Origin: Chara braunii | Lineage: Eukaryota; Plantae; Charophyceae | Direction: 5' to 3' | Length of the DNA stretch: 64,000 bases | NCBI GenBank assembly: GCA_003427395.1 | Contig: BFEA01000019.1 | Location: 337,026 to 401,025 of the forward strand | Shown: positions 1 through 64,000 of the stretch, in pieces | How positions within the stretch are numbered: the stretch's first letter is position 1 | How the letters are laid out: every line of letters begins with the position of its first letter | Made by a program: the position numbers and the translations under genes | Notes under the pieces: generated by a model | Told to the model about the DNA's origin: nothing | The model's input: the letters and a program-made list of their open reading frames with translations, nothing else | The model's database searches: none

Positions 1-286
1 AGACCCACTGTCAATCATTCCTTCTACTCTTACTTAATTGGCTTAAGATCTGCAATTATTAACTGTCCTTTACGTTTCTTCATTTCAGTCCAGGCTTGGC
101 GACGAGCGACCAACTCATCACCCACGCCAGCGAGGGATCCATCTAGAGAGATGCACATGCTTGCCTCCTCTGGACAGTGTACTAGATGGGGACTGTCTAC
201 CTCTTCAGTTTTTGCCAATGGGACCTTCGAATGAGATAATTTTTTTTTTTCAACACCCGAAGTCCCTGTAGAGGCAACTGAAACCT

Positions 287-2321
287 CTACTGGTTGTTCC
301 CTTTTCCCATCTTGTAGTCAGGGCAATAAGGGACAATGTGGTCGGGATCCCCACATTTAAGGCACTGGTCGACAACTTTCCTTTCCTGCCAAACTTTTTC
401 TGTAATCCCCAGTTTCTTCCAAGGTTTCCCTTCGGGTAGACCTGGATGAGGTGGGTATGGCTTGTCCCAATTGTTGTACCAAGTGCCTCTTCCTCTTCCC
501 CAGGCATAATTGAAACCACGGCCACCTTGCGAGGGACCATTACCCCTTCCACCCGCGTAGTAGCTACCTTCGCCACCACCCCTCTGGGTACCGAGTCCTC
601 TTCCACCACGTCCGCGGCCTTCTCTTCCTCGGCCACGTCCTCTTCCTTGGCGCCCTCCCCCGCGGGCTCCAGCGGCCGCGTAGCTCCCCTCCTGAGCTAC
701 CGGACTGCTGGGTCCTTCCTCAAGACCATAATCTCCTTGGTCCCAGGAAAGTGTTTCGACACCTCTTTCTTCAAAGGTCAGAAGGACGCTGTCTTTCCCA
801 GGTATAGACCCTGAGATTGTGCGGTTTTGCCACTTTTTACCCGCTTGTAGATCTTTCCAGTAATGACAATAGTTAGCTTCAGCCAAGAAGCCAACGTGAT
901 CTATGGCGATCTTGCTGAACTTCTCGTAGGTCATCCCCTCCTCCTTTGTACGGGGATACAACTGAGTACGAAGGGGGTCGGGTAGTGCGCGTGCAAAACT
1001 ATTCAATATCCGAGCAGGGGTCAGTCCATGTTCATTGCATTGTAACAGTTCGTCCATAGTAGCCTTAAGTGCTGAGGTGCTTTTCCATTTCCTATCGGGG
1101 AGGTTTAAGACTAACATTTCTGTCCTTCTGGCTAAGTTCTTGTCCTTAAATCGTTCTCGGACGACTTTGAAAAAATCCTCAATTCGGGTTTGCTGGGAGT
1201 ATTCTACCATGGAGCTGCAACCTGCCTCATTCTGCAGGGAGATGGCGTAGCTCATGACATCTCCCTCCATACACGAACTTGCCATTAACACCCTGTCCCA
1301 GTACGGAATGCGTTGTCCGTAGACGTACGACTCGACTGCTGCAATCTAGTGTAGCAGACTTTGCTCTTTCTTATCGTTATATGTCCATGAAACTTTGACC
1401 TTTATTTTTCGTACATCTGTATCCTTATCTTTTCGCAGCACTCCCTTCCCTTTCTTATCATCTCCTCCGTCTCCGTCTCCATCTCCACGTCCTCCTCCGC
1501 CGCTGCCCCGGACTATCTTCTCAATTACGACCGGAGTAAAGGTCTGTGTGATGTGATTGTCTAATATAGGATTGTATATGCAGATCGACATCTTTGGCGG
1601 ACTTCTGCAGAAAGGTATTCCAGACTCCCTCAAACTCATATTGGTGAGTTTCAACCTTTTGCAGCGGTCTACTTATTGCCGCCACCTCTTGCTTTGTGTG
1701 AAGGACTGTTTCGGTTAAGAGGGAAAGTTTTTCTTCCGTTGCTGCTTGCTTGTCTTTTTGGTCTTGCAGCTCTTTATGCAATCTTACACCCTCTACTTGC
1801 AGCCTTTTTCTTTCATCCAATTCCTGCCACTTTGCTGCTAACATTTTGCTATGAAGTTCGGCACGTTTTTCCTCAAGCAATAAATCTTTTTCTGTTTGGT
1901 CTGCAATGGATGCCAACTTTGCAAGAAATACATCTCTTTCTTCCTCTGTCTCTTCTACACGATCGCTGGAGTATGCATATAGGTCATACCAGTCCAGCGG
2001 CTTGACCTCAAGTCCTCCACTTGGCTGACTAGTCTCACCTCTTTCTGCCCGCCGCCTGATGAGCCTGTCATCGGCGGACTCATCCTCTTCTTCTATCGTC
2101 TGCAGTTCCTCCTTCAATTCTCTTTTTAACTTTTCTCTCATTTCTCTCCTCATTCTCTCTTCTTCTACCTGCACTTTCTTCTTTATTTCTTCTTCTTTTT
2201 GTTTTTTTCTTTCTTCTTTTTCTTTCTTCTTTTCTGTCTGCCGACGATCGATCTCAGCCTGTTCTGCAGGCGTGGGGCCTGGCTTCGTCATCCTGACCGC
2301 ATCATCATACGGGACGAGCAT
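287..2321 (-). pseudogene. gag: Ty3/Gypsy-type gag, interrupted by a frameshift and an in-frame stop
   Basis: Coiled-coil ORF 1521-2321 and ORF 287-1291 with a CX2CX4HX4C knuckle (CLKCGDPDHIVPYC) after an RG-rich tract; stop at 1346-1348 lies in frame with the gag core. Confidence 0.85.
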
Positions 2322-3248
2322 ATTCTCCCAAACCCCAGAGGAAAGAAGATTCTGAAGAGGGGACCCAATAAGACAGAAAGGGCCAGAATTCCCTGCATGG
2401 GAAAGTCATCCATGGTGGCTGACGGCACAGGTGGTCCTCCGCCGCTCCACCAAGATACTTCCCTCAGGTGCCACTAGACAGTCTGAAGTGGATGAGATAC
2501 TATACTTGCTTTTTTTTTTTTTTTTTTCGGACTCTGAGAATCGCTGATTTCACAATAACGAATTAAAAAAAATAAAAAACTTAAGTAGAACTTCTCTTTT
2601 TTTTTTTTTTACACGCTGCTGGTCTCCTTCTTAATTGGCACCTTTCTTTCTTTCTTGCTGATCTGAATGTCTTCTTTTTCCTTTTATTAATACTAACTGT
2701 CTGTCTTCTTGCGCAGGGGTACTGGAGTGTATACTTGTCAGATGCCTGGACAATGCTGTATCACACTACTACTACTGCCCAGATTAGACCTTATATTGCG
2801 ATTGCTATCTGACATGGCAATCAGTCACTACAACCAGTGTTCCCCCCCACCTTTACTACCTCCTACAGATGACAACTTAGAGGGGTAGAAGAGAAAACCA
2901 CCAGGACTCTGACCACTACTACGAGTGTGTGACCAGACCTTGGGTAGACAGCAGCAGCAGCGACCACCAGAGAGGGGAAGAAGTAGAGATCACACGCACA
3001 TAGCCAGGTAAGGGGAGTGGAGGTTCTTCTCTCTTTGAAGCGGCCGTCGATGAAGCTCCTCGTCGCTCCGCACTCCAGTGCTCCAGGTAAGTAATCTTCT
3101 GCCCCTTCCTCTTCGGCTTACTTCTCGCCAAGATCCCAATCCACCTCTCTCACAACTCTACCATCGCCAGGATCATCATCAAGCCAGCGTTCCCTTCTTC
3201 TTCTCGCCGGCCTTGCTTATGCCAGCGCAGTGAGTGCAACAAGCTTCT

Positions 3249-3260
3249 GCTCCGATACCA
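3249..3260 (-). promoter_or_regulatory. Primer-binding site for tRNA-iMet
   Basis: + strand gctccgatacca = TGGTATCGGAGC on -, one mismatch to TGGTATCAGAGC. Confidence 0.8.
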
Positions 3261-5006
3261 AGTTTGCAAGGGTCCTGACTGACCACGTCTTGCCAGAGTG
3301 TATCACAATGGATGCAATGTCACCATTCACACAGATTATGACTCAACACACACAACGCAGAATGGGGATGAGATGAGAACCAAGTCGCGCAGCTTATATT
3401 ATCTCGAATACATAATATAAAGAGTATCTCAAGTTCATGAATCCAAGCGCTCAACAATCATGATATGTCCCTCTCTCGAACATCAGCACAATGGGGCCTG
3501 GCTGAGCCAGCGCCAACCTCTCAGCAACTTGTCAAGCGCAAAACAGGTAAGTAGTTACCATAGCCAACTCGTCAACCTCTCTTACTTCTCTCTCTCCTTC
3601 CTCAAGATCTCAGTCTCGGTCCTCTTCTCTCATCATGCATGCTCACTACTACTTCGAGAATCTGCTCTGAATGCTACTCACTGTAGACTAACAGCTAACC
3701 CTATAACTATGCTACTTGGCTGGTGCAGCTATGGCTGCCTCTTGCAAGCCAGCGCCCAGCTCCTTCTTCCTTCCAGCGCAGCTTCACCTCCAGCGCTAAC
3801 CCAGCTAGCCAGCGCACAAGTGCACGCAGCACTTCCACGCTGATAATGCCAGTGGGGATCTGATGTCAAGGGAGGCTGGCCTATTGTTTTATACTGCTGG
3901 CCTCCCCTGGCGAGGTCTGCATTGGTCTGTATTNNNNNNNNNNNNNNNNNNNNNNNNNNNNNNNNNNNNNNNNNNNNNNNNNNNNNNNNNNNNNNNNNNN
4001 NNNNNNNNNNNNNNNNNNNNNNNNNNNNNNNNNNNNNNNNNNNNNNNNNNNNNNNNNNNNNNNNNNNNNNNNNNNNNNNNNNNNNNNNNNNNNNNNNNNN
4101 NNNNNNNNNNNNNNNNNNNNNNNNNNNNNNNNNNNNNNNNNNNNNNNNNNNNNNNNNNNNNNNNNNNNNNNNNNNNNNNNNNNNNNNNTCAGGGGCACAA
4201 CTGTGACCTTTGACATTGGCTTTTGTTTAGTTAGGATGTGACTCTTGACCCAGAGAACATGTCCTTTGATCTGCTTTCACGAGCTGGGCCCTGGCGGGTG
4301 ACCCCTCTATGCTGCATTTGCCGAACAGGGTCTGAATTGGGTAAAGGCCCTTTTACCAGCAATCACTCACAATCATTATGACGTATTCGGTAAATGCTCG
4401 CTTATAAAACAACAGAACAGTCAATCTGGTGCACTCATACCCACAGCAGCCTGACCCATGGGCTCCCCCCCCGCCCCCCCTCCTCCCTCTCCGCCCCACC
4501 ATCCTCCACTGCACCTCATTCTTCGGCCTCGCCACCCTCACCCCTGGCAGCATCAACCGAACCCAGCCATCCTGCTCCCCACCCTGACCGCAGTCGGCGA
4601 AAAAGCGACGGCCGGGTGTAGTACCTGCAAATAAGACTAATAGATGTCAATGGGATGGCTGCAGGCTGCAGCTCACCTTTGAAAGAAAGCACGCAATTAT
4701 CTGGGAATTAGTCCGAATTACTATGTTACGAAGGCGCCAAGCCACTGAGTCTCTCCCAGGTGATGTCTGCACGCAAGAGGCACACCGTACACACTCTCTT
4801 CCTCACAAGGCAGAAGAAAAATTTCAGCACGTGCAGCTCCTGGACGAATAGATTGGAGCCAATTGGCCGCCGGCAGGACCTTTTTTTTTGTTTTTTTTAA
4901 TAATCTCGGCCCCATCAAAAACACCTGAGACGAGTGAAATCCTTTCAGTTTTCACAAACAGCATTCATTCATTTACCTGTTTTCACACACAGCTTTCAAT
5001 TCAACT

Positions 5007-5082
<76 letters not shown>

Positions 5083-6038
5083 TTTATATTAATCGAACCC
5101 TTCTCACAAATAGGCTTCAACTTGCCAGACGTTTTTTTTTTTTTTTTTTTTTTTTTTTGCCAGACGGTTAAATATCTGCAGACCCCAGAATCTCAATGGC
5201 AATTTGGCAAACAGGAGCCCTTTGTGTCTTTGACGGTGAGGCCTGTCTGGCATTTGGAGCATTGATTTTGTTTGGTCTCTTCACTGCAGGAGGATTTGGT
5301 AGGTGGCTATTTGGGGCCCCTAAAATATCACTGAGGCTCTTGAGGATCATTCAAAGGAGATGATGGTAGAGATGGAGAGAGATGAGCACAACGGATCATG
5401 CACGACGACTCAACGAAAACACATAATCGCCAGAGACGACAACCTTATGTGAGAAGCAAAATACTCGAAGATAATCTCTGAAGGATAAGAGTTACAAGCC
5501 GAGATGGTGTCGGTNNNNNNNNNNNNNNNNNNNNNNNNNNNNNNNNNNNNNNNNNNNNNNNNNNNNNNNNNNNNNNNNNNNNNNNNNNNNNNNNNNNNNN
5601 NNNNNNNNNNNNNNNNNNNNNNNNNNNNNNNNNNNNNNNNNNNNNNNNNNNNNNNNNNNNNNNNNNNNNNNNNNNNNNNNNNNNNNNNNNNNNNNNNNNN
5701 NNNNNNNNNNNNNNNNNNNNNNNNNNNNNNNNNNNNNNNNNNNNNNNNNNNNNNNNNNNNNNNNNNNNNNNNNNNNNNNNNNNNNNNNNNNNNNNNNNNN
5801 NNNNNNNNNNNNNNNNNNNNNNNNNNNNNNNNNNNNNNNNNNNNNNNNNNNNNNNNNNNNNNNNNNNNNNNNNNNNNNNNNNNNNNNNNNNNNNNNNNNN
5901 NNNNNNNNNNNNNNNNNNNNNNNNNNNNNNNNNNNNNNNNNNNNNNNNNNNNNNNNNNNNNNNNNNNNNNNNNNNNNNNNNNNNNNNNNNNNNNNNNNNN
6001 NNNNNNNNNNNNNNNNNNNNNNNNNNNNNNNNNNNNNN

Positions 6039-6071
<33 letters not shown>

Positions 6072-6783
6072 CAGACGGTTAATATCTGCAGACCCCAGAA
6101 TCTCAATGCCAATTTGGCAAACAAGAGCCCTTTGTGTCTTTGACGGTGAGGCCTGTCTGGCATTTGGAGCATTGATTTTGTTTGGTCTCTTCACTGCAGG
6201 AGGATTCGGTAGGTGGCTATTTGGGGCCCCTAAAATATCACTGAGGCTCTTGAGGATCATTCAAAGGAGATGAGCCCGTCATCGAAAATGAATTTTATGG
6301 AACATTTGCACTTGTAAGCTCCCTGCAAAAAACACCCCTGTTGTGTGTTGCCTTCTATACTCTGAGTATTAAGGGACAGGATAGGAGAAAGGGGCAAAAG
6401 GGGCCCGGGGGGGGTGGAGGTCCTGGATCATCTACTTCATCTGCACTTTTTTGTGTGACACTGTGCATCCTGTGTGTACACTGTGTACTATTTGTTTGCA
6501 CATTTTAAATGTCATTCAAGGAAAACACACTTTCATTAAGTTTCCTACCATCACTCTCTGGATTACTACGGGTAGTACGGTCTTCATCGGAATAGAACGG
6601 CCGGTCATTATACCTGTATTTGGCCCAGTTTCCAGCCCAGATGCATAGATAACGACCCTGGGTTCTCTTCGGGTGAAGACGGTTAGCCTTACAAGTTATA
6701 ACCAGCACTGTCAGTTGAGCTGCAGAGGGCAAAAAGAGCGGGTTGGCAATGGAGGAAGAAGTTCCAGAATATCATGGTTGTAA

Positions 6784-6949
6784 GGGCCAGATCCCACTGG
6801 CAAAGAGGATTGGAATGAGTGTCTGAATCTGGACGTGTTTGTGGCGAGGTGCAGAAAACTGTGATTGATCTGCTTTTCTGCATCTCTGGGTGGCACACGT
6901 CCAGATTCAGACACTTATTCCAATCGTCCTTGCTAGTGGGATCTGACCC
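6784..6949. mobile_element. Tourist/PIF-Harbinger-type hairpin MITE
   Basis: Long imperfect TIRs GGGCCAGATCCCACTGGCAA..., TAA TSD on both sides. Confidence 0.9.
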
Positions 6950-7399
6950 TAAGTTGTAACAAGTTACAAACAACCTGTATTTTTTTAATATCTAAAAAAT
7001 ATATATATATTAATTTTTATTATTATTAATTTTCTTTTAATGAACTTGTATCAGGATCTCAAGATGAAGTATGGAGTTCTGTGGATTAGAACTAGCTTAA
7101 TATGCAAAAAGCAGCAGTTGAGCCAGATTCGGAGTTGGACGAAGTGGGAGGCGGCGCCCGAGCGCTCTAGTCCCGCGACGCGTGCGCTACAGTGTTAGGT
7201 TTTCGATCAACGCGGAGTTCGCTCGCCACGCCCCGGAGCGCTCAGCACGGGGACGGCGTGTCGCATAGCTGTCGAGCTTCTGTGTGAGCTCGAACAATAG
7301 CGGCGTGGACTTGTCCAAGGAGAGGGGAGGGCAGGTGGGTTGTATCGGGCGGAGGTCTCACCATTGCGCAAAGAAGTTTGAACTTACGAACCGAAGAAC

Positions 7400-7602
7400 G
7401 CCGTGACGAGGCGTGCTTCCCATGGAATCTTACTCCTCGATGAGGAGTATCGGGCGGTGGAGGAAGCAGTAGCAGAAGGTGTAGGGCGGTTGTGCTGCCG
7501 TTCCCGCGCCTATGCCGTGACGAGGCGTGCCTCCTATGAGGAGTATCGGGCGTTGGAGGAAGCAGTAGCAGAAGGTGTAGGGCGGTTGTGCTGCCGTCCC
7601 CG
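7400..7602 (+). repeat. Two-copy direct repeat of ~100 bp
   Basis: gccgtgacgaggcgtgc...gaggagtatcgggcg...gttgtgctgccgt occurs twice. Confidence 0.8.
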
Positions 7603-7864
7603 TGCCTTTTGGCGGCCTATTGGCGGCATATTGGCGGCTGGGCTGGAACGAGCAGTTCCGGGCGGTTTCCCAGCGAATGGCCGCCTTTACGTGTTTCAGC
7701 TGCCGGTGCATCGGAACATGAAAGCGAAGAAGAGGTAATGCCCCTTCTCTGTCAACCTGAGTCTTTCTCTTTCGGCAATCGCGGTACTTGGCCAGTGTCT
7801 TGAGCTTGGTTCAGCAAAATTTCCCTCACCCTTCTTTTCCTTGCATTTGGCTCTGTCGAATCGT

Positions 7865-8782
7865 CCCGATCAGGATACAACGTCTGGACTTCCTTTAGTT
7901 TTTTTCTAGTCGAGGCAATAGGTCCGTCAGTGCTCTATTTGTCGATTGTTCCCCCGTTCATTGGCGGTGGGCTTGAAATCTGGGTTCTGGGCCGTCGGAT
8001 ATATAACAATATTCTTCTTAGAAAGGGGGTGTCATTACGGACTTAGGGCGTCGCTGCACTATGTGCTAAACGAGCGTGAATCTTCCACTAGAATATGGAA
8101 AGATACGTGGCCATGATTTTTGTCTTTTGTGCATGTCAAGGGTAGTGCAGCGAGCCCCTTAGTGGCGGCGGAGCTGAGAGAGATGGGGACTGGGTCCTCG
8201 GCTTGGTCCACTGCAACCTCCCGTAATGCTCTGGAAGCATTTTGTTTTTGTTGTTTTCTTCTTTTTGTCTTATCAATTTTGCCTTGTCAGTTCTCTCCCG
8301 GCCAGGATAAGGGACAGTGACTTAGGGTTGATTCATTGCACCGTTTTTTAACTTCTGGATGTACTTTTCTTCGTTTTGGAAATACCCCACTTTGCTCTGT
8401 TGGTTCTTTCCCGATCAGGATGCACCACCTGCACAGTCCTTAGGTTGTTCTATTCGGAGCTATAGATTCGGTCAGTGGTCTTGTTATCCTCTCCTCTTCT
8501 TATCGGCCTCTACTCTGTGGAGGCACTCCTGCTCTCCCACTGGATAACCCATAACCGCGTGGTCCGAGGTATCTGGGCCGTCGGTGAACAACGGTTTTTA
8601 GAAAGGGGGTGTCATCATGCTAGTTCTGGATGTACTTTTCTTCGTTTTGGACTAGACTAAGGGCGTAGAAGCACTACTCTTGAAATGTGCAAAACGAGAG
8701 TGAATCTTCCGCTAGAATATGGAAAGATACGTGGCCATGATTTTTGTCTTTTGTGCATGTCAAGAGTGGTGCAGCGAGCCCC
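7865..8782 (+). repeat. Diverged local tandem duplication, each copy ending in the same MITE
   Basis: ccgatcaggat, tctgggccgtcgg, tagaaagggggtgtcat and the MITE body all occur twice. Confidence 0.7.
8046..8158. mobile_element. Short Harbinger-type MITE (second copy ~8661-8782)
   Basis: TIRs gggcgtcgctgcacta / tagtgcagcgagcccc with TTA TSD. Confidence 0.75.
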
Positions 8783-10016
8783 GAAGTAAGTAGGGGGAGC
8801 TTCCTTTTCTCTCCATCCATTTGCCACGGATTAGATAGTATTACGAGTGAGTAGTCCTAGATGGTTGGTGGAAACGAACTCTAACGCGACAAGCAACTGG
8901 CGAGATTTCCCATCACCGCTCGGCAGGAGGCTGGGTTTCTCTGTACGGCGGAGGAGGTAATGCCCTATTCTCCCAACTCATCCCCGTCGGAGGGTAGTGT
9001 GGTGTTTTGTCAGGTTATTAGGGCATTGGATTCGTTTCGCCCGGCTTTCTCATCGTTTCGTTTTTCTTTTTTTCTTTTTTCTCTCCATTCCTTCGTTTTT
9101 TTCGTTCCCTCATTTTCTCTGGGCCACGCGAGACGTTTCTGTTCTTACGAATAGTAAAAAACAGCTGTACTTTGCCTTTTGTTCTGTCCGTGTTGGTATA
9201 GCTAGAGTTCCGCATTCGGTCTTTGTACCCATTGGTTGTCGGGGACCTGGCTTCGCCCAGAAGCTCAGGTTAACATCCGCTGGAAAACCGCAGTCTTGTG
9301 AGGGGTCTTCACCCCTCTAACACTACCCACGGTGTGTGTGGCCATCTCACCTGCCTCATCAGTAGATGGTTTTGCTCCGAGAGGTGTCTTCTACTCCCTT
9401 GCGGAGAGACAGCCGGTATAGTTTTAGTTGGTTGTGAGAAATCTTGTCTCTCGGTTTTTGGCAACCTGATATGTTAATCCATTGTTTTCCCTCTTGTCGG
9501 CTGATTCCGTCCTATACGTCATAAATACATCCGAGATAATTGCTAAAAAATAAAAGAACGGATAGGTGTGGTTCTCGCCTCTTAGTACTCTCCTCTCTCA
9601 AATATCGTTCTAACAAGGGGGCCCGCTGACTAGACTAAGTAGGAGGTGCTCCTCCCTACTCATACTATCTGGTCCTCCACTAGAGAGGGGCCTCAGCGGG
9701 GGCAGCTGATGGCACGGTAGGTGGAAGTAGATGTAATAAGCAGCCGGACCTGGTCTCTGGACTTCGTTCCAGAACTCCCTGGGGCAGCCGGTCTTCGTTA
9801 GCCGGATCGAAGGTCCAGCTCTAAAACAGCGAATAGGGTCTGCATCCCAGCCGAGACAGAACGACCTTGTGTTCACAAGAGACGAGCCATTCATTGGCTT
9901 AACATCTTCGGTGGCAGGTTTACGGTCTTGTTGGATCCAGCGCCGACGCTAATCCTTTGGGAAAGCTGGGCGTATGCAAGCCGGAGTCCCAGCAAGCTGG
10001 ACTTCCAGCAAAGGCG

Positions 10017-10330
10017 GTTTTTTTTTTTTTTTTTTTTTTTTTCAAATAGTTTATTTCAATCACTCATGTTCGAGTATATCTTACTCCCAGCATCCCATCG
10101 CCTGTCCCATCTGCTACTTTCTTGATAGAGGTTTGGCCGACTAAGGTTGTATGGTTATGACCAGTCCCCACATCCATCTACGTATCCGGAACGTCCCTGG
10201 ACATAGGTAACCAACTGCTATCGCCCCGCCAACTCCCTCGGTGGTGTTTAACGGGTACGATAGTAGAGCGCGAACCCAAGGACTCCCATATCCTTTTCTA
10301 TCGTGGTGGTCACTACAGCGGGGCCTTCTG
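10017..10330 (-). mobile_element. 3' end of a polyadenylated retroelement
   Basis: On -: AATAAA then a poly(A) tail (poly-T 10017-10042 on +); upstream boundary approximate. Confidence 0.5.
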
Positions 10331-10445
10331 TTTAGATACCCCCTTTTTTTTTTCCTTTTTTTTTTTCCGTCACAAAACCTCCCCACGCAAAAGACAGAGT
10401 GGTGGAGCCCGAATTCGCTCTTACTGATTCAGCGTTTATAGTAAC

Positions 10446-12332
10446 ATGCACCAAGCACAGGACACAGAAATGGATCTCCAAACTCCTCCGGATGGGAAAC
10501 AAACCCAGATGATGGCGGGGGGAGAAGAGTTGCAGTCCGGAATTGGGTCAGGCAGCGGAGGGGGGGACCCATCCCCCACCCAAACACAGGGGATGCCTTG
10601 GTCTGGCTTTGCCCTCTTCTGGGCTAATAGACCACGGGGTACCGGGGAACCTCTTAGTGAAACAGGACGTCGGGTAAACTCTTCCAAAGGAAAGGAAAGC
10701 GGGTGGGAAGGGAGGGGCAATCAGGAGAGGGGAAGCCGGGGGGGGAATGTGAGGGGGGAAGGGGGTAGGAGCGCTCTAGGAGCCATGAGCGCAGGAAGAG
10801 GAGACAGAGGCAAGGGGGGTAGGGGAAGGGGGGAAGGAGGAGGCTATGGAAGAGGAGGTTTTGAACGCCAACCCACCTCGGGGAGAGTAGATTGGTTCCC
10901 TGTGGAAGAGAACGATTCCGGCAGTGACGAGGAGGATCATGAAGGAATGGAAGGCAAGGTTAATGGAGGGGGCTCGTCCAGTAGCTGCAATGAGGTGGAA
11001 GAGATCAGGAAGATGTTAGACAAATGCTTCGACCGCATGGTGATCCCGGATATGTCCAAATTTGCCAAGTTTGAAAAAAAGAGGAACACAGTTACCATGA
11101 CAGTCCCCCCAGCGGTCGAAGAGGTGCAGGTGGGATGGATGAAAGATAACGTTGTTGTAGTCTTTTCCAGGGTAACTTCAAGTCGGTATCAGCGGATAGG
11201 AAGGAACAATGCATTAGGGGATTTGAGGACTCCATCCTCCCGCAAAGCCTCCGCCACAAAGAGAGAGGCAGGGTTCACCAGGAAGGCCGTAATGCCATGT
11301 CATACTTCCCGAGGGATAAGCAACTCATTGAAATGATGCTTAACATGAAGAGTCACAAAATTAAAATTGACAACACCACATACAAAATGATGTTCAAAAA
11401 ATGGATGTCCGCAGCAGAGCTGGAGGCCCGCCACATCAGAAGAAGAGGTAAGTAAAATCTGGATCATGGCGTTGCGAGTTCCCTGGCTGGCAGCTCCCTT
11501 CGTGCGCTCACAGCTTGAGTACTCAGTGGGGAAATTTGTCAAACAACACCCACCGGAGCGGTATGATGAATGTCCCAAACTTAACAACCCGAAATTCGAT
11601 ATCCCACAGGACAGGAAAGACCGAGTGCCAACCCAGATCCTTACAATCACAAACAGTAAAAACGACCTATCGTCTATTGAGGCCAAGAGTGGATATTTAT
11701 GCAATTCTTTGGGAAAGATGGGCTAGACACCTTAATTTGGATATAAACCTAATTAAAAACATAATTTTTTTAAATAAAATCAGACAGCGCCCAGCTAAAT
11801 TCTCATAATTGCAGTGGCAAATTGCTCATCGATGTTTGCCAACTAATGATTGGATCATAGACCGCTTATATTTGAAACACAAGGGGTTGGCTCTTCCTTG
11901 GTGTAAATCATGTATATCGAACTTTGCTAGTAGAAGATGTAGGGAAACTATTGAACATATTTTTATGCAATGTCCTGGGTCGGTTCTACTATGGAGGAGA
12001 TGGGACTATGTTTGGAGGGTGATCACTGGGTTGGATTGGCCCTGGGAATGGAAAGCCATCTTGCTAGGACATTGGTGTCCACAAGATATCACACTGACTG
12101 CTTTTCAATCTAATTTTTTTGNAATTGGTAGAAAAGCGGTCGTTTGGGTTCTATGGTNCAAACGGTGTGTCCTGGAAAGGGAGAATGTAGTATTGGAGGG
12201 ATCCGAGATTTCTGAACATATTGTTCATTTTATACAAACAGAAATCAGAGCCTATTGGCAGGGGCTATGTTCTAAATTATATAAATTACAAAAGAAAAAG
12301 GATATCCAACTTTTAATTCAGGAATTTGTGGT
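10446..12332 (+). mobile_element. Internally deleted L1/Tx1-like LINE: ORF1 remnant joined to ORF2 C-terminal zf-RVT region
   Basis: RG-rich ORF1-like frame; WQIAHRCLPT...PWCKSC...ETIEHIFMQC motif from 11809. Confidence 0.8.
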
Positions 12333-13503
12333 NNNNNNNNNNNNNNNNNNNNNNNNNNNNNNNNNNNNNNNNNNNNNNNNNNNNNNNNNNNNNNNNNNNN
12401 NNNNNNNNNNNNNNNNNNNNNNNNNNNNNNNNNNNNNNNNNNNNNNNNNNNNNNNNNNNNNNNNNNNNNNNNNNNNNNNNNNNNNNNNNNNNNNNNNNNN
12501 NNNNNNNNNNNNNNNNNNNNNNNNNNNNNNNNNNNNNNNNNNNNNNNNNNNNNNNNNNNNNNNNNNNNNNNNNNNNNNNNNNNNNNNNNNNNNNNNNNNN
12601 NNNNNNNNNNNNNNNNNNNNNNNNNNNNNNNNNNNNNNNNNNNNNNNNNNNNNNNNNNNNNNNNNNNNNNNNNNNNNNNNNNNNNNNNNNNNNNNNNNNN
12701 NNNNNNNNNNNNNNNNNNNNNNNNNNNNNNNNNNNNNNNNNNNNNNNNNNNNNNNNNNNNNNNNNNNNNNNNNNNNNNNNNNNNNNNNNNNNNNNNNNNN
12801 NNNNNNNNNNNNNNNNNNNNNNNNNNNNNNNNNNNNNNNNNNNNNNNNNNNNNNNNNNNNNNNNNNNNNNNNNNNNNNNNNNNNNNNNNNNNNNNNNNNN
12901 NNNNNNNNNNNNNNNNNNNNNNNNNNNNNNNNNNNNNNNNNNNNNNNNNNNNNNNNNNNNNNNNNNNNNNNNNNNNNNNNNNNNNNNNNNNNNNNNNNNN
13001 NNNNNNNNNNNNNNNNNNNNNNNNNNNNNNNNNNNNNNNNNNNNNNNNNNNNNNNNNNNNNNNNNNNNNNNNNNNNNNNNNNNNNNNNNNNNNNNNNNNN
13101 NNNNNNNNNNNNNNNNNNNNNNNNNNNNNNNNNNNNNNNNNNNNNNNNNNNNNNNNNNNNNNNNNNNNNNNNNNNNNNNNNNNNNNNNNNNNNNNNNNNN
13201 NNNNNNNNNNNNNNNNNNNNNNNNNNNNNNNNNNNNNNNNNNNNNNNNNNNNNNNNNNNNNNNNNNNNNNNNTGAGGGCATCTCAGCCCCGTCGCCAGGT
13301 TGTCAGATTCGAAAAAGAGAATAGAAGGGGAAAAAAACGGGCACACAGATCCGCCCGTGAAAATGGCCTGATGCATTCCCCTTAGTACCAGTGTGACGAG
13401 TGTTACAATCCTCTGACAAAACACAGCCTGAGCAGATCACCGACCGCTTGAGCAATTCACGGATGCCTGCGGATGCCCCCCTTCCTCAGTGGCAGGGGAC
13501 TTA

Positions 13504-13675
13504 GGGCCAGATCCCACTGGCAAAGAGGATTGGAAGAAATGTCTGAATCTGAATCTGGACGTGTCTGTGGACAGGTGCGAAAAATTGTGATTGATATACT
13601 TTTCTGCCCCTCTGCCAGGAACACGTCCAGTTTCAGACATTTCTTCCAACACTCTTTGCCAGTGGGATCTGGCCC
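13504..13675. mobile_element. Tourist/PIF-Harbinger-type hairpin MITE, same family as 6784-6949
   Basis: GGGCCAGATCCCACTGGCAAAGAG TIRs, TTA TSD. Confidence 0.9.
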
Positions 13676-14502
13676 TTATAAGCCACACACGAGCAAGAAA
13701 AAAAAGACAACAGTAACATCCAGAATGTGTCCGCCTTACGGGTGAGGTGCATTCTGTGAAGGAAGACTCTGAGCACGGCCTCCAAGACTACCCTGGCCGA
13801 CATCATTGCAGTAGAGATAGTATTTTCTTTTTTTCCTTTTTCTTTCACTTGCGGGCAATACAAAAATCTGATTTATGGGACAGTGCCGACCCTGTGTCCC
13901 ACGCCCGATAACTTCGGGAACTGGCACAACATCGTAATTTCCCAACACTGGCGGAGGTACTATGTGAGATGATTTTCCTTACATTATTTTATTTTTAATT
14001 CAAATTATGTGAAGAATTTGGAAGTGACCCTCAGCAAAATGTTGTAACAGTTTGGTTTGCTATTCTGCACAACGTACTTTTTTTTTTTTTTTTTTTTTTT
14101 TTTGGGGGGGGGGGGGATATGGGCTGGGACCCCTCCCGGCCCAGTTGCCCGGCCGGTCGTCCCGGCAGGTCCCGTGACAGCTTTGGCGACCGGGGCGGCA
14201 CGACTGGTAGCCCAGAAAAAAAACTCCATTTTAACGACAACACAGCTAAAGGTAACTCAAGGACAAATTGCGAAACGGGAAAAAAACTCAATTTTAACAA
14301 AAACAGGGCTAAAGGTCACTCAAGGGGACAAATTGCTAACTGGAAAAAAAACGCATTTTTTTAACGAAAACACAGCTAAGTACAGTTCGCCATGGTACGT
14401 TGTCAGTCAGCAGATTGCTCCCAAAAACATTCCTGTTCTTTATTTATTTTTTTGGATTTGTGTTGGATGTATCTGTGTGCTGAATTGCTGTGTTGTTATC
14501 AG

Positions 14503-14578
14503 GCGGTGGAGAGCAGGTGACCAACGCTGTAGTGAAAGGAGCAAAGGGGCTCAGCATGGGAGACCTTGCCCTGACAGA
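14503..14578 (+). CDS. Putative 76-nt internal coding exon of an unidentified gene (GGEQVTNAVVKGAKGLSMGDLALT)
   Basis: gttgttatcag acceptor and gtgagt donor; paralogue of same length and frame at 53728-53803 (-). Confidence 0.55.
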
Positions 14579-14740
14579 GTGAGTGCATACTATGGAGCTG
14601 CGTTGCACGACATTCGCGTTCGCCGGCGAATGCGAACACGTTCGGGCATGGAAATCCGGCGAATGTGAATGTGCTTTTTTTTTTTCTTTTTTTTCTTTTT
14701 TGTGATGTGGGGGGGATGGGGGGGGGGNNNNNNNNNNNNN

Positions 14741-15435
14741 GGACAGATGGGTGGCATTCTCACCGGACATACCGATATCCCATCTGCCCCTGGACCCTGG
14801 GGAATGGGAATGGACCAGCACAACTGCCAGAGGCAAACCCTGCACTAGAACGCTGCATAACTTGACAGTCAAAGCCACATACAGATTACTCCGTCCAAAA
14901 ATTAACCTAAGGGACCAGGTGGAAGAGAGATGGATGAAACAACTGAATATTGCTAAAGAATCGTTGAGGGGCGTGAAATGGTTCCAGCTAACCAAGAAGA
15001 AACCGGCGAACTTGGCATCCTTGCAATGGCAGATGGAACACCGTTGCCTACCAACCAACAACTGGTTGATAGACAGAACCACCTTGGAACAGAGGGGACT
15101 GGCACTCCCCTGGTGCAGAATATTCTCCAACGCATTTCCATTTAGAAAGATACCGGAGACAATGGAACACATATTCCTACAATGCCCAGGAGCGGTCTGG
15201 CTTTGGCGCTGGTGGGACAGAGTATGGGACCAGTTAGGAACAGGGGTACCTTGGCCATGGGACTGGAAAGCCCTGCTGTTCGAAAGATGGCCTCTTGAGC
15301 AGCAGGATGATTTCACACTCAATATCTTTCAACAAGGAAGAAGGGCAATAATGCGGGCACTGTGGAGACGTCGCTGCACGTTTGAAATGGAAGGAATGAG
15401 GTTGGAGGGGCCAGAATTCACAGAGAGTATACAAC
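14741..15435 (+). other. LINE zf-RVT segment matching 32371-33065, probably a misplaced assembly copy
   Basis: Same sequence at an offset of 17630; bounded by an N gap and a Nextera adapter. Confidence 0.8.
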
Positions 15436-15473
15436 CTGTCTCTTATACACATCTAGATGTGTATAAGAGACAG
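15436..15473. other. Nextera mate-pair junction adapter (inverted Tn5 mosaic ends), library artefact
   Basis: Exact CTGTCTCTTATACACATCT+AGATGTGTATAAGAGACAG. Confidence 0.98.
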
Positions 15474-16555
15474 GAGGAGGAGAGAGAGAGAGAGAGAGGA
15501 GGAGGAGGAGGAGGAGGAGGAGGAGGAGGAGGAGGAGAGAGAGAGAAAGAAGACGATGAAAGGAGGAGGAAAAGGAGAAGATGAAGACGACGAAACGAGT
15601 AGAAGAGAAGAAGATACGAAGAGGAGAAGAAGAAGAAGAAGAAGAAGAAGAAGAAGAAGATGAAGATGACGAAAGGAGTAGAAGAAGAAGAAGAAGAAGA
15701 AGAAGAAGAAGAAGAAGAAGAAGAAAAATGAAGGGAAGAAGAAGAAGAAGAAGAAGATTGAAAAAAAAAAACAAAGAAAAAAAAAAGTCGCACTTGTTGA
15801 CGTGGCAGCCGCGCGACTACGACGGAACTTGGGGAGGAGGAGGAGATGTGAACAAGAAGAAGAACAAGAAGAAGAAAAGAAGAAGAGAAGAAGAAGAAGA
15901 AAAAGAAGATGTGAAGAAGAAGAAGACGACGAAGAAGAAGAAGATTGAAAAAAACGGGAAAAAAAAACGCCGCGCATGCTGACCTGGCAGCCGCGTGACG
16001 ATGACAGAACTCGGGGAGAGGGAGGAGACAGAGGAGGAGGAGCCTAGGAGGAGGAGACAAAGATGACCAAAGGAGGAGGAGATGGAGGAGGAGGACAGAA
16101 GAAGAAGAAGGAGAAGGAGAAGAAGAAGAAGAAGAAGAAGAAGAAGAAGAAGAAGAAGAAGAAGAAGGTCGCGTGTGCTGACGTGGTAGCCACGCGACAC
16201 AACAGAACTTGGGGAGAAGGAGCCTTCAAGGAGGAGATGGAGGAAGAGGGGGATGGGGAGGAGAAGAGGAGAACAAGACGATGAAAGGAGGAGGAGATGG
16301 AGAAGGAGGAGAGAGAAGAAGAAGAAAAAGAAGAAGAAGAAGAAGAAGAAGAAGAAGAAGAAGAAGAAGAAGAAGAAGATACGAAGAAGAAGAAGAAGAA
16401 GAAGAAGAAGAAGAAGAAGAAGAAAATAAAAAAAAGGAAAAAAAATGGTCGCTCGTGCTGACGCGGCAGCCACGCAACGATGACCGGACTTGACGAGGAG
16501 GAGGACATGGAGGAGGTGGAGGAGGGCGAGGAGGAGGACGAGGAGGACGAGGAGG
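15474..16555. repeat. (GAA)n/(GGA)n low-complexity array with interspersed repeated units
   Basis: Recurring tgacg(t/c)ggcagcc.cgc.ac..gac.gaact motif between purine tracts. Confidence 0.85.
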
Positions 16556-17953
16556 TGTCTTACCTTAGAGCTATGGGCGCCGAACGTGGCAGCGGCCGGA
16601 GCGCGGGGCCATGTGCGGGCAGGACTGACCAGTTTCGAATTCGAAACTGACCCTTCCTCCTCCCCCCCCCCCTCCTCAAAGTGGACCGGATTCTCACGCC
16701 CGGCCCCACCCGAAACACAACCACCAGTGCTCCCCCAGGTCCCTCTAAAGCCCTGCCGGCGACCAGTACCGGCCCAGGCGAACCCCTTTCGCCGGGCTCA
16801 AAAACATGTTCGCGAGAACGTGATCTCGACCCCTTCGCGCGAACGGGAAGGGCGGCGAACACATTCGCCCAACTTCGCCGTGCTACGCAGCTATGGAGTA
16901 TTATGAACCCAACTTGTAATTGTTTGGTATCATATCACACATAATCGCAGTCCTAATGTTACTTCTAGATGGATATTGTTCCTTGACCACATAAATTTAT
17001 TTCATGATCGAGTGCCTACATTCAGCTGTAGCGCGTAGGGATGATGAGCATGAACTTCAGAGCGATCCACTTCCAGCTGTTGCTTATGTTTAGTCTGTTT
17101 ATTTGTCACGTATGGTTACTCACCATGTTGAGTCGCAAGCAACTCGAATGTACATTTTCATGATATGAGTTTTAGCAATGTTTCATTTTCTTACAAATCA
17201 TTCACCAGGACCACCACCACCACCACCTTCTTCTTCTTCTTCTTCACAATCTTCTTCAGAATCTTCAGAATCTTCTTAAGAATCTTGAAGTTCTTAGAAT
17301 CTTCTTCAGAATCTTCAGAATCTTCTTCTTCCTCAGAGGAGGAGGAGGAGCAGGAGGAGGAAAGTAGTGTGTTCTTAATCTTCCTGCAGTTTGCCGAGTG
17401 ACCACAGCGGCATGTCATTGGGCGCTCTGTTGCTTTCCTTTTTCATATTTTCACCTTCTTTCTGATCAGTTTTCCGCCTCTTCTTCCTTGCCCTCACTTT
17501 CTTAGCTTTAGTTGTTTATCACTCTACATCTGGTTTTACTCTGCCTCCATGTCTGAGTGTCTGGCGGAGGGTAGAACGGGGTTCCCCGCTCCAACCTTAG
17601 AGCGGCGTCCTACATCCGTCGTACCCTGTCCTACCCCCAGTTCAACGGGGTAAAGCGGCACCCGCCAAACTTGGCCAAAGAGCGCTGTACCAAGCAAGGG
17701 GGGGGCAACCCCGTTTCGGTGGCATGGGGGGGTGCCTCTGGCAGTCGGAAACCCCCCTGCGCTGCCGAATTTTTTTTCGTATTTTTTTAAGAAAAAATAA
17801 ATATGTGGGGGTTGAAAAATCGCGTCTTCGGCCGTCAGACCCTTTGTGGGACCGACAGCTAGAGAGAACCTGCTCGCAAGGTTAAGTTTGGGGGGCTGCC
17901 AGGAGGCACTTCCGAAGCTCACTGGTGGAGGGCACAGTGATGTGGGGGGGGGG

Positions 17954-18008
<55 letters not shown>

Positions 18009-18283
18009 NNNNNNNNNNNNNNNNNNNNNNNNNNNNNNNNNNNNNNNNNNNNNNNNNNNNNNNNNNNNNNNNNNNNNNNNNNNNNNNNNNNNNNNNNNNN
18101 NNNNNNNNNNNNNNNNNNNNNNNNNNNNNNNNNNNNNNNNNNNNNNNNNNNNNNNNNNNNNNNNNNNNNNNNNNNNNNNNNNNNNNNNNNNNNNNNNNNN
18201 NNNNNNNNNNNNNNNNNNNNNNNNNNNNNNNNNNNNNNNNNNNNNNNNNNNNNNNNNNNNNNNNNNNNNNNNNNNNNNNNNNN

Positions 18284-18347
<64 letters not shown>

Positions 18348-18952
18348 TCACGGTGGCAGTCTAGAGCGTCAGGAGCATCTGCGAGTGGCGGGAGGGGTGT
18401 AGAGGGTTGTTGGGGAGGGGTGTTCAAGTTGAGGAACGTTGGGGAAGGGTGTTGAGGGGTGTAGGGGAGGGGTGCTGAGGGGTGCAGGGCAGGGTGTTAA
18501 GGGATGGAGGGGGGGTGGCGGTATGTTGAGGGATTTTGGGCAGGGGTGCAGGGGATGGGTGTGTTGATCGCTGTAGGGGAGGGATGTTCATGGGTGTAGA
18601 GGCGTAGAGGGGTGTTTTTTTTTTGGGTTGTTTTCGGAGTGGGGGGGCCTTAGTCCTCATCATCCGCAACCCCCCACCCCTCGCGCGTTTGTCAAAAGCG
18701 GGTGAGACGGAGTCACGGAGGGGAAAAGAGGTAGAACGGGGTTAGAGCGTGGGTAGGGGGGGTTAGAGCGGCGCTCTAACAGCGCCCTACTACCCCGCTC
18801 TGCCCGTCTTTCCCCACTTCCTAAGTTCCTAGCTCCATGCTAAACTTTCTGGTACATATTTGTGATCCAGTAAAATTGACGATTATATTTTTTGTTTACA
18901 TTCTTTGCTGCTTTGGGTAATGTTTCCTCCATGTCGCTGCCGGACACTGCGT

Positions 18953-20637
18953 ATGTTTTTCTTTTTCTGCAGCACTGTGTGTGAGCTTTGAAGCTCTCGT
19001 TTGCGATCATCTTGATCATAGTTGCCGATCTCCGAGCTTCTGCTGCGAATGCATCGAGTTTGCTGCCACCTGATCCAATTTTGCAAATTGGAAAAGCCAA
19101 GACTACACACAAGAATGGACAACACGATCGACGGGGAGTTGAAGTCGTTTCATCGGTTCGTCAAGCTGAGCTGAGAGAGGATCGCCGACTGGAGTTGGCT
19201 GAAGTACATGACAAACTGTCCGGTGATGACAACGGTGAAGGGAGGATGGTAGACTCCGGCCATGCCGCATCCCATCTGCTCAGAGAGGGTACGGAGCGCA
19301 GAGTTCTAAGGACTCATACAAGTTATCTCAGACGCACACGCCCTCTCCGAACTCTGGCTTGGATAAGTTGGATTGACCCACCAAACTCAAACTCATCTGC
19401 TCAGGGGATGAACAAGCTTGCTGTCGGTGTTATGCAGGCAATCAACAGTAAGACGAATTTCAGTGCGAATGGCAGTGCAAATGGAAGTACAAATGTGGTG
19501 TTTTCTCCCCTTAGTGTGTTTACAGTGCTAGCTATGTTGAGTGGGGGTGCGGAGGGCAACACTCTGTCTCAGCTTTTGACAGCACTGAATGCATCCGATG
19601 TTTATCAGCTGAGTGATGGCGTGGGACGCATGCTGTTGCGGGCTGCCGATGATAGCACTGCAAGCCAAGGTGAAGGGGGCCAGAGAACAATGCTGTGTGA
19701 GTTAGCGAACAATCTGTGGGTTCAGAATAGGTTCCCTCTCACGGACCGCTTCGTCAACCTTACAAATTCAACGTACCATGCGGTTCCGCAGGTCGTCGAC
19801 TTTTCTGTCGATGCAGACGCCATTCGTCAGACAATCAATGCTTGGGTTTCAAAAGTCACACATGGTAAGATTTTAGACCTTCTCCCTGTTGGTTCCTTGG
19901 GTAGCGTGACACGAGTGGTACTTGCAAATGCTCTCTATTTTAAAGCTGTGTGGGCTGACAAGTTCAACCAATCATTGATGGAGCCCGGCCCGTTCATGCT
20001 ATCCAGTCAAACTTCGGTTGATGTCCCAATGATGAAGATGAAGGATCTGCAAGGGTCTGTGCACAGCATGTGAAACAAAGAGGGATCGGCAGGGAACTTC
20101 TCTGTGCTGCGGCTACCATATAGAGTGGGGATGGAGAATGAAGGGGTGGGTACGTCGGGGTGGGCGATGTATATATTCCTCCCAGAGAGAGTCGATGGCC
20201 TCGCTGACCTCGTTGCGGAGCTCACTCCTGAGCAGTTGAGCACGTGTCTTTCAATTAGCTCGAGCATAGACAGTGAGGTTTGGATCTCCGAGCTTAGGAT
20301 GCCCCGATTCCGTCTGACGTCAGACACGCTGCTTCTAAGTGATGCCCTTAAGTCAATGGGGATTGTGGATGCATTTGACCCATTGTCTGCAAACTTTACA
20401 GCCATGGCGAACGCCGCTGAATCACCCTACGTGTTAGAAGTATACCACAAAGCTTACGTGGAAGTCAACGAGGAAGGCTCAGAGGCAGCGGCTGCAACGG
20501 CTGTTGGGCTCTTAGGCGCCGGACCTCCTCCCCATACCTTTGTCTCGTTCATCGCCGATCATCCATTTTTGTTCATCATTCAAGACCCTTTAGGAAACAT
20601 CATCATTTTGGGACAGGTCCAGAACCCAACCCTGTAG
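18953..20637 (+). pseudogene. Serpin pseudogene, paralogue of 35779-37443
   Basis: NVVFSPLS, LANALYFKAVW, EVNEEGSEAAAAT and DHPFLF motifs; ATG 18953 out of frame; TGA at 18982 (Trp in paralogue) and at 20071 (Cys in paralogue). Confidence 0.9.
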
Positions 20638-20679
20638 AACCAATTGCTCTAATATCCGTTTGTGAGAAATGCGCTGATC

Positions 20680-20955
20680 TGGATTGTGGGTGTGTTTGAT
20701 GCGGAAATTGATGGAACTTTGATCCAATCGCTGCGAACTTTACAGCCAAGTCGACTGCCGCCACCGTGACCACCACCAGCAAATCGGTGTACGTGTAGCA
20801 GTTGCAGCACGAAGCTTAGTATGTGGAAGTCAACTCAAGTTACTCAACGTGGAGGAGCCAGCCACGGCAACGGTCGTCCCTGGTACTATGCTTGATCGGA
20901 ACAGTTCGCTCTCTTTCATTGCCGCGAATTTGCCGGTTATCTATTCCGGGACCAG
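20680..20955 (+). pseudogene. Degenerate tandem duplicate of the serpin C-terminal/RCL segment
   Basis: FDPIAANFTA...HEA*YVEVN...EEPATATVVPGTML...SFIAANLP, with stops and frameshifts. Confidence 0.7.
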
Positions 20956-21273
20956 ATTTACGAGGACTCACTGACAGGAAGCGTGACCATCAAGAGGAAA
21001 GCAAATGACTAGTAGATATTTGCAGTCATATTCTCTGCTGTGTGAAGGAGCTAGTGTTCATGCCATTCAGAGATCCTATGCTGACCCAAGGTCATTCCAA
21101 GAATCTATCGGTCAGATTCGCTCTTAGAAACTGCATGTTCATGCCTGGATAATAGCCTCGAATGCATAATGTGGAGATGGTGGACCTGCATAATATGAAA
21201 ACCTTTACCGAAGTAAGCTTGAGATGGATGGTAACACATGACAAAAGACAAGAGAAGGGTAGAGATAGGGTGG

Positions 21274-21492
21274 TAAACCTAGACTCTAAACCCATAAACC
21301 CTGATTCTAAACCCATAAACCCGGACTCTAAACCCATAAACCCTGACTCTAAACCCATAAACCGGACTCTAAACCCATAAACCCTGACTTTAAACCCATA
21401 AAACCTGACCAGGCTGACCCTAAGCCCATAAAACTGATTCTATTCGTGTTTCAGTGTTTAAGTGTAAACCTAGACTCTAAACCTATAAACCT
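21274..21492 (+). repeat. 21-bp minisatellite built from degenerate plant telomere repeat (TAAACCC)
   Basis: ctaaacccataaacc(c/g)(t/g)gact tandem units. Confidence 0.85.
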
Positions 21493-22772
21493 CTGCCAGG
21501 CAGGAAAGCTAATGACCATAGCCCCTACACACTGTATTCTAATGCTGTTTCCAAGGGCCGCTGGACCCGGTTTCCCCAGCAGGTGTCGCTGCTCCCCTCC
21601 AATAGATGGAGCAGCCCAATAGCCAAGGCCTCAATCCCGGTGGTTCTCTTACCACCGCCAGCATGGTGGACTTGTGAAAGGGCTTTCCGGTTTCCTTTTT
21701 TTTTTAAGAAAAAAAAAGAAAGAAACAGGAATGGACTTAGTGACACAGAAGATAAGCAGTGGCTTGTTTCAGGAGTACTGGTTAGGGGACGGCAGCACGT
21801 GGCCACACAGATGAGGCCCGAATTTGAAGTGAGCTGATGCTCAAGAAGAAATATAAAGTTTGAGCCCAGCTGTCATCATGGCTGATCTTTTTTTTTCCCT
21901 TTAAAGTTTTATTTTTTCATTTTATTCTCCCCTTCTCCCTTCTATTTTTTTTCTTTTTTTTTGGCCTTGAGACATCATCATTTGAACGAACCGGCAGCGC
22001 CCCCCAGGTAATTCAGAACTGCAGTAGTTTTTAGGGGCTCGTTAGATACTCCTCGGGTGCGTAAATCTTCCGAGGAATTCATCGTTCCACTTATCCTCGG
22101 GGAAGAAAGTGGAAAAAAAATGTGAAAACATTTCCTCGGGGATTCCTTGGGGATTCCTCGGGCTACAGCCATTTCGATGCGTTCGCCAAGGAACCTCCCG
22201 AGGTCCCTCGGAGGTCGAGCATCTGGAAGAATCGGGGCGTTGACGGCAGCTCTCTCGACGACAAATTTCGAACTCAGCTGGTCCATTGCTGTTCCTGGCG
22301 GCCTCTCGACGGACATCTTCGGTCATCAACGTTCAGCGTCATGGAATGGTCCGCCAACGGTCACCGTTGCCGACCCGCCGGCCTCCTAGACGTCTAGAAG
22401 GGGCTGTCTTGCGTCGGTGCCCTTGGCCCCGAGCGGGAAGGCGCCCAACGGCTGGCAGATTCGAATATCTCAGCCGGCCCCCGTTCTCACGATTGCGAAG
22501 TGTCTTCCGCGACGGAATACGTTACCCTTCGTTTGTCGTTATCTGCAATCGGCCGTTTGCACCACTGTTCCTCGCCGTTTCCTGGACGTCCACCATTGTC
22601 TTCTAGCTGCTGTCGTCGTCCACGTGCCTTTCATGGCCGACGTCTTTCGGAGGCTGCTGCTGCTGGTGCTGGTCGTCCTCTTGCTCGTCGTTTTAGTTGT
22701 CTTCCACGTGTGCATCCTTGGTGGCGTTCCACGACGTGCACGCAGAAGACAGTCTTCGAAGAAGGACGTCAG

Positions 22773-24508
22773 GATGGAGGGGCGGAAGGCGATCTGCAGG
22801 TCTGCAGGGGACCTGGGTGGTGACCAGCGGGCTGGGCAAAGCCCGTCGAGTCGTTTAAGGCCGTCGGAGCAATCTAGGTACGCGCACCTACCACTGCACT
22901 TGCAACCTCTGTCGGATACGTCCGACGAGGAGGCGGATGAGAGACGGTCACGGATCGTGCCCTTGGGAAGCGGTTCCACCCAGGAGTGGGCGGCTACAGA
23001 GCTGTGTGGAAGCCGCAACGGCGCGTATCGGCAGCCGTACACCGAACTCCAGGGGCTCAACGGTGACGAAGGCGATGGCGGCATGAATCTGTCGTTCGGG
23101 CTGTGTAGCGGGAGGTCATTGGCCACCTCGTGAACGGTCGTCGTTAACCCCCACCCCGACGACGACGGCGGGCAAGCGACGACGGTTGTGCGGTCATCGA
23201 AGTCTCCAACGCCGGTTCAGGAGACGTCGGGGAGCAACAGAGATCCTCAGAGGCAGCAATCCCGGTCGTCGTGTGTGTCGAGGGGTGCCTCCGCCTGTCC
23301 CCGGTGGATGCAGTCTCCGTCTCCCCTGTCCGCCGGTTCGAGTGCAGCCCGTCATCGTGGCGAATGCGGGGAGACGGATTCTGGCTTCCTCGATATTGGT
23401 GACAACCGGAACGGGAGGGAGGTGTGGGCAGAACCGACGGGGGCTCCGGTCGGGGCGCGAAGAATCCATAACTCGGGGGGTGCAGTGACTGCGTGTGGGG
23501 GAGCACGAAAACGAAAAGGAAGCACCAGTTTTGGATGCGGACGATCACGACGACGACAACGACAGAGAAGGTGGGGAGGAGGACGAAGGCTAAGTGTCGC
23601 CGTTCAGGCAAGACAGCATGGGAGGCAGGGGCGGGAAGACGAAGGGGCGAAGGCATCTGCCCGCAATGGTCGTTGGGGGAAAAAGCGGCGGGGAAGGGGA
23701 GCGATGCCGAAGGTGACGGTGATGCGGAAGGAGGTCGTCACTTCTGGTCCGTCGACGACATTATAACCCTCGTAAGGGCTAAACGTGACCAGGATGCGCA
23801 TCTACAGGGGATGGGTCACGCCTAAGCTCAAATGAAGCCGCGAGAATGGAAGTGGTTAGATGTGAGGTTGAAGAAGGTGGGCGTCGGCAGAGACGCAGAT
23901 AACTGCGGGAAGAAGTGGGATAATTTGATGCAGCAGTTCAAGAAGGTGCATCACTTCCAAGGCTGGTCCAGGAAATAGGACTTCTTCCAATTCTCTGGGA
24001 AGGAGAGGACTTCCAAGGGCTTCGATTTCCACATGGATCGTGCGGTTTATGACGAGATAGTTGGGTCGACCGTCAAGAACCACACCATAAACCCCAAGAA
24101 CGTCGCCGACATGGGTGCTTCGAGTGGTGTGCGTCTGCCGTCCGCCTCTTCTGCGGATCCTGAATCTGTGGGCGATCGGACGCTGGTGCAGGGCACGACG
24201 ACGACGATGATGGGTCGACGAAAGGTTCTTCTCAAACGACGGATAGACCCGGCGGTTTCGGCAAGAGGAAGAGCACGAAGCAGTAAACTTTCGAAGCGAT
24301 GACAAAATGCATGAAGAAGCAGGGGGCGCTAATGGCGTCGACGATGGAGAGCGCCAACAAGCGGCAATGCTCCATCCAAGTCCGACAGTGCGGGGCATTA
24401 GAAGCGGAGGTTGACGTGCAGAAAAAGCTCTACGCAGCGTCAGACGAAGTTAGCAAACTGATGTGCCATGCTGTGTTGGAGATAGCGAAGGCCATTCGTG
24501 AGCGTTAG
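22773..24508 (+). pseudogene. Trihelix-type Myb/SANT DNA-binding protein, disrupted
   Basis: FWSVDDIITLVRAK...WKWLDVRLKKVGVGRDADNCGKKWDNLMQQFKKV; several stops and frameshifts. Confidence 0.8.
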
Positions 24509-24950
24509 AGCTCGTGCTGCCTCTGTTGTGCGCATTGTCGCTTCCATGGATGTGGACGACGAGAAAGTGTGAGCCTTTCCGTCGTCGTTGTAGTCGTGAG
24601 CGGGCCGTCGTGGACATCGTGCTGGCCAGGGAAGTGGGTGGTCATCCGATCGGGTGGATGAGTAATTCTATGGAGATTGACGTTTTCTTTTTTTGTTTGT
24701 TGTAAGCTTTTGCCGTAGGGCGGGACAAATTATTCGGTCATCTCATAATTTAAATTCGCGCCGCTGAAGTGCAGTATGCATTTTTCTTTTTTTAATGATG
24801 ACCTGGATTTGCTTTTCTCCCTCCCTTTCTCTCTATCTACTTGTCTCTCTCCCTTTGTCTCTCTCTTTTCGTCTCTTCCCCCCTCTCTCTCTCTTTCTCT
24901 CTATCTACTTGTCTCTCTCCCTTTGTCTCTCTCTTTTCGTCTCTTCCCCC

Positions 24951-25002
<52 letters not shown>

Positions 25003-25396
25003 TTCTCTCTATCTCTCTCTCTCTCTCTACAACATGTGTTTTGGTGTCATCTCCCCAAATGAAATAAAAAAAATGCAAACGTTTAACAAAGGTGTTGTCT
25101 TTACTGCCATCCTTGTATGGAATGTTGTTGTTCTTCTCGCAAACGAAAATCGCAGTTGGCGAAATCGTGAATACCCTCACACAGTCGTCGAAGCAGATGT
25201 CCACCTTGTGTTCTTTGGAAATCGTCGTTGCGGGTTGGATGTCTAGTCATTACAATTGGACATTTCGAAATGTGTTGTTTTAATTTTTTGCTTATTTCGT
25301 GCCATTTTCGGTCCCCGGGTGGGGTGGCGGTTGTCGGAGGTCTTGGTGGGGGGTTCGTTAACCCCTCCCCTTCCTTATGTATGCTATGGTGTTGGG

Positions 25397-25432
<36 letters not shown>

Positions 25433-26567
25433 GGGGGGGGGGGGGGGGGGTTTGTGGGGGGGGGGGGGGGGGGGGGGGGGGTGGGGGGGGGGGGGGGGGG
25501 GGGGGGGGGGAGGGGTTGGGGGTTGCGGGTGGTTTGGGGACAGTGGGATCGGGGAAGTGCGGGCGTTCATGTCCATTCGCGTGCCGTGGCTTCGCGGTTG
25601 CCGTCCTGTCGCGGTGGCGCGCGAGGTCCTTCCCTCTCTTGAATTCAGCAAGGGTGGCGACAAGAAGGGTGGTGAGGTGACGGATGCACACCCACCTACC
25701 CCGCGACCCTTCCCCTTTCGTTTGGCAGTGAGCGATGACCCCTACGACACCATAGTATCGACGGAAGGGCGATGGAATTGTCGTTGAACGGCGGGATAGT
25801 AGTCCTTCCTCGCCGTCCAACCCGCGTCACACGTATTTATAGAGATGCGGGCATCCTTGCCAAATGCACGATTGGACTTTAGACGCCCGATTTACACTCG
25901 CCGTCTCGCCGTCTTGCCTTCATCTGCTCCTGCCTCCTCTCCGCGCTTGCTCTTCTCCGCGAAACAAAGGTAGTCGCCGCAGTGGGTTCCCCATCTTCGA
26001 CGATCCCCGCCTTGCGGTGGGTTCTCCGCCTTCTGCGTGCAGTACTGCTCCCACAAGCCGCTGCCTTCTGCACGCATTCCGCACCCCACTACCCGCCGCC
26101 AATCGTCGCCATCATCGTCGTCGTCTCCGTCTTCGCCGTTGTCGCCGTCGCCGTTGCCGTCGCCGTCTTCATCGTCTTCGCCGTTGTTGCCATCACCTTG
26201 GCCATCGTCGCCGTCTTTGCCATCTTTGATTTTTCGTGCATCGCCATCGTCGCCGTCTTCGTCGTCGTCGCCATCGTCGTTGTTTTCGCCGTCGTTGCCT
26301 TCGTCGTCGTTGCCATCATCGCTATCGTCGTCGTTGTCGCCATCGTCGTCGTCTTCGTCGTTGTCGCCATCGTCACTGTTGTCGCCATCGTCGCCGTCGT
26401 CGTCGTCGTTGTCGTCGCTATTATCGCCATTGTCGACATCGTCACCATCATCGCCATCGCCGCCATCGCAGTGGAGACTATCTTTCCGAACACAGGGCAC
26501 GTTCTACCATCTCCGCGGAGAGTTCAACTTTGCGGCTGATCAATCTTGAAGTGTGTAAATTGGCGCC

Positions 26568-28154
26568 ATGTCGTCCCACGGTGTTGGACGCGGCAAGTCC
26601 GGCATGAACAAGGCAGTGGAAGCGGCGGGAAGGGAGAAAAAGGGTCGTCACACCGTCAACAGGAAGAGGAAGGTCATCCAAGGCGGGCCTTCTGTTGCAG
26701 GTTATAACGAAGATGACGAGTGGGTGGGGGAGGGGGTGGCGACGCAGGAGGAAAGCGACTTCCAAGAAGAGGAGGAAGTGTTGTTGAAGAGGAGGTTTTT
26801 CAGGAGGACGGGTGAAGGCATCCAAATCGAAGAGGGGGGCTATGAGGGTGGCGAAAGACGAGGCGGAGGAGGCCGTGCAGTCATGGAAGACGCCATTGAC
26901 GTCGACGCCGCGACGGCATCCAGGGAGGGCGTGGCAGGTGCCATCGCACAGCAAATGCACACGCCTGTGCCGCGTTTGAATGACACCCCGACCACACATG
27001 AGCCTGCTGTCCGCGCACGAACACCAACAACCTCACGGTCGATGACGGTTGCAGATGTTGGCGGCACTTTGCAAGCCATCGGTCAGGGGAATAGGAACTG
27101 CTGTCCTGAGCAGGAGGCGCACGGGCCCGCAACGGGGGGGAATTCACACGCGGGGGAAGGCGTGAGGGCAGGAGCCATATTAGGGGGGGCTTCACACGCA
27201 GGGGAAGGCGCGAGGGCAGGGGCTGCAGCGGGGGTGGCTTCACACGCAGGGGAAGGCGCAAGGGCAGGCGATGTCGCCGGAGTAGGGGAGGACGACGAAG
27301 CGCTGGTGAACAAGGTGCGACAACATAACACGCGGGATGGAATGGAGGCGGCGACGAAACACTGGGCGGACGACCTTCGCTTCTGGAACGAAACCGAAGG
27401 GAACGCCATAGTAAAGTTGATACAGGAAGCGAGCCCGCATCTTGTGGCGGTGGCATGGGGAGTGCAGTGTCCGCCCGTTCGTCGAAGCATTGTCTTGCCT
27501 CATACCACCATCCCGCAACACAAAATCGAGGACAAAACGGAGTTGAACGCTGCCAAGGAAAAGGGCGCTGAAGGTGCAGACCACTTTGCGGGTGATCCAT
27601 GGGTGGGTCTTCAAGTCAGCGAGCAGGCAACGAGGGTACCACGCTTCGTACGGGTACGAGCTGAACAACGCTGCCACTGACATCGCTCGAGCGATCTGGA
27701 TGGGGGAGGACTGGCGTATAAGTGTGAGCCCCATGGTCTTCCATAGTACTCTGGACATGGATATGAAGTTGCCACTGTGGTTCGTCGCCACCGAAATCGA
27801 GGACAGGCACGAGGACAACGAGTTGGCGTCGTATCAGGAGGCGAGCATCCAGCGACTGGTGGGGGCTTTCACGAGAGCCGTGAGCATGGCGGAGGGGGTC
27901 GACGACTGGCGGGTGTCCTACGAAAGGTTGAAGAGCATTGCCGACACGATGAGGATCATGCTCGCGGCAACCATGTGGTTCATTACGACGCGTGGCTTTT
28001 TGTCCAACTAACAACGAAGCCAATGTTCATCGCATCCATGCATTGCTCATTCAACATGCGTCGCAATATCCTTCAAGCTGCGATCGTCATCATGGACAAG
28101 TTGGCGAGACCCCCCATGACTTTGGTGGACCCTCCGTTATATATCCCCGACTAG
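26568..28154 (+). pseudogene. Frameshifted TE-associated protein of unknown function
   Basis: Consecutive overlapping ORFs 26568-27680, 27574-28011 and 27777-28154; internal 20-aa repeats ASHAGEGARAG. Confidence 0.55.
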
Positions 28155-29014
28155 GTGTCTTGTGGCGTCAAGTTCTCACATAGCGCCAACTTGCCTTCCC
28201 CCATGGACGCCAGGAAGCTCGATTGGCTGGGTACAGGCCCCCCGGATGAGGAAGAAGAAGAAAAAGTCGATGACGAAGCCAGCGGGGGGGGTTGATGAAG
28301 CGTTCATGGCGCCCGTCTTCGACCATTCGACGTGGCCGTCGAAGATTTTTTGGAGTCTTCTAAGACGGGCTCGTAGTGGACACGACCATCGAAGGGAGGG
28401 TGGGATAGGGTGATCTTCGTTTGTTCCGGAGAGACGGCGAGGTGGGATGGGGGGGCGTGGGCGTCCTGCATGTGCATGTTGGTGGTGCTTGTTGTTTTCT
28501 CCTACGCGCTGCTGCTATGCCGTCACTTGCTTGAAGACGACACACAAAACAACGAACGCTCACCCCGCGCCATGCCAAAGTGTACATATGTGATGGGGTT
28601 TTGTACGGCATGGGGGCTTTCCAATCCCATTCGGCTATTGCGGCCATGTGTCTTTCGTGTAGCTGTAGTGTCCGGAGGTAGCACTCTGATTTTGTAGTCG
28701 GCATTGTGTACTCACCAACACGTGGGATGGTCGTGGAAGTGGCGGGAAGGGAGGTTCTCGCCACAGGGTCGTTGCTGGTGAGGGGGGGAGAGATGGAAGA
28801 GGGGGGGAGTGGGATTCGTGGTGTGCTTAGTTGGGGTAGGTAAGAGGATCGGTCATGGGAGAGGACGTTCTCGTGTCGCGGGTCGTTGCTTTGGCGGATC
28901 GGTTCTGTCGACAGCGGGAGGCGTCGTGTCCTTGAAGGGGTCCGATCCGGAGGCATGATCATTGAGCTGACCAACTCAGGCAATTGAGAATTATTTTATT
29001 ATGTCCATTTGATT

Positions 29015-29083
29015 GCATCTGGGCTCGAACTCGGGTCTGTATTTCAAGAGTTCATGGGTGTGGTCCCAATTGGGCTAGGCCCG
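29015..29083 (-). mobile_element. tRNA-derived SINE head
   Basis: A box TAGCCCAATTGG and B box GAGTTCGAGCC on -. Confidence 0.55.
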
Positions 29084-30768
29084 TTGGTTGGCTGATCTTT
29101 TTCAAATTACAGCAAGGGAAGTACTCAATGCAATATACGTGAACCATGGGTGGATTCTGTGTGCATAAATCGAGAAATGGGGCCTCGCTCCACTACTCTC
29201 CAAATGTGCAAAACGAGAGTGAATCTTCCGCTAGAACGTGCAAGAGAAGAGAAAAAACAAAAGAAAACACAAACTTTTAAATTTTGCGCAAATCAAAATT
29301 TTCAGAAACAAAGAAAATGACCAAGTAAAAAGAGAAAATTTTGTCAATACTTCGGTACCCCCAAGGGATCAAACTGTGCTTGAAAAAGAAACTCAGGCAG
29401 AGAAAATTTCGGCAACACGTCATTACCCCCAAGGGGTCAAGCTGTCCGCCAACAACAAGAATGGCTGTCCTAAAAAGATTTGAGGGTGCCACAAAGAAGT
29501 TTGGATAAGCAGGAAAAAAAAAAATCAAGAAAATGAAAAAGAAGGATTAATAAAACAATTCGAAATTTTCGAAAGAAAAAGAAAAAGAAATCAAAGAGAA
29601 ACACAAAATAAGAAAATGAGAAAATTTGGAAGTTGGTGGAGAGGGATGAAAAAGTAGTGAGAAAAGAGAGGGAGAGGTGTGAAATTGAAAACTTTTGAGG
29701 TGGTAGTTACGGGGGGGATAGTTGGCGGAAGAAAAGAGGGAAGGAGGGTGGGCGAATGAGAGAGAAAATTATGGAAAAGATGGAGAGTAAAGTAAGAGAT
29801 TAGTAGAAGAGGGTGAGTGAGGAGAAGAGAAAAAAACATGGTGGAAAATGAGTGAAAAGTGAGGGATATGAGAGAGCGGTTAGGAGGAGGAGAGAGAAGT
29901 GAAGAAAAAAGGAGAGGCCAGTGATAAAAGGTGATGATGAGAGGATGTGGGGGAGAAAGAGAAAAGGATGGGAGGGAAGTTTATTAATACGTATAGGGTT
30001 GTTACCGAGCTCTTGGGTGGCCAAGAGTAGAAAAAATCACCAAGATCCACAAGATCTTGGGCTTCACACACCTTCAAGATGATGATGAACTGTTGCTGCA
30101 GCAGTTGGATCTGATTGGATGGATCAGATCTGCAGATTTAAAAAATATTTATCTGGGGTAGGCTGAGACCCTGATCAGCAACGCAGTTCTCCCTGTACTG
30201 CAGCCCCCTAACCAGAGGGGGTCTTTAAACGCCTTAAACAAGCTGCCATGTGGCACTGCAGATGGCGATGTGCGCGAGGGAAGCAGCAGCCACGGTGTGG
30301 GGGGTGGGAAGGGGGGACAAATAGTAGCCCACCTGCCGCCGCCGTGTTGCTCGCTGCTCGCTGCTCATCGAAAGAGGGGGGGGAGGGGGGAGGGGGGAGG
30401 GGGGGTAAATAGCTGGTGTGGCACTCTACAATAGTGTCGTGCCACACTCCCAACTCTTGTTTAGACTTTGGCCAGTTTGTTAAGGCACTGGCTATGCCTG
30501 CCCATGAACCGGTGCTGCCCAGGTTCAGGTTCAGACTCTGGCAACAACATACCAGATCTTGATTGATATATATCTAGGAGCGAGGTGGGGCAGCAGGGTG
30601 TGGGCATGCATGTGTACGACATTGTTGGCACATGCGCATGTGTGCCATGTGTGAGATCTTTTCTCCCCTGACATGTGCTCTTCCCTTGCGCTGGTGTCTG
30701 CACATTTCTCCGACCATTTTCGTGTTCGCAGCTCCGAAATGCGTCGAAATCCCACTGTTCGGGATTTG

Positions 30769-31048
30769 CCCGTTCATGACGGAGTGGGATGGGTGGGAGT
30801 GGGGAACATTCCCGCTCTGATACCAATGTGACGGACCCATCGGGATTGCGGTCCCGTCAGTGTCCAGAAAAGGGGTGAGGATGAAGGAGATGGTGCAGCG
30901 GGAAGGGTTGCCCGTTCATGACGGAGTGGGATGGGTGGGAGCAGGGAATGTTCCCGCTCTAATACCAGTGTGATGGACCCGTCGGGATGGCGTTCCCGTC
31001 AGTGTCCAGACAAGGGGTGAGGATGGAGGGGATGGTGGAGCGGGAAGG
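30769..31048 (-). repeat. Tandem duplication (~142 bp) of an LTR-end/PBS junction
   Basis: gctctgatacca+atgtgacgg at ~30814 and gctctaatacca+gtgtgatgg at ~30956. Confidence 0.7.
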
Positions 31049-31727
31049 GACAGCGCACCACCGACGCAAACTCAACACACACATAGACGCAGACTCAACA
31101 CGCGCATACTCCAAGATGTGCAAATGAAAACACAGACTGCAGATGGAGTATACCCCCAGCAGACTGACTGGAATGGACTGGACTGGACTGGTACTGATAG
31201 TGGTACCGGACAAGAATGAAGTGAATACTCACATGGCCTGTGGGGCCAGGCCAACAGCCTGGTCCCACAGGTCCATTTCAGACCAAACGGACAAATAGCC
31301 AAATAGCCCTGGCTGTAGGCCAGGGCAGATGGAGGCCTGCTGCAGTTATCATACATTGTCAAGATGCACCCATCATTACACAAACGGCCCAAACAAGACA
31401 ACCTACTATAATACTGTCAGGAGATCCCTTTCCAACAAGTTGGGTGCATTCTTTGAAAACAGGAAAAAAGAAAAAAACAGGGTATTCTTTGAAGTTTGGG
31501 CTCCGACCGCTCAGCTGACAGTCAATCCTTCCAAATGAAGTAATCTCCACAGTCAGTAGTAGTGGAGGTGGAGAGTAGAAATGTTTCCAATCGGATGAAT
31601 TTGGGCGCTCTTGTAGTGGCCCGTACGTTTCCTAACACCGTGGCTTGTATACGGGTACTACTTCAGGAAGTACTGGTGGTTTAACAGAAAAATTGAGACA
31701 ATAAGGTTCTTCAAAAATGAAAAAGGG

Positions 31728-31813
31728 GGCATGCCATAGCCCAGTTGGTTTCACATGCAAGTGGCGTTTGGGAAGTCGTGAGTTCAATTCTCCACAGCCA
31801 CCTGTGGTGTGCT
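31728..31813 (+). mobile_element. tRNA-derived SINE head
   Basis: TAGCCCAGTTGG A box and GAGTTCAATTC B box; related to 53983-54072. Confidence 0.6.
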
Positions 31814-32034
31814 AGGTGTTCAGCAGCTTGCCACCCCTAGTTGGTCTTGGTAGCATCCTGGGTTCTCTTAGAGGCCCTCACCCCTGGTATTCCTCACTGG
31901 TATCGCCCTTTTCAAACGGCCCCGAGTCTGCTAGGATTGCTAATATGAGCAGGCCTACCTAGCAGCCCTGTATTCGACTCCAATCTATTGGTGGGGAGCA
32001 TCACCAGCTGGAAAACGGGTCCAGCGGCCCTTTA

Positions 32035-33861
32035 GAAAATGCACAGCAAATACATCGAGGATATGCGAGTGTCTATAACATTTCTGGGAGACATCAGACC
32101 AGAACAGGCAATGGAAAACTTGATCGAATGCCTTCCTTTAGACTGGAGGAAAGTGTTGAGAAAAGGACCATCGCTACAAGAGTCTGACTGGGTCGCAATT
32201 AGGGGACGTCAGGGAGAGGTAGGTAATGTGGTGAGCTGTGACCCAAACGGACTAGTGGCGGTGGACATATTTACAATCGGCAACGACAACTCCCTCCAAA
32301 GACCAAGCCCAGAGCAAATACAACTTCTCGACAAGAACGACCTCTCGAGAATAAGAGTGTTGAGGCTGGAGGACAGATGGGTGGCATTCTCACCGGACAT
32401 ACCGATATCCCATCTGCCCCTGGACCCTGGGGAATGGGAATGGACCAGCACAACTGCCAGAGGCANACCCTGCACTAGAACGCTGCATAACTTGACAGTC
32501 AAAGCCACATACAGATTACTCCGTCCAAAAATTAACCTAAGGGACCAGGTGGAAGAGAGATGGATGAAACAACTGAATATTGCTAAAGAATCGTTGAGGG
32601 GCGTGAAATGGTTCCAGCTAACCAAGAAGAAACCGGCGAACTTGGCATCCTTGCAATGGCAGATGGAACACCGTTGCCTACCAACCAACAACTGGTTGAT
32701 AGACAGAACCACCTTGGAACAGAGGGGACTGGCACTCCCCTGGTGCAGAATATTCTCCAACGCATTTCCATTTAGAAAGATACCGGAGACAATGGAACAC
32801 ATATTCCTACAATGCCCAGGAGCGGTCTGGCTTTGGCGCTGGTGGGACAGAGTATGGGACCAGTTAGGAACAGGGGTACCTTGGCCATGGGACTGGAAAG
32901 CCCTGCTGTTCGAAAGATGGCCTCTTGAGCAGCAGGATGATTTCACACTCAATATCTTTCAACAAGGAAGAAGGGCAATAATGCGGGCACTGTGGAGACG
33001 TCGCTGCACGTTTGAAATGGAAGGAATGAGGTTGGAGGGGCCAGAATTCACAGAGAGTATACAACAACAGATCCATACAAACATAATGGGGAAATGGGAA
33101 GAAACCAAAAAACAGATCAATCATATTCACACTGGGAAAGAGATAAAACAGAGGATACAAGACTTCTGCAGAAACTGGCTCGGGGGGGAAATGGGNGGGA
33201 GGATAGGACGGGTGGAATGNAATGGAGGAAGTAGGGGACAAGGGGAAAGGGGNGACAACGTGACAATCACAAAAGACTACAAACTCCTTTTCAANGACTG
33301 GACCAAGCTGGATGNCTCAACCCCAATGAGGCCGAGCAGCGACTTCCCGGATTTCTTTCCCCCCTCTGCAAACAGTTTAGTAGGAATTTCTTGGTATGGG
33401 GGAGAGTGATTGTGGGGGGAGGCACCAGGAGGGCCTCCAAGGTTTCGGATTTACCAGGGAGTTGCTGTACTTTGGGTTAAGTAGGAATCTCCGGGTATGA
33501 GGAAGAGTGGTTCTTCAAATTTTCTGATGCTGTGTTTAACCATGTCCGGAAGTGAAGGGAGGGACTAGCACGTAGAAGCAGATATCTGGCACCAATTTTA
33601 GGTGAAGAGGCTCCTCCCTCATAGCAATAGCCTGTTCAGTCAATCCCCTGGGTTCCAGGGTAATCAATNCTGACAGGACCCCACACATGCGCTATCTCTG
33701 ATCCTTTTCAAACTCAGCTTGTATATGGGACGCTNGACCCNTTTTCCAGCAGGTGTTGCTCCCCACCAATAGATGGAGCCTCTCCCCAGGTGCTAGTGGT
33801 GACTGCCCTTAACAGCACCGCTAGCACTGGTGGGGGCGTGTGTTGAAAAAAAAAAAAAAAA
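32035..33861 (+). mobile_element. 5'-truncated L1/Tx1-like LINE (ORF2 C-terminus with zf-RVT, structured 3' UTR, poly(A))
   Basis: ORF 32039-33409 with WQMEHRCLPT...ETMEHIFLQC; poly(A) 33846-33861. Confidence 0.9.
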
Positions 33862-33989
33862 GAGATTCTGCCTCTTCAGCCTGCACTCCTCTACTCGGCC
33901 GCTGGCTTTGTCCCACCTATGCTAGCAGGTTCCCCCAAATAAGCATCACACCAATCATAACCGAGAAAACACATTGAAGCCTGTACCTG

Positions 33990-34330
33990 CCCGCATTCCA
34001 CCCACAAATTCCCCCAAGCAGCTCCATCATATGAAGAACCTCTGAAACCTGTCACTCCCCCCCATACCACTGCGCCTCCACCATGGCCGGGGGCGGAGGT
34101 GGGAAGAGCTCAGGGAACTTGGAGAGGGGGTGGAGTGGGCTGGAGGGATGTATCCTTGTCCAAATTGAATCATGAAACAAGAGGTGATAGTCCCTCTCTC
34201 CTTCCTCCAGGTCCTCTGAATTCCCCCTCCCCTCTCCCTTCCATTCCACATTTGCAATCCAGCCCCCTTGTTTCCTCCCCCAGCCAGTCTTTGCTTATTC
34301 CTCACTGGGCGTTAGACTCTAGGTTTGGTA
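33990..34330 (-). mobile_element. LINE ORF2 C-terminal remnant
   Basis: Translation ends FPELFPPPPP...WYGGE*, like the WYGGE* end of the 32039 ORF. Confidence 0.6.
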
Positions 34331-34482
34331 GATCTCGGCTGTTCCCTCTACCGGGTAGATCTCGGCCGCTCCTTCCTAGTATACTTACACATATTGGTTG
34401 GTAGTGTGAGGTATACTTGAGTGGAGAATATAGCTTATTTAAAAAGGAAAAAAAAGTGAGATGAGAAAGACGACGACAAGGG

Positions 34483-34592
34483 CTACCTTCTTCCCCCGAA
34501 TACAACGTACCCTAATTATAGCTGTGTATCTACGGTATCTTTCAGTCTAAATACAGCTATAATGAGCGTTCATTATACTTGGGGGAAGAAGT
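34483..34592. repeat. ~110-bp imperfect hairpin (MITE or pre-miRNA-like)
   Basis: cttcttcccccgaa...attatagctgt / acagctataat...ttgggggaagaag. Confidence 0.6.
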
Positions 34593-35499
34593 TCAAGAAG
34601 GTAGGACCAGGGTTATCCTGGTTACTACAGTCATTTTCTGGTGGTCCACAAGGTTGGATAAAAAGGGATTTTAAATTACCACTTCGGTTATTTTCAGGCA
34701 TTGCTTCTTCCTAGAGGAACAACCAGGATAGCGGAGAGTACTGGTCTTCAAGTATGGCTTCACTTTACAGTCAATCCTTCCGCTGCAAGTGTAGAAAAAA
34801 AAAAAAAAAGCTGTCTGGGCTCTCCAGGCAGTAACGTGGGAGGCATCATGAGTGGACTTCAATATATTATTCTGACTTACCTTCTGCTTCATCGAAGCTG
34901 TTCTTCGACTTTTGTGGTTCGGAGGGGCCGGCGGAGAAATAAACTTAAACCACCAGTTTGCAGTTCGGAGGGCGGGAAAATAAACTTAAACCACCAGTAC
35001 TTGGCCCAGTTATCCGCCGCGGAAAAAAATAGAGTAGAAACATTTGTAGTCGGATGCATTTGGGCGCTCCTGTAGTGACCAGTACGTTTCCTAAAGGCCC
35101 AACTTCAGGAAGTACTGGTGGTTTAAGCCCAACCCCTATCCGAGTCTATGATAAGTGTAGGAGCCTTTGTGAACCTAGAAGTTGGTGGATTTTTTTTTTT
35201 TTTTTTAAGAAGTCGGTGGAATAGTAACTGGACTGCTGAATCGTGATGATCCCGAGAATGGATATGGAGCTGATCCCTTGGGGACCTGTTTTCATTAAAA
35301 AGAAAGAAAAGACAAAAGAATGTGGCCATCACTCACGTATACTGCAGTGAGTCCTCTCCTTGCTCTCATACCAAAAAGATATTAAGTCATAATGCCACCT
35401 GGGCCCGAGCTATACATTTCCTCTCTAGCATGAGCCCACTTCCAATGCGAGCTAATCTGTGTGGCCATGTGCGGCCGATCTCCTAGCCAATGCTGCAGA

Positions 35500-35735
35500 A
35501 ATCCCATCTTGAACGAGGTACAGGAATGGATGACCCGCAATGAGTTTAAAGAGATGGTACCGTTCCAACCAAGCATACCAGTGGCCACAACTGGTGCAAC
35601 AGTGGAAGTCGCTTCCACGTATTAAGCTTTGTGGTACAACAGCGACGCAAACAGGTATTCGGTGGTGGTGGTGGGATTCCACGATGGGCATAACGTTTAT
35701 CGCGATTGGGTCAAGCGCGTCCACAATCCAGATCG
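35500..35735 (-). pseudogene. Degenerate tandem duplicate of the serpin C-terminal/RCL segment
   Basis: IVDALDPIAIN...YHKA/YVEA...KLIAGHPFLYLVQD across frameshifts. Confidence 0.75.
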
Positions 35736-35778
35736 GCACATTCCCAATAAGCTCAAACGCCCACTTCGCCAAGCCTTT

Positions 35779-37443
35779 CTACAGGCTTGGGTTCTGAACC
35801 TGTCCCATGATGATGATGTTTCCTAAAGGGTCTTGAATGATGAACAAAAATGGATGATCAACAATGAATGAAACAGAGATGACCGGAGGACCTGCGGCTA
35901 AGGTGCTCACAATTATACTCGTTGCAGCTGCTGCCTCTGACCCCTCCTCGTTGACTTCCACGTAAGCTTTGTGGTATACTTCTGACACAAATAGTGATTC
36001 CGTGGAATTCGTCATCGCTGCAAAGTTTGCAGACAATGGGTCAAATGCATCCACAATCCCCATTGACTTAAAGGTATCACTTAGAAGCAAAGCATCTGAC
36101 GTCAGACGGAATCGTGGCATCCTCAGCTCGGAAATCCAGACCTCACTGTCTAGGCTTGAGCTAATTGAAAGACACGTGCTCAACTGCTCAGGAGTGAGCT
36201 CCGCTACGAGGTCAGCGAGGCCATCGACTCTCTCCGGGAGGAATATATACATGTCCCACCCTGACATACCCACTCCTTGAAGTTCGTTCTCCGTCCCCAC
36301 TCTATATGGTAGCCGCAGCACAGAGAAGGTCCCTGCCGATCCCTCTTTGTTGCACATGCTGTGCACCGACCCATGCAGGTCCTTCATCTTCATCATTGGG
36401 ACATCAACCGAAGTTTGACTGGATAGCATGAACGGCCCGGGCTCCGTCAATGATTGGTTGAACTTGTCGGCCCACACAGCTTTAAAATAGAGAGCATTTG
36501 CAAGTACCACTCGTGTCAAGCTACTCAAGGAACCAACAGGGAGAAGGTCTAAAATCTTACCATGTGTGACGTTTGAAACCCAAGCATTGATCGTCTGACG
36601 AATGGCCTCTGCATCGACAGAGAAGTCGACGACCTGCGGAACCGCATGGTACGTTGAATTTGTAAGGTTGACGAAGCGGTCAGTGAGAGGGAATCTGTTC
36701 TGAACCCACAGATTGTTCGCTAACTCAAACAGCATTGTTCTCTGGCCCCCTTTACCTTGGCTTGCATTGCTATCATTGGCAGCCTGCAACAGCATGCGTC
36801 CCACAGCATCACTCAGCTGATAAACATCGGATGCATTCAATGCTGTCAAAAGCTGCGACAGTGTGTTGCCGTCCACACCCCCGCTCAACATAGCTAGCAC
36901 TGTAAACACGCTAAGAGGAGAAAACACCACATTTGTACTTCCATTTGCACTGAAATTTGTTTTACTGTTGATAGCCTGCACCATACTGACCGCAAGCTTC
37001 GTCATCCCCCGAGCAGTAAGTGTTGAGCTTGAGTTTGGAGGGTCAAGCGAAGCCAAGGTTCGGAGAGGACGAGTGGGTCTGCGATAACTTGCGTGTGTTC
37101 TTAGTTCTCTGTGCTTCGTACCCTCTCTGAACAGATGGGATGCAGCATGCCCGGAGTCTACCATCCGTCCTTCACCGTTGTCATCACTGGACAGTTTGTC
37201 ATATACTTCAGCCAACTCCATTCGGCGACCCTCTCTCAACTCAGGCCGATGAACCCATGAAACCACTCCTTGTCGATCATGATGTCCATTCTCGTGTGTG
37301 GTCACATCTTTTCCAACTTGCAAAATTCGATCAGGTGGCAGGAAAAGTGATGCATTTGCTTCAGAAGCTTTGAGATTGGCAACCACAAGAATTATCACAA
37401 ACAAGAGCTTGAAGGCCCACACACAGTGCAGCAGAAGACCCAT
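35779..37443 (-). CDS. Secreted-type serpin, 554 aa, intronless, predicted inhibitory (P1-P1' approx. Leu-Ala)
   Basis: Hydrophobic N-terminus; NVVFSPLS, LANALYFKAVW, hinge EEGSEAAAAT, DHPFLFIIQD...GQVQNP; unbroken ORF. Confidence 0.92.
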   Translation of the reverse strand: MGLLLHCVWAFKLLFVIILVVANLKASEANASLFLPPDRILQVGKDVTTHENGHHDRQGVVSWVHRPELREGRRMELAEVYDKLSSDDNGEGRMVDSGHAASHLFREGTKHRELRTHASYRRPTRPLRTLASLDPPNSSSTLTARGMTKLAVSMVQAINSKTNFSANGSTNVVFSPLSVFTVLAMLSGGVDGNTLSQLLTALNASDVYQLSDAVGRMLLQAANDSNASQGKGGQRTMLFELANNLWVQNRFPLTDRFVNLTNSTYHAVPQVVDFSVDAEAIRQTINAWVSNVTHGKILDLLPVGSLSSLTRVVLANALYFKAVWADKFNQSLTEPGPFMLSSQTSVDVPMMKMKDLHGSVHSMCNKEGSAGTFSVLRLPYRVGTENELQGVGMSGWDMYIFLPERVDGLADLVAELTPEQLSTCLSISSSLDSEVWISELRMPRFRLTSDALLLSDTFKSMGIVDAFDPLSANFAAMTNSTESLFVSEVYHKAYVEVNEEGSEAAAATSIIVSTLAAGPPVISVSFIVDHPFLFIIQDPLGNIIIMGQVQNPSL

Positions 37444-37526
37444 ACAATGTGTCAGGCCGCAGAATCAATGAAACATTAACCAAGGCAGCCAAGAATGTCA
37501 ACCACAAATATATATATATATATATA

Positions 37527-38462
37527 TGAAACTCCGACGAAACAGTTTGTCACAGCCCCTTGTTTGTTGTCCTCTTCTCTCTCTCTGCCTACGGTTTACC
37601 GAACAGTTCTGTTTGTGACGATATATATATATTGTCACAAAGTTATCACTTCGTTTTTTTATCTTCTTGCTTACAATTCCCCCTGTTCAGAAGCTCTTGC
37701 GTACGAGGCCGCCCAAGTGGATGTAGGTAGAGCGGCGGCTGCCCCCAACCCCGTGTGTCATATCGACCCACTTGCACACATCCAAAGGGCAAAGAGGCAA
37801 AGAAAAGAGGAAGGAAACAGCTGAACACAACAAAACAGGGGGAAACAAATCCTAGATGACAAGTCCCACATGCAAGCACCGCCCCCACGTCACAGGCCAA
37901 ACGACGGGACAAGACCAACCAGGATATCAAAACACTTTGCCTGCAAAAACAGAAATCAATCTATTGCAACTACCGCCCCCTGTGCTGCCCGGTAAACCAT
38001 AGGCAGAGAGGGAGGGAGAAGAGGACAACGAACGAGGGGCTGTGGCAAACTGTTTCGTCGGAGTTTCACCGACTCATCAGGAGGCTGAACCCTATCCATC
38101 TGGTGTGGGTGAGTGATAGTCTACTTTGGTTTTGGTTAAGGTAGATTATCATTTACAGTGTACTCAGTGAGGGGATTCTGCAGACTGTTGAGGGTTCAGC
38201 CTCCTGATGAGTCGGTGAAACTCCGACGAAACAGTTTGTCACAGCCCCTCGTTTGTTGTCGTCTTCTCTCTCTCTGCCTACGGTTTACCGGGCAGTTCTG
38301 TTTGTGACGATATATATATATCCACGTGGGCGGCCTTGTACGCAAGAGGTTCTGAACAGGGGGAGTTGTAAGGAAGAAGATTAAAAACGAATTTAAGATT
38401 TTTTTGTTTTTTTTGGTTTTTTCGCTTAGGCGCTCTGATATCATGTGACAATATATATATAT
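37527..38462 (+). mobile_element. Retrozyme-like non-autonomous element cluster with hammerhead-bearing direct repeats
   Basis: Direct repeats 37527-37631 and 38216-38321 (689 nt apart); antisense copy 37985-38093; iMet-like PBS on - at 38432-38443. Confidence 0.7.
38169..38250 (+). ncRNA. Type III hammerhead ribozyme
   Basis: cagactGTT / stem I gagg-gttcag-cctc / CTGATGA / stem II gtcgg-tgaaact-ccgac / GAAAC agtttg (stem III); predicted cut after 38189. Confidence 0.9.
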
Positions 38463-39366
38463 NNNNNNNNNNNNNNNNNNNNNNNNNNNNNNNNNNNNNN
38501 NNNNNNNNNNNNNNNNNNNNNNNNNNNNNNNNNNNNNNNNNNNNNNNNNNNNNNNNNNNNNNNNNNNNNNNNNNNNNNNNNNNNNNNNNNNNNNNNNNNN
38601 NNNNNNNNNNNNNNNNNNNNNNNNNNNNNNNNNNNNNNNNNNNNNNNNNNNNNNNNNNNNNNNNNNNNNNNNNNNNNNNNNNNNNNNNNNNNNNNNNAAA
38701 AAAAAAAAAAAGTTTCCAAAAATTCTGAAAAAAAACTATGTCATGCAGAAGAATAAACTAAACAACATTTGCCTCAACAGTACATCCAAATGTCTTACCA
38801 AATTTGAAATAAAAATCAAATACGAAAAATAAATAATATTAATGAAAATAAGAAAAAATAAAACGAGAACGAAATTATTTGCGTGGGCGAGCAAGTTTTT
38901 GACACCGCCATCTTTGGCGATTGTTCATCTTTTTTTGGCTTTGTCAAATGCCATGAAATTTTATACATATGTATCTTACATCATAGAGAACCTAGAAATA
39001 AAGTTTGAAAAAATAATATTTTTTTTCAGGCCCCGAAATAAAGGGAAAACAAAAAGTGAAAAGAGAAAAAAAAAAATTAGTAAGTGGGAAAGCAAGTTTT
39101 GACACCACCATNTTTGCCGATTTTTCATTATTGTTTGGCTGCACAGAATGACTTCAAAATTGAGAGACAGGTAGCTTACATAACAGAGAACTCACAAAAA
39201 ACAAATCAGAAAAAAATAATAATTTTTAGGTACCAAAATAATTTCTTGCGGGGTCCGAACCCCTTCGAGTTCGGGCCCCGTACGGGGACCCGAACGCCCG
39301 AACGTTCGGGGGTCAGCTTAGGGGCCTCCGCACGTTCGGCCTGGCAACTCTATTTGACGATATATA

Positions 39367-39505
39367 GTCACAAACCCCTCGTTTGTTGTCCTCTTCTCTC
39401 TCTCTGCCTACGGTTTACCGGGCAGTTCTGTTTGTGACGATATATATATCTGTTTGTGACTATATATATATATATATATTTGACGATATATATATATATA
39501 TATAT
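39367..39505 (+). repeat. Further truncated copies of the hammerhead-element repeat end, separated by (TA)n
   Basis: cccctcgtttgttgtcc...cagttctgtttgtgacg(at)n, then shorter tgtttgtgac(ta)n and ttgacg(at)n. Confidence 0.8.
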
Positions 39506-39809
39506 GACCAATTGGCAAGCCCACAAAGATAGATCAGAAACATGGATGCAGAGTAGAAGCCAGTGTAGCATGATGAGGAAGCAGTCAAAAGGAAGAAGAA
39601 GGAAGAGAAAGCAAGTTACTGAAAGCCAGGGTAAATAGGCAAGGAGAGAAACTTCAAATTGGAAAAGTTGGAAAACTGTAACAGAAGGATGATGAGAAGC
39701 TGGAAAAGGAAAAGCACAGAATAGCAATGAAGTGCTGCTGCAGTGGTTCACTGGTGATTACCCGGCAGACTGCATGAAGATCGCAAACACTCTTAGACTA
39801 CTGTACTCC

Positions 39810-40295
39810 CATGATGATGATGAAGAAGAAGAAGAAGAAGAAGGAGAAGAAGGAGAAGAAGGAGGAGAAGAAGAAGAAGAAGAAGAAGAAGAAGAAGAAG
39901 AAGAAAGAAGAAGAATATTCAGAAGAAGAAGAAGAAGAAGAAGAAGAAGAAGAACAACAACAACAACAACAACAAGAAGTAGGAGAAGAAGAAGAAGCCG
40001 AAGAAGAAAAATGAAGCTCAAGAAGCAGATGACGCCAAAGGAGAAGTAGAATCAGAAGAGGAAGAAAAGGTATCTGAAGTAGAAGAAGAAGTCAAGGAAG
40101 AATACAAAGGCAAAGAAGATGAAGCCGAAGCCAAAGCCGAAGCCGAAGCCAAAGAAGAAGATGAAGATGAAGACAAAGACAAAGACGAAGACGAAGAAGA
40201 AGACAAAGTGGAAGAAGAAAAAGAAGCTGAAGAAGAAGAAGAAGCTGATGAAGGGAAAAAAAAGAAAAATGCTGATGAAGAAGACGAAGAAGTAT
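39810..40295. repeat. (GAA)n-rich low-complexity tract
   Basis: Trinucleotide repeats visible directly. Confidence 0.9.
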
Positions 40296-40584
40296 TCAGC
40301 AAGTAGCGATGGAATACTGGGTTCTATTGATAAGGTTGAGGCACAAGATGGTGAGGAAGAGGAAAAAAGCAGAGGAACATAGGGAAAGATTTGAGGACAA
40401 CGGTTTGGCAAACGGATGGGTGGGAACAATCCGTAGTAAATCCATTACCTTCGAATTGTTGGAAGTGGTACAGGAAAGCATTCTCCCAGTGGACAGTTCA
40501 ACCACAAGCTCGACTCCTGGTGTGGAATCTAGCATTTTATCGGTATAACACTACAGCAACTTCGAAAACACAGAAGATTGTCCC

Positions 40585-40655
40585 ATCGGGTAGCTCAGCA
40601 GATTTCATGCCTGAGCGGCACCGAGTAGGTGCTGGGTTCAAAACCCGCTGCCGTC
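40585..40655 (+). mobile_element. Possible tRNA-derived SINE head
   Basis: TAGCTCAG A-box-like and GGGTTCAAAACCC B-box-like motifs. Confidence 0.4.
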
Positions 40656-40852
40656 ACTGTCAGTGGCCTGAGGTAGGCGGCCAAGGCCAGAACGACTCTG
40701 GTCAGCGCAGGGGTGAGTAGTGTCATGCTGTAACCTGTAGCTATGCGAGAGCATGAGGCCTGGTAGAGAGATCTGGGAAAGTGGCCCTGAGTTGTCAGCA
40801 GGCGTGGCTCACAGTATGAGGTGGGGAAAAAGGTAATATGCTCAGGTCCTTG

Positions 40853-40886
<34 letters not shown>

Positions 40887-41137
40887 CAGGTCCTACAAAG
40901 TAGCCGGTTGGGACACACCCAAGTGAAACAATGCTGTTCGAATTCTCGCCAGTATCATCTCAGCTGACGTTCACAACATCCATTGCTCTATTGCAATGCC
41001 TTCAGGGTTGAGACCCTACACGGGTATTTAAGAAACATGAAGTCTAACTGCCATTTTGTCAAAACGGACATTTTATATTTTTTGAATGAAATTGAAACCA
41101 TTTTCTGGCTGAAAACTCATGAAATAGCGGGTACGGA

Positions 41138-41278
41138 GTTCCCAAAACGCCCTACCCCCTCGACGTATCTGGACTTAGCAGAAGTCAAAATACATCCAGC
41201 TTGCAAGCCGGAAAACGCCAGATGTGTGTGGACTTCGCTATGTCCAGATACGTTGAGGGGGTAGGGCGTTTTCAGAAC
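41138..41278. mobile_element. Hairpin MITE
   Basis: aaaacgccctaccccctcgacgtatctggac / gtccagatacgttgagggggtagggcgtttt. Confidence 0.75.
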
Positions 41279-41499
41279 ACCTTTTTTTGTTTTTGGGACA
41301 AATGCTCCAGTCTATCCGTGGGGAGCAAAACGTGCTGAGAACTGGGCCCAGCGTCCCATATAGAGTTACACAAGTCATTTGAGATACCGGGGGCATTACC
41401 CGGCTTCGGCTGAGAATCAATCTGAGAACTATTGAGAACTATTGAAGAAATTCAAGAGAATTAAAAAGAGGTTGAAAAACTATGAAGGACTACTGACCT

Positions 41500-42130
41500 C
41501 TTTTCAAATGCTCAGAACCCCTAGACTCCCAAACAAAACTCTCTAAAATTATCCAACACTGTCTTATTCCCTGTCGGGCTCTCCCAGGCCTCACACTCCC
41601 ACTCGGCTAGGTAACAGAGCAACACGACTCGCCCCATCTCCGGCTAGCGTCGTCCCAACAGCAACCCTTGGTTGTCCCTTGGAATGCCCACCCCAAAGCA
41701 TCCCCAGATCTCTCTACCAGGCCTCATGCTCCTGCAGTCAGCACTTTACAGGGCAACACCCCAGCACCGGCCAGCGTCGTTCTGGCATCGAACAACCGCA
41801 GATCCATGAATGTACCAGTATCAAACAGCCTAAAGCGAGTTGCTAGAAGTCGCCAGAATCCTAAAGCATTCTCTTTTTTTTTTTTTGAGAGCATATACAG
41901 AAAAGTAAATAAATTGGGAGACCGGGACTTCAACCCGGCTCTGTCTGAAGAATAAGATCATGAGCAATTACTAGCCTATTCACTGAAGAGAAGTTTTAGA
42001 AGCAAAAATCACCATCACAAAGGTCCTATAAATGCCCAAAACCCTCGGAATCCCTAGCAAATCCTTCTAAAAGTCTCCAACACTGTCTTACTCCCTGCCG
42101 AGCTCTTCCAGGTCTCACACCCCCAACCCC
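41500..42130 (+). repeat. Dispersed repeat family (inverted relatives at ~56630-57000 and ~57280-57700)
   Basis: caacacgactc, aagcatccccagatctctct and acagggcaa motifs shared in reverse complement. Confidence 0.65.
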
Positions 42131-42699
42131 TTCGGAACACCATAACCCCTATTTCATGATTTTTTGGCCAAGAATTGGATTTTCATTTTCGCTCAGAAAA
42201 TATAAAATGTCCGTTCTGATGAAATCGCAGTCGTCTGGAAAAAAACCCGAAAACGAGTCATAACAGACCTGCTGGCCAGCGCTGGAGCAAGGTGGTGCAA
42301 CTCTGTAACCTAGCCTGATGGGAGCATGAGGCCTGGAAGAGCCTCGGTTCGTGCTGAAAACAGCCATGCTGGTGGTGGTCGCAGGTGGACTGAATAGGCT
42401 TCACCTATCTGATTCGTGGTTGGGAGGCTTGTTGACACACATTTTCTGAAGGTTTCTGAGTTTTCTGTTTTCTTCAATTGTTCTTAGCCGAGGCCGGGTA
42501 ATGGCCCCGGTAGCTCTTTTCTGTATTTTGATAAGGGACGCTGGGCCCGCTTCCCAGCCGTGTTGCTCCCCATGAATAGATTGGAGCATCGTCGCACTGC
42601 AAAAAAAAAAAAAAAAAAAAAAAAAACAGACCTTTAACAATCAACAATCATGACATATCATCTACTTGAGATCAATAATAATGATCTGGAATTACCTGG

Positions 42700-43900
42700 G
42701 GCAGGTCATCTGTGGATAATACTGGATATATCTCTAGACTGACGCCCTTTCACAGAAAACAAAAAACAAAGTCAGAAGCCCAGGAAAAAGTGTACGGGTG
42801 GGGTATTCGCTACAGCTTAACTCCCATGAATGTGGGGAAGGTCACAGAAAGGACAACGGACCCTGAACTGAAGACCATCTCTACTTTCCTGGGGCCTCAT
42901 TATGTTTCTGGTGGCTGATTACCGAAAAAAGGACAGACAAAAGAAAAAGAGTAAGCTCATGCATATATGGGACTACACAGTCAAAGGGGGCTACAGGACC
43001 TCAAGGACCGCCCCAACGATCAACCAGACATTGTCCACCAAATGGGCGCGAGACTCGCGCTTGGACACGCAGATGATAGAACCCTGCCTTGGGCTACGCA
43101 TGCCAAGATTATGCCCACGAATTTGAGAGCCCTTCAATGGCAAATTGTCCATCGCTGCCTCCCCACTCCCAACTGGCTGGTGTCTCAAACAGACCTGGAA
43201 CAAAAAGGGTTGTTGTCACCTATATGTGCCTACCGTGGCAGAGCATCCCCGCCAGCCAGGGCAACTCTGGAGCATTGCCTACCGGTCTGCCCTATGGTCA
43301 CCCAATTATGGCAGCGGTAGGATGCAGTCTTCCATTCCCTCACAGGGGTGCCCATCCCATGGGACCTGGGGCTGCTAATACTGGGCAAAAAACAGCACTT
43401 GCAGACGCACTGGTTCCCCTTTGCAACCAACATCTTCTCATACACGAGATTGCACGTCCTCATGCTGGCCTGGAGAGCCAGGTGCTCGTTTGAAAGAAGA
43501 GACCACCAATTCGGTCTGCAGCAAGCCCAACAGGTGATGGAAGAAGAAATCAGGTCCCATACGCAAGAAGCCTGGAAAGCATTCGTACGGGACTACAGGG
43601 AGGAGAAAAATCCCACTGTTAAGGAAACCCTTGAGACAGCTTATCGGCTGCTTTGGCAGGATCCACGCCGAATCTTTTCCGAACTTAATAGCGAGCTTAA
43701 CATTCACTGGAAGCAGTAGAAGACCACAGAGCCTTCATGGCAAAGGAGACCCACCCACTGCTTCCAGGTTCCCTTCTTACAACCTAACTTTGCGCTAGTA
43801 AGATGACACGGCTCCAGCCGAACCTCCCCTCCCCAAAGGGGTTACACTCTCCGGGCACCCCTTACGTCACTGCCCCGGTCCCATCCCATCTTGCTTCCCC
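42700..43900 (+). mobile_element. Degenerate LINE ORF2 C-terminal fragment (zf-RVT)
   Basis: LQWQIVHRCLPT...ATLEHCLPVC, with stops and frameshifts. Confidence 0.8.
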
Positions 43901-44489
43901 CATCCCCCAACTCCCCCCCNNNNNNNNNNNNNNNNNNNNNNNNNNNNNNNNNNNNNNNNNNNNNNNNNNNNNNNNNNNNNNNNNNNNNNNNNNNNNNNNN
44001 NNNNNNNNNNCAATCCTCTTCCCCCCCTTCTTCCCTCCCTCCTCCCCACCCCCCTCCCTGACATGCTAAAGCGAGGAAGGGTTGCGAAGTGGAGCGACTG
44101 CAAATAACAGAATAAAGGGAGACAAAGCTACAAAAGGAAGGAAGAGACACACTGAGAGACCACAATGGCTGGACAGACATTCGTCAGGCATATCGCAGGC
44201 GCGACAGCCAATTCACAATATCAGCCAGTGAAAGATGTTAAATTGCGTAAAAACAGCTGAGACACAAAGAGTGTCAAAGACACCTGGGAGGCTGGGAAGG
44301 GGAGAGGCGCATTTCGGAATGCATAGCCATGTCCCTCTCCTTCCTGGGAGCAGTGACAAGGAGGATCCTCCTCCAATAGAAAACAGGTGACCAATGACAG
44401 AACTGACTGTATGACAATCGACTTGGTTCATAATAATGAGACTGAATGGGACTAAGCAGGGCGCTAGCCAGACTTCTGGGGCCTCTGCT

Positions 44490-44708
44490 TTGACATGCAC
44501 CGATATTCATAACCTAAGGAGCGCTAGCTATGATGAATTTCGGGTCAGTGGCCTATTCAGCAGTCTCATGAAAGACATTAATCTATGGATTGCTGCCTAT
44601 AAGATGCTAGCGCCTAATCCAGGATCCCACGAAGGATCCCACGAAGGCGCGAAGCTAGCGCCTAATCCAGGATCCCACGAAGGATCCCACGAAGGCGCGA
44701 AGCTAGCC
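44490..44708 (+). pseudogene. Fragment resembling the N-terminus of a group II intron RT/maturase, with a 48-bp tandem duplication
   Basis: SGLFSSLMKDINLWIAAYKMLAPNPGS resembles the RT0 LxxAYxxxxxNxGS motif. Confidence 0.5.
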
Positions 44709-44899
44709 TCAATCTACCGGGCTCACAATAATGACATGAGTAGGGATGCTGGATCTGCTCTCCCGAAGGCTCAGCTCCCCGCCAATAAAGAGATATAAAG
44801 CAACTTAGTCTTTCAGCATATTCAGTAAGGGTGGAGGTTGGTGGAAGGGGAGGGTAGCCTGCCTACTTGAATACAGGTCCAACCATAGTTCATAGCAAA

Positions 44900-47482
44900 G
44901 AGAAGAGACTACTGGATGGGTGACTGGGTTCCCTTAGGAGTACCAAGGCAAAAAGGGTACATTAGCACTCAACCCGGGCTATCAGGTAGGCAAATGACTG
45001 AGGATACAGAGCTGCTCTGATTGTCAATTATCCAGCTGGCTGCACTGGCGCCCTAGACCGCTGAGGATAAGCTGGTGCACCCCCTCCAGTGGCTAACGAA
45101 TCAGCATTGGACATGACCAACGGGACACCTCCCCACAAACACTGCCAAATGGGACCTTCGAACGGACCCACTGTGGCGCTCGCTTCTCCAATTATGGAGA
45201 GAAAGAGCCCCGACAGGGCCGGCACAAAACCCAGTCCCCATCAGATACGAGGAGATACGGTGGCAGCCCTTGTTTGGGAACCCGTATATCGTCGACAGGG
45301 CAGGTGGGCCCTTTCACCTCTCAGAGTGGCTCCCCTGGGCAAAGAGAGGAATATATAGTGTGGGTGTTTTGTGCGACAGACAAACACACACATGGCAGAC
45401 TGCAACTGAGATTAAACCTTGCCTGCTGCACGTCTGGAATCTCGAGGAAGGCTTGCACGAACGTCTAGAAGCCAAGTCACTGGCCTGGATTTTGGAGCTC
45501 AAGAAGGGACCCAGGATCGAACAGGGGGACTGCGTCACACCAGCAGAGGATGGGCTGATCTCGATGGCAATATATAAGGTTAACTCGATTGACTTGCTCG
45601 GGGCGAACCTTCAGGCCCATAGACCACAACTGCCACGGGAACGGTGGTCCCGAATCCTTTGGGACGAGGAACTCGACCGCCACGTACCCCTGCATACTCT
45701 GAGGAGGGTTAGAGTATTAGAAGATGACAAGATATAGGCCTGACATATGAGCCATCCAACCCCTTACACGTCCTACCCTTTGACCCGCAAGAATGGGAAT
45801 GGGATTTGGGAGGGGCCCGCAAACTACCCATATGGCAATACACAGTTACGAATGGATAGCACGTAAAACTGTAAACACAGCCCAGGTGAAGTCACGGTGG
45901 GCTCGCGACTTACCCCCCTCGAAGAAGAGGATCTCCAGAGGCTGAACTGGGCTGCCCACTCATGAATTAGACCTATGAATCTGAGAGCTTTGCAATGGCA
46001 GATCATATACAGGTGTCTGCCCACGCCGGACTGGATCACAAGCAGAACAGATTTGGACACACAGGGACTGCTATCTCACTGTGCACGTACTGCAGACGAT
46101 CCATCCCCAAGCAAAGGGTGACATTTGAGCACTGCCTGCTAGACTGCCTGATGTTGGCCCAACTATGGCAATGGTGGGACTCAGCATGGCTGCCATGGCA
46201 CTATCTGACTAACACCCACCTCCCATGGGACCTGAAGACCATCTTGCTAGGGGGAACCCCCTCGCTTGTAGCACAATGGACACCCTTGATGATCAATCTA
46301 TTCAATTACACCCGCCTTCCGCTCCTCCTGACCTCGTGGAGAATACGATGTGCGTATGAACACAGGCAGCACACATATGGATACATGGAGGCCATAATAT
46401 CTATAGTTGACACAATCACAGTGAATACCCATGCTGCCTGGAAGGAACTCGGCAGGATGCTTGCCGCAGAACCAGGTGCAATCAAACAGTGTCATGGTGA
46501 CACGGGCCTCTCAACAAACTTTCGACTAATATGGATCGATAGTGCTGAGAGACTCTGCCAACTGGATCAAACTGACCGCCTTCTCTGGAAACCGGGGCCA
46601 ACCACTGAAAGGCAGTGGGAGCGGTTGCCATGTGATCACTTTGCCGTCCCCTTCCAACCCACCAACTTCACACTGGCCCCTGACTAGAACCCGGCAAAAC
46701 TAACAGGTTACCCTGAAACCCTTGTACCCTTACCCTTATACCCTTAAACCCTTAGACACTTAAAACCTGTCGCTCCCTGCTCCCATTCTCTTCCCTCGCT
46801 CTTTTCTTGCCCGACTCCCCTGCCCTGGCCCTCCCGCAAGTTTGCAGGCCAGGCAAGGATCCCTCCCTATGCAGCAGATGATGGTCAAGTAGGGGAGTAA
46901 GGAGGAACAGCAGAAAGGGCCTCTACCCTTGGGACGAAGAGTAATCATCACTAAGACTGCTCATCATTACACTGGAGACACAGATTGACACAAACAAAAC
47001 TAGTCTTCCACAAACATTCAGAGTACATCGAGAATAGTCGCAATGCATCAACACATTGCATACACACAGCATATACACAGCATATACAGCATACAGACTG
47101 TGTCCATATACATTGCATCCACATCCAGCCACATCCGCTACCCATCCACAATGAGACAGGGGGGGTTGCAGATACCTGGAATTGACCTGAGACTAAGAAA
47201 CTATAGGGGGAAATAGGAGAAGAGGACAGAGCTGGCAGTTTTCCGGGTGGGGACTTCCCCATGGGAAAGATAGTGCTCCAGGCTACAAACTCATATGGCC
47301 ACAGTCCCAACAAACACCATGATGAGATGATGTATCTAAGGGGCGCTGGACCCAGTTTCCAGCAGGTGACACTCCCCATCAAGAGATGGAGCAGCTCAAC
47401 ACGCAAAGCCTCAATTCCGGTGGTTCTCTTACCACCACCGGGATAGAGGCCTTGGCTTTCCGGAAAAAAAAAAAAAAAAAAA
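44900..47482 (+). mobile_element. Degenerate LINE 3' half with zf-RVT, long 3' UTR and poly(A)
   Basis: LFGNPYI..., LQWQIIYRCLPT, VTFEHCLLDC; poly(A) 47464-47482; left boundary approximate. Confidence 0.8.
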
Positions 47483-47561
47483 AGGATGGTCTGGGTTTTC
47501 CTAGCTCCTGGAGTTTTTACTGGCGGATCATAGCAGAGAACTGAGAGGGTATATTTTAACC

Positions 47562-50500
47562 TTTTTTTTTTTTGCACACTCTCCCAACAGTGTTAGTGGT
47601 GCTGGTAAGAGCAGACACCACTAACACCTGTGGGGAGGCTCCATCTATTGGTGGGGAGCATCACCTGCTGGAAAACGGGTCCAGCGTCCCTTACACCGAA
47701 AAGTGAGAATGTTCGAGAACATTGAGAGCAGTGTCCGTGGCCCCTGCCAGCATTGATTCCCTTGCAACCCAGGGGATTGACTGAGCAGGTTTATATAGTG
47801 TTCTATTGCCATCTGTACCTCTTCACCCTTAAAAGAAGGGCGCCAGCTAAAGCAGTGAAGGGCTGGTACTATTTCCAGTCGGTGGCATGAACTAACTGTA
47901 ATTTAATCCTACGTTCCAGAGAACTATCTGGGGAGCCCTCTCTCAAATCAGATCTTTGTGACCTAATCAGATCTGTATTTCAGTGACATGGGATAGATCC
48001 TTAAACCCCTAAACCCCTAAAGCCTTTCCTCTCCCTGGTATCTGATACCCTAGCAGTATCGTTCCCCTTTCTTTGCTTAATTACCTCAATCCCTCCCATA
48101 CCATTCCAAACCCACCAAGCAGTTGGACCGGGGGGGGAAGGGATCGGGGAAATCTTCGCTGGGGTCTCATCGGGATTGCTGTATCGATCTTGGTCCACTC
48201 ATGAAAAAGGAGCCGGTAGTCTCTCGTTAGATTCTTTCGCCCTTGTCCCTCCCCTAGGTTCTTTTGTCTCCCTTGCCATTCCACCTTTCCAATCCTCCCC
48301 GCGTTATCCCCACCAAGCCAGCTAGGCTAAATTCCTTGATTTTTTGTTGGATATCCTTTTGTGAATGTAGTGATTGGATCCGAGCCTTAACCTTCTCCCA
48401 CTTTGCCCTTATTTCTGTTTGGATCTGTTGCTGTATGCTTTTCGTAAATTTTGGTCCTTCCAGTCTTGCTCTTTCCATTTCGTATGTGCAGCGTCGTCGC
48501 CAGAGGGCCCAGAGCACCGCTCGACGTCCCAGTTTGAACATATTGCTAGTGAAATCATTTAGTTGGTCTTTAGGCAAGGTTTTACATAGCGAGGCTTTCC
48601 AGTCCCACGGCCACTGGATCTGAGTTTCTGGTTGATCCCAGATTATGTCCCACCACCTCCACAACCACACCGCGACAGTGCATTGAAGAAATATATGTTC
48701 AATTGTTTCTTGCAATTTTCTGGATGGGAACGCGTTGGTGCAAAGCCTACACCAGGGCAGGGCGTGCCCTCTCTGCTCCAAGTTCGTTCTATCTATTAGC
48801 CAATCATTTGTCGGTAGGCAGCGGTGCTCGATATGCCACTGCAGTGAGGCAAATTTCACTGGTTTTTCCTTGATCGTTCCGAAGCACCTTATGTCTCTTA
48901 GCTTGTCCTTGTCGATGTTTAAGTGGTTCATCCAACGTGTCTCCACCCGGTTGTGAAGGTTTAATTTCGGCCTTAGGAGCCTGTAGGTCGATTTTACTGT
49001 TAGGCCGTATAATGATCTAGTAAGTTTTTTGCCCTTTCCTGCTGGGGTTGTTCATGCCCATTCTATCGGGTCCAGGGCGAGTTGGTGGATCGGAGGTAGG
49101 CGATCTATTGCTTTCTTTCATGAAGCACTCTAATTTTGGACAGATCCTCCTTTTGGCAAATAATTGTTTGTTCTGGAGAGTTTTTTTGAAGGACGTTATT
49201 CCAACTTATTTGGAAGAGGTTCACTCTTATTGATCCGTTGGGCTCACAGTAGACAATGTTGCCCACCTCACTTGGTCGATCCCTCAATGCCACCCAGTCC
49301 AATTCCTGCAGGGTGGGGCCTTTCCTTAGGATTCTCCACCAGGCTAGAAATATTTTTTATTATTATTGTTTCCAAGGCTACCTCTGGTCGATGGTTGTGG
49401 CTTAGTCTCTCTCTTAGCTGGTCCGGGTCAATCCAGTTTCTCTTTCCATATCTCATATGTCTTTTATCCTTGTTATTCCTCGTCTGACCCAGTCTTGCCA
49501 TGGAGAGTCCACGCAATGGAGGGTTTGTCCCTTCGAGTCTGCTACCCATCTATTGCCAGAAAGGGGTTGTCGTGCTACCTCTTCTCATCTCTCTGGTGGA
49601 GTTTTATCTGGTAGGGGCAGACTTCTCCATATTTTTAGAAGGTCAGTCCAGAAGGGGTCATTGCGTAAATCGACCCTTGCTGCTTGTCTGGGTGAGTCTG
49701 GGGGGGGACAGCGATGTTGCGCACCTCCTCTTGGGATGGGCCATCCGCTATTTTCCAGCCACATCAACGGGTCACTCTTCTCAACTGTTTGTGGTGCTAA
49801 GCGGGTAATCTGTTCTAGAACTAACCCCCTCTATGGTGATTCTAGATTGAAAAGTAGACATTTGAGTCATTGGATTGCTAGTGCTTTAGTTTGTATTGAA
49901 GGATCGATAATGCCTAATCCACCTTTCAATTTGGGTTGGATTATAGATTGTCAAGCCACTCAGTTGATCACGTTGCGTTTCTCATGATTTCTTTTCCACA
50001 GGAAGGCAGCTCCCTCACGCTGCAAGGGGCGAAGGGCGTTTTTGTATAATGCCCAGATAACCTGATTTATACCAGAGGGAGGCCAATACCACATTATTAA
50101 GTATTAGGGAATGTCCAATCAGTGAGGTATGTTTGTCCTTCCAGAGTGTCATTTTTTCCAAGGGTGGGCTAGAGATCCATTCATTGTTAGTAGACGACCT
50201 GCCTTCTGCTGACATCAACACCCCAAGTACTCTAATGGGGGGCTCCTTTGGAAGTCATTTGAGCCTAGGTTCTTCTGGGGGTCTCACTCCTTGGTGGTGT
50301 ATCCATCAGCCTCGGGTTTTGTTTCCCCAGTTGACCTTCATGTCAGACATTCTACAGAAACGGTCCATCATGTGTTGGACCTCTGCCATCGATTCATGGG
50401 AAGCTTCGATCATTAAAGTCAAGTCATCAGCAAACAATGAACACACTGGAATTGCCTCCTGGGGTATTGAAGACACTTCGATTTTCTTGATATTCTTATG

Positions 50501-50950
50501 TCTTCTCAGGTTGGCTGTCAGTGCTTCCATAACTATGACGAACAGGTAAGGGGCTATAGGGTCACCTTGTCTGTCCGACCTTTGGTGAGTAATGGGCGGG
50601 GCTAGATTCCCATTCATCATGACTCTAGTTGTCGCGTTCGTGTGTAGGATCTTCACCCAACGTCTGAAGCACGACCCAAAGTTAAGCTTCTCCAGGAATT
50701 TTTCTAGGAACAACCAGTCTACATGGTCATATGCCTTCTCAAAGTCAATGAAAATGATCGCTGCATTGTGTTTAGATTGTCTGGTTAGCTTTGATCATTT
50801 CATTTACCAATGGGATATTGTCCTGGATGTTCCGGCCTTAAATAAACCCAGTTTGGTCGGGGTGTATAATATCGGTCATGAATGGTACCAGGCGGTTAAC
50901 CAGGGCTTTAGCCATTAATTTGTATACAAATGTGAGCAGTGTGACTCAGG
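47562..50950 (-). mobile_element. Degenerate L1/Tx1-like LINE: RT domain, zf-RVT, 3' UTR and poly(A)
   Basis: IDFEKAYDHV, RQGDPIAPYLF, LFADDL (50306-50760); WHIEHRCLPT...ETIEHIFLQC; poly-T 47562-47573 on +. Confidence 0.92.
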
Positions 50951-51473
50951 AAGGCTTGATTTTTTAGGGGCCTTTTTAGGGGTGGTATTGTTAATGAAGG
51001 GAATGGGTCTTGCTCTCAAAATGACATAGGCTAGAAAAGGACAAGGGAAAAAGGAAGCAATCCATGACACTGTCTCGGGGTCCCTTGACCATAACGAAGG
51101 CAAGCATTGTGTGGGTACCTGTTGTAAGGGAAGCAGGACCCGGTTTCCAATCTTATTCATGAAACTGGTCTTTAAACCACAACTCTTTTTCCCGAAGTGG
51201 AGTAGAACCGCGAGCCAAACTTTGTTGAAGCGCCAGTGCGACATCTTTCCTTTTGCTTTGCCTGGCCTGGCACCACCAGCCATTTTCGTCTGGTGGCACC
51301 CTACGTCCGAAGAAATTCAATGCGGTATAGGTTATATTCATGACGTAGCCTTCCACTCTGAAAGGTAGTGCTGGTTTATTTTTAGTTTTTTTTTTCTAAA
51401 ACAGGAAGCTCAAGAAGACGACGATGCCGAATAAGAATATAAAGTCGGAAGTCGATGAAGCCAAGGAAGAAAA

Positions 51474-51504
<31 letters not shown>

Positions 51505-51709
51505 AAGGTGTTGTTGTTTGGTGGTGGTGTATGAAGATGGATTCAAGCCCTCAAGCTTTGTTAGCATGCAGTGAATCATTGTTGAAACCTTATCAGCACT
51601 CCAATCTGATGCCACGGTTAGTGCTCCCCACCAATAGACTGGAGCCCCCAGTGCGTCAGGTAGGAGTGTATGCTCTTATCAGCACTCCAATCTGATGCCA
51701 CGGGTTTCT

Positions 51710-51753
<44 letters not shown>

Positions 51754-51754
51754 N

Positions 51755-51790
<36 letters not shown>

Positions 51791-51794
<4 letters not shown>

Positions 51795-52480
51795 TGTTAG
51801 TGATGTTGGTAAGAGCATCCATCACTAGCAACCTAGCTATGGGCTCCAGTCTATTGGTGGGGAGCCGCACCTGCTGGAAAACGGGTCCAGCATCCCTCAT
51901 ATAAATGGCGTTGATACCTAAAACAAAATAGGAAGAGAGGAGTATTGCCTCTTCAGCCCGATCTAGGCCGCCAAATACCCCTGCTAATGCTAGCAGCACT
52001 ACCCCATATGGCACAATTTGATATGGTCCCCCAGAAATACTTTTCATGACAGTTACAACCATCTCCCATTGGCAAAACAAACCATTGAAAATGGGAAGGA
52101 ATCAGGGGAGCACTCCAGTGACTTGAGCATGACTCAGAGCCTCAGAGGAGAGATTGGAAGGGATCAGGAAAACATTCCGGGGATCTGAGTGTGACTCCTG
52201 GCTGAAGTGAAAACCAGCCTCTGAAGAGGAGATGGAAGTCCCATTTTAGAGGTTCTTCCTGCTCTTCTCCTCCCGGCCATTTCACCTCTCCCAAGCTTCC
52301 TCCTTCAGCTCCCCCCAGCCAGTCTAGGTTGAATTTTTCAATATAACTCAGGATATCATTTTTCTGATAAAATGTTGCAGCTTTGAATGAACAGCTGACG
52401 AATGCGCCCGTATTTCCGTCTGTACAAATCGGACAATCAGCTCAGCAGTTTCTGTTCCTTCCAACTTCACTTGGCTTTTC
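51791..52480 (-). mobile_element. LINE 3' end remnant
   Basis: LEGTETAELIVRFVQTEIRAH homologous to the other LINE C-termini; pseudoknot module at 51843-51896. Confidence 0.65.
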
Positions 52481-52656
52481 GGCCTATTTCCAAAAAAATC
52501 TCTGAAACTCTGAAAGCTGTGTACCATTTGGTTCCCAGTGACCCAAAAGAATGTTGAAACTCGAAACGTAATCGTGAAAAGGTACATTCCAGCTCCTTAT
52601 GACTCGATATGGCGAATGACCAAATGTCAAAAGTGACGAATGAAGTTCAATAATTA

Positions 52657-52939
52657 CCTGCTCAACCAGTCAATCCTGCTCAGTCAATCCCCTGGTCTCC
52701 AGGGTAATCAATGCTGGCAGGCTCCTCCTAGGTTTCAGAAGTGTTCTGACGAGTTCCATTTGTCTCATGCTTGTAAGGGACGCTGGACCCGTTTTCCAGC
52801 AGGTGATGCTCCCCACCAATAGATGGAGCCTACCCCCAGGTGCTAGCGGTGGCTGCTCTTATCAGCATCGCTAGCACTAGAGGGATCTGTTTTAAAAAAA
52901 AAAANNNNNTTTAAAAAAAAAAAAAAAAAAAAAAAAAAA
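52657..52939 (+). ncRNA. Complete stand-alone copy of the structured LINE 3'-UTR module plus poly(A)
   Basis: AGTCAATC hairpin, tandem pseudoknots 52777-52829, CTCTTA stem-loop, poly(A). Confidence 0.7.
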
Positions 52940-53727
52940 CAATTACACCACCAGTACTTTTCCCAGCCATTTTTTTCCAACTGCAGCGACTTGACTGTGC
53001 ACGCACTACAAGTTTCGGGGGTCAGCCTACCGGAATGAAATGACTGGTGGTGCCAGCCACAAAAGGGACCACACCAGTTGCCCTGGGGGAAATCCACTCT
53101 TCGGCAAAAGAACACCTCCCAGTACCGGTGGTTTAAACATGCCCAACAGGTGGAACCAAACCTCCCCTTTTCTTTTTTCTTTGAACAAATCTCTCTTAGC
53201 TTCAGGCTCATCCGCACACTTAAACGTAGGCATTCAGTCACCAAATGAATTTAACATGTGGCTAAGGAACATCATCAATCTCTTTTTTTATTTTGGACAA
53301 CAGCCCCGGAAATAGCTTGAGGTGCTGGTAGGAGCACACTCCTCATGCTTTCGCGGCGAGGCTCCATCTGTTGGTGAGGAGCTGCACCTGCTGGGAAACA
53401 GGTCCAGCATCCCCTTTCACATTTGAAAAATCATATTAAACAGTTCAAATGGAGAATGCAAGAGGGAGTGCATCTTCGGGTTGAAGGAATGCCGCGAAAA
53501 CTGCACCTTGATATGCTAGCCATTTGCCCTGCCATTTGTGAATAAGCCAGAAATTTGCCCTGCCATTTGTGCGGGTGCTGGGTACCGAGTAGTAGTGAGG
53601 GTGGTCACATTCCTCCTCGTCCCATTGAGCCCTTTAACCCTTAAACCCTTGCATCATCCATCTCAAAGTAACATTAGAATGGTAATACAATAGCAAACAA
53701 TTATAAGTTTGGGTCACATGTACTTAC

Positions 53728-53803
53728 CCTTTCAAGACAAGGTTTCCCATACTGAACCCCTTTGCTGCATTGACTATAGCATTGGGAACCCGCCATCTGC
53801 TGC
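53728..53803 (-). CDS. Putative 76-nt internal coding exon (SRWRVPNAIVNAAKGFSMGNLVLK), paralogue of 14503-14578
   Basis: gttgttttcag acceptor and gtaagt donor; same length and phase as the paralogue; homologous flanking intron. Confidence 0.55.
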
Positions 53804-53982
53804 CTGAAAACAACAGAGGAATTGAAAACACATCCAACACAGATCCAATACAAGATTATTCTGGCTGCGACAAAGCCCACCAATAGACTGGAGTCACCAG
53901 CAAGATAGCTAGCTAAGGGGTGAATGCTCTTATCATCACACCTAGCTTTTCTTGCAACCAAAAAAAAAAAAAAAAGAATCTA

Positions 53983-54072
53983 GCGGCCTAGCTCAATTGG
54001 TTAGGCACGCAAGTGGCATTCAGGAGGTTGTGGGTTCAATCCCCATGGCCGCCTGTGGCACTCTTGGTGCCA
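53983..54072 (+). mobile_element. tRNA-derived SINE head
   Basis: GCGGCC...GGCCGC acceptor-like stem, TAGCTCAATTGG A box, GGGTTCAATCCC B box; anticodon stem unpaired. Confidence 0.65.
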
Positions 54073-57000
54073 ACCAACTGAGATAGTCAGCTGGATCCTC
54101 CCAGTCGTATCAGTAAGGTCTTCAGCCAACACGGGTGTGAGTGCGCGTGTGAGTGGGTTGTGTGTGGTGTGTGGGAGAGTGTTGGCTTTAGACACTACTG
54201 TTACTCGATGGGGGTGGGGGAAGGTGAAAAGGGGGGCACAGTTACTGGCAAATGCTGGGTCCTTGTGTTAGCCGGGGCCCCACCGGCGGCCCCAACTGCA
54301 CCCTAAAACACTAAGGCAAAGGGGCAAACATGCCGGTACCTAACATCCCTTCACGGAAGAGAGGTAGAAAACTGTGCTTGCAGCCTTTTGCAGGGATCCC
54401 CTGTATAGCCTTAGGAGTCATGGTAGGTAGGTAGTGAAAAGAAAGATATGTTCCATGACATGGCAGAACGCCAGTTAAACATACTTGAGGTGGAGAGCAA
54501 AATATATGGCTGTCCCCTGATGAGGAGAAGGCAGTTAAAAAAAAAAGGAAAAAAAAAAGAATATCAATCTGGGAACTATCAATGGTATAACTGATGGCAG
54601 TGGGGGACACTGGACCCGGAGCTGGCGTGTCCCCTGGGAGGGGGCGCGGCGCTACCGGGAGCGCTGCGCCCCTCCGCTACGACGCGAACTGGTTGGCGCG
54701 ACGAGCAGCACGAGGCGGGCGAGCGAAGGCGATGGCGGGAGTGACTTGCGACGAGGTTGTGAGGGCGCTATGGGCGCGACGAGCAGCAAGAGGTGGGTGA
54801 GCAAGGGCGATGGCTGGAGTGACTCGTGACGAGGTTGTGAGGGCGCTGCGGTATGGTGGTAGGGGTTGGGAGGGGGTGTGGTGGTGGGAGTGGTGGTGGG
54901 AGTGGCGGGGGTAAGGTAGCTATCGTGGATGGGAAGGCGCCAGCATCTTAAATGACCTTCTAACTTTCGGCACGGCAACAGCAACAAAGAGTGAAGGCGC
55001 TTCGGGGTGGACAGCGGAGGGTAGTGTGAGGCGGATTATGGTGGGGAAGATGTGGGACGCCACGTGTGGAAAGAAGAGGGAGGGGGTATATCGAAGGAGA
55101 GTGTCTTGGTTTTTTCCCTCTTCCTACCTCGTTCTCCGTCTCCTGTTTCTTCCGATCCAGCTGTTGAAGGTCGCTGTGCAGGGATCGAACTCTCTGTGAG
55201 GCTGCGTTGACGGGCTTGACGCGGTCACTCACAACACAATCGCCTTCTGGAAGTTTTTATGGAGGCGGCGGTGTCCTGAGTATCTCTTCTAGCTAGTGCA
55301 CTTTGCTAAAGGGCTGTCCTAGCACTGGCTATGGGGAGGAGAGGGTGTTCCTCTCGCAAGAAGAGGAGGGGGATGAGTTTGGTCGGGACGGCGGTATGGC
55401 AGTGGGATCTGGAGACGGCTCGAGTGGAGTGTCTTGAGATGACCTGAAGAACTGGCGATTTTACAAGAACGAGACAATTTTACGAGGCGATGGGAGCTCG
55501 GCGCGCGGTGGTTTCTCAAAAAGTGAACCGAATTTTTGTTTTATTTTCCCATAGTATCTGGCGTAGGGCTTCGGGGATTAGGCTGTTCCCACGATAGTCC
55601 GCCAGAATTTGTATTACCTATTCGTCTCTTCTATATCGTTATCCCTGGTGATGATCCAAATGATGACGAGCTAATATTGGTGCTACGGAGCCTTTTGGTT
55701 TTAGGTTATGTTGTTTCTCTCGCCACCTAATTGGAATATCTTGACTCGTGTGGTAAGTTTCTAAGTTCTGAACTCTGAAAAGTTTAATCTCTTATTCTAC
55801 ATGCCGTATTCTTGTGCTAGGTGTTTTTATAGATCCTGATCGATAGTTTGCATCTTCTTTCTCATGTCCTGTCTAGAGTGTTGATTGCTTAGAACCTTCT
55901 GATTACAGTTTACAAATTCTTGATCTAGATCTGAGCGATTTCTAGAACCAGAGTTCTGGAAATCAGAGTCGAAAGTCCGTAAGGACATCAAAATCAACTT
56001 CCTATTCCGTTTTTCATCTTGAAATTTTGAAATCTATCAACCTGTGTCTGCGATTGATCTTCTGAATTGGATGTCAAAAATTTCCGTGATTGCTATTTGA
56101 TCTCATTTTCCAATTTCGATTTTCAAAAAGCCTTTGATTTCTTAGGGGTGTGAAGCTGGGATTGGGGATGGAAGGAAGAAGGGGCCCTTAACAGAGGAGG
56201 GTCGTTGGTCAGGGTAAGTAGGTTAGAAGGACGGTGTTGGGACGACACAGGCCGGTGCTGGAGCTTGTGCTCTGTAACCCGGGGGGGAGCTTGAGGCCTG
56301 TGAAGTTATGCTGAGCGCATAACCAGACCGTCCAACGAGGCTGGCGTCGGGGTATTGACCCTATAACCGGCTAGGGGCTTGCCGCCACAGAAACAGCCGA
56401 GGGAGGAAGGCATTCCTGACCGTCAGAACGAGTTTGGTCGGTACTGGGGAGGGTTGTGGTGCCCTGTCACCCTAGCTGAGAGGGGGAACGAAGACTGAAA
56501 GCCTGGACTGACACTTCGTCTGTTGAGGGGGTTTTTTAGGATAGAAGGCGTTTTATTTTCGCCCCCCCTGTTCTCATAAAGTTTATAGCGATAAGATTAG
56601 GTCGTTTGGTGGTCCTGGATGGTCTTCAGGGATTTTGAGATTCTTGCTAACTCATCCTGAGGTGGTTTCGAGGTTGTTGTACTCAGTGATTTGCGGTTGT
56701 CCAATGCCAGAACGACGCTGGCCGCCGTGGCCGGTGCTGGGGAGTTAACCTGTAACCTGCAACGCGGGAGCATGAGGCTTGGTAGAGAGATCTGGGGATG
56801 CTTTGGGGTGGGCATTCCATGGGACATCCAAGGGTTACTGCCGGGATGACGCTGGTCGGAGCTGGGGTGAGTCGTGTTGCCCTGTAACCCAGCTAGATGT
56901 GGGGGTGGGAGACCTGGAAGAGCTCGACAGAGAGTAGGACAGTTCTGGAAGACTTCGGAAGGGTATGTGAGGGACTTCAACGTTTTTTGGATCATTTGCA

Positions 57001-58027
57001 GGACCCCTGCGGCCGATTCTCATGTTTTTTTACCGTAATGTGTTATGACGTACCTTGAGAAGAGAATAGGGTGGGTGGGAGAAGAAAATGGGGGGATATC
57101 ACGCGTTCTATCAGTGAGGGGGCTAGCTGGTAGGATGAGAGTATGGCACAGCAGCAGCAGAGATGGTGGCTCTGTTGCAGTTAGTCTTGCCGGAGGGACG
57201 CATAGAGGTTTGATGGGGGGTTTCTCTGAGTCGCTTTCTGAATTTTGTCATAGTCACCTCAAAAAATTTCTTAATCTGGCCCTGGTTTCTTTGCCAGTTT
57301 CGAGATGTTTCTGGATATTTTAGGTAGTCTTGAGAATTGTTTAGGACTCTGGGCACTTCTTGCAAAGCAGTCTAGGTTTCCTTGATGCTGTTTACTCATG
57401 GATCTGTTGGTTTTCGATGCCAGAACGACACTGGTCGGTGCTGGGGGATTGCCCTGTAACGTGTTAATAGCAGGAGCGTGAGGCCTGGAAGAGAGATCTG
57501 GGGATGCTTTGGGCCGGGCATTCTAAGGGAAAACCAAGGGTTGCTGTCGGGACGACGCTGGCCGGAGCTGCGGTGAGTCGTGTTGCCCTGTAACCTAGCA
57601 GGGTGGGGGCATGAGCTCGGCAGGGAGGAAGACAATATTAGAGAATTTTAGAGTGTTTTTTGTGGGGAGTTTCCAGGGGTTCTGAGCATTCGAAGGACTT
57701 CCACTAATTGTTGTTTGGACTTTTCTAGTTGTTCTTTGTCTAAATTCATGAAATATTCTGATGACTCAGATGGGGGGCCCGGTTCCCAGTGAGTGTCAAA
57801 TTAAGAGGATATGGTTGTATCTATGGGACGCTGGACCCGGTTTCCAGCAGGTGTTGCTCCCCACCAATGGATGGAGCTGTTTTGTTTGAAAAAAAAATAA
57901 AAAAATTGGGAAATATCTTCTTATTGTATGGCACATTATACTAGCTGTGCATACAACAAACATTTAATGAAAATCATACCTGCGGCACAAGTGTGCTGTG
58001 TGGTGCGCTGATTGCCTGTGCGTAGGG

Positions 58028-58071
<44 letters not shown>

Positions 58072-58274
58072 GGCCGTCATGCGTGTATACACGCGATATA
58101 TATATATATATATGTAGAGAGAGAGAGAGAGAGGGAGAGCAAGCAAACAGCCCTTTCGCATAAACCGAAAACCCATGCGGGTAATCAGACAAGACCCTGC
58201 AGATAACTAGCAAGGATCTCGCCAAGTAAGTGGCAGTCATGGGCCTTGTAGCAGGATTGTAGCAGGCCAACTAT

Positions 58275-58712
58275 GGGCCTCGCTGCACCACTCTAGACTC
58301 TTGGAATATTTAAGAGTTCAACTAGCGTTGTCAGCGAGGCGAGACTCTCGAAATACCCGCCATCGCTGCACTTACTGTAGAACCTGTTACACTAGTTGCT
58401 TTCTTGAAACCCCGGGCGTTGTCGGACTCGGCAGAAGACATGTACCGCTACGCTACGGGACAACGACAGGCTGGTCTGGCCGTCGGGACAGGAGGTCCAC
58501 TCTCGAAAAAACAAGCCGGTCGGCGGGCAATTCCCGAGGACACTTGTAAATTCGTGTTTTGCAGACGGGCTACTGTCGACGTTTCGAGAGTGGCGATATA
58601 GCGTGCCTTCTGGCAGCTCTCGATCAGGTTTCGAGAGTTTCCCAATCGAGAGTAAGTGCAGCGACGTCCCACTCTCGAAAATTCAAGAGTCTGGAGTAGT
58701 GCAGCGAGGCCC
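58275..58712. mobile_element. Harbinger-like MITE with ~30-bp TIRs
   Basis: gggcctcgctgcaccactctagactcttg / caagagtctggagtagtgcagcgaggccc; TAT TSD; internal ACTCTCGAAA repeats in both orientations. Confidence 0.85.
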
Positions 58713-60325
58713 TATATATGGCGTAGAAAGTTATGGGTAACTAAGGGCATACTCACACTAGCACCTTTTTTACTTATTTCCGAACGGAATCGTGTACGAC
58801 ATAAATGCGGTCAGATACATTTAAGAAAGTACCAGTGCGAGACTGTACGCAAAATTCATGAATCCAGGACTCAGGTTCTGGTAGACATTGCTACCGGTTG
58901 AGGATTTCCCTTTTCGCCCCTAGGAGCGCTTAGCGTACGCGCGATCGCACCCTGGTACTGGCCCGTGCCGCGTCACCGGTTGACGCGTGTTGCGGCCCGA
59001 CCCCCCGTTGGAGGGGGTTCCACGTTGCGCCCTGCAGCGGCCGCGGTTCCGACACGTGGCAGTTTCATGCTGGCATATCCGGGGACACAGTGGAGTTCGC
59101 CTGTGGTAGGATCGAAGTGTGCGTCTACGTGGAACGATCGCAAGCAAGTCAATCAGAGCTGGAAGACGGCACGGAGGAAGATACACCGCAGACATCGAAG
59201 CGACCTGGAACTGACGTGAAAACAGAGCGATGCAGATATAAGGAAGACTGTACTAGAAGGGCGACCCGAATTTGACGTGGGAACGGAGGACAGCTTAAAA
59301 AAAAAAAAACACAACAACTGTCTATCAAACGAAGGGCGGGTTGGATCGTTGTAAAAGAGGATCGCAATACAAGTCACACGAAGCGGGGAGAGAAAGGGAC
59401 GCGTGGATACGACCGATCTAAATTAGGTGTTAAGACGGGAGGCAGTGAGGAGGGCGTAGGGAGAAATACATTGGAGATACCAGAGAGACGCGTGGATCAG
59501 GCCGGTCCAAATTTGGTGCGAAGACGGGAGGCGGTGAGGTGGGCACAGGGAGAAACACACGGGAGATATCGAAGCGATCCGAGTTCCGACGTGAAAACGG
59601 AGCAGTGAAGACACAGGGAAGACTACACTAGAGGGGTGTTCTTAATTGGCAAAAATAAAAAATAAAAAAATCAGGGAGGAAGAGAGAAAACGAGCCATCA
59701 GCAAGCATTGGTAAACGAAAGGAGGAGAAGAAGGTGCTGAGCGGGGGCTGACACGCGTGTCGAGAGGTGGGGCACTTCGCCCCGGGAGCAAGAGTGGGCG
59801 TCACGAGGAATGGTAGTAGACGGCGAAGAAGACAGATGACGCTATGAGGGCATCCCCTGGAAACGACCGCATGACGGCGAGGACTCATCATCGGGAGCGG
59901 GAGCGATCTTCGTGAACGACAACCGCGATAGTATACCGCAACCTCCTTTCCCTCCCCTTGCCCCCCACCCCCGGGTTAGTGCTTCCTCTGCCCCTGCCCT
60001 CCTTCCCCAATTTCCTCCCCCCCTCTTAATGAGGGACGCCGGGCCCGGTTGACCGCGCGTGTGACATCGCAAAAAAAAAAAAAAAAAATAAAAAAAAAAA
60101 AAAAAAAAAAAAAAAACCAAAAAAAAAAAAAAAAAAATTGATAAGAAAAAACACAAAAAAAGAGGGAAGAAGAGATAAAAAGAGGAAAAATAGAGGAAGA
60201 ATAGAGAAAAGGAGAGGAAAACAACAGAATTGCACCACCAATAACAAGCAAACAACCAAAACAATCAACAAAAACAGCATCAGAAAAGACCAAGATAACA
60301 CAGTTACGTGGAACAAAACATACAT

Positions 60326-63300
60326 TATGGACAACCCTGGAAGCCGTAGCCGGCGGGGGCAAAGAGGAATGGGCCCCCTCATCTACTACCAGGGGGCGAT
60401 AAGGCATAACCCGCTCAGGCAGCTGGCAGTCCCCCCATACGGACGGCCCGTGTTGCAAAAGGCCCCCGCAGCCACTCAGGGCCAACCGCCACACCCGCCC
60501 GTATTCCGATCCGACCAGCACTGCTGGCCGGGACTAACAGACCAACGGGAACAACGGCCCACCCGAGCACACAAAATTACCCCAGAGGCGGATCCGGCTT
60601 CTCGGACCCCTGGCTCAGATTAGAAGGGGGTAGATCGCGGGGAGGACGAGAAGGAGACGGAGCTGAAGAGGGGTGGGAAGGAGGTGGAGATGGAGGATGA
60701 TAGCGGAAGTGAGAAAGAGGAGGAAGAGGAGGAGGAGAATGAGGAGGAGAATGNGGAAGAAGATGACGAAATGTTGACCGAGGAAGAACAGCTCCAACAG
60801 AAAGACAGACAACAGCAGCAGCCTGGGACAGAACAAGGAAAAAAAGGAAAAGAGGAATCGAGACCCACATGGGCCCAGCGTGTCAGGGCAACGATTCATG
60901 AGAAATCCCTCGATATCCGGAGGGCCTCTCCGAACTCGCAACAGGGGAACGAAGAAACCCTGAAAGTTCCTCTTCGCAACCTTTCGTCAGCACGTGCTTA
61001 CTTTTTGACCCTCTTCCTCCTTCCCTATGAGAACCAGGTAGTAGATCAGGGGGGGAGGAGAACAATGATGAAGGTATACCCCCCTGACAAACTGGAGGTA
61101 AGAGACAAAACGTACTACCAACACGCAAGCAACTGGCTCTTCCTGGGTGACGTGACACAAAGATCGATCAATGACAAAATAAAATGGATACACAAGAAAT
61201 TGGAGGAGATGAAAGGCAATCCGGACGCGGTTCAGGAATTTTTCCTAATTCAACCGCTCTCCTCCACGGTTTTCACCATCCTTAGTCTCTTCACAGAAGA
61301 CAAACAGAAGATGGACATGTGGCGGTCAATAAAATGGGAGCATTCGGAGGTGCGGATCTACCCGTGGCAACCCAAGAAGGTAACCCCGGAAGAAAGGAGG
61401 GAACAGTTGATGAAAGACCACCACTGGGTCGAATTTAGACATATCCCGGTGGAAATCCAGGCCACCTTCGTGCACGACTTTGGGCAACAATACAACATTG
61501 TCGACTTCATCGACCCTCTCCCGTCCTATGTGGCAAGGCGTGACGATTATCTAATGCTGGCGCTGGATCTATCGAAAGACCAGCCTTTCTCGATAGACGA
61601 CATCATACCTTACAGAATGGGGGGGAGGGTCTTCCAAATCCACACAGCCCACAAATTTCGCCCATGGTGCTTCAAATGTAGGGCATATGGGCACTTGAGT
61701 ACGGAGGTTGCCTGTCCCTACCACCCAAGCAACAGAGGCCCGCCGACGACCCGTCTTAGACAGGACCAACGGCGGCCCAACAGATGGTACACAGTAAACC
61801 AGGGACACAAAGGGTGGGTATACCTGACGGACCGAGACTTGACAGGACAGATAAAAGGCTGGACCTGGGAGGGGAGGGGAGCCCCCTGCTGAGCCACCAG
61901 GCCCCCCAACGATTGGTCCCCCCCCCAGATAGACCAGACTCAGCGGTCAGACAAGTCGGTGGAACCAGGGAGGTCATCCCCAAAGCCCTCGACCTCGCAA
62001 GGCCAAGAGGGTCAACCAAAAAAACCGCCCTGCCAGGTCCAGGAGCGACAAAATAAACAGTCTTGGGGCCCGCACGCAAAGAGATATCTTCCAATCGAGA
62101 AGAAAACAGAAGTGGAACCCCAAATACAACAACCCCCCGGTCCTCCGCCACCCCAAGGGAGTACGACCCACCCTGCACAGCCCTCCCAAAATGAGCATGC
62201 ATCCCCAACAGATGGGTCACAACAATCCAGTGCGGCAACGGACCCACTCCAAGATGCCTTCGGCCCCGCGCCGATGGACATTGAAATACTCCCCGGGGCA
62301 CCACCCCCACCCGAGGTGGAAATGACCGACGCTCAAGCTGCAAATACCGCCCAGCCCGCCACTGATGAGCAAAACGATCTACCAAATGATATACAAACAA
62401 CGGGAGACACACGGGGAATGGCCCTACAGGACGTAGCGGAGTGGTTAATGAAGAACCTCCGCCTGAAATATCCAAATGATAGTGAGGAGATGTGGGATGA
62501 TGTGTACAGAGACCTGGTAGCTTTGCTGGAAAGCAGCCCCAGCCTCCATTCCGCTTTGACCCGTGGCCTGCCAACAGGAGCGAGCTGGAACCAAATCCAC
62601 TACAAACTGTTGCACATAGTTCTCACCCGGTTCCAGTCCCCCTCGCCTGTGCAGACCTCGGGGGAAACAGTGAGACACACAAAGGAGGGTGGAACGGGTG
62701 GCCCCGCGGGAAGGAACCGGGACGGGTCTCACCAATGTAATGACGCCCTAGAAAATGGCTCCTCCCGGAACGGGGTGCAGCAGCCGGCCGATGCTGCAGA
62801 GCAGAACTCAAAAGTAAAAAACCCGGGCCCGGAAAACACCAGCGACAGGGCGGACCCGGGAGTAGAGAGAGAGGATTTGCAACATCCTCAAGACGTCCTG
62901 CAACACGACGGGACACACCCGGGAAACCAGACAGAAGCGCTCCCCGAACCGGGACAGTCCTGCGGCATAGAAAAAGGAAAAAATCCCCTCCTGAGAAGCA
63001 CTGACGCAGATGAGGGACAGACTCGAGGCACAGAAAATGAGAAAAATGAGAGAAATGGGAAGAGTCCCCTGCAAGGAAATACCAGTGTAGATGAGGGGGA
63101 ACCACAAGCTGAATCGAGGCCTATTGGCCAACCACACTCGGGCTTGGTACAGCCTGTGGAACAGGACAATGGGGCAGGCGGGCTATGCCTGGCATTGCCA
63201 GCCTGGGACTGTGCCTCGTCTGTACCCGAACCCGACCCTCCCGACCCCCCTCCCCCCCCGGAACCCCCTGCTGACACCCTCACCAGCAGGCGACAAAAAA

Positions 63301-63803
63301 TCCGTCACCTGCTGGAAAAGGCGTCCCAGTTCCAGCCCTCCAATAAGGGGGTGCTGCTTCTCCCAGTCAGGCGCGCACATGGAACATGGGAGATAGGCCT
63401 CTCCACCCCCCCCGAAGCGACTCACGGAGAGCTGTCCCTCCAGGGACGCTCATCCTATTTTCTATCCTTGACATCATGGGCCGACAATCTGACCTTCTGG
63501 AAACAGGACATTGTCAAGCTAATTCATGGCCTCCTTCCAGGGGGCGCTACGTCAGTCCTGGAGGTCTCCCACGGCCAGGACAGACTGACCGTCAGGGACA
63601 TCTACGTGCGATATGACCACCCGGACATGGAGGGACTGTGCTGGTTCCACAATGACGCCCTCCTGGACCTCCAGCTCCTCAAGATAAAGGCCGGCGACCT
63701 CTGGTTGGCAACGGAGGCAGAATCCTTCCTGGTAAACATACTCAGGAAAGGAACCCTGCAGAAGGGTGGTATCTTAGACACTGCAAAATGGATGGCCATA
63801 TAA
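60326..63803 (+). CDS. LINE ORF1 region (long, apparently frameshifted) with zinc knuckle
   Basis: RIYPWQP...WVEFRHIP...WCFKCRAYGHLSTEVAC in ORF 60684-61892, followed by ORF 61959-63803. Confidence 0.75.
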
Positions 63804-63874
63804 AAAAAAAAAAAAAACACAAAAAAAACAAAAACACAGAATAATTACAGAGAAGGGGGTGGTGAAATACAGCA

Positions 63875-64000
63875 ATGAATGTGGTCGACGCGCTTTTTGG
63901 TAGGGACAAAGCCTGGCAGCTTTGCAAACGACAGGCGGACTTGGACCTGCGCTCACTAAATGTCAATGGCCTGGCTTCCGCCAAAGCCCATAAAAGGCAG
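63875..64000 (+). CDS. Start of LINE ORF2 (APE endonuclease), runs off the window
   Basis: MNVVDALFG...DLRSLNVNGL, the typical endonuclease N-terminal motif. Confidence 0.8.
   Translation, partial: MNVVDALFGRDKAWQLCKRQADLDLRSLNVNGLASAKAHKRQ

Follow-up and report, generated by a model that had tools for sequence, protein, structure and literature searches.

A type III hammerhead motif in a family of small non-coding elements lodged in microsatellites of Chara braunii

Penelope-like elements are characterized by frequent 5′ truncation, partial tandems that act as pseudo-LTRs, an inverted 5′-truncated copy at the 5′ end, and hammerheads in the repeat or the 3′ region (Craig et al. 2021, PMC8557442). 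Their microsatellite targets are (TA)n for Naiad and Neptune and (CA)n and (C)n for Chlamys, and Chlamys-type elements with 3′ hammerheads, Chlamys-2_cBra along with PLE-X1_cBra, have been published for Chara braunii (PMC8557442). Complete retrozymes are known from dicots only (PMC11722881). The metazoan non-LTR retrozymes consist of head-to-tail tandem units of 170–400 nt with type I hammerheads, and among plant elements the SaTar, Micron, and MuTAnT MULE MITEs form modular arrays of short non-coding elements spaced by (TA)n (PMC5907723).

The DNA analyzed here, hereafter the window, is a 64,000-nt stretch of C. braunii, located through its serpin gene at BFEA01000019.1:337026–401025 of GCA_003427395.1, and positions without a prefix refer to it. 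Two further stretches of the same scaffold were included: L004, which covers 79 kb around a third serpin gene (CBR_g20349) ∼165 kb away, and L005, whose positions 1–22891 are the 22.9 kb past the right edge of the window. A serpin ORF at 35779–37443(−), recognized by Pfam, is 100% identical to C. braunii CBR_g20355, which bears out the view, first taken from the letters of the DNA, that the host is a streptophyte alga. The serpin gene model has further upstream exons ∼16 kb and ∼41 kb off. A (TA)n microsatellite (∼37509–39506) within the predicted first intron, immediately 5′ of the main coding exon, is crowded with eight or more pieces of a single element family, one of which contains a complete type III hammerhead motif.

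Comparing this family with the described systems, it is closest to the Chlamys-type elements of C. braunii. The two, compared by description, share the species, a hammerhead near the 3′ end, 5′ truncation, pseudo-LTR and inverted layouts, and insertion into microsatellites. Moreover, a sister family found nearby, termed K, has the (CA)n target reported for Chlamys and fits the published description closely. Unlike Chlamys, the family has no RT/GIY-YIG ORF beside any copy seen here, and its own target is (TA)n, as in Naiad and Neptune. With the angiosperm LTR retrozymes (Cervera et al. 2016, PMC4918200) it shares non-coding sequence, a type III hammerhead, a repeat spacing of several hundred nucleotides, and a tRNA-Met PBS-like motif after a ...CA terminus, whereas an LTR pair with two ribozymes and a 4-bp duplication are missing and the copies form a one-sided series with (TA)n-anchored ends. 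Like the metazoan non-LTR retrozymes and Penelope pseudo-LTR hammerheads (Cervera and de la Pena 2014, 2020; bioRxiv 10.64898/2026.07.22.740005), the family appears non-autonomous, derived from a Penelope-like repeat region, and able to form a highly structured RNA; in contrast to the metazoan units, it is dispersed in microsatellites, with one complete type III hammerhead per locus and a long helix III. Modular arrays of short non-coding pieces spaced by (TA)n are common to the Chara family and the MULE MITEs. The MITEs have long terminal inverted repeats and, outside microsatellites, 9–10 bp duplications, whereas the Chara family has inverted termini of at most 9 nt and is mostly truncated at one end.

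In a streptophyte alga, small, non-coding, 3′-anchored and microsatellite-targeted modules of at least two related families with different targets thus bear type III hammerheads whose helix III is long. As hammerhead-bearing Penelope-like elements of C. braunii have already been published, the locus is mainly a well-characterized example. It adds two unexplained details, a PBS-like motif and strand-asymmetric wobble pairs, and offers a concrete start for testing the descent of plant retrozyme ribozymes from Penelope-like 3′ modules.

The cluster is bounded on the left by a (TA)n run at 37509–37526, which abuts the serpin 5′ flank, and on the right by an (AT)n run at 39486–39506. Each piece terminates in TGTGACG, TGTGACA, or a shortened form of these, with (AT)n behind it. 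The number of TGACR+(AT)n ends in 1.9 kb is seven, compared with an expectation of 0.01. The leftmost piece, copy A (37527–37620(+)), is a 5′-truncated short-type copy ending in TGTGACG. The (AT)6 that follows (37621–37632) separates two element ends placed tail to tail, the second belonging to a long-type 3′ part (37633–37974(−)) that ends in TGTGACA beside the (AT)n. Read on the plus strand, this part opens with TGTCACA and continues with a decayed PBS-like 12-mer (37640–37651, 7/12). An inverted copy of the hammerhead and R region (37975–38093(−)) then forms the left arm of a long hairpin. It includes a defective ribozyme at 38047–38096 (26.8 bits), in which the 5′ strand of helix III is destroyed and unpaired, and together with copy C it provides 85-nt arms that are 94% complementary, the inverted arms as a whole lying at 37975–38093/38191–38300. 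Copy C consists of a region 5′ of the cleavage site (38094–38189(+)), with a 21-bp hairpin and the 5′ strand of helix III (38169–38189), and of the predicted 3′ cleavage product (38190–38309(+)), which is the right arm of the hairpin and ends in TGTGACG. It is followed by (AT)6 at 38310–38321 and by copy F3 (38322–38450(+)), a 5′-truncated long-type 3′ part that ends in TGTGACA and holds the complement of a PBS-like 12-mer at 38432–38443. Another (AT)6 and an assembly gap occupy 38451–38697, the gap itself (235 N, 38463–38697) falling within the cluster. Beyond an unrelated element, T (38698–39352(+)), whose start is lost in the gap, comes a series of 3′-end pieces (39353–39485(+)) that reads TTTGACG(AT)3, copy D (39367–39439(+), 73 nt), (AT)5, CTGTTTGTGAC(TA)n, and TTGACG(AT)n; besides copy D, it holds three pieces of 6–11 nt. 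The inverted copy, copy D, and these tiny pieces add to the copies that the sequence-only reading had listed.

That reading had described a hammerhead whose sequence recurs, 5′-truncated, 689 nt upstream. The direct repeat itself (37527–37632/38216–38321) holds, with 106 nt at 96% identity and a spacing of 689 nt, but its upstream member is not a second hammerhead: copy A starts at T37527/G37528, within ribozyme loop 2, so that cleavage site, helix I, and CUGAUGA box are all missing from it. With one complete ribozyme and an upstream repeat devoid of a cleavage site, the locus cannot give the ∼690-nt cleavage-to-cleavage RNA that had been proposed. The expectation of no recognizable protein was borne out, as a Pfam search of the longest 150 of the 192 stop-to-stop ORFs (≥90 aa) in the window found no protein in the cluster. 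Likewise, the long 3′ part holds a 94-aa ORF for which no match was obtained among 1.84 billion representatives, and the hammerhead-spanning ORF, used as a protein query for other copies, returned no candidates. Target-site duplications were looked for at the pieces and none was found; all are bounded by (TA)n.

The Rfam model RF00008 (Hammerhead_3) matches 38182–38237(+) over its full length with 45.8 bits (E = 1.3e-8 locally and 7.8e-7 over the whole window). The Rfam gathering score for this model is 48.5 bits, so that copy C falls 2.7 bits short, and an Rfam scan at gathering level gave no match for its hammerhead. The minimum-free-energy fold of 38160–38260 yields the hammerhead three-way junction, in agreement with the complete type III ribozyme and GUU triplet originally proposed. 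Helix I pairs 38190–93 with 38200–03 and is followed by the CUGAUGA box (38204–10), helix II (38211–15/38223–27), and GAAA (38228–31), while helix III (38181–87/38232–38) is lengthened by an outer stem (38169–74/38245–50). The cleavage triplet, GUU at 38187–38189, is permitted by the NUH rule for hammerhead cleavage triplets, and the cut is predicted between U38189 and G38190. CUGAUGA, GAAA, an NUH triplet, closed helices I and II, and an open helix III are all present, and by model and fold copy C contains a real type III hammerhead motif; it is predicted to be the sole piece at the locus able to self-cleave.

Exact-pattern scans with parts of the ribozyme proved uninformative. The scan with the helix II core yielded only two unrelated hammerheads, at L001:8195–8223 and L002:3461–3489, between ORFs of metagenome contigs of phage-like appearance. 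Their 29-nt core is identical to that of the Chara ribozyme, helix II and loop 2 included, which probably reflects convergence on the common UGAAA loop form. With the helix I pattern, a bacterial MAG gave a single chance match and viral contigs gave none.

At L005:4172–4226 there is a second type III hammerhead, which scores 40 bits and has GUC as its triplet. It belongs to the K family, which sits 44–50 kb to the right of the cluster on the same scaffold. K1 (L005:3977–4271), a 295-nt unit, contains this complete ribozyme, and K2 (L005:10182–10262) and K3 (L005:10470–10556), both 5′-truncated, lie just 3′ of serpin exon 1. All three are inserted in (CA)n and end ∼45–50 nt past the ribozyme GAAAC, flush against the repeat, and the family has neither inverted termini nor LTR features. 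The K ribozyme core is 84–88% identical to that of the window. When the hammerhead structure was imposed on the two complete copies, 97.6% of helix cells were paired, compared with 39–50% in slid controls, and three compensatory pairs distinguish the two families in outer helix III. With two sequences only, this pairing and covariation lend modest but consistent backing to a shared hammerhead structure.

Both complete ribozymes, those of copy C and K1, belong to long imperfect hairpins, in each case to the 3′ arm, K1 also having inverted arms. Of the transition differences between the K1 arms (L005:3977–4240), 12 give G.U and 1 gives A.C on the ribozyme-sense strand (p = 0.002). Similarly, the 21-bp hairpin upstream in copy C (38109–38129/38136–38156) has six G.U and zero A.C pairs on that strand. 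The sense strand folds 30–36 kcal/mol better than its complement. The G.U bias is absent in the outer arms of the window (2 to 1) and in two control pairs (3 to 3 each). Seen at two loci, the wobble asymmetry suggests that an RNA copied back into DNA was edited or under selection. We had also taken the start of the inverted copy at the cleavage site as a sign of cleavage in vivo; this was withdrawn because the inverted arm of K1 continues through the cleavage site and because the window arm also aligns through it if ∼19 nt of deletions are allowed.

Further copies of the window family occur in L004. Copy E1 (L004:33778–33888(+)) starts in helix I straight after (TA)n, and copy E2 (L004:33899–33962(−)) faces it tail to tail across (AT)5, a layout (L004:33778–33962) that mirrors the one around 37621–37632 of the window. 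One or two more copies lie near L004:6914–7170(−). In copy C numbering, short-type copies begin at or before 38094 (C), at 38199 (E1), at 38216/7 (A), and, in three or four copies, at 38235–38238 (E2, the copy near 7 kb of L004, and D). Despite these graded 5′ ends, the short-type copies, pieces of 6–11 nt included, have one common 3′ end. Overall, the common 3′ end recurs in at least ten pieces from three loci, and six or more different 5′ ends occur among them. At L004:33972–33981, the unrelated T element is likewise represented by a 10-nt piece between (AT)n runs, and such tiny pieces are therefore neither specific to reverse transcription nor proof of it.

We consider target-primed reverse transcription of a small non-coding hammerhead family by a Chlamys-type Penelope-like enzyme the probable origin of the cluster. 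A small non-coding retroelement whose type III hammerhead lies ∼120 nt short of the 3′ end would have struck the (TA)n microsatellite again and again, each copy being started at the 3′ end of the RNA, with nicked (TA)n as the target that primes reverse transcription. Such 3′-end-primed copying would leave constant TGTGAC(G/A)+(AT)n ends, while most 5′ ends would vary and be joined to (TA)n. The pieces may be 5′-truncated copies of a Penelope-like element, or they may constitute a derivative, itself non-autonomous, of that element's 3′ module. The 689-nt direct repeat would be a Penelope-style partial tandem, or pseudo-LTR, with truncated copy A ahead of a 678-bp unit (37633–38309), and the minus-strand inverted copy would be the head-to-head arm typical of Penelope-like elements. 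Cutting at 38189/38190 would free a 120-nt 3′ fragment bearing the reverse-transcriptase entry site, and in a tandem with two complete ribozymes cleavage would trim read-through transcripts to unit length.

The Penelope hallmarks found here are 5′ truncation with a constant 3′ end in both families, a partial tandem, an inverted copy, and microsatellite sites. A Penelope-derived, (TA)n-targeted element, held by the sequence-only reading as the alternative to an LTR retrozyme, is now favored by the fixed 3′ ends, the varied 5′ truncation, the tandem and inverted layouts, and the sister family in (CA)n; the family fits the hammerhead-bearing Penelope-like elements of C. braunii better than a plant-type LTR retrozyme. 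From architecture and the literature, we infer a link to a named Penelope-like family, of which it would be a member. Some results count against a Penelope-like origin. The (TA)n site of the family is not among the targets published for Chlamys. The 5′ ends at 38235–38238 start at the TGTCACA motif that mirrors the 3′ end, as would also be expected from a terminal inverted repeat. In addition, no Penelope-like ORF (RT + GIY-YIG) of an autonomous partner is present in ∼150 kb of C. braunii DNA (window, L004, and L005), where the only reverse-transcriptase-encoding elements seen are L1-like LINEs and one Ty3/gypsy element.

The Penelope-like explanation leaves the PBS-like motif of the long-type copies aside. 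Directly after TGTCACA, in the opposite-strand copy in which it had been noted before, TGATATCAGAGC at 38432–38443(−) does match the tRNA-iMet PBS at 11/12 positions. A match of this quality in this place is unlikely to be due to chance. Under the Penelope-like explanation the 12-mer is functionless, it is antisense to the ribozyme in long-type copies, and it is unexplained. A hybrid, in which a Penelope-type hammerhead module was joined to an LTR/TRIM-type leader with a ...CA terminus and a tRNA-Met PBS and the RNA was kept as a long rod-like hairpin by selection, with the one-sided G.U pairs of K1 and copy C as its mark, would accommodate it; we regard this as unlikely. If true, it would make the family an algal intermediate in the passage of Penelope-like hammerheads into land-plant LTR retrozymes and viroid-like RNAs, and partial tandems elsewhere in the genome with two intact ribozymes could yield circular RNA.

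Target-primed reverse transcription might also have been supplied by a LINE acting on a SINE-like parasite with a (TA)n tail. The 3′-anchored truncation series fits such a course equally, and no reverse-transcriptase genes other than those of L1-like LINEs (RVT_1 + zf-RVT) were seen close to the locus. However, the LINEs of the window do not end in (TA)n and have no (TA)n run of at least 5 units nearby, whereas the traits of Penelope-like elements include hammerheads, inverted 5′ arms, and the targeting of microsatellites (PMC8557442). The agreement of the K family with the published Chlamys target further makes a LINE-driven origin quite unlikely.

The sequence-only reading had preferred a retrozyme of the angiosperm kind. 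The pieces would then be remains of a degenerate LTR retrozyme whose hammerhead-bearing LTR ends in ...TGTGACG(AT)nTGTCACA, followed by a tRNA-Met PBS and a short non-coding core, and which uses Ty3/gypsy enzymes and a circular RNA. The ribozyme is of type III, as in plant retrozymes, one strand carries, in this order, the hammerhead part of copy A, (AT)n, TGTCACA, and the PBS, and the 689-nt spacing is inside the retrozyme range (PMC4918200). The 11/12 PBS straight after TGTCACA resembles the ...GTCACA-T-TGGTATCAGAGC junction at 30814(−), and a Ty3/gypsy element is nearby in the genome. The structure of the copies nevertheless argues against it. The upstream repeat has no ribozyme and is only 106 nt long, compared with LTRs of 300–400 nt; there is no LTR pair, and neither a 4-bp nor any other target-site duplication. 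The (AT)n ends of copies C, D, and E1, three of the four short-type copies, are not followed by TGTCACA or a PBS. Behind the (AT)5 of E1 there is a reversed element end in place of TGTCACA and PBS, which argues for the TGTCACA behind copy A being the terminus of another piece, in inverted orientation, rather than an LTR tip. All five extra fragments retain the 3′ part of the supposed LTR and none of the five its 5′ part, and the homologous K family ends in (CA)n without LTR features. A 19-nt purine run at 37799–37817 was considered as a PPT and judged uninformative, since purine or pyrimidine runs of ≥17 nt number 98 in the window, about one per 650 nt. Altogether, an LTR retrozyme is improbable here.

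A cut-and-paste MITE of the SaTar or Micron kind, targeted to (TA)n, with (T/C)GTCACA inverted-repeat ends and an incidental hammerhead, is very improbable. The 678-bp unit and the units of ∼73 nt (D, E2, and the copy near 7 kb of L004) do begin with (T/A)GTCACA, end in its complement, and are flanked by (TA)n; plants have modular, (TA)n-flanked arrays of unrelated elements (PMC5907723), and the unrelated inverted-repeat element T uses the same microsatellites. However, these inverted termini measure just 6–9 nt, compared with 40–250 nt in SaTars, and copies A, E1, and F3 each retain a single end, of unvarying polarity. Inverted termini are absent from the K family, whose site is (CA)n, and the G.U pairs on one strand only of the upstream hairpin point to an RNA stage. 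A Helitron reading, for which the AT target, 3′ hairpin, and 5′ truncation were considered, was dropped for want of a CTRR end. Finally, misjoining of short-read contigs at (AT)n, which the gap-rich scaffold and the 235-N gap inside the cluster might suggest, can hardly have produced the repeats and junctions, as the junction (AT)n runs are merely 12–19 nt, the flanking sequences are unique at each junction, and like junctions recur at independent loci ∼165 kb off.

PBS-Met-like sites also occur elsewhere in the window. There are five with at most one mismatch, all on the minus strand, compared with ∼0.3 by chance according to our estimate. The stretch 30766–31049(−) consists of two tandem 142-nt units, each with ...GTCACA followed by an exact or 11/12 tRNA-iMet PBS.

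Three serpin paralogues are present in this one scaffold (35782–37410 and 18991–20634 of the window and L004:67235–69001), and the serpin gene models have very long first introns of 16–59 kb, rich in repeats and gaps. An empty-site comparison with the flank of the paralogous serpin gave none, the homology stopping exactly at the (TA)n of the cluster's left edge. At the end of the flank homology 5′ of that paralogue, the window reads ...TTTGTGAT...TTGACGAT-TATAT (18860–18890), possibly an old vestige of this element's terminus beside a decayed (TA)n, older than the serpin duplication. U2 and U6 snRNA genes or pseudogenes are dispersed in the serpin introns (L004:45165–45339, 64283–64535, and 27813–27873; L005:10760–10873). 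L1-like LINEs (RVT_1 + zf-RVT) lie at 48254–50794(−) and at 60684–64000, the latter continuing to L005:18247–22932; one of them, almost complete, has ORFs of 927 and 617 aa, and a LINE ORF used as a protein query had no match. The Ty3/gypsy-type element, with integrase and RT domains, occupies L004:76441–79000(−) and runs off the end of that stretch.

The T element within the cluster is ∼730 bp long and non-coding, with GC-rich inverted termini (CAGGGT...ACCCTA), two internal repeats of ∼200 nt, and (TA)n on both sides. L004 contains a complete copy at 41583–42292 and another at 33997–∼34520. T looks like a microsatellite-targeted MITE that uses the same insertion sites as the hammerhead family.

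Follow-up and report, generated by a model that had tools for sequence, protein, structure and literature searches.

An inverted copy of a type III hammerhead ribozyme in Chara braunii is most likely an oppositely oriented fragment of a microsatellite-anchored mobile element

In the nuclear genome of Chara braunii a hammerhead ribozyme is accompanied by an antisense copy of itself that begins almost exactly at the predicted cleavage site. This arrangement raises the question of whether the antisense copy is a built-in regulator of a circular RNA or the trace of some other process. The window analyzed here, that is, the whole 64 kb stretch of DNA in which the locus lies, belongs to scaffold BFEA01000019.1 of assembly GCA_003427395.1. 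We additionally examined 102 kb of extra scaffold sequence, which together with the window gives 166 kb. One part (L005) extends with its positions 1-22891 (22.9 kb) past the right end of the window, and the other (L006, 79 kb) is located on the same scaffold at a distance of about 150 kb. An open reading frame of 554 amino acids at 35779-37443 on the minus strand is 100% identical to the serpin CBR_g20355, and the inverted repeat sits inside an annotated intron of the 41-kb serpin pre-mRNA. Pfam analysis of the 124 ORFs of the window identified Serpin, one decayed LINE-type RVT_1 and zf-RVT. The same analysis revealed no GIY-YIG domain, no reverse transcriptase of Penelope-like elements and no transposase near the locus. 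The LINE reverse transcriptase fragment, used as a query, matched no Chara proteins, a protein word search with a 49-aa ORF overlapping the ribozyme remained blank, and an exact look-up of 10 ORFs in a protein collection gave zero matches. A tRNA-like sequence is absent from the region 36.5-40.5 kb.

The ribozyme occupies positions 38182-38237 of the plus strand, where a complete type III hammerhead aligns with the Rfam model RF00008 (45.8 bits, E 5e-8). This is a near miss of the gathering score of 48.5 bits, caused by helix I and the GUU triplet. At the gathering threshold Rfam reported nothing in the whole window, and the hammerhead emerged only with E-value thresholds. Helix III (38180-38188 paired with 38231-39) is open, while helix I, a hairpin at 38190-38203, and helix II (38211-38227) are capped. 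Together with the CUGAUGA core at 38204-38210 and GAAA at 38228-38231, the G10.1-C11.1 and A15.1-U16.1 pairs and an NUH triplet complete the conserved core, of which all parts are present. Cleavage is predicted between GUU and G (38189/38190, plus strand). GUU is a permitted, uncommon triplet, and the sister copy B1 described below carries GUC. Folding of 38176-38243 gives the hammerhead as the minimum-energy structure (-22.7 kcal/mol, z -2.6), with 9-10 bp in helix III, 4 bp and a 6-nt loop in helix I and 5 bp in helix II, in agreement with the Rfam alignment. A type I reading (GAAAC...GUC/A, 38240/38241) was rejected, as no helix I forms beside the core. We regard 38182-38237 as a credible ribozyme, for which self-cleavage is predicted from the sequence. 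A 29-nt stretch of core and helix II occurs exactly twice in the 64 kb, once per strand (38052-38080 on the minus strand), and shuffled sequences are expected to contain none. The identical 29 nt are found in a marine phage type III hammerhead, which scores 53.6 bits and thus above the gathering score. Exact core scans of metagenome and viral contigs placed this phage ribozyme in intergenic DNA with unrelated flanks, and we rejected it as a relative; the likeness is convergent or a shared helix II, not kinship.

The preliminary description had noted that 37985-38093 is a near-perfect reverse complement of 38191-38295. Local alignment confirmed this with 101 matches, 4 mismatches and 4 gapped bases, the latter forming one 4-nt gap region. 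A repeat search recovered the same relationship as two inverted pairs, 38009-38093 with 38191-38275 (85 nt, 94%) and 37985-38014 with 38266-38295. The onset of homology was also placed correctly at 38191, one base past the first base (38190) of the predicted 3' cleavage product: the bases facing 38188-38190 mismatch and the homology ends exactly there. The right, sense arm (38191-38295, plus strand) comprises the part of the ribozyme that begins at +2 of the 3' cleavage product, together with a CT-rich tail, and the left, antisense arm (37985-38093, minus strand) is an inverted copy that likewise begins at +2. Without a 5' strand for helix III, the left arm is dead as a ribozyme (26.8 bits in Rfam).

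Between the arms lies a spacer (38094-38181, plus strand), for which a hairpin with G-U pairs had been described at 38109-38157. We recovered this hairpin with 21 bp (38109-38129 with 38136-38156) and counted 7 G.U pairs in the whole spacer fold. The fold reaches -31.4 kcal/mol on the plus strand (z -4.3) compared to -10.7 kcal/mol on the minus strand, and this asymmetry of the modelled energies points to a putative RNA-level structure on the ribozyme strand. The spacer has no other match in the 166 kb, and the simplest reading is that it represents the plus copy upstream of the ribozyme. The complementary blocks that had been listed within 37640-37850 are present as well, but, taken as a whole, the region is not more stably folded than shuffled sequence (z -1.3 and -0.1). 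A modelled transcript spanning both arms would strongly favor the inactive hairpin (-243 kcal/mol) over the best fold that retains the ribozyme (-177.5 kcal/mol).

The ribozyme and a tail of about 70 nt form the 3' end of a repeat, here called family A, whose terminus ...TGTGACGA(TA)n is constant and whose 5' ends are variable. In the copy that contains the complete ribozyme the 3' terminal motif TTCTGTTTGTGACGA, followed by (TA)6, is located at 38296-38321 (plus strand). In the whole window the end motif with a TA run was found eight times, in each case within 37.6-39.5 kb, with 0.01 occurrences expected. Seven of the nine TA runs of the window fall in this cluster, and the same combination is also present in L006. 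Two larger copies in direct orientation are truncated at their 5' ends: A1 (37527-37632, plus strand) begins at +27 in ribozyme loop 2, has its own (TA)6 and no cleavage site, and A3 (39367-39438, within the region 39367-39505, plus strand) begins at +49. Tiny copies of the 3' end, each with its own TA run, lie on the plus strand at 39351-39358, 39450-39460 and 39477-39485. The 5' ends within the window are thus -96, +2, +27 and +49, in addition to those of the three copies that are only 8-11 nt long. A constant 3' end combined with variable 5' truncation, that is, a nested set, is the signature of target-primed reverse transcription.

A second component of the cluster, segment X, is found twice. 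The minus-strand copy at 37633-37734 carries the end motif TGTGACA, adjoins a TA run and makes up the outer part of the left arm. In the repeat search it is the inverted twin of 38323-38450 (80 nt, 86%). The plus-strand copy (38323-38462) has a longer tail ending in CATGTGACA(TA)n, lies between two TA runs and enters the gap at 38463-38697. Both copies of X begin at the same base. The left arm accordingly reads from the minus-strand family A copy through 250 nt of unique sequence (37735-37984) into X and its TGTGACA(TA)n end, the 250-nt stretch replacing the 26 nt TTCTGTTTGTGACGA(TA)n of the right arm. This stretch has no other match in the window, L005 or L006, and X is absent from the extra 102 kb.

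The extra sequence contains three more copies of family A, all in L006. A4 (33778-33888), with 99% identity, begins at +9/+10 and is enclosed by TA runs. A5, in inverted orientation, meets A4 tail-to-tail across a shared TA run and begins at +45. A6 (6914-6978) begins near +47. Furthermore, we found a sister family, B, with three copies of the same hammerhead at 85% identity (GUC site, 40 bits). Its tail, of about 50 nt, differs from that of family A and ends in TATGAC(A)A(CG)(CA)n. The 5' ends of family B lie near -200 and at +9 to +16. The former belongs to B1 (L005, about 3976-4283), which carries a complete ribozyme at 4172-4226, while in B2 and B3 the truncation falls within the ribozyme and (CA)n runs stand on both sides. 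The insertion context is (TA)n in either orientation for family A and (CA)n for family B, and about 10 pieces are found per 166 kb. B1 retains the helices via one-sided changes, and in helix III the two families differ only by changes that preserve pairing (C-G to U.G and G.U to G-C). Likewise, both arms in the window are identical over the hammerhead (38191-38237), all four mismatches falling in the tail. The maintained pairing and the identity of the arms over the ribozyme indicate that the ribozyme was constrained in the source elements.

With the copies at hand we can return to the proposal of a retrozyme-like circular RNA of about 689 nt to which the antisense arm would belong as an evolved component, forming a viroid-like rod and blocking re-cleavage of the circle. 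The folding energies given above speak for this idea, as does a circular fold of 37501-38189 that is 70% paired. The ribozyme is of type III, as in plant retrozymes (PMC4918200), and three of the four arm mismatches are T-for-C changes that would still pair as G.U on plus-strand RNA. On the contrary, the proposed monomer length of 689 nt is the spacing of a repeat of only 106 nt (37527-37632 and 38216-38321), of which a third copy follows 1130 nt further on and hence at a different spacing. The upstream copy is truncated inside the ribozyme and has no cleavage site, and therefore the locus cannot release a monomer. The sequence following the second 106-nt copy also differs from that following the first, and the region outside the arms shows the unremarkable folding described above. 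Viroid-like circular RNAs have ribozymes in both polarities or a conserved rod, whereas the minus-strand hammerhead here cannot form helix III. An antisense arm at the same position in other copies, as a conserved off-switch would predict, was absent: around B1, the one further ribozyme that is complete, no inverted partner lies within 1 kb, and the tail-to-tail partner of A4 has another geometry and other breakpoints and leaves the core uncovered. In this small sample the arm is thus unique to one locus, and the breakpoints elsewhere vary. We consider an evolved rod or off-switch very unlikely, and on BFEA01000019.1 this reading is largely refuted. Most likely, the antisense copy is a second mobile-element fragment in opposite orientation and no built-in regulator of a circular RNA.

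The comparison with plant LTR retrozymes (PMC4918200, Cervera, Urbina and de la Pena 2016) leads in the same direction. These elements also occur in green-lineage hosts, carry type III hammerheads and form non-coding units of a few hundred nucleotides, and their range of 600-1000 nt includes the proposed 689 nt. However, they have LTRs of about 350 bp with complete hammerheads and 4-bp target duplications, while the locus has a 106-nt repeat with a single cleavage site, no LTRs, and microsatellite-anchored ends with 5' truncation. The position after the upstream repeat (37640-37653) gave no match to a tRNA-Met primer-binding site. A match of 11 out of 12 to what we take to be this primer-binding site is found at 38433-38444 on the minus strand, which is the wrong place and the wrong orientation. 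No polypurine tract abuts the position of a 3' LTR, and the purine run at 38002-38028 arises as the complementary sequence of the CT-rich tail. The ribozyme type is shared with plant LTR retrozymes; nothing else that we tested is.

We favor, with a probability of roughly 60%, the explanation that fragments of a short, microsatellite-tailed retroposon with a Penelope-like source have accumulated at the locus, the hammerhead and the tail of about 70 nt forming the 3' module of this retroposon. Copies would have been anchored by their 3' ends on (TA)n and truncated variably at their 5' ends through target-primed reverse transcription, by way of an RNA intermediate that we infer. Since (TA)n is its own reverse complement, copies could insert on either strand. 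One minus-strand copy would in this manner have become joined head-to-head to a plus copy that reads through the ribozyme. The observed junction has this form: 37985-38093 on the minus strand abuts 38094-38309 on the plus strand, so that an inverted, 5'-truncated copy stands at the 5' end of the plus copy. Two simpler routes to such a junction were rejected. In snap-back, self-primed cDNA synthesis the right arm should not run upstream of the cut, where it contains a working 9-bp helix III strand, and classical twin priming on one RNA should yield adjacent parts of the template, whereas the arms overlap in content.

Penelope-like elements show much of this architecture. Their insertions are 5'-truncated partial tandems, often with a further 5'-truncated copy beside their 5' end in inverted orientation, and favor (TA)n, (CA)n and (C)n (PMC8557442). 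Two Chlamys subclades with canonical 3' hammerheads and high copy number have been described in C. braunii itself (PMC8557442, Craig et al. 2021), and non-autonomous Chlamys elements exist (PMC8557442). In work with a purified Penelope-like element protein, nicking and extension took place on both DNA strands at AT-rich sites (PMC11167929, Frangieh et al.), and this activity offers a direct route to head-to-head copies, especially on self-complementary (TA)n. Paired hammerheads on opposite strands, 100-700 bp apart, accompany Penelope-like elements (PMC4209133, Cervera and de la Pena). The locus therefore resembles Chlamys elements in its host, in the hammerhead near the 3' end, in the series of 5' truncations, in the insertion into microsatellites, in the inverted 5'-truncated copy at the 5' end and in the high copy density. 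It differs from them in that the window contains no ORF for a telomerase-like reverse transcriptase or a GIY-YIG endonuclease, which makes it at most a truncated or non-autonomous Penelope-like copy, and in that family A targets (TA)n, while (CA)n and (C)n are the targets of Chlamys and (TA)n that of Naiads (PMC8557442). A further difference weakens Penelope-like parentage: published hammerheads of Penelope-like elements are of type I or minimal (PMC4209133), and the one described here is of type III, the type of plant LTR retrozymes. Judged from architecture, the source would most likely be a Chlamys-group Penelope-like element or a non-autonomous derivative of one. Animal non-LTR retrozymes, which are likewise short non-coding hammerhead repeats, are regarded as non-autonomous Penelope-like derivatives related to the terminal repeat (bioRxiv 10.64898/2026.07.22.740005; PMC5680766). 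They form regular tandem arrays with type I ribozymes and small circles, whereas the arrangement at this locus is irregular, truncated and in both orientations. What is new here is a hammerhead-bearing repeat family; the kind of element is already known, including hammerhead elements of the Penelope-like class in Chara.

The inversion could also have arisen without any RNA intermediate. A block consisting of ribozyme tail, TA run, X and a second TA run may have been duplicated in inverted orientation at the DNA level, by template switching or fold-back repair at the palindromic, AT-rich repeats. The 250-nt stretch would be a later addition to the left arm, and the breakpoint would coincide with the cleavage site by chance. 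(TA)n tracts are hot spots for palindrome-mediated rearrangement. Homology between the two arms covers the inner (family A) as well as the outer (X) part, in unchanged order, and the minus-strand family A copy lacks the last 15 nt of the tail with the end motif and the TA tail, which all other family A copies have and which target-primed copies keep. Inverted copies of X that start at the same base, together with the lack of X and of the 250-nt stretch from the extra 102 kb and of any further copy of either in the 166 kb, make this duplication a serious rival. Several findings argue against it. No more than one base separates the inner breakpoint from the cleavage site, and identity is not equal along the arms (95% in A, 89% in X). 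The minus-strand copy is the most divergent of all family A copies, with private differences to all three plus copies (two T>C, one C>T and a 4-nt insertion), and the G at 38261 that is private to its neighbor is absent from it. Opposite orientations with other geometries also occur at another TA cluster, which makes orientation flips a property of the family. On balance we consider a DNA-level duplication unlikely, although clearly less so than the rod. For the retroposon explanation the same data leave a gap, in that the minus copy continues into 250 nt of unique sequence and X, and a long form of the RNA that would have included these parts is unproven.

A miniature DNA transposon is another candidate source of inverted structures next to TA. 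In this case inverted-repeat units targeting TA (GTCACAAAC...GTTTGTGAC) would have captured the hammerhead, and the arms would be nested or adjacent copies. Three copies with 5' ends between +45 and +49 do carry a 9-bp terminal inverted repeat GTCACAAAC...GTTTGTGAC and are flanked by TA; among these, A3 and A6 have nearly the same 5' end. Furthermore, the whole block 37633-38309 opens with TGTCACAAA and closes with TTTGTGACGA between TA runs. Yet one 3' end combined with many 5' ends, some in copies of only 8-11 nt, is unlike cut-and-paste transposition, the sister family ends in (CA)n without such inverted ends, and the search for transposases near the locus was negative. A captured hammerhead thus appears improbable.

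We also considered that the palindrome is an artefact of short-read mis-assembly across TA repeats beside a gap. The assembly is a draft with many N runs, one of which (38463-38697) starts directly to the right of the locus, and tandem and inverted structures of this kind are known to upset short-read assemblies (PMC8557442). However, 33742-38462 is free of N. A chimeric fold-back should produce two arms without differences, whereas those observed are distinguished by 4 base changes and a 4-nt indel and run into different sequence, which makes an assembly error highly unlikely.

The breakpoint at +2 also bears on whether the ribozyme cleaves itself in the living cell. Of the two readings proposed in the preliminary description, the one that sees the arm as inverted cDNA of an RNA cleaved by its own ribozyme agrees with a retroposon origin of the repeat and is the best account of the breakpoint. 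Only one of about ten copies, though, begins at this site, and the statement that either reading implies cleavage in vivo was too strong. All 5' ends taken together lie at about -200 (B1), -96, +2, +9/+10 (two or three copies), +27 and +45 to +49 (three copies). By a rough estimate, a single copy would start within one base of the cleavage site with a chance of about 0.01-0.02. Given about ten copies with one at the site, the chance of at least one match is near 0.2, again roughly estimated. A cDNA running off a cleaved template would begin at +2 and contain a dead ribozyme, as the minus arm does. HDV-like ribozymes of R2, RTE and L1Tc set the RNA 5' end of these retrotransposons by self-cleavage. 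In Chara, as in those elements, the 5' boundary of a genomic copy could record ribozyme cleavage of the template. HDV-like ribozymes, however, cut at their own 5' edge and remain whole in the copy, whereas the type III hammerhead cuts inside itself, and a copy of the cleaved RNA consequently loses one strand of helix III and is dead. In the one in vitro study on a Penelope-like element, insertion did not require cleavage, and RNA ends at the cut site were not seen (PMC11167929). Taken together, it is plausible that the minus copy begins at +2 because its template had cleaved itself, and hence that cleavage occurs in vivo, but we hold this tentatively and at somewhat less than even odds.

What a read-through transcript of the locus would do is a separate matter. 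Silencing of the ribozyme by the arm would be a by-product of the insertion architecture, without design. A more far-reaching possibility is that the transcribed head-to-head hairpin switches off the ribozyme, the only complete one here, and yields small RNAs that silence the family, the minus arm being a retro-copied cleavage product. We regard this combination as quite doubtful. Mu killer of maize is an inverted transposon duplication that acts as a hairpin-RNA silencer. What the locus has in common with it is part of a mobile element repeated head-to-head in inverted orientation, from which transcription would produce a long perfect hairpin. If the idea were true, the 105-bp near-perfect hairpin would constitute a Mu-killer-like locus, for which the 41-kb serpin pre-mRNA is a possible route of transcription, and the minus arm would be a genomic fossil of hammerhead cleavage in vivo in a streptophyte alga.

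For the biology of these elements the Chara families may be useful in several respects. For the question of what role the hammerhead has in Penelope-like elements, a genome-wide tally of copies that begin at the cleavage site would be a cheap read-out of cleavage in vivo. The Chara repeats appear suited to such a tally, with a canonical monomeric type III ribozyme, sharp 3' ends anchored on microsatellites and two sister lineages. A type III hammerhead in an algal repeat that seeks microsatellites and bears the signature of target priming also has a bearing on the relationship between plant and animal retrozymes. Finally, an inverted ribozyme copy beside (TA)n should be read first as insertion architecture.

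Annotation places the serpin gene CBR_g20355 (window 35782-37410 with an upstream exon at ~53.7 kb; L005 10001-51113, L005 being sequence of the same scaffold that reaches past the right end of the window) over a span of 41 kb. Consequently, the whole hammerhead cluster lies inside an annotated intron of this gene, whose orientation is antisense to that of the complete ribozyme. With a further one at 18985-20634 (82% identical), the number of serpin genes in the window is at least two.

On the same scaffold, the hammerhead repeat also has a sister family. The ribozyme of this family is 85% identical and has the cleavage site GUC, while its tail is unlike that of the window family, with (CA)n at the end where the latter has (TA)n. 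Three copies were found in L005, 13-20 kb past the right end of the window. One is complete (L005 3976-4283) and two are 5'-truncated (L005 10180-10274 and 10469-10570). An intergenic type III hammerhead was furthermore recovered from marine viral contigs (53.6 bits; L001 8190-8244, minus strand), with a core match at L002 3461-3489 (plus strand); L003 and L004 are the same contigs as these two. The 29-nt core and helix II of the viral hammerhead are identical to those of the Chara hammerhead. Since the flanks are unrelated, the helix II/loop 2 sequence is common to both without homology of the elements.

Upstream of the complete ribozyme, the spacer contains a hairpin of 21 bp with a 6-nt loop (window 38109-38156, plus strand), predicted to be stable on the ribozyme strand only; the surrounding spacer fold includes seven G.U pairs. 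Neither an Rfam match nor a second copy within 166 kb of window and scaffold sequence was found for this hairpin. Its predicted shape resembles that of a microRNA precursor or of a stem bound by protein. On the minus strand, TGATATCAGAGC (window 38433-38444) stands immediately after TGTCACA and agrees in 11 of 12 bases with what we take to be the primer-binding site for plant tRNA-iMet. We estimate that ~0.01 such matches would be expected by chance in this 2-kb region; both position and orientation are wrong for the primer-binding site of a retrozyme.

Several repeats surround the cluster. A dispersed AT-rich repeat that contains a 200-bp duplication (window 38698-39353) recurs in L006, scaffold sequence ~150 kb away (L006 34111-34523 and 41716-42292). 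In the window as in L006 it adjoins the TA/hammerhead cluster and lies beside a GC-rich stretch of the CCGAACG type. Short ATTGGCAACCACAA-like motifs occur on either outer flank of the TA cluster in the window (37373-37388, 37492-37507 and 39510-39526), and CCAATT adjoins that of L006. The TA microsatellite itself may be part of some larger repeat. Further along the window we found an extended (GAA)n/(GAAGAA)n tract surrounded by purine-rich sequence (39800-40000) and a decayed LINE-type retrotransposon (48257-50794, minus strand; RVT_1 50309-50794, zf-RVT 48257-49051), whose nearest database proteins are only 38% identical.

Finally, the 100 kb of L005/L006 scaffold sequence contain many U6 copies (L006 6670-6764, 9290-9401, 14092-14201, 27764-27873, 64283-64389 and 64431-64535) and some U2 snRNA copies (L006 45165-45339; L005 10760-10873). 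Several of these are truncated or adjoin microsatellites, and one lies 150 nt away from a hammerhead-tail copy. Either these snRNA copies form a multi-copy gene family, or they are retro-copies produced by the machinery of the hammerhead repeat.
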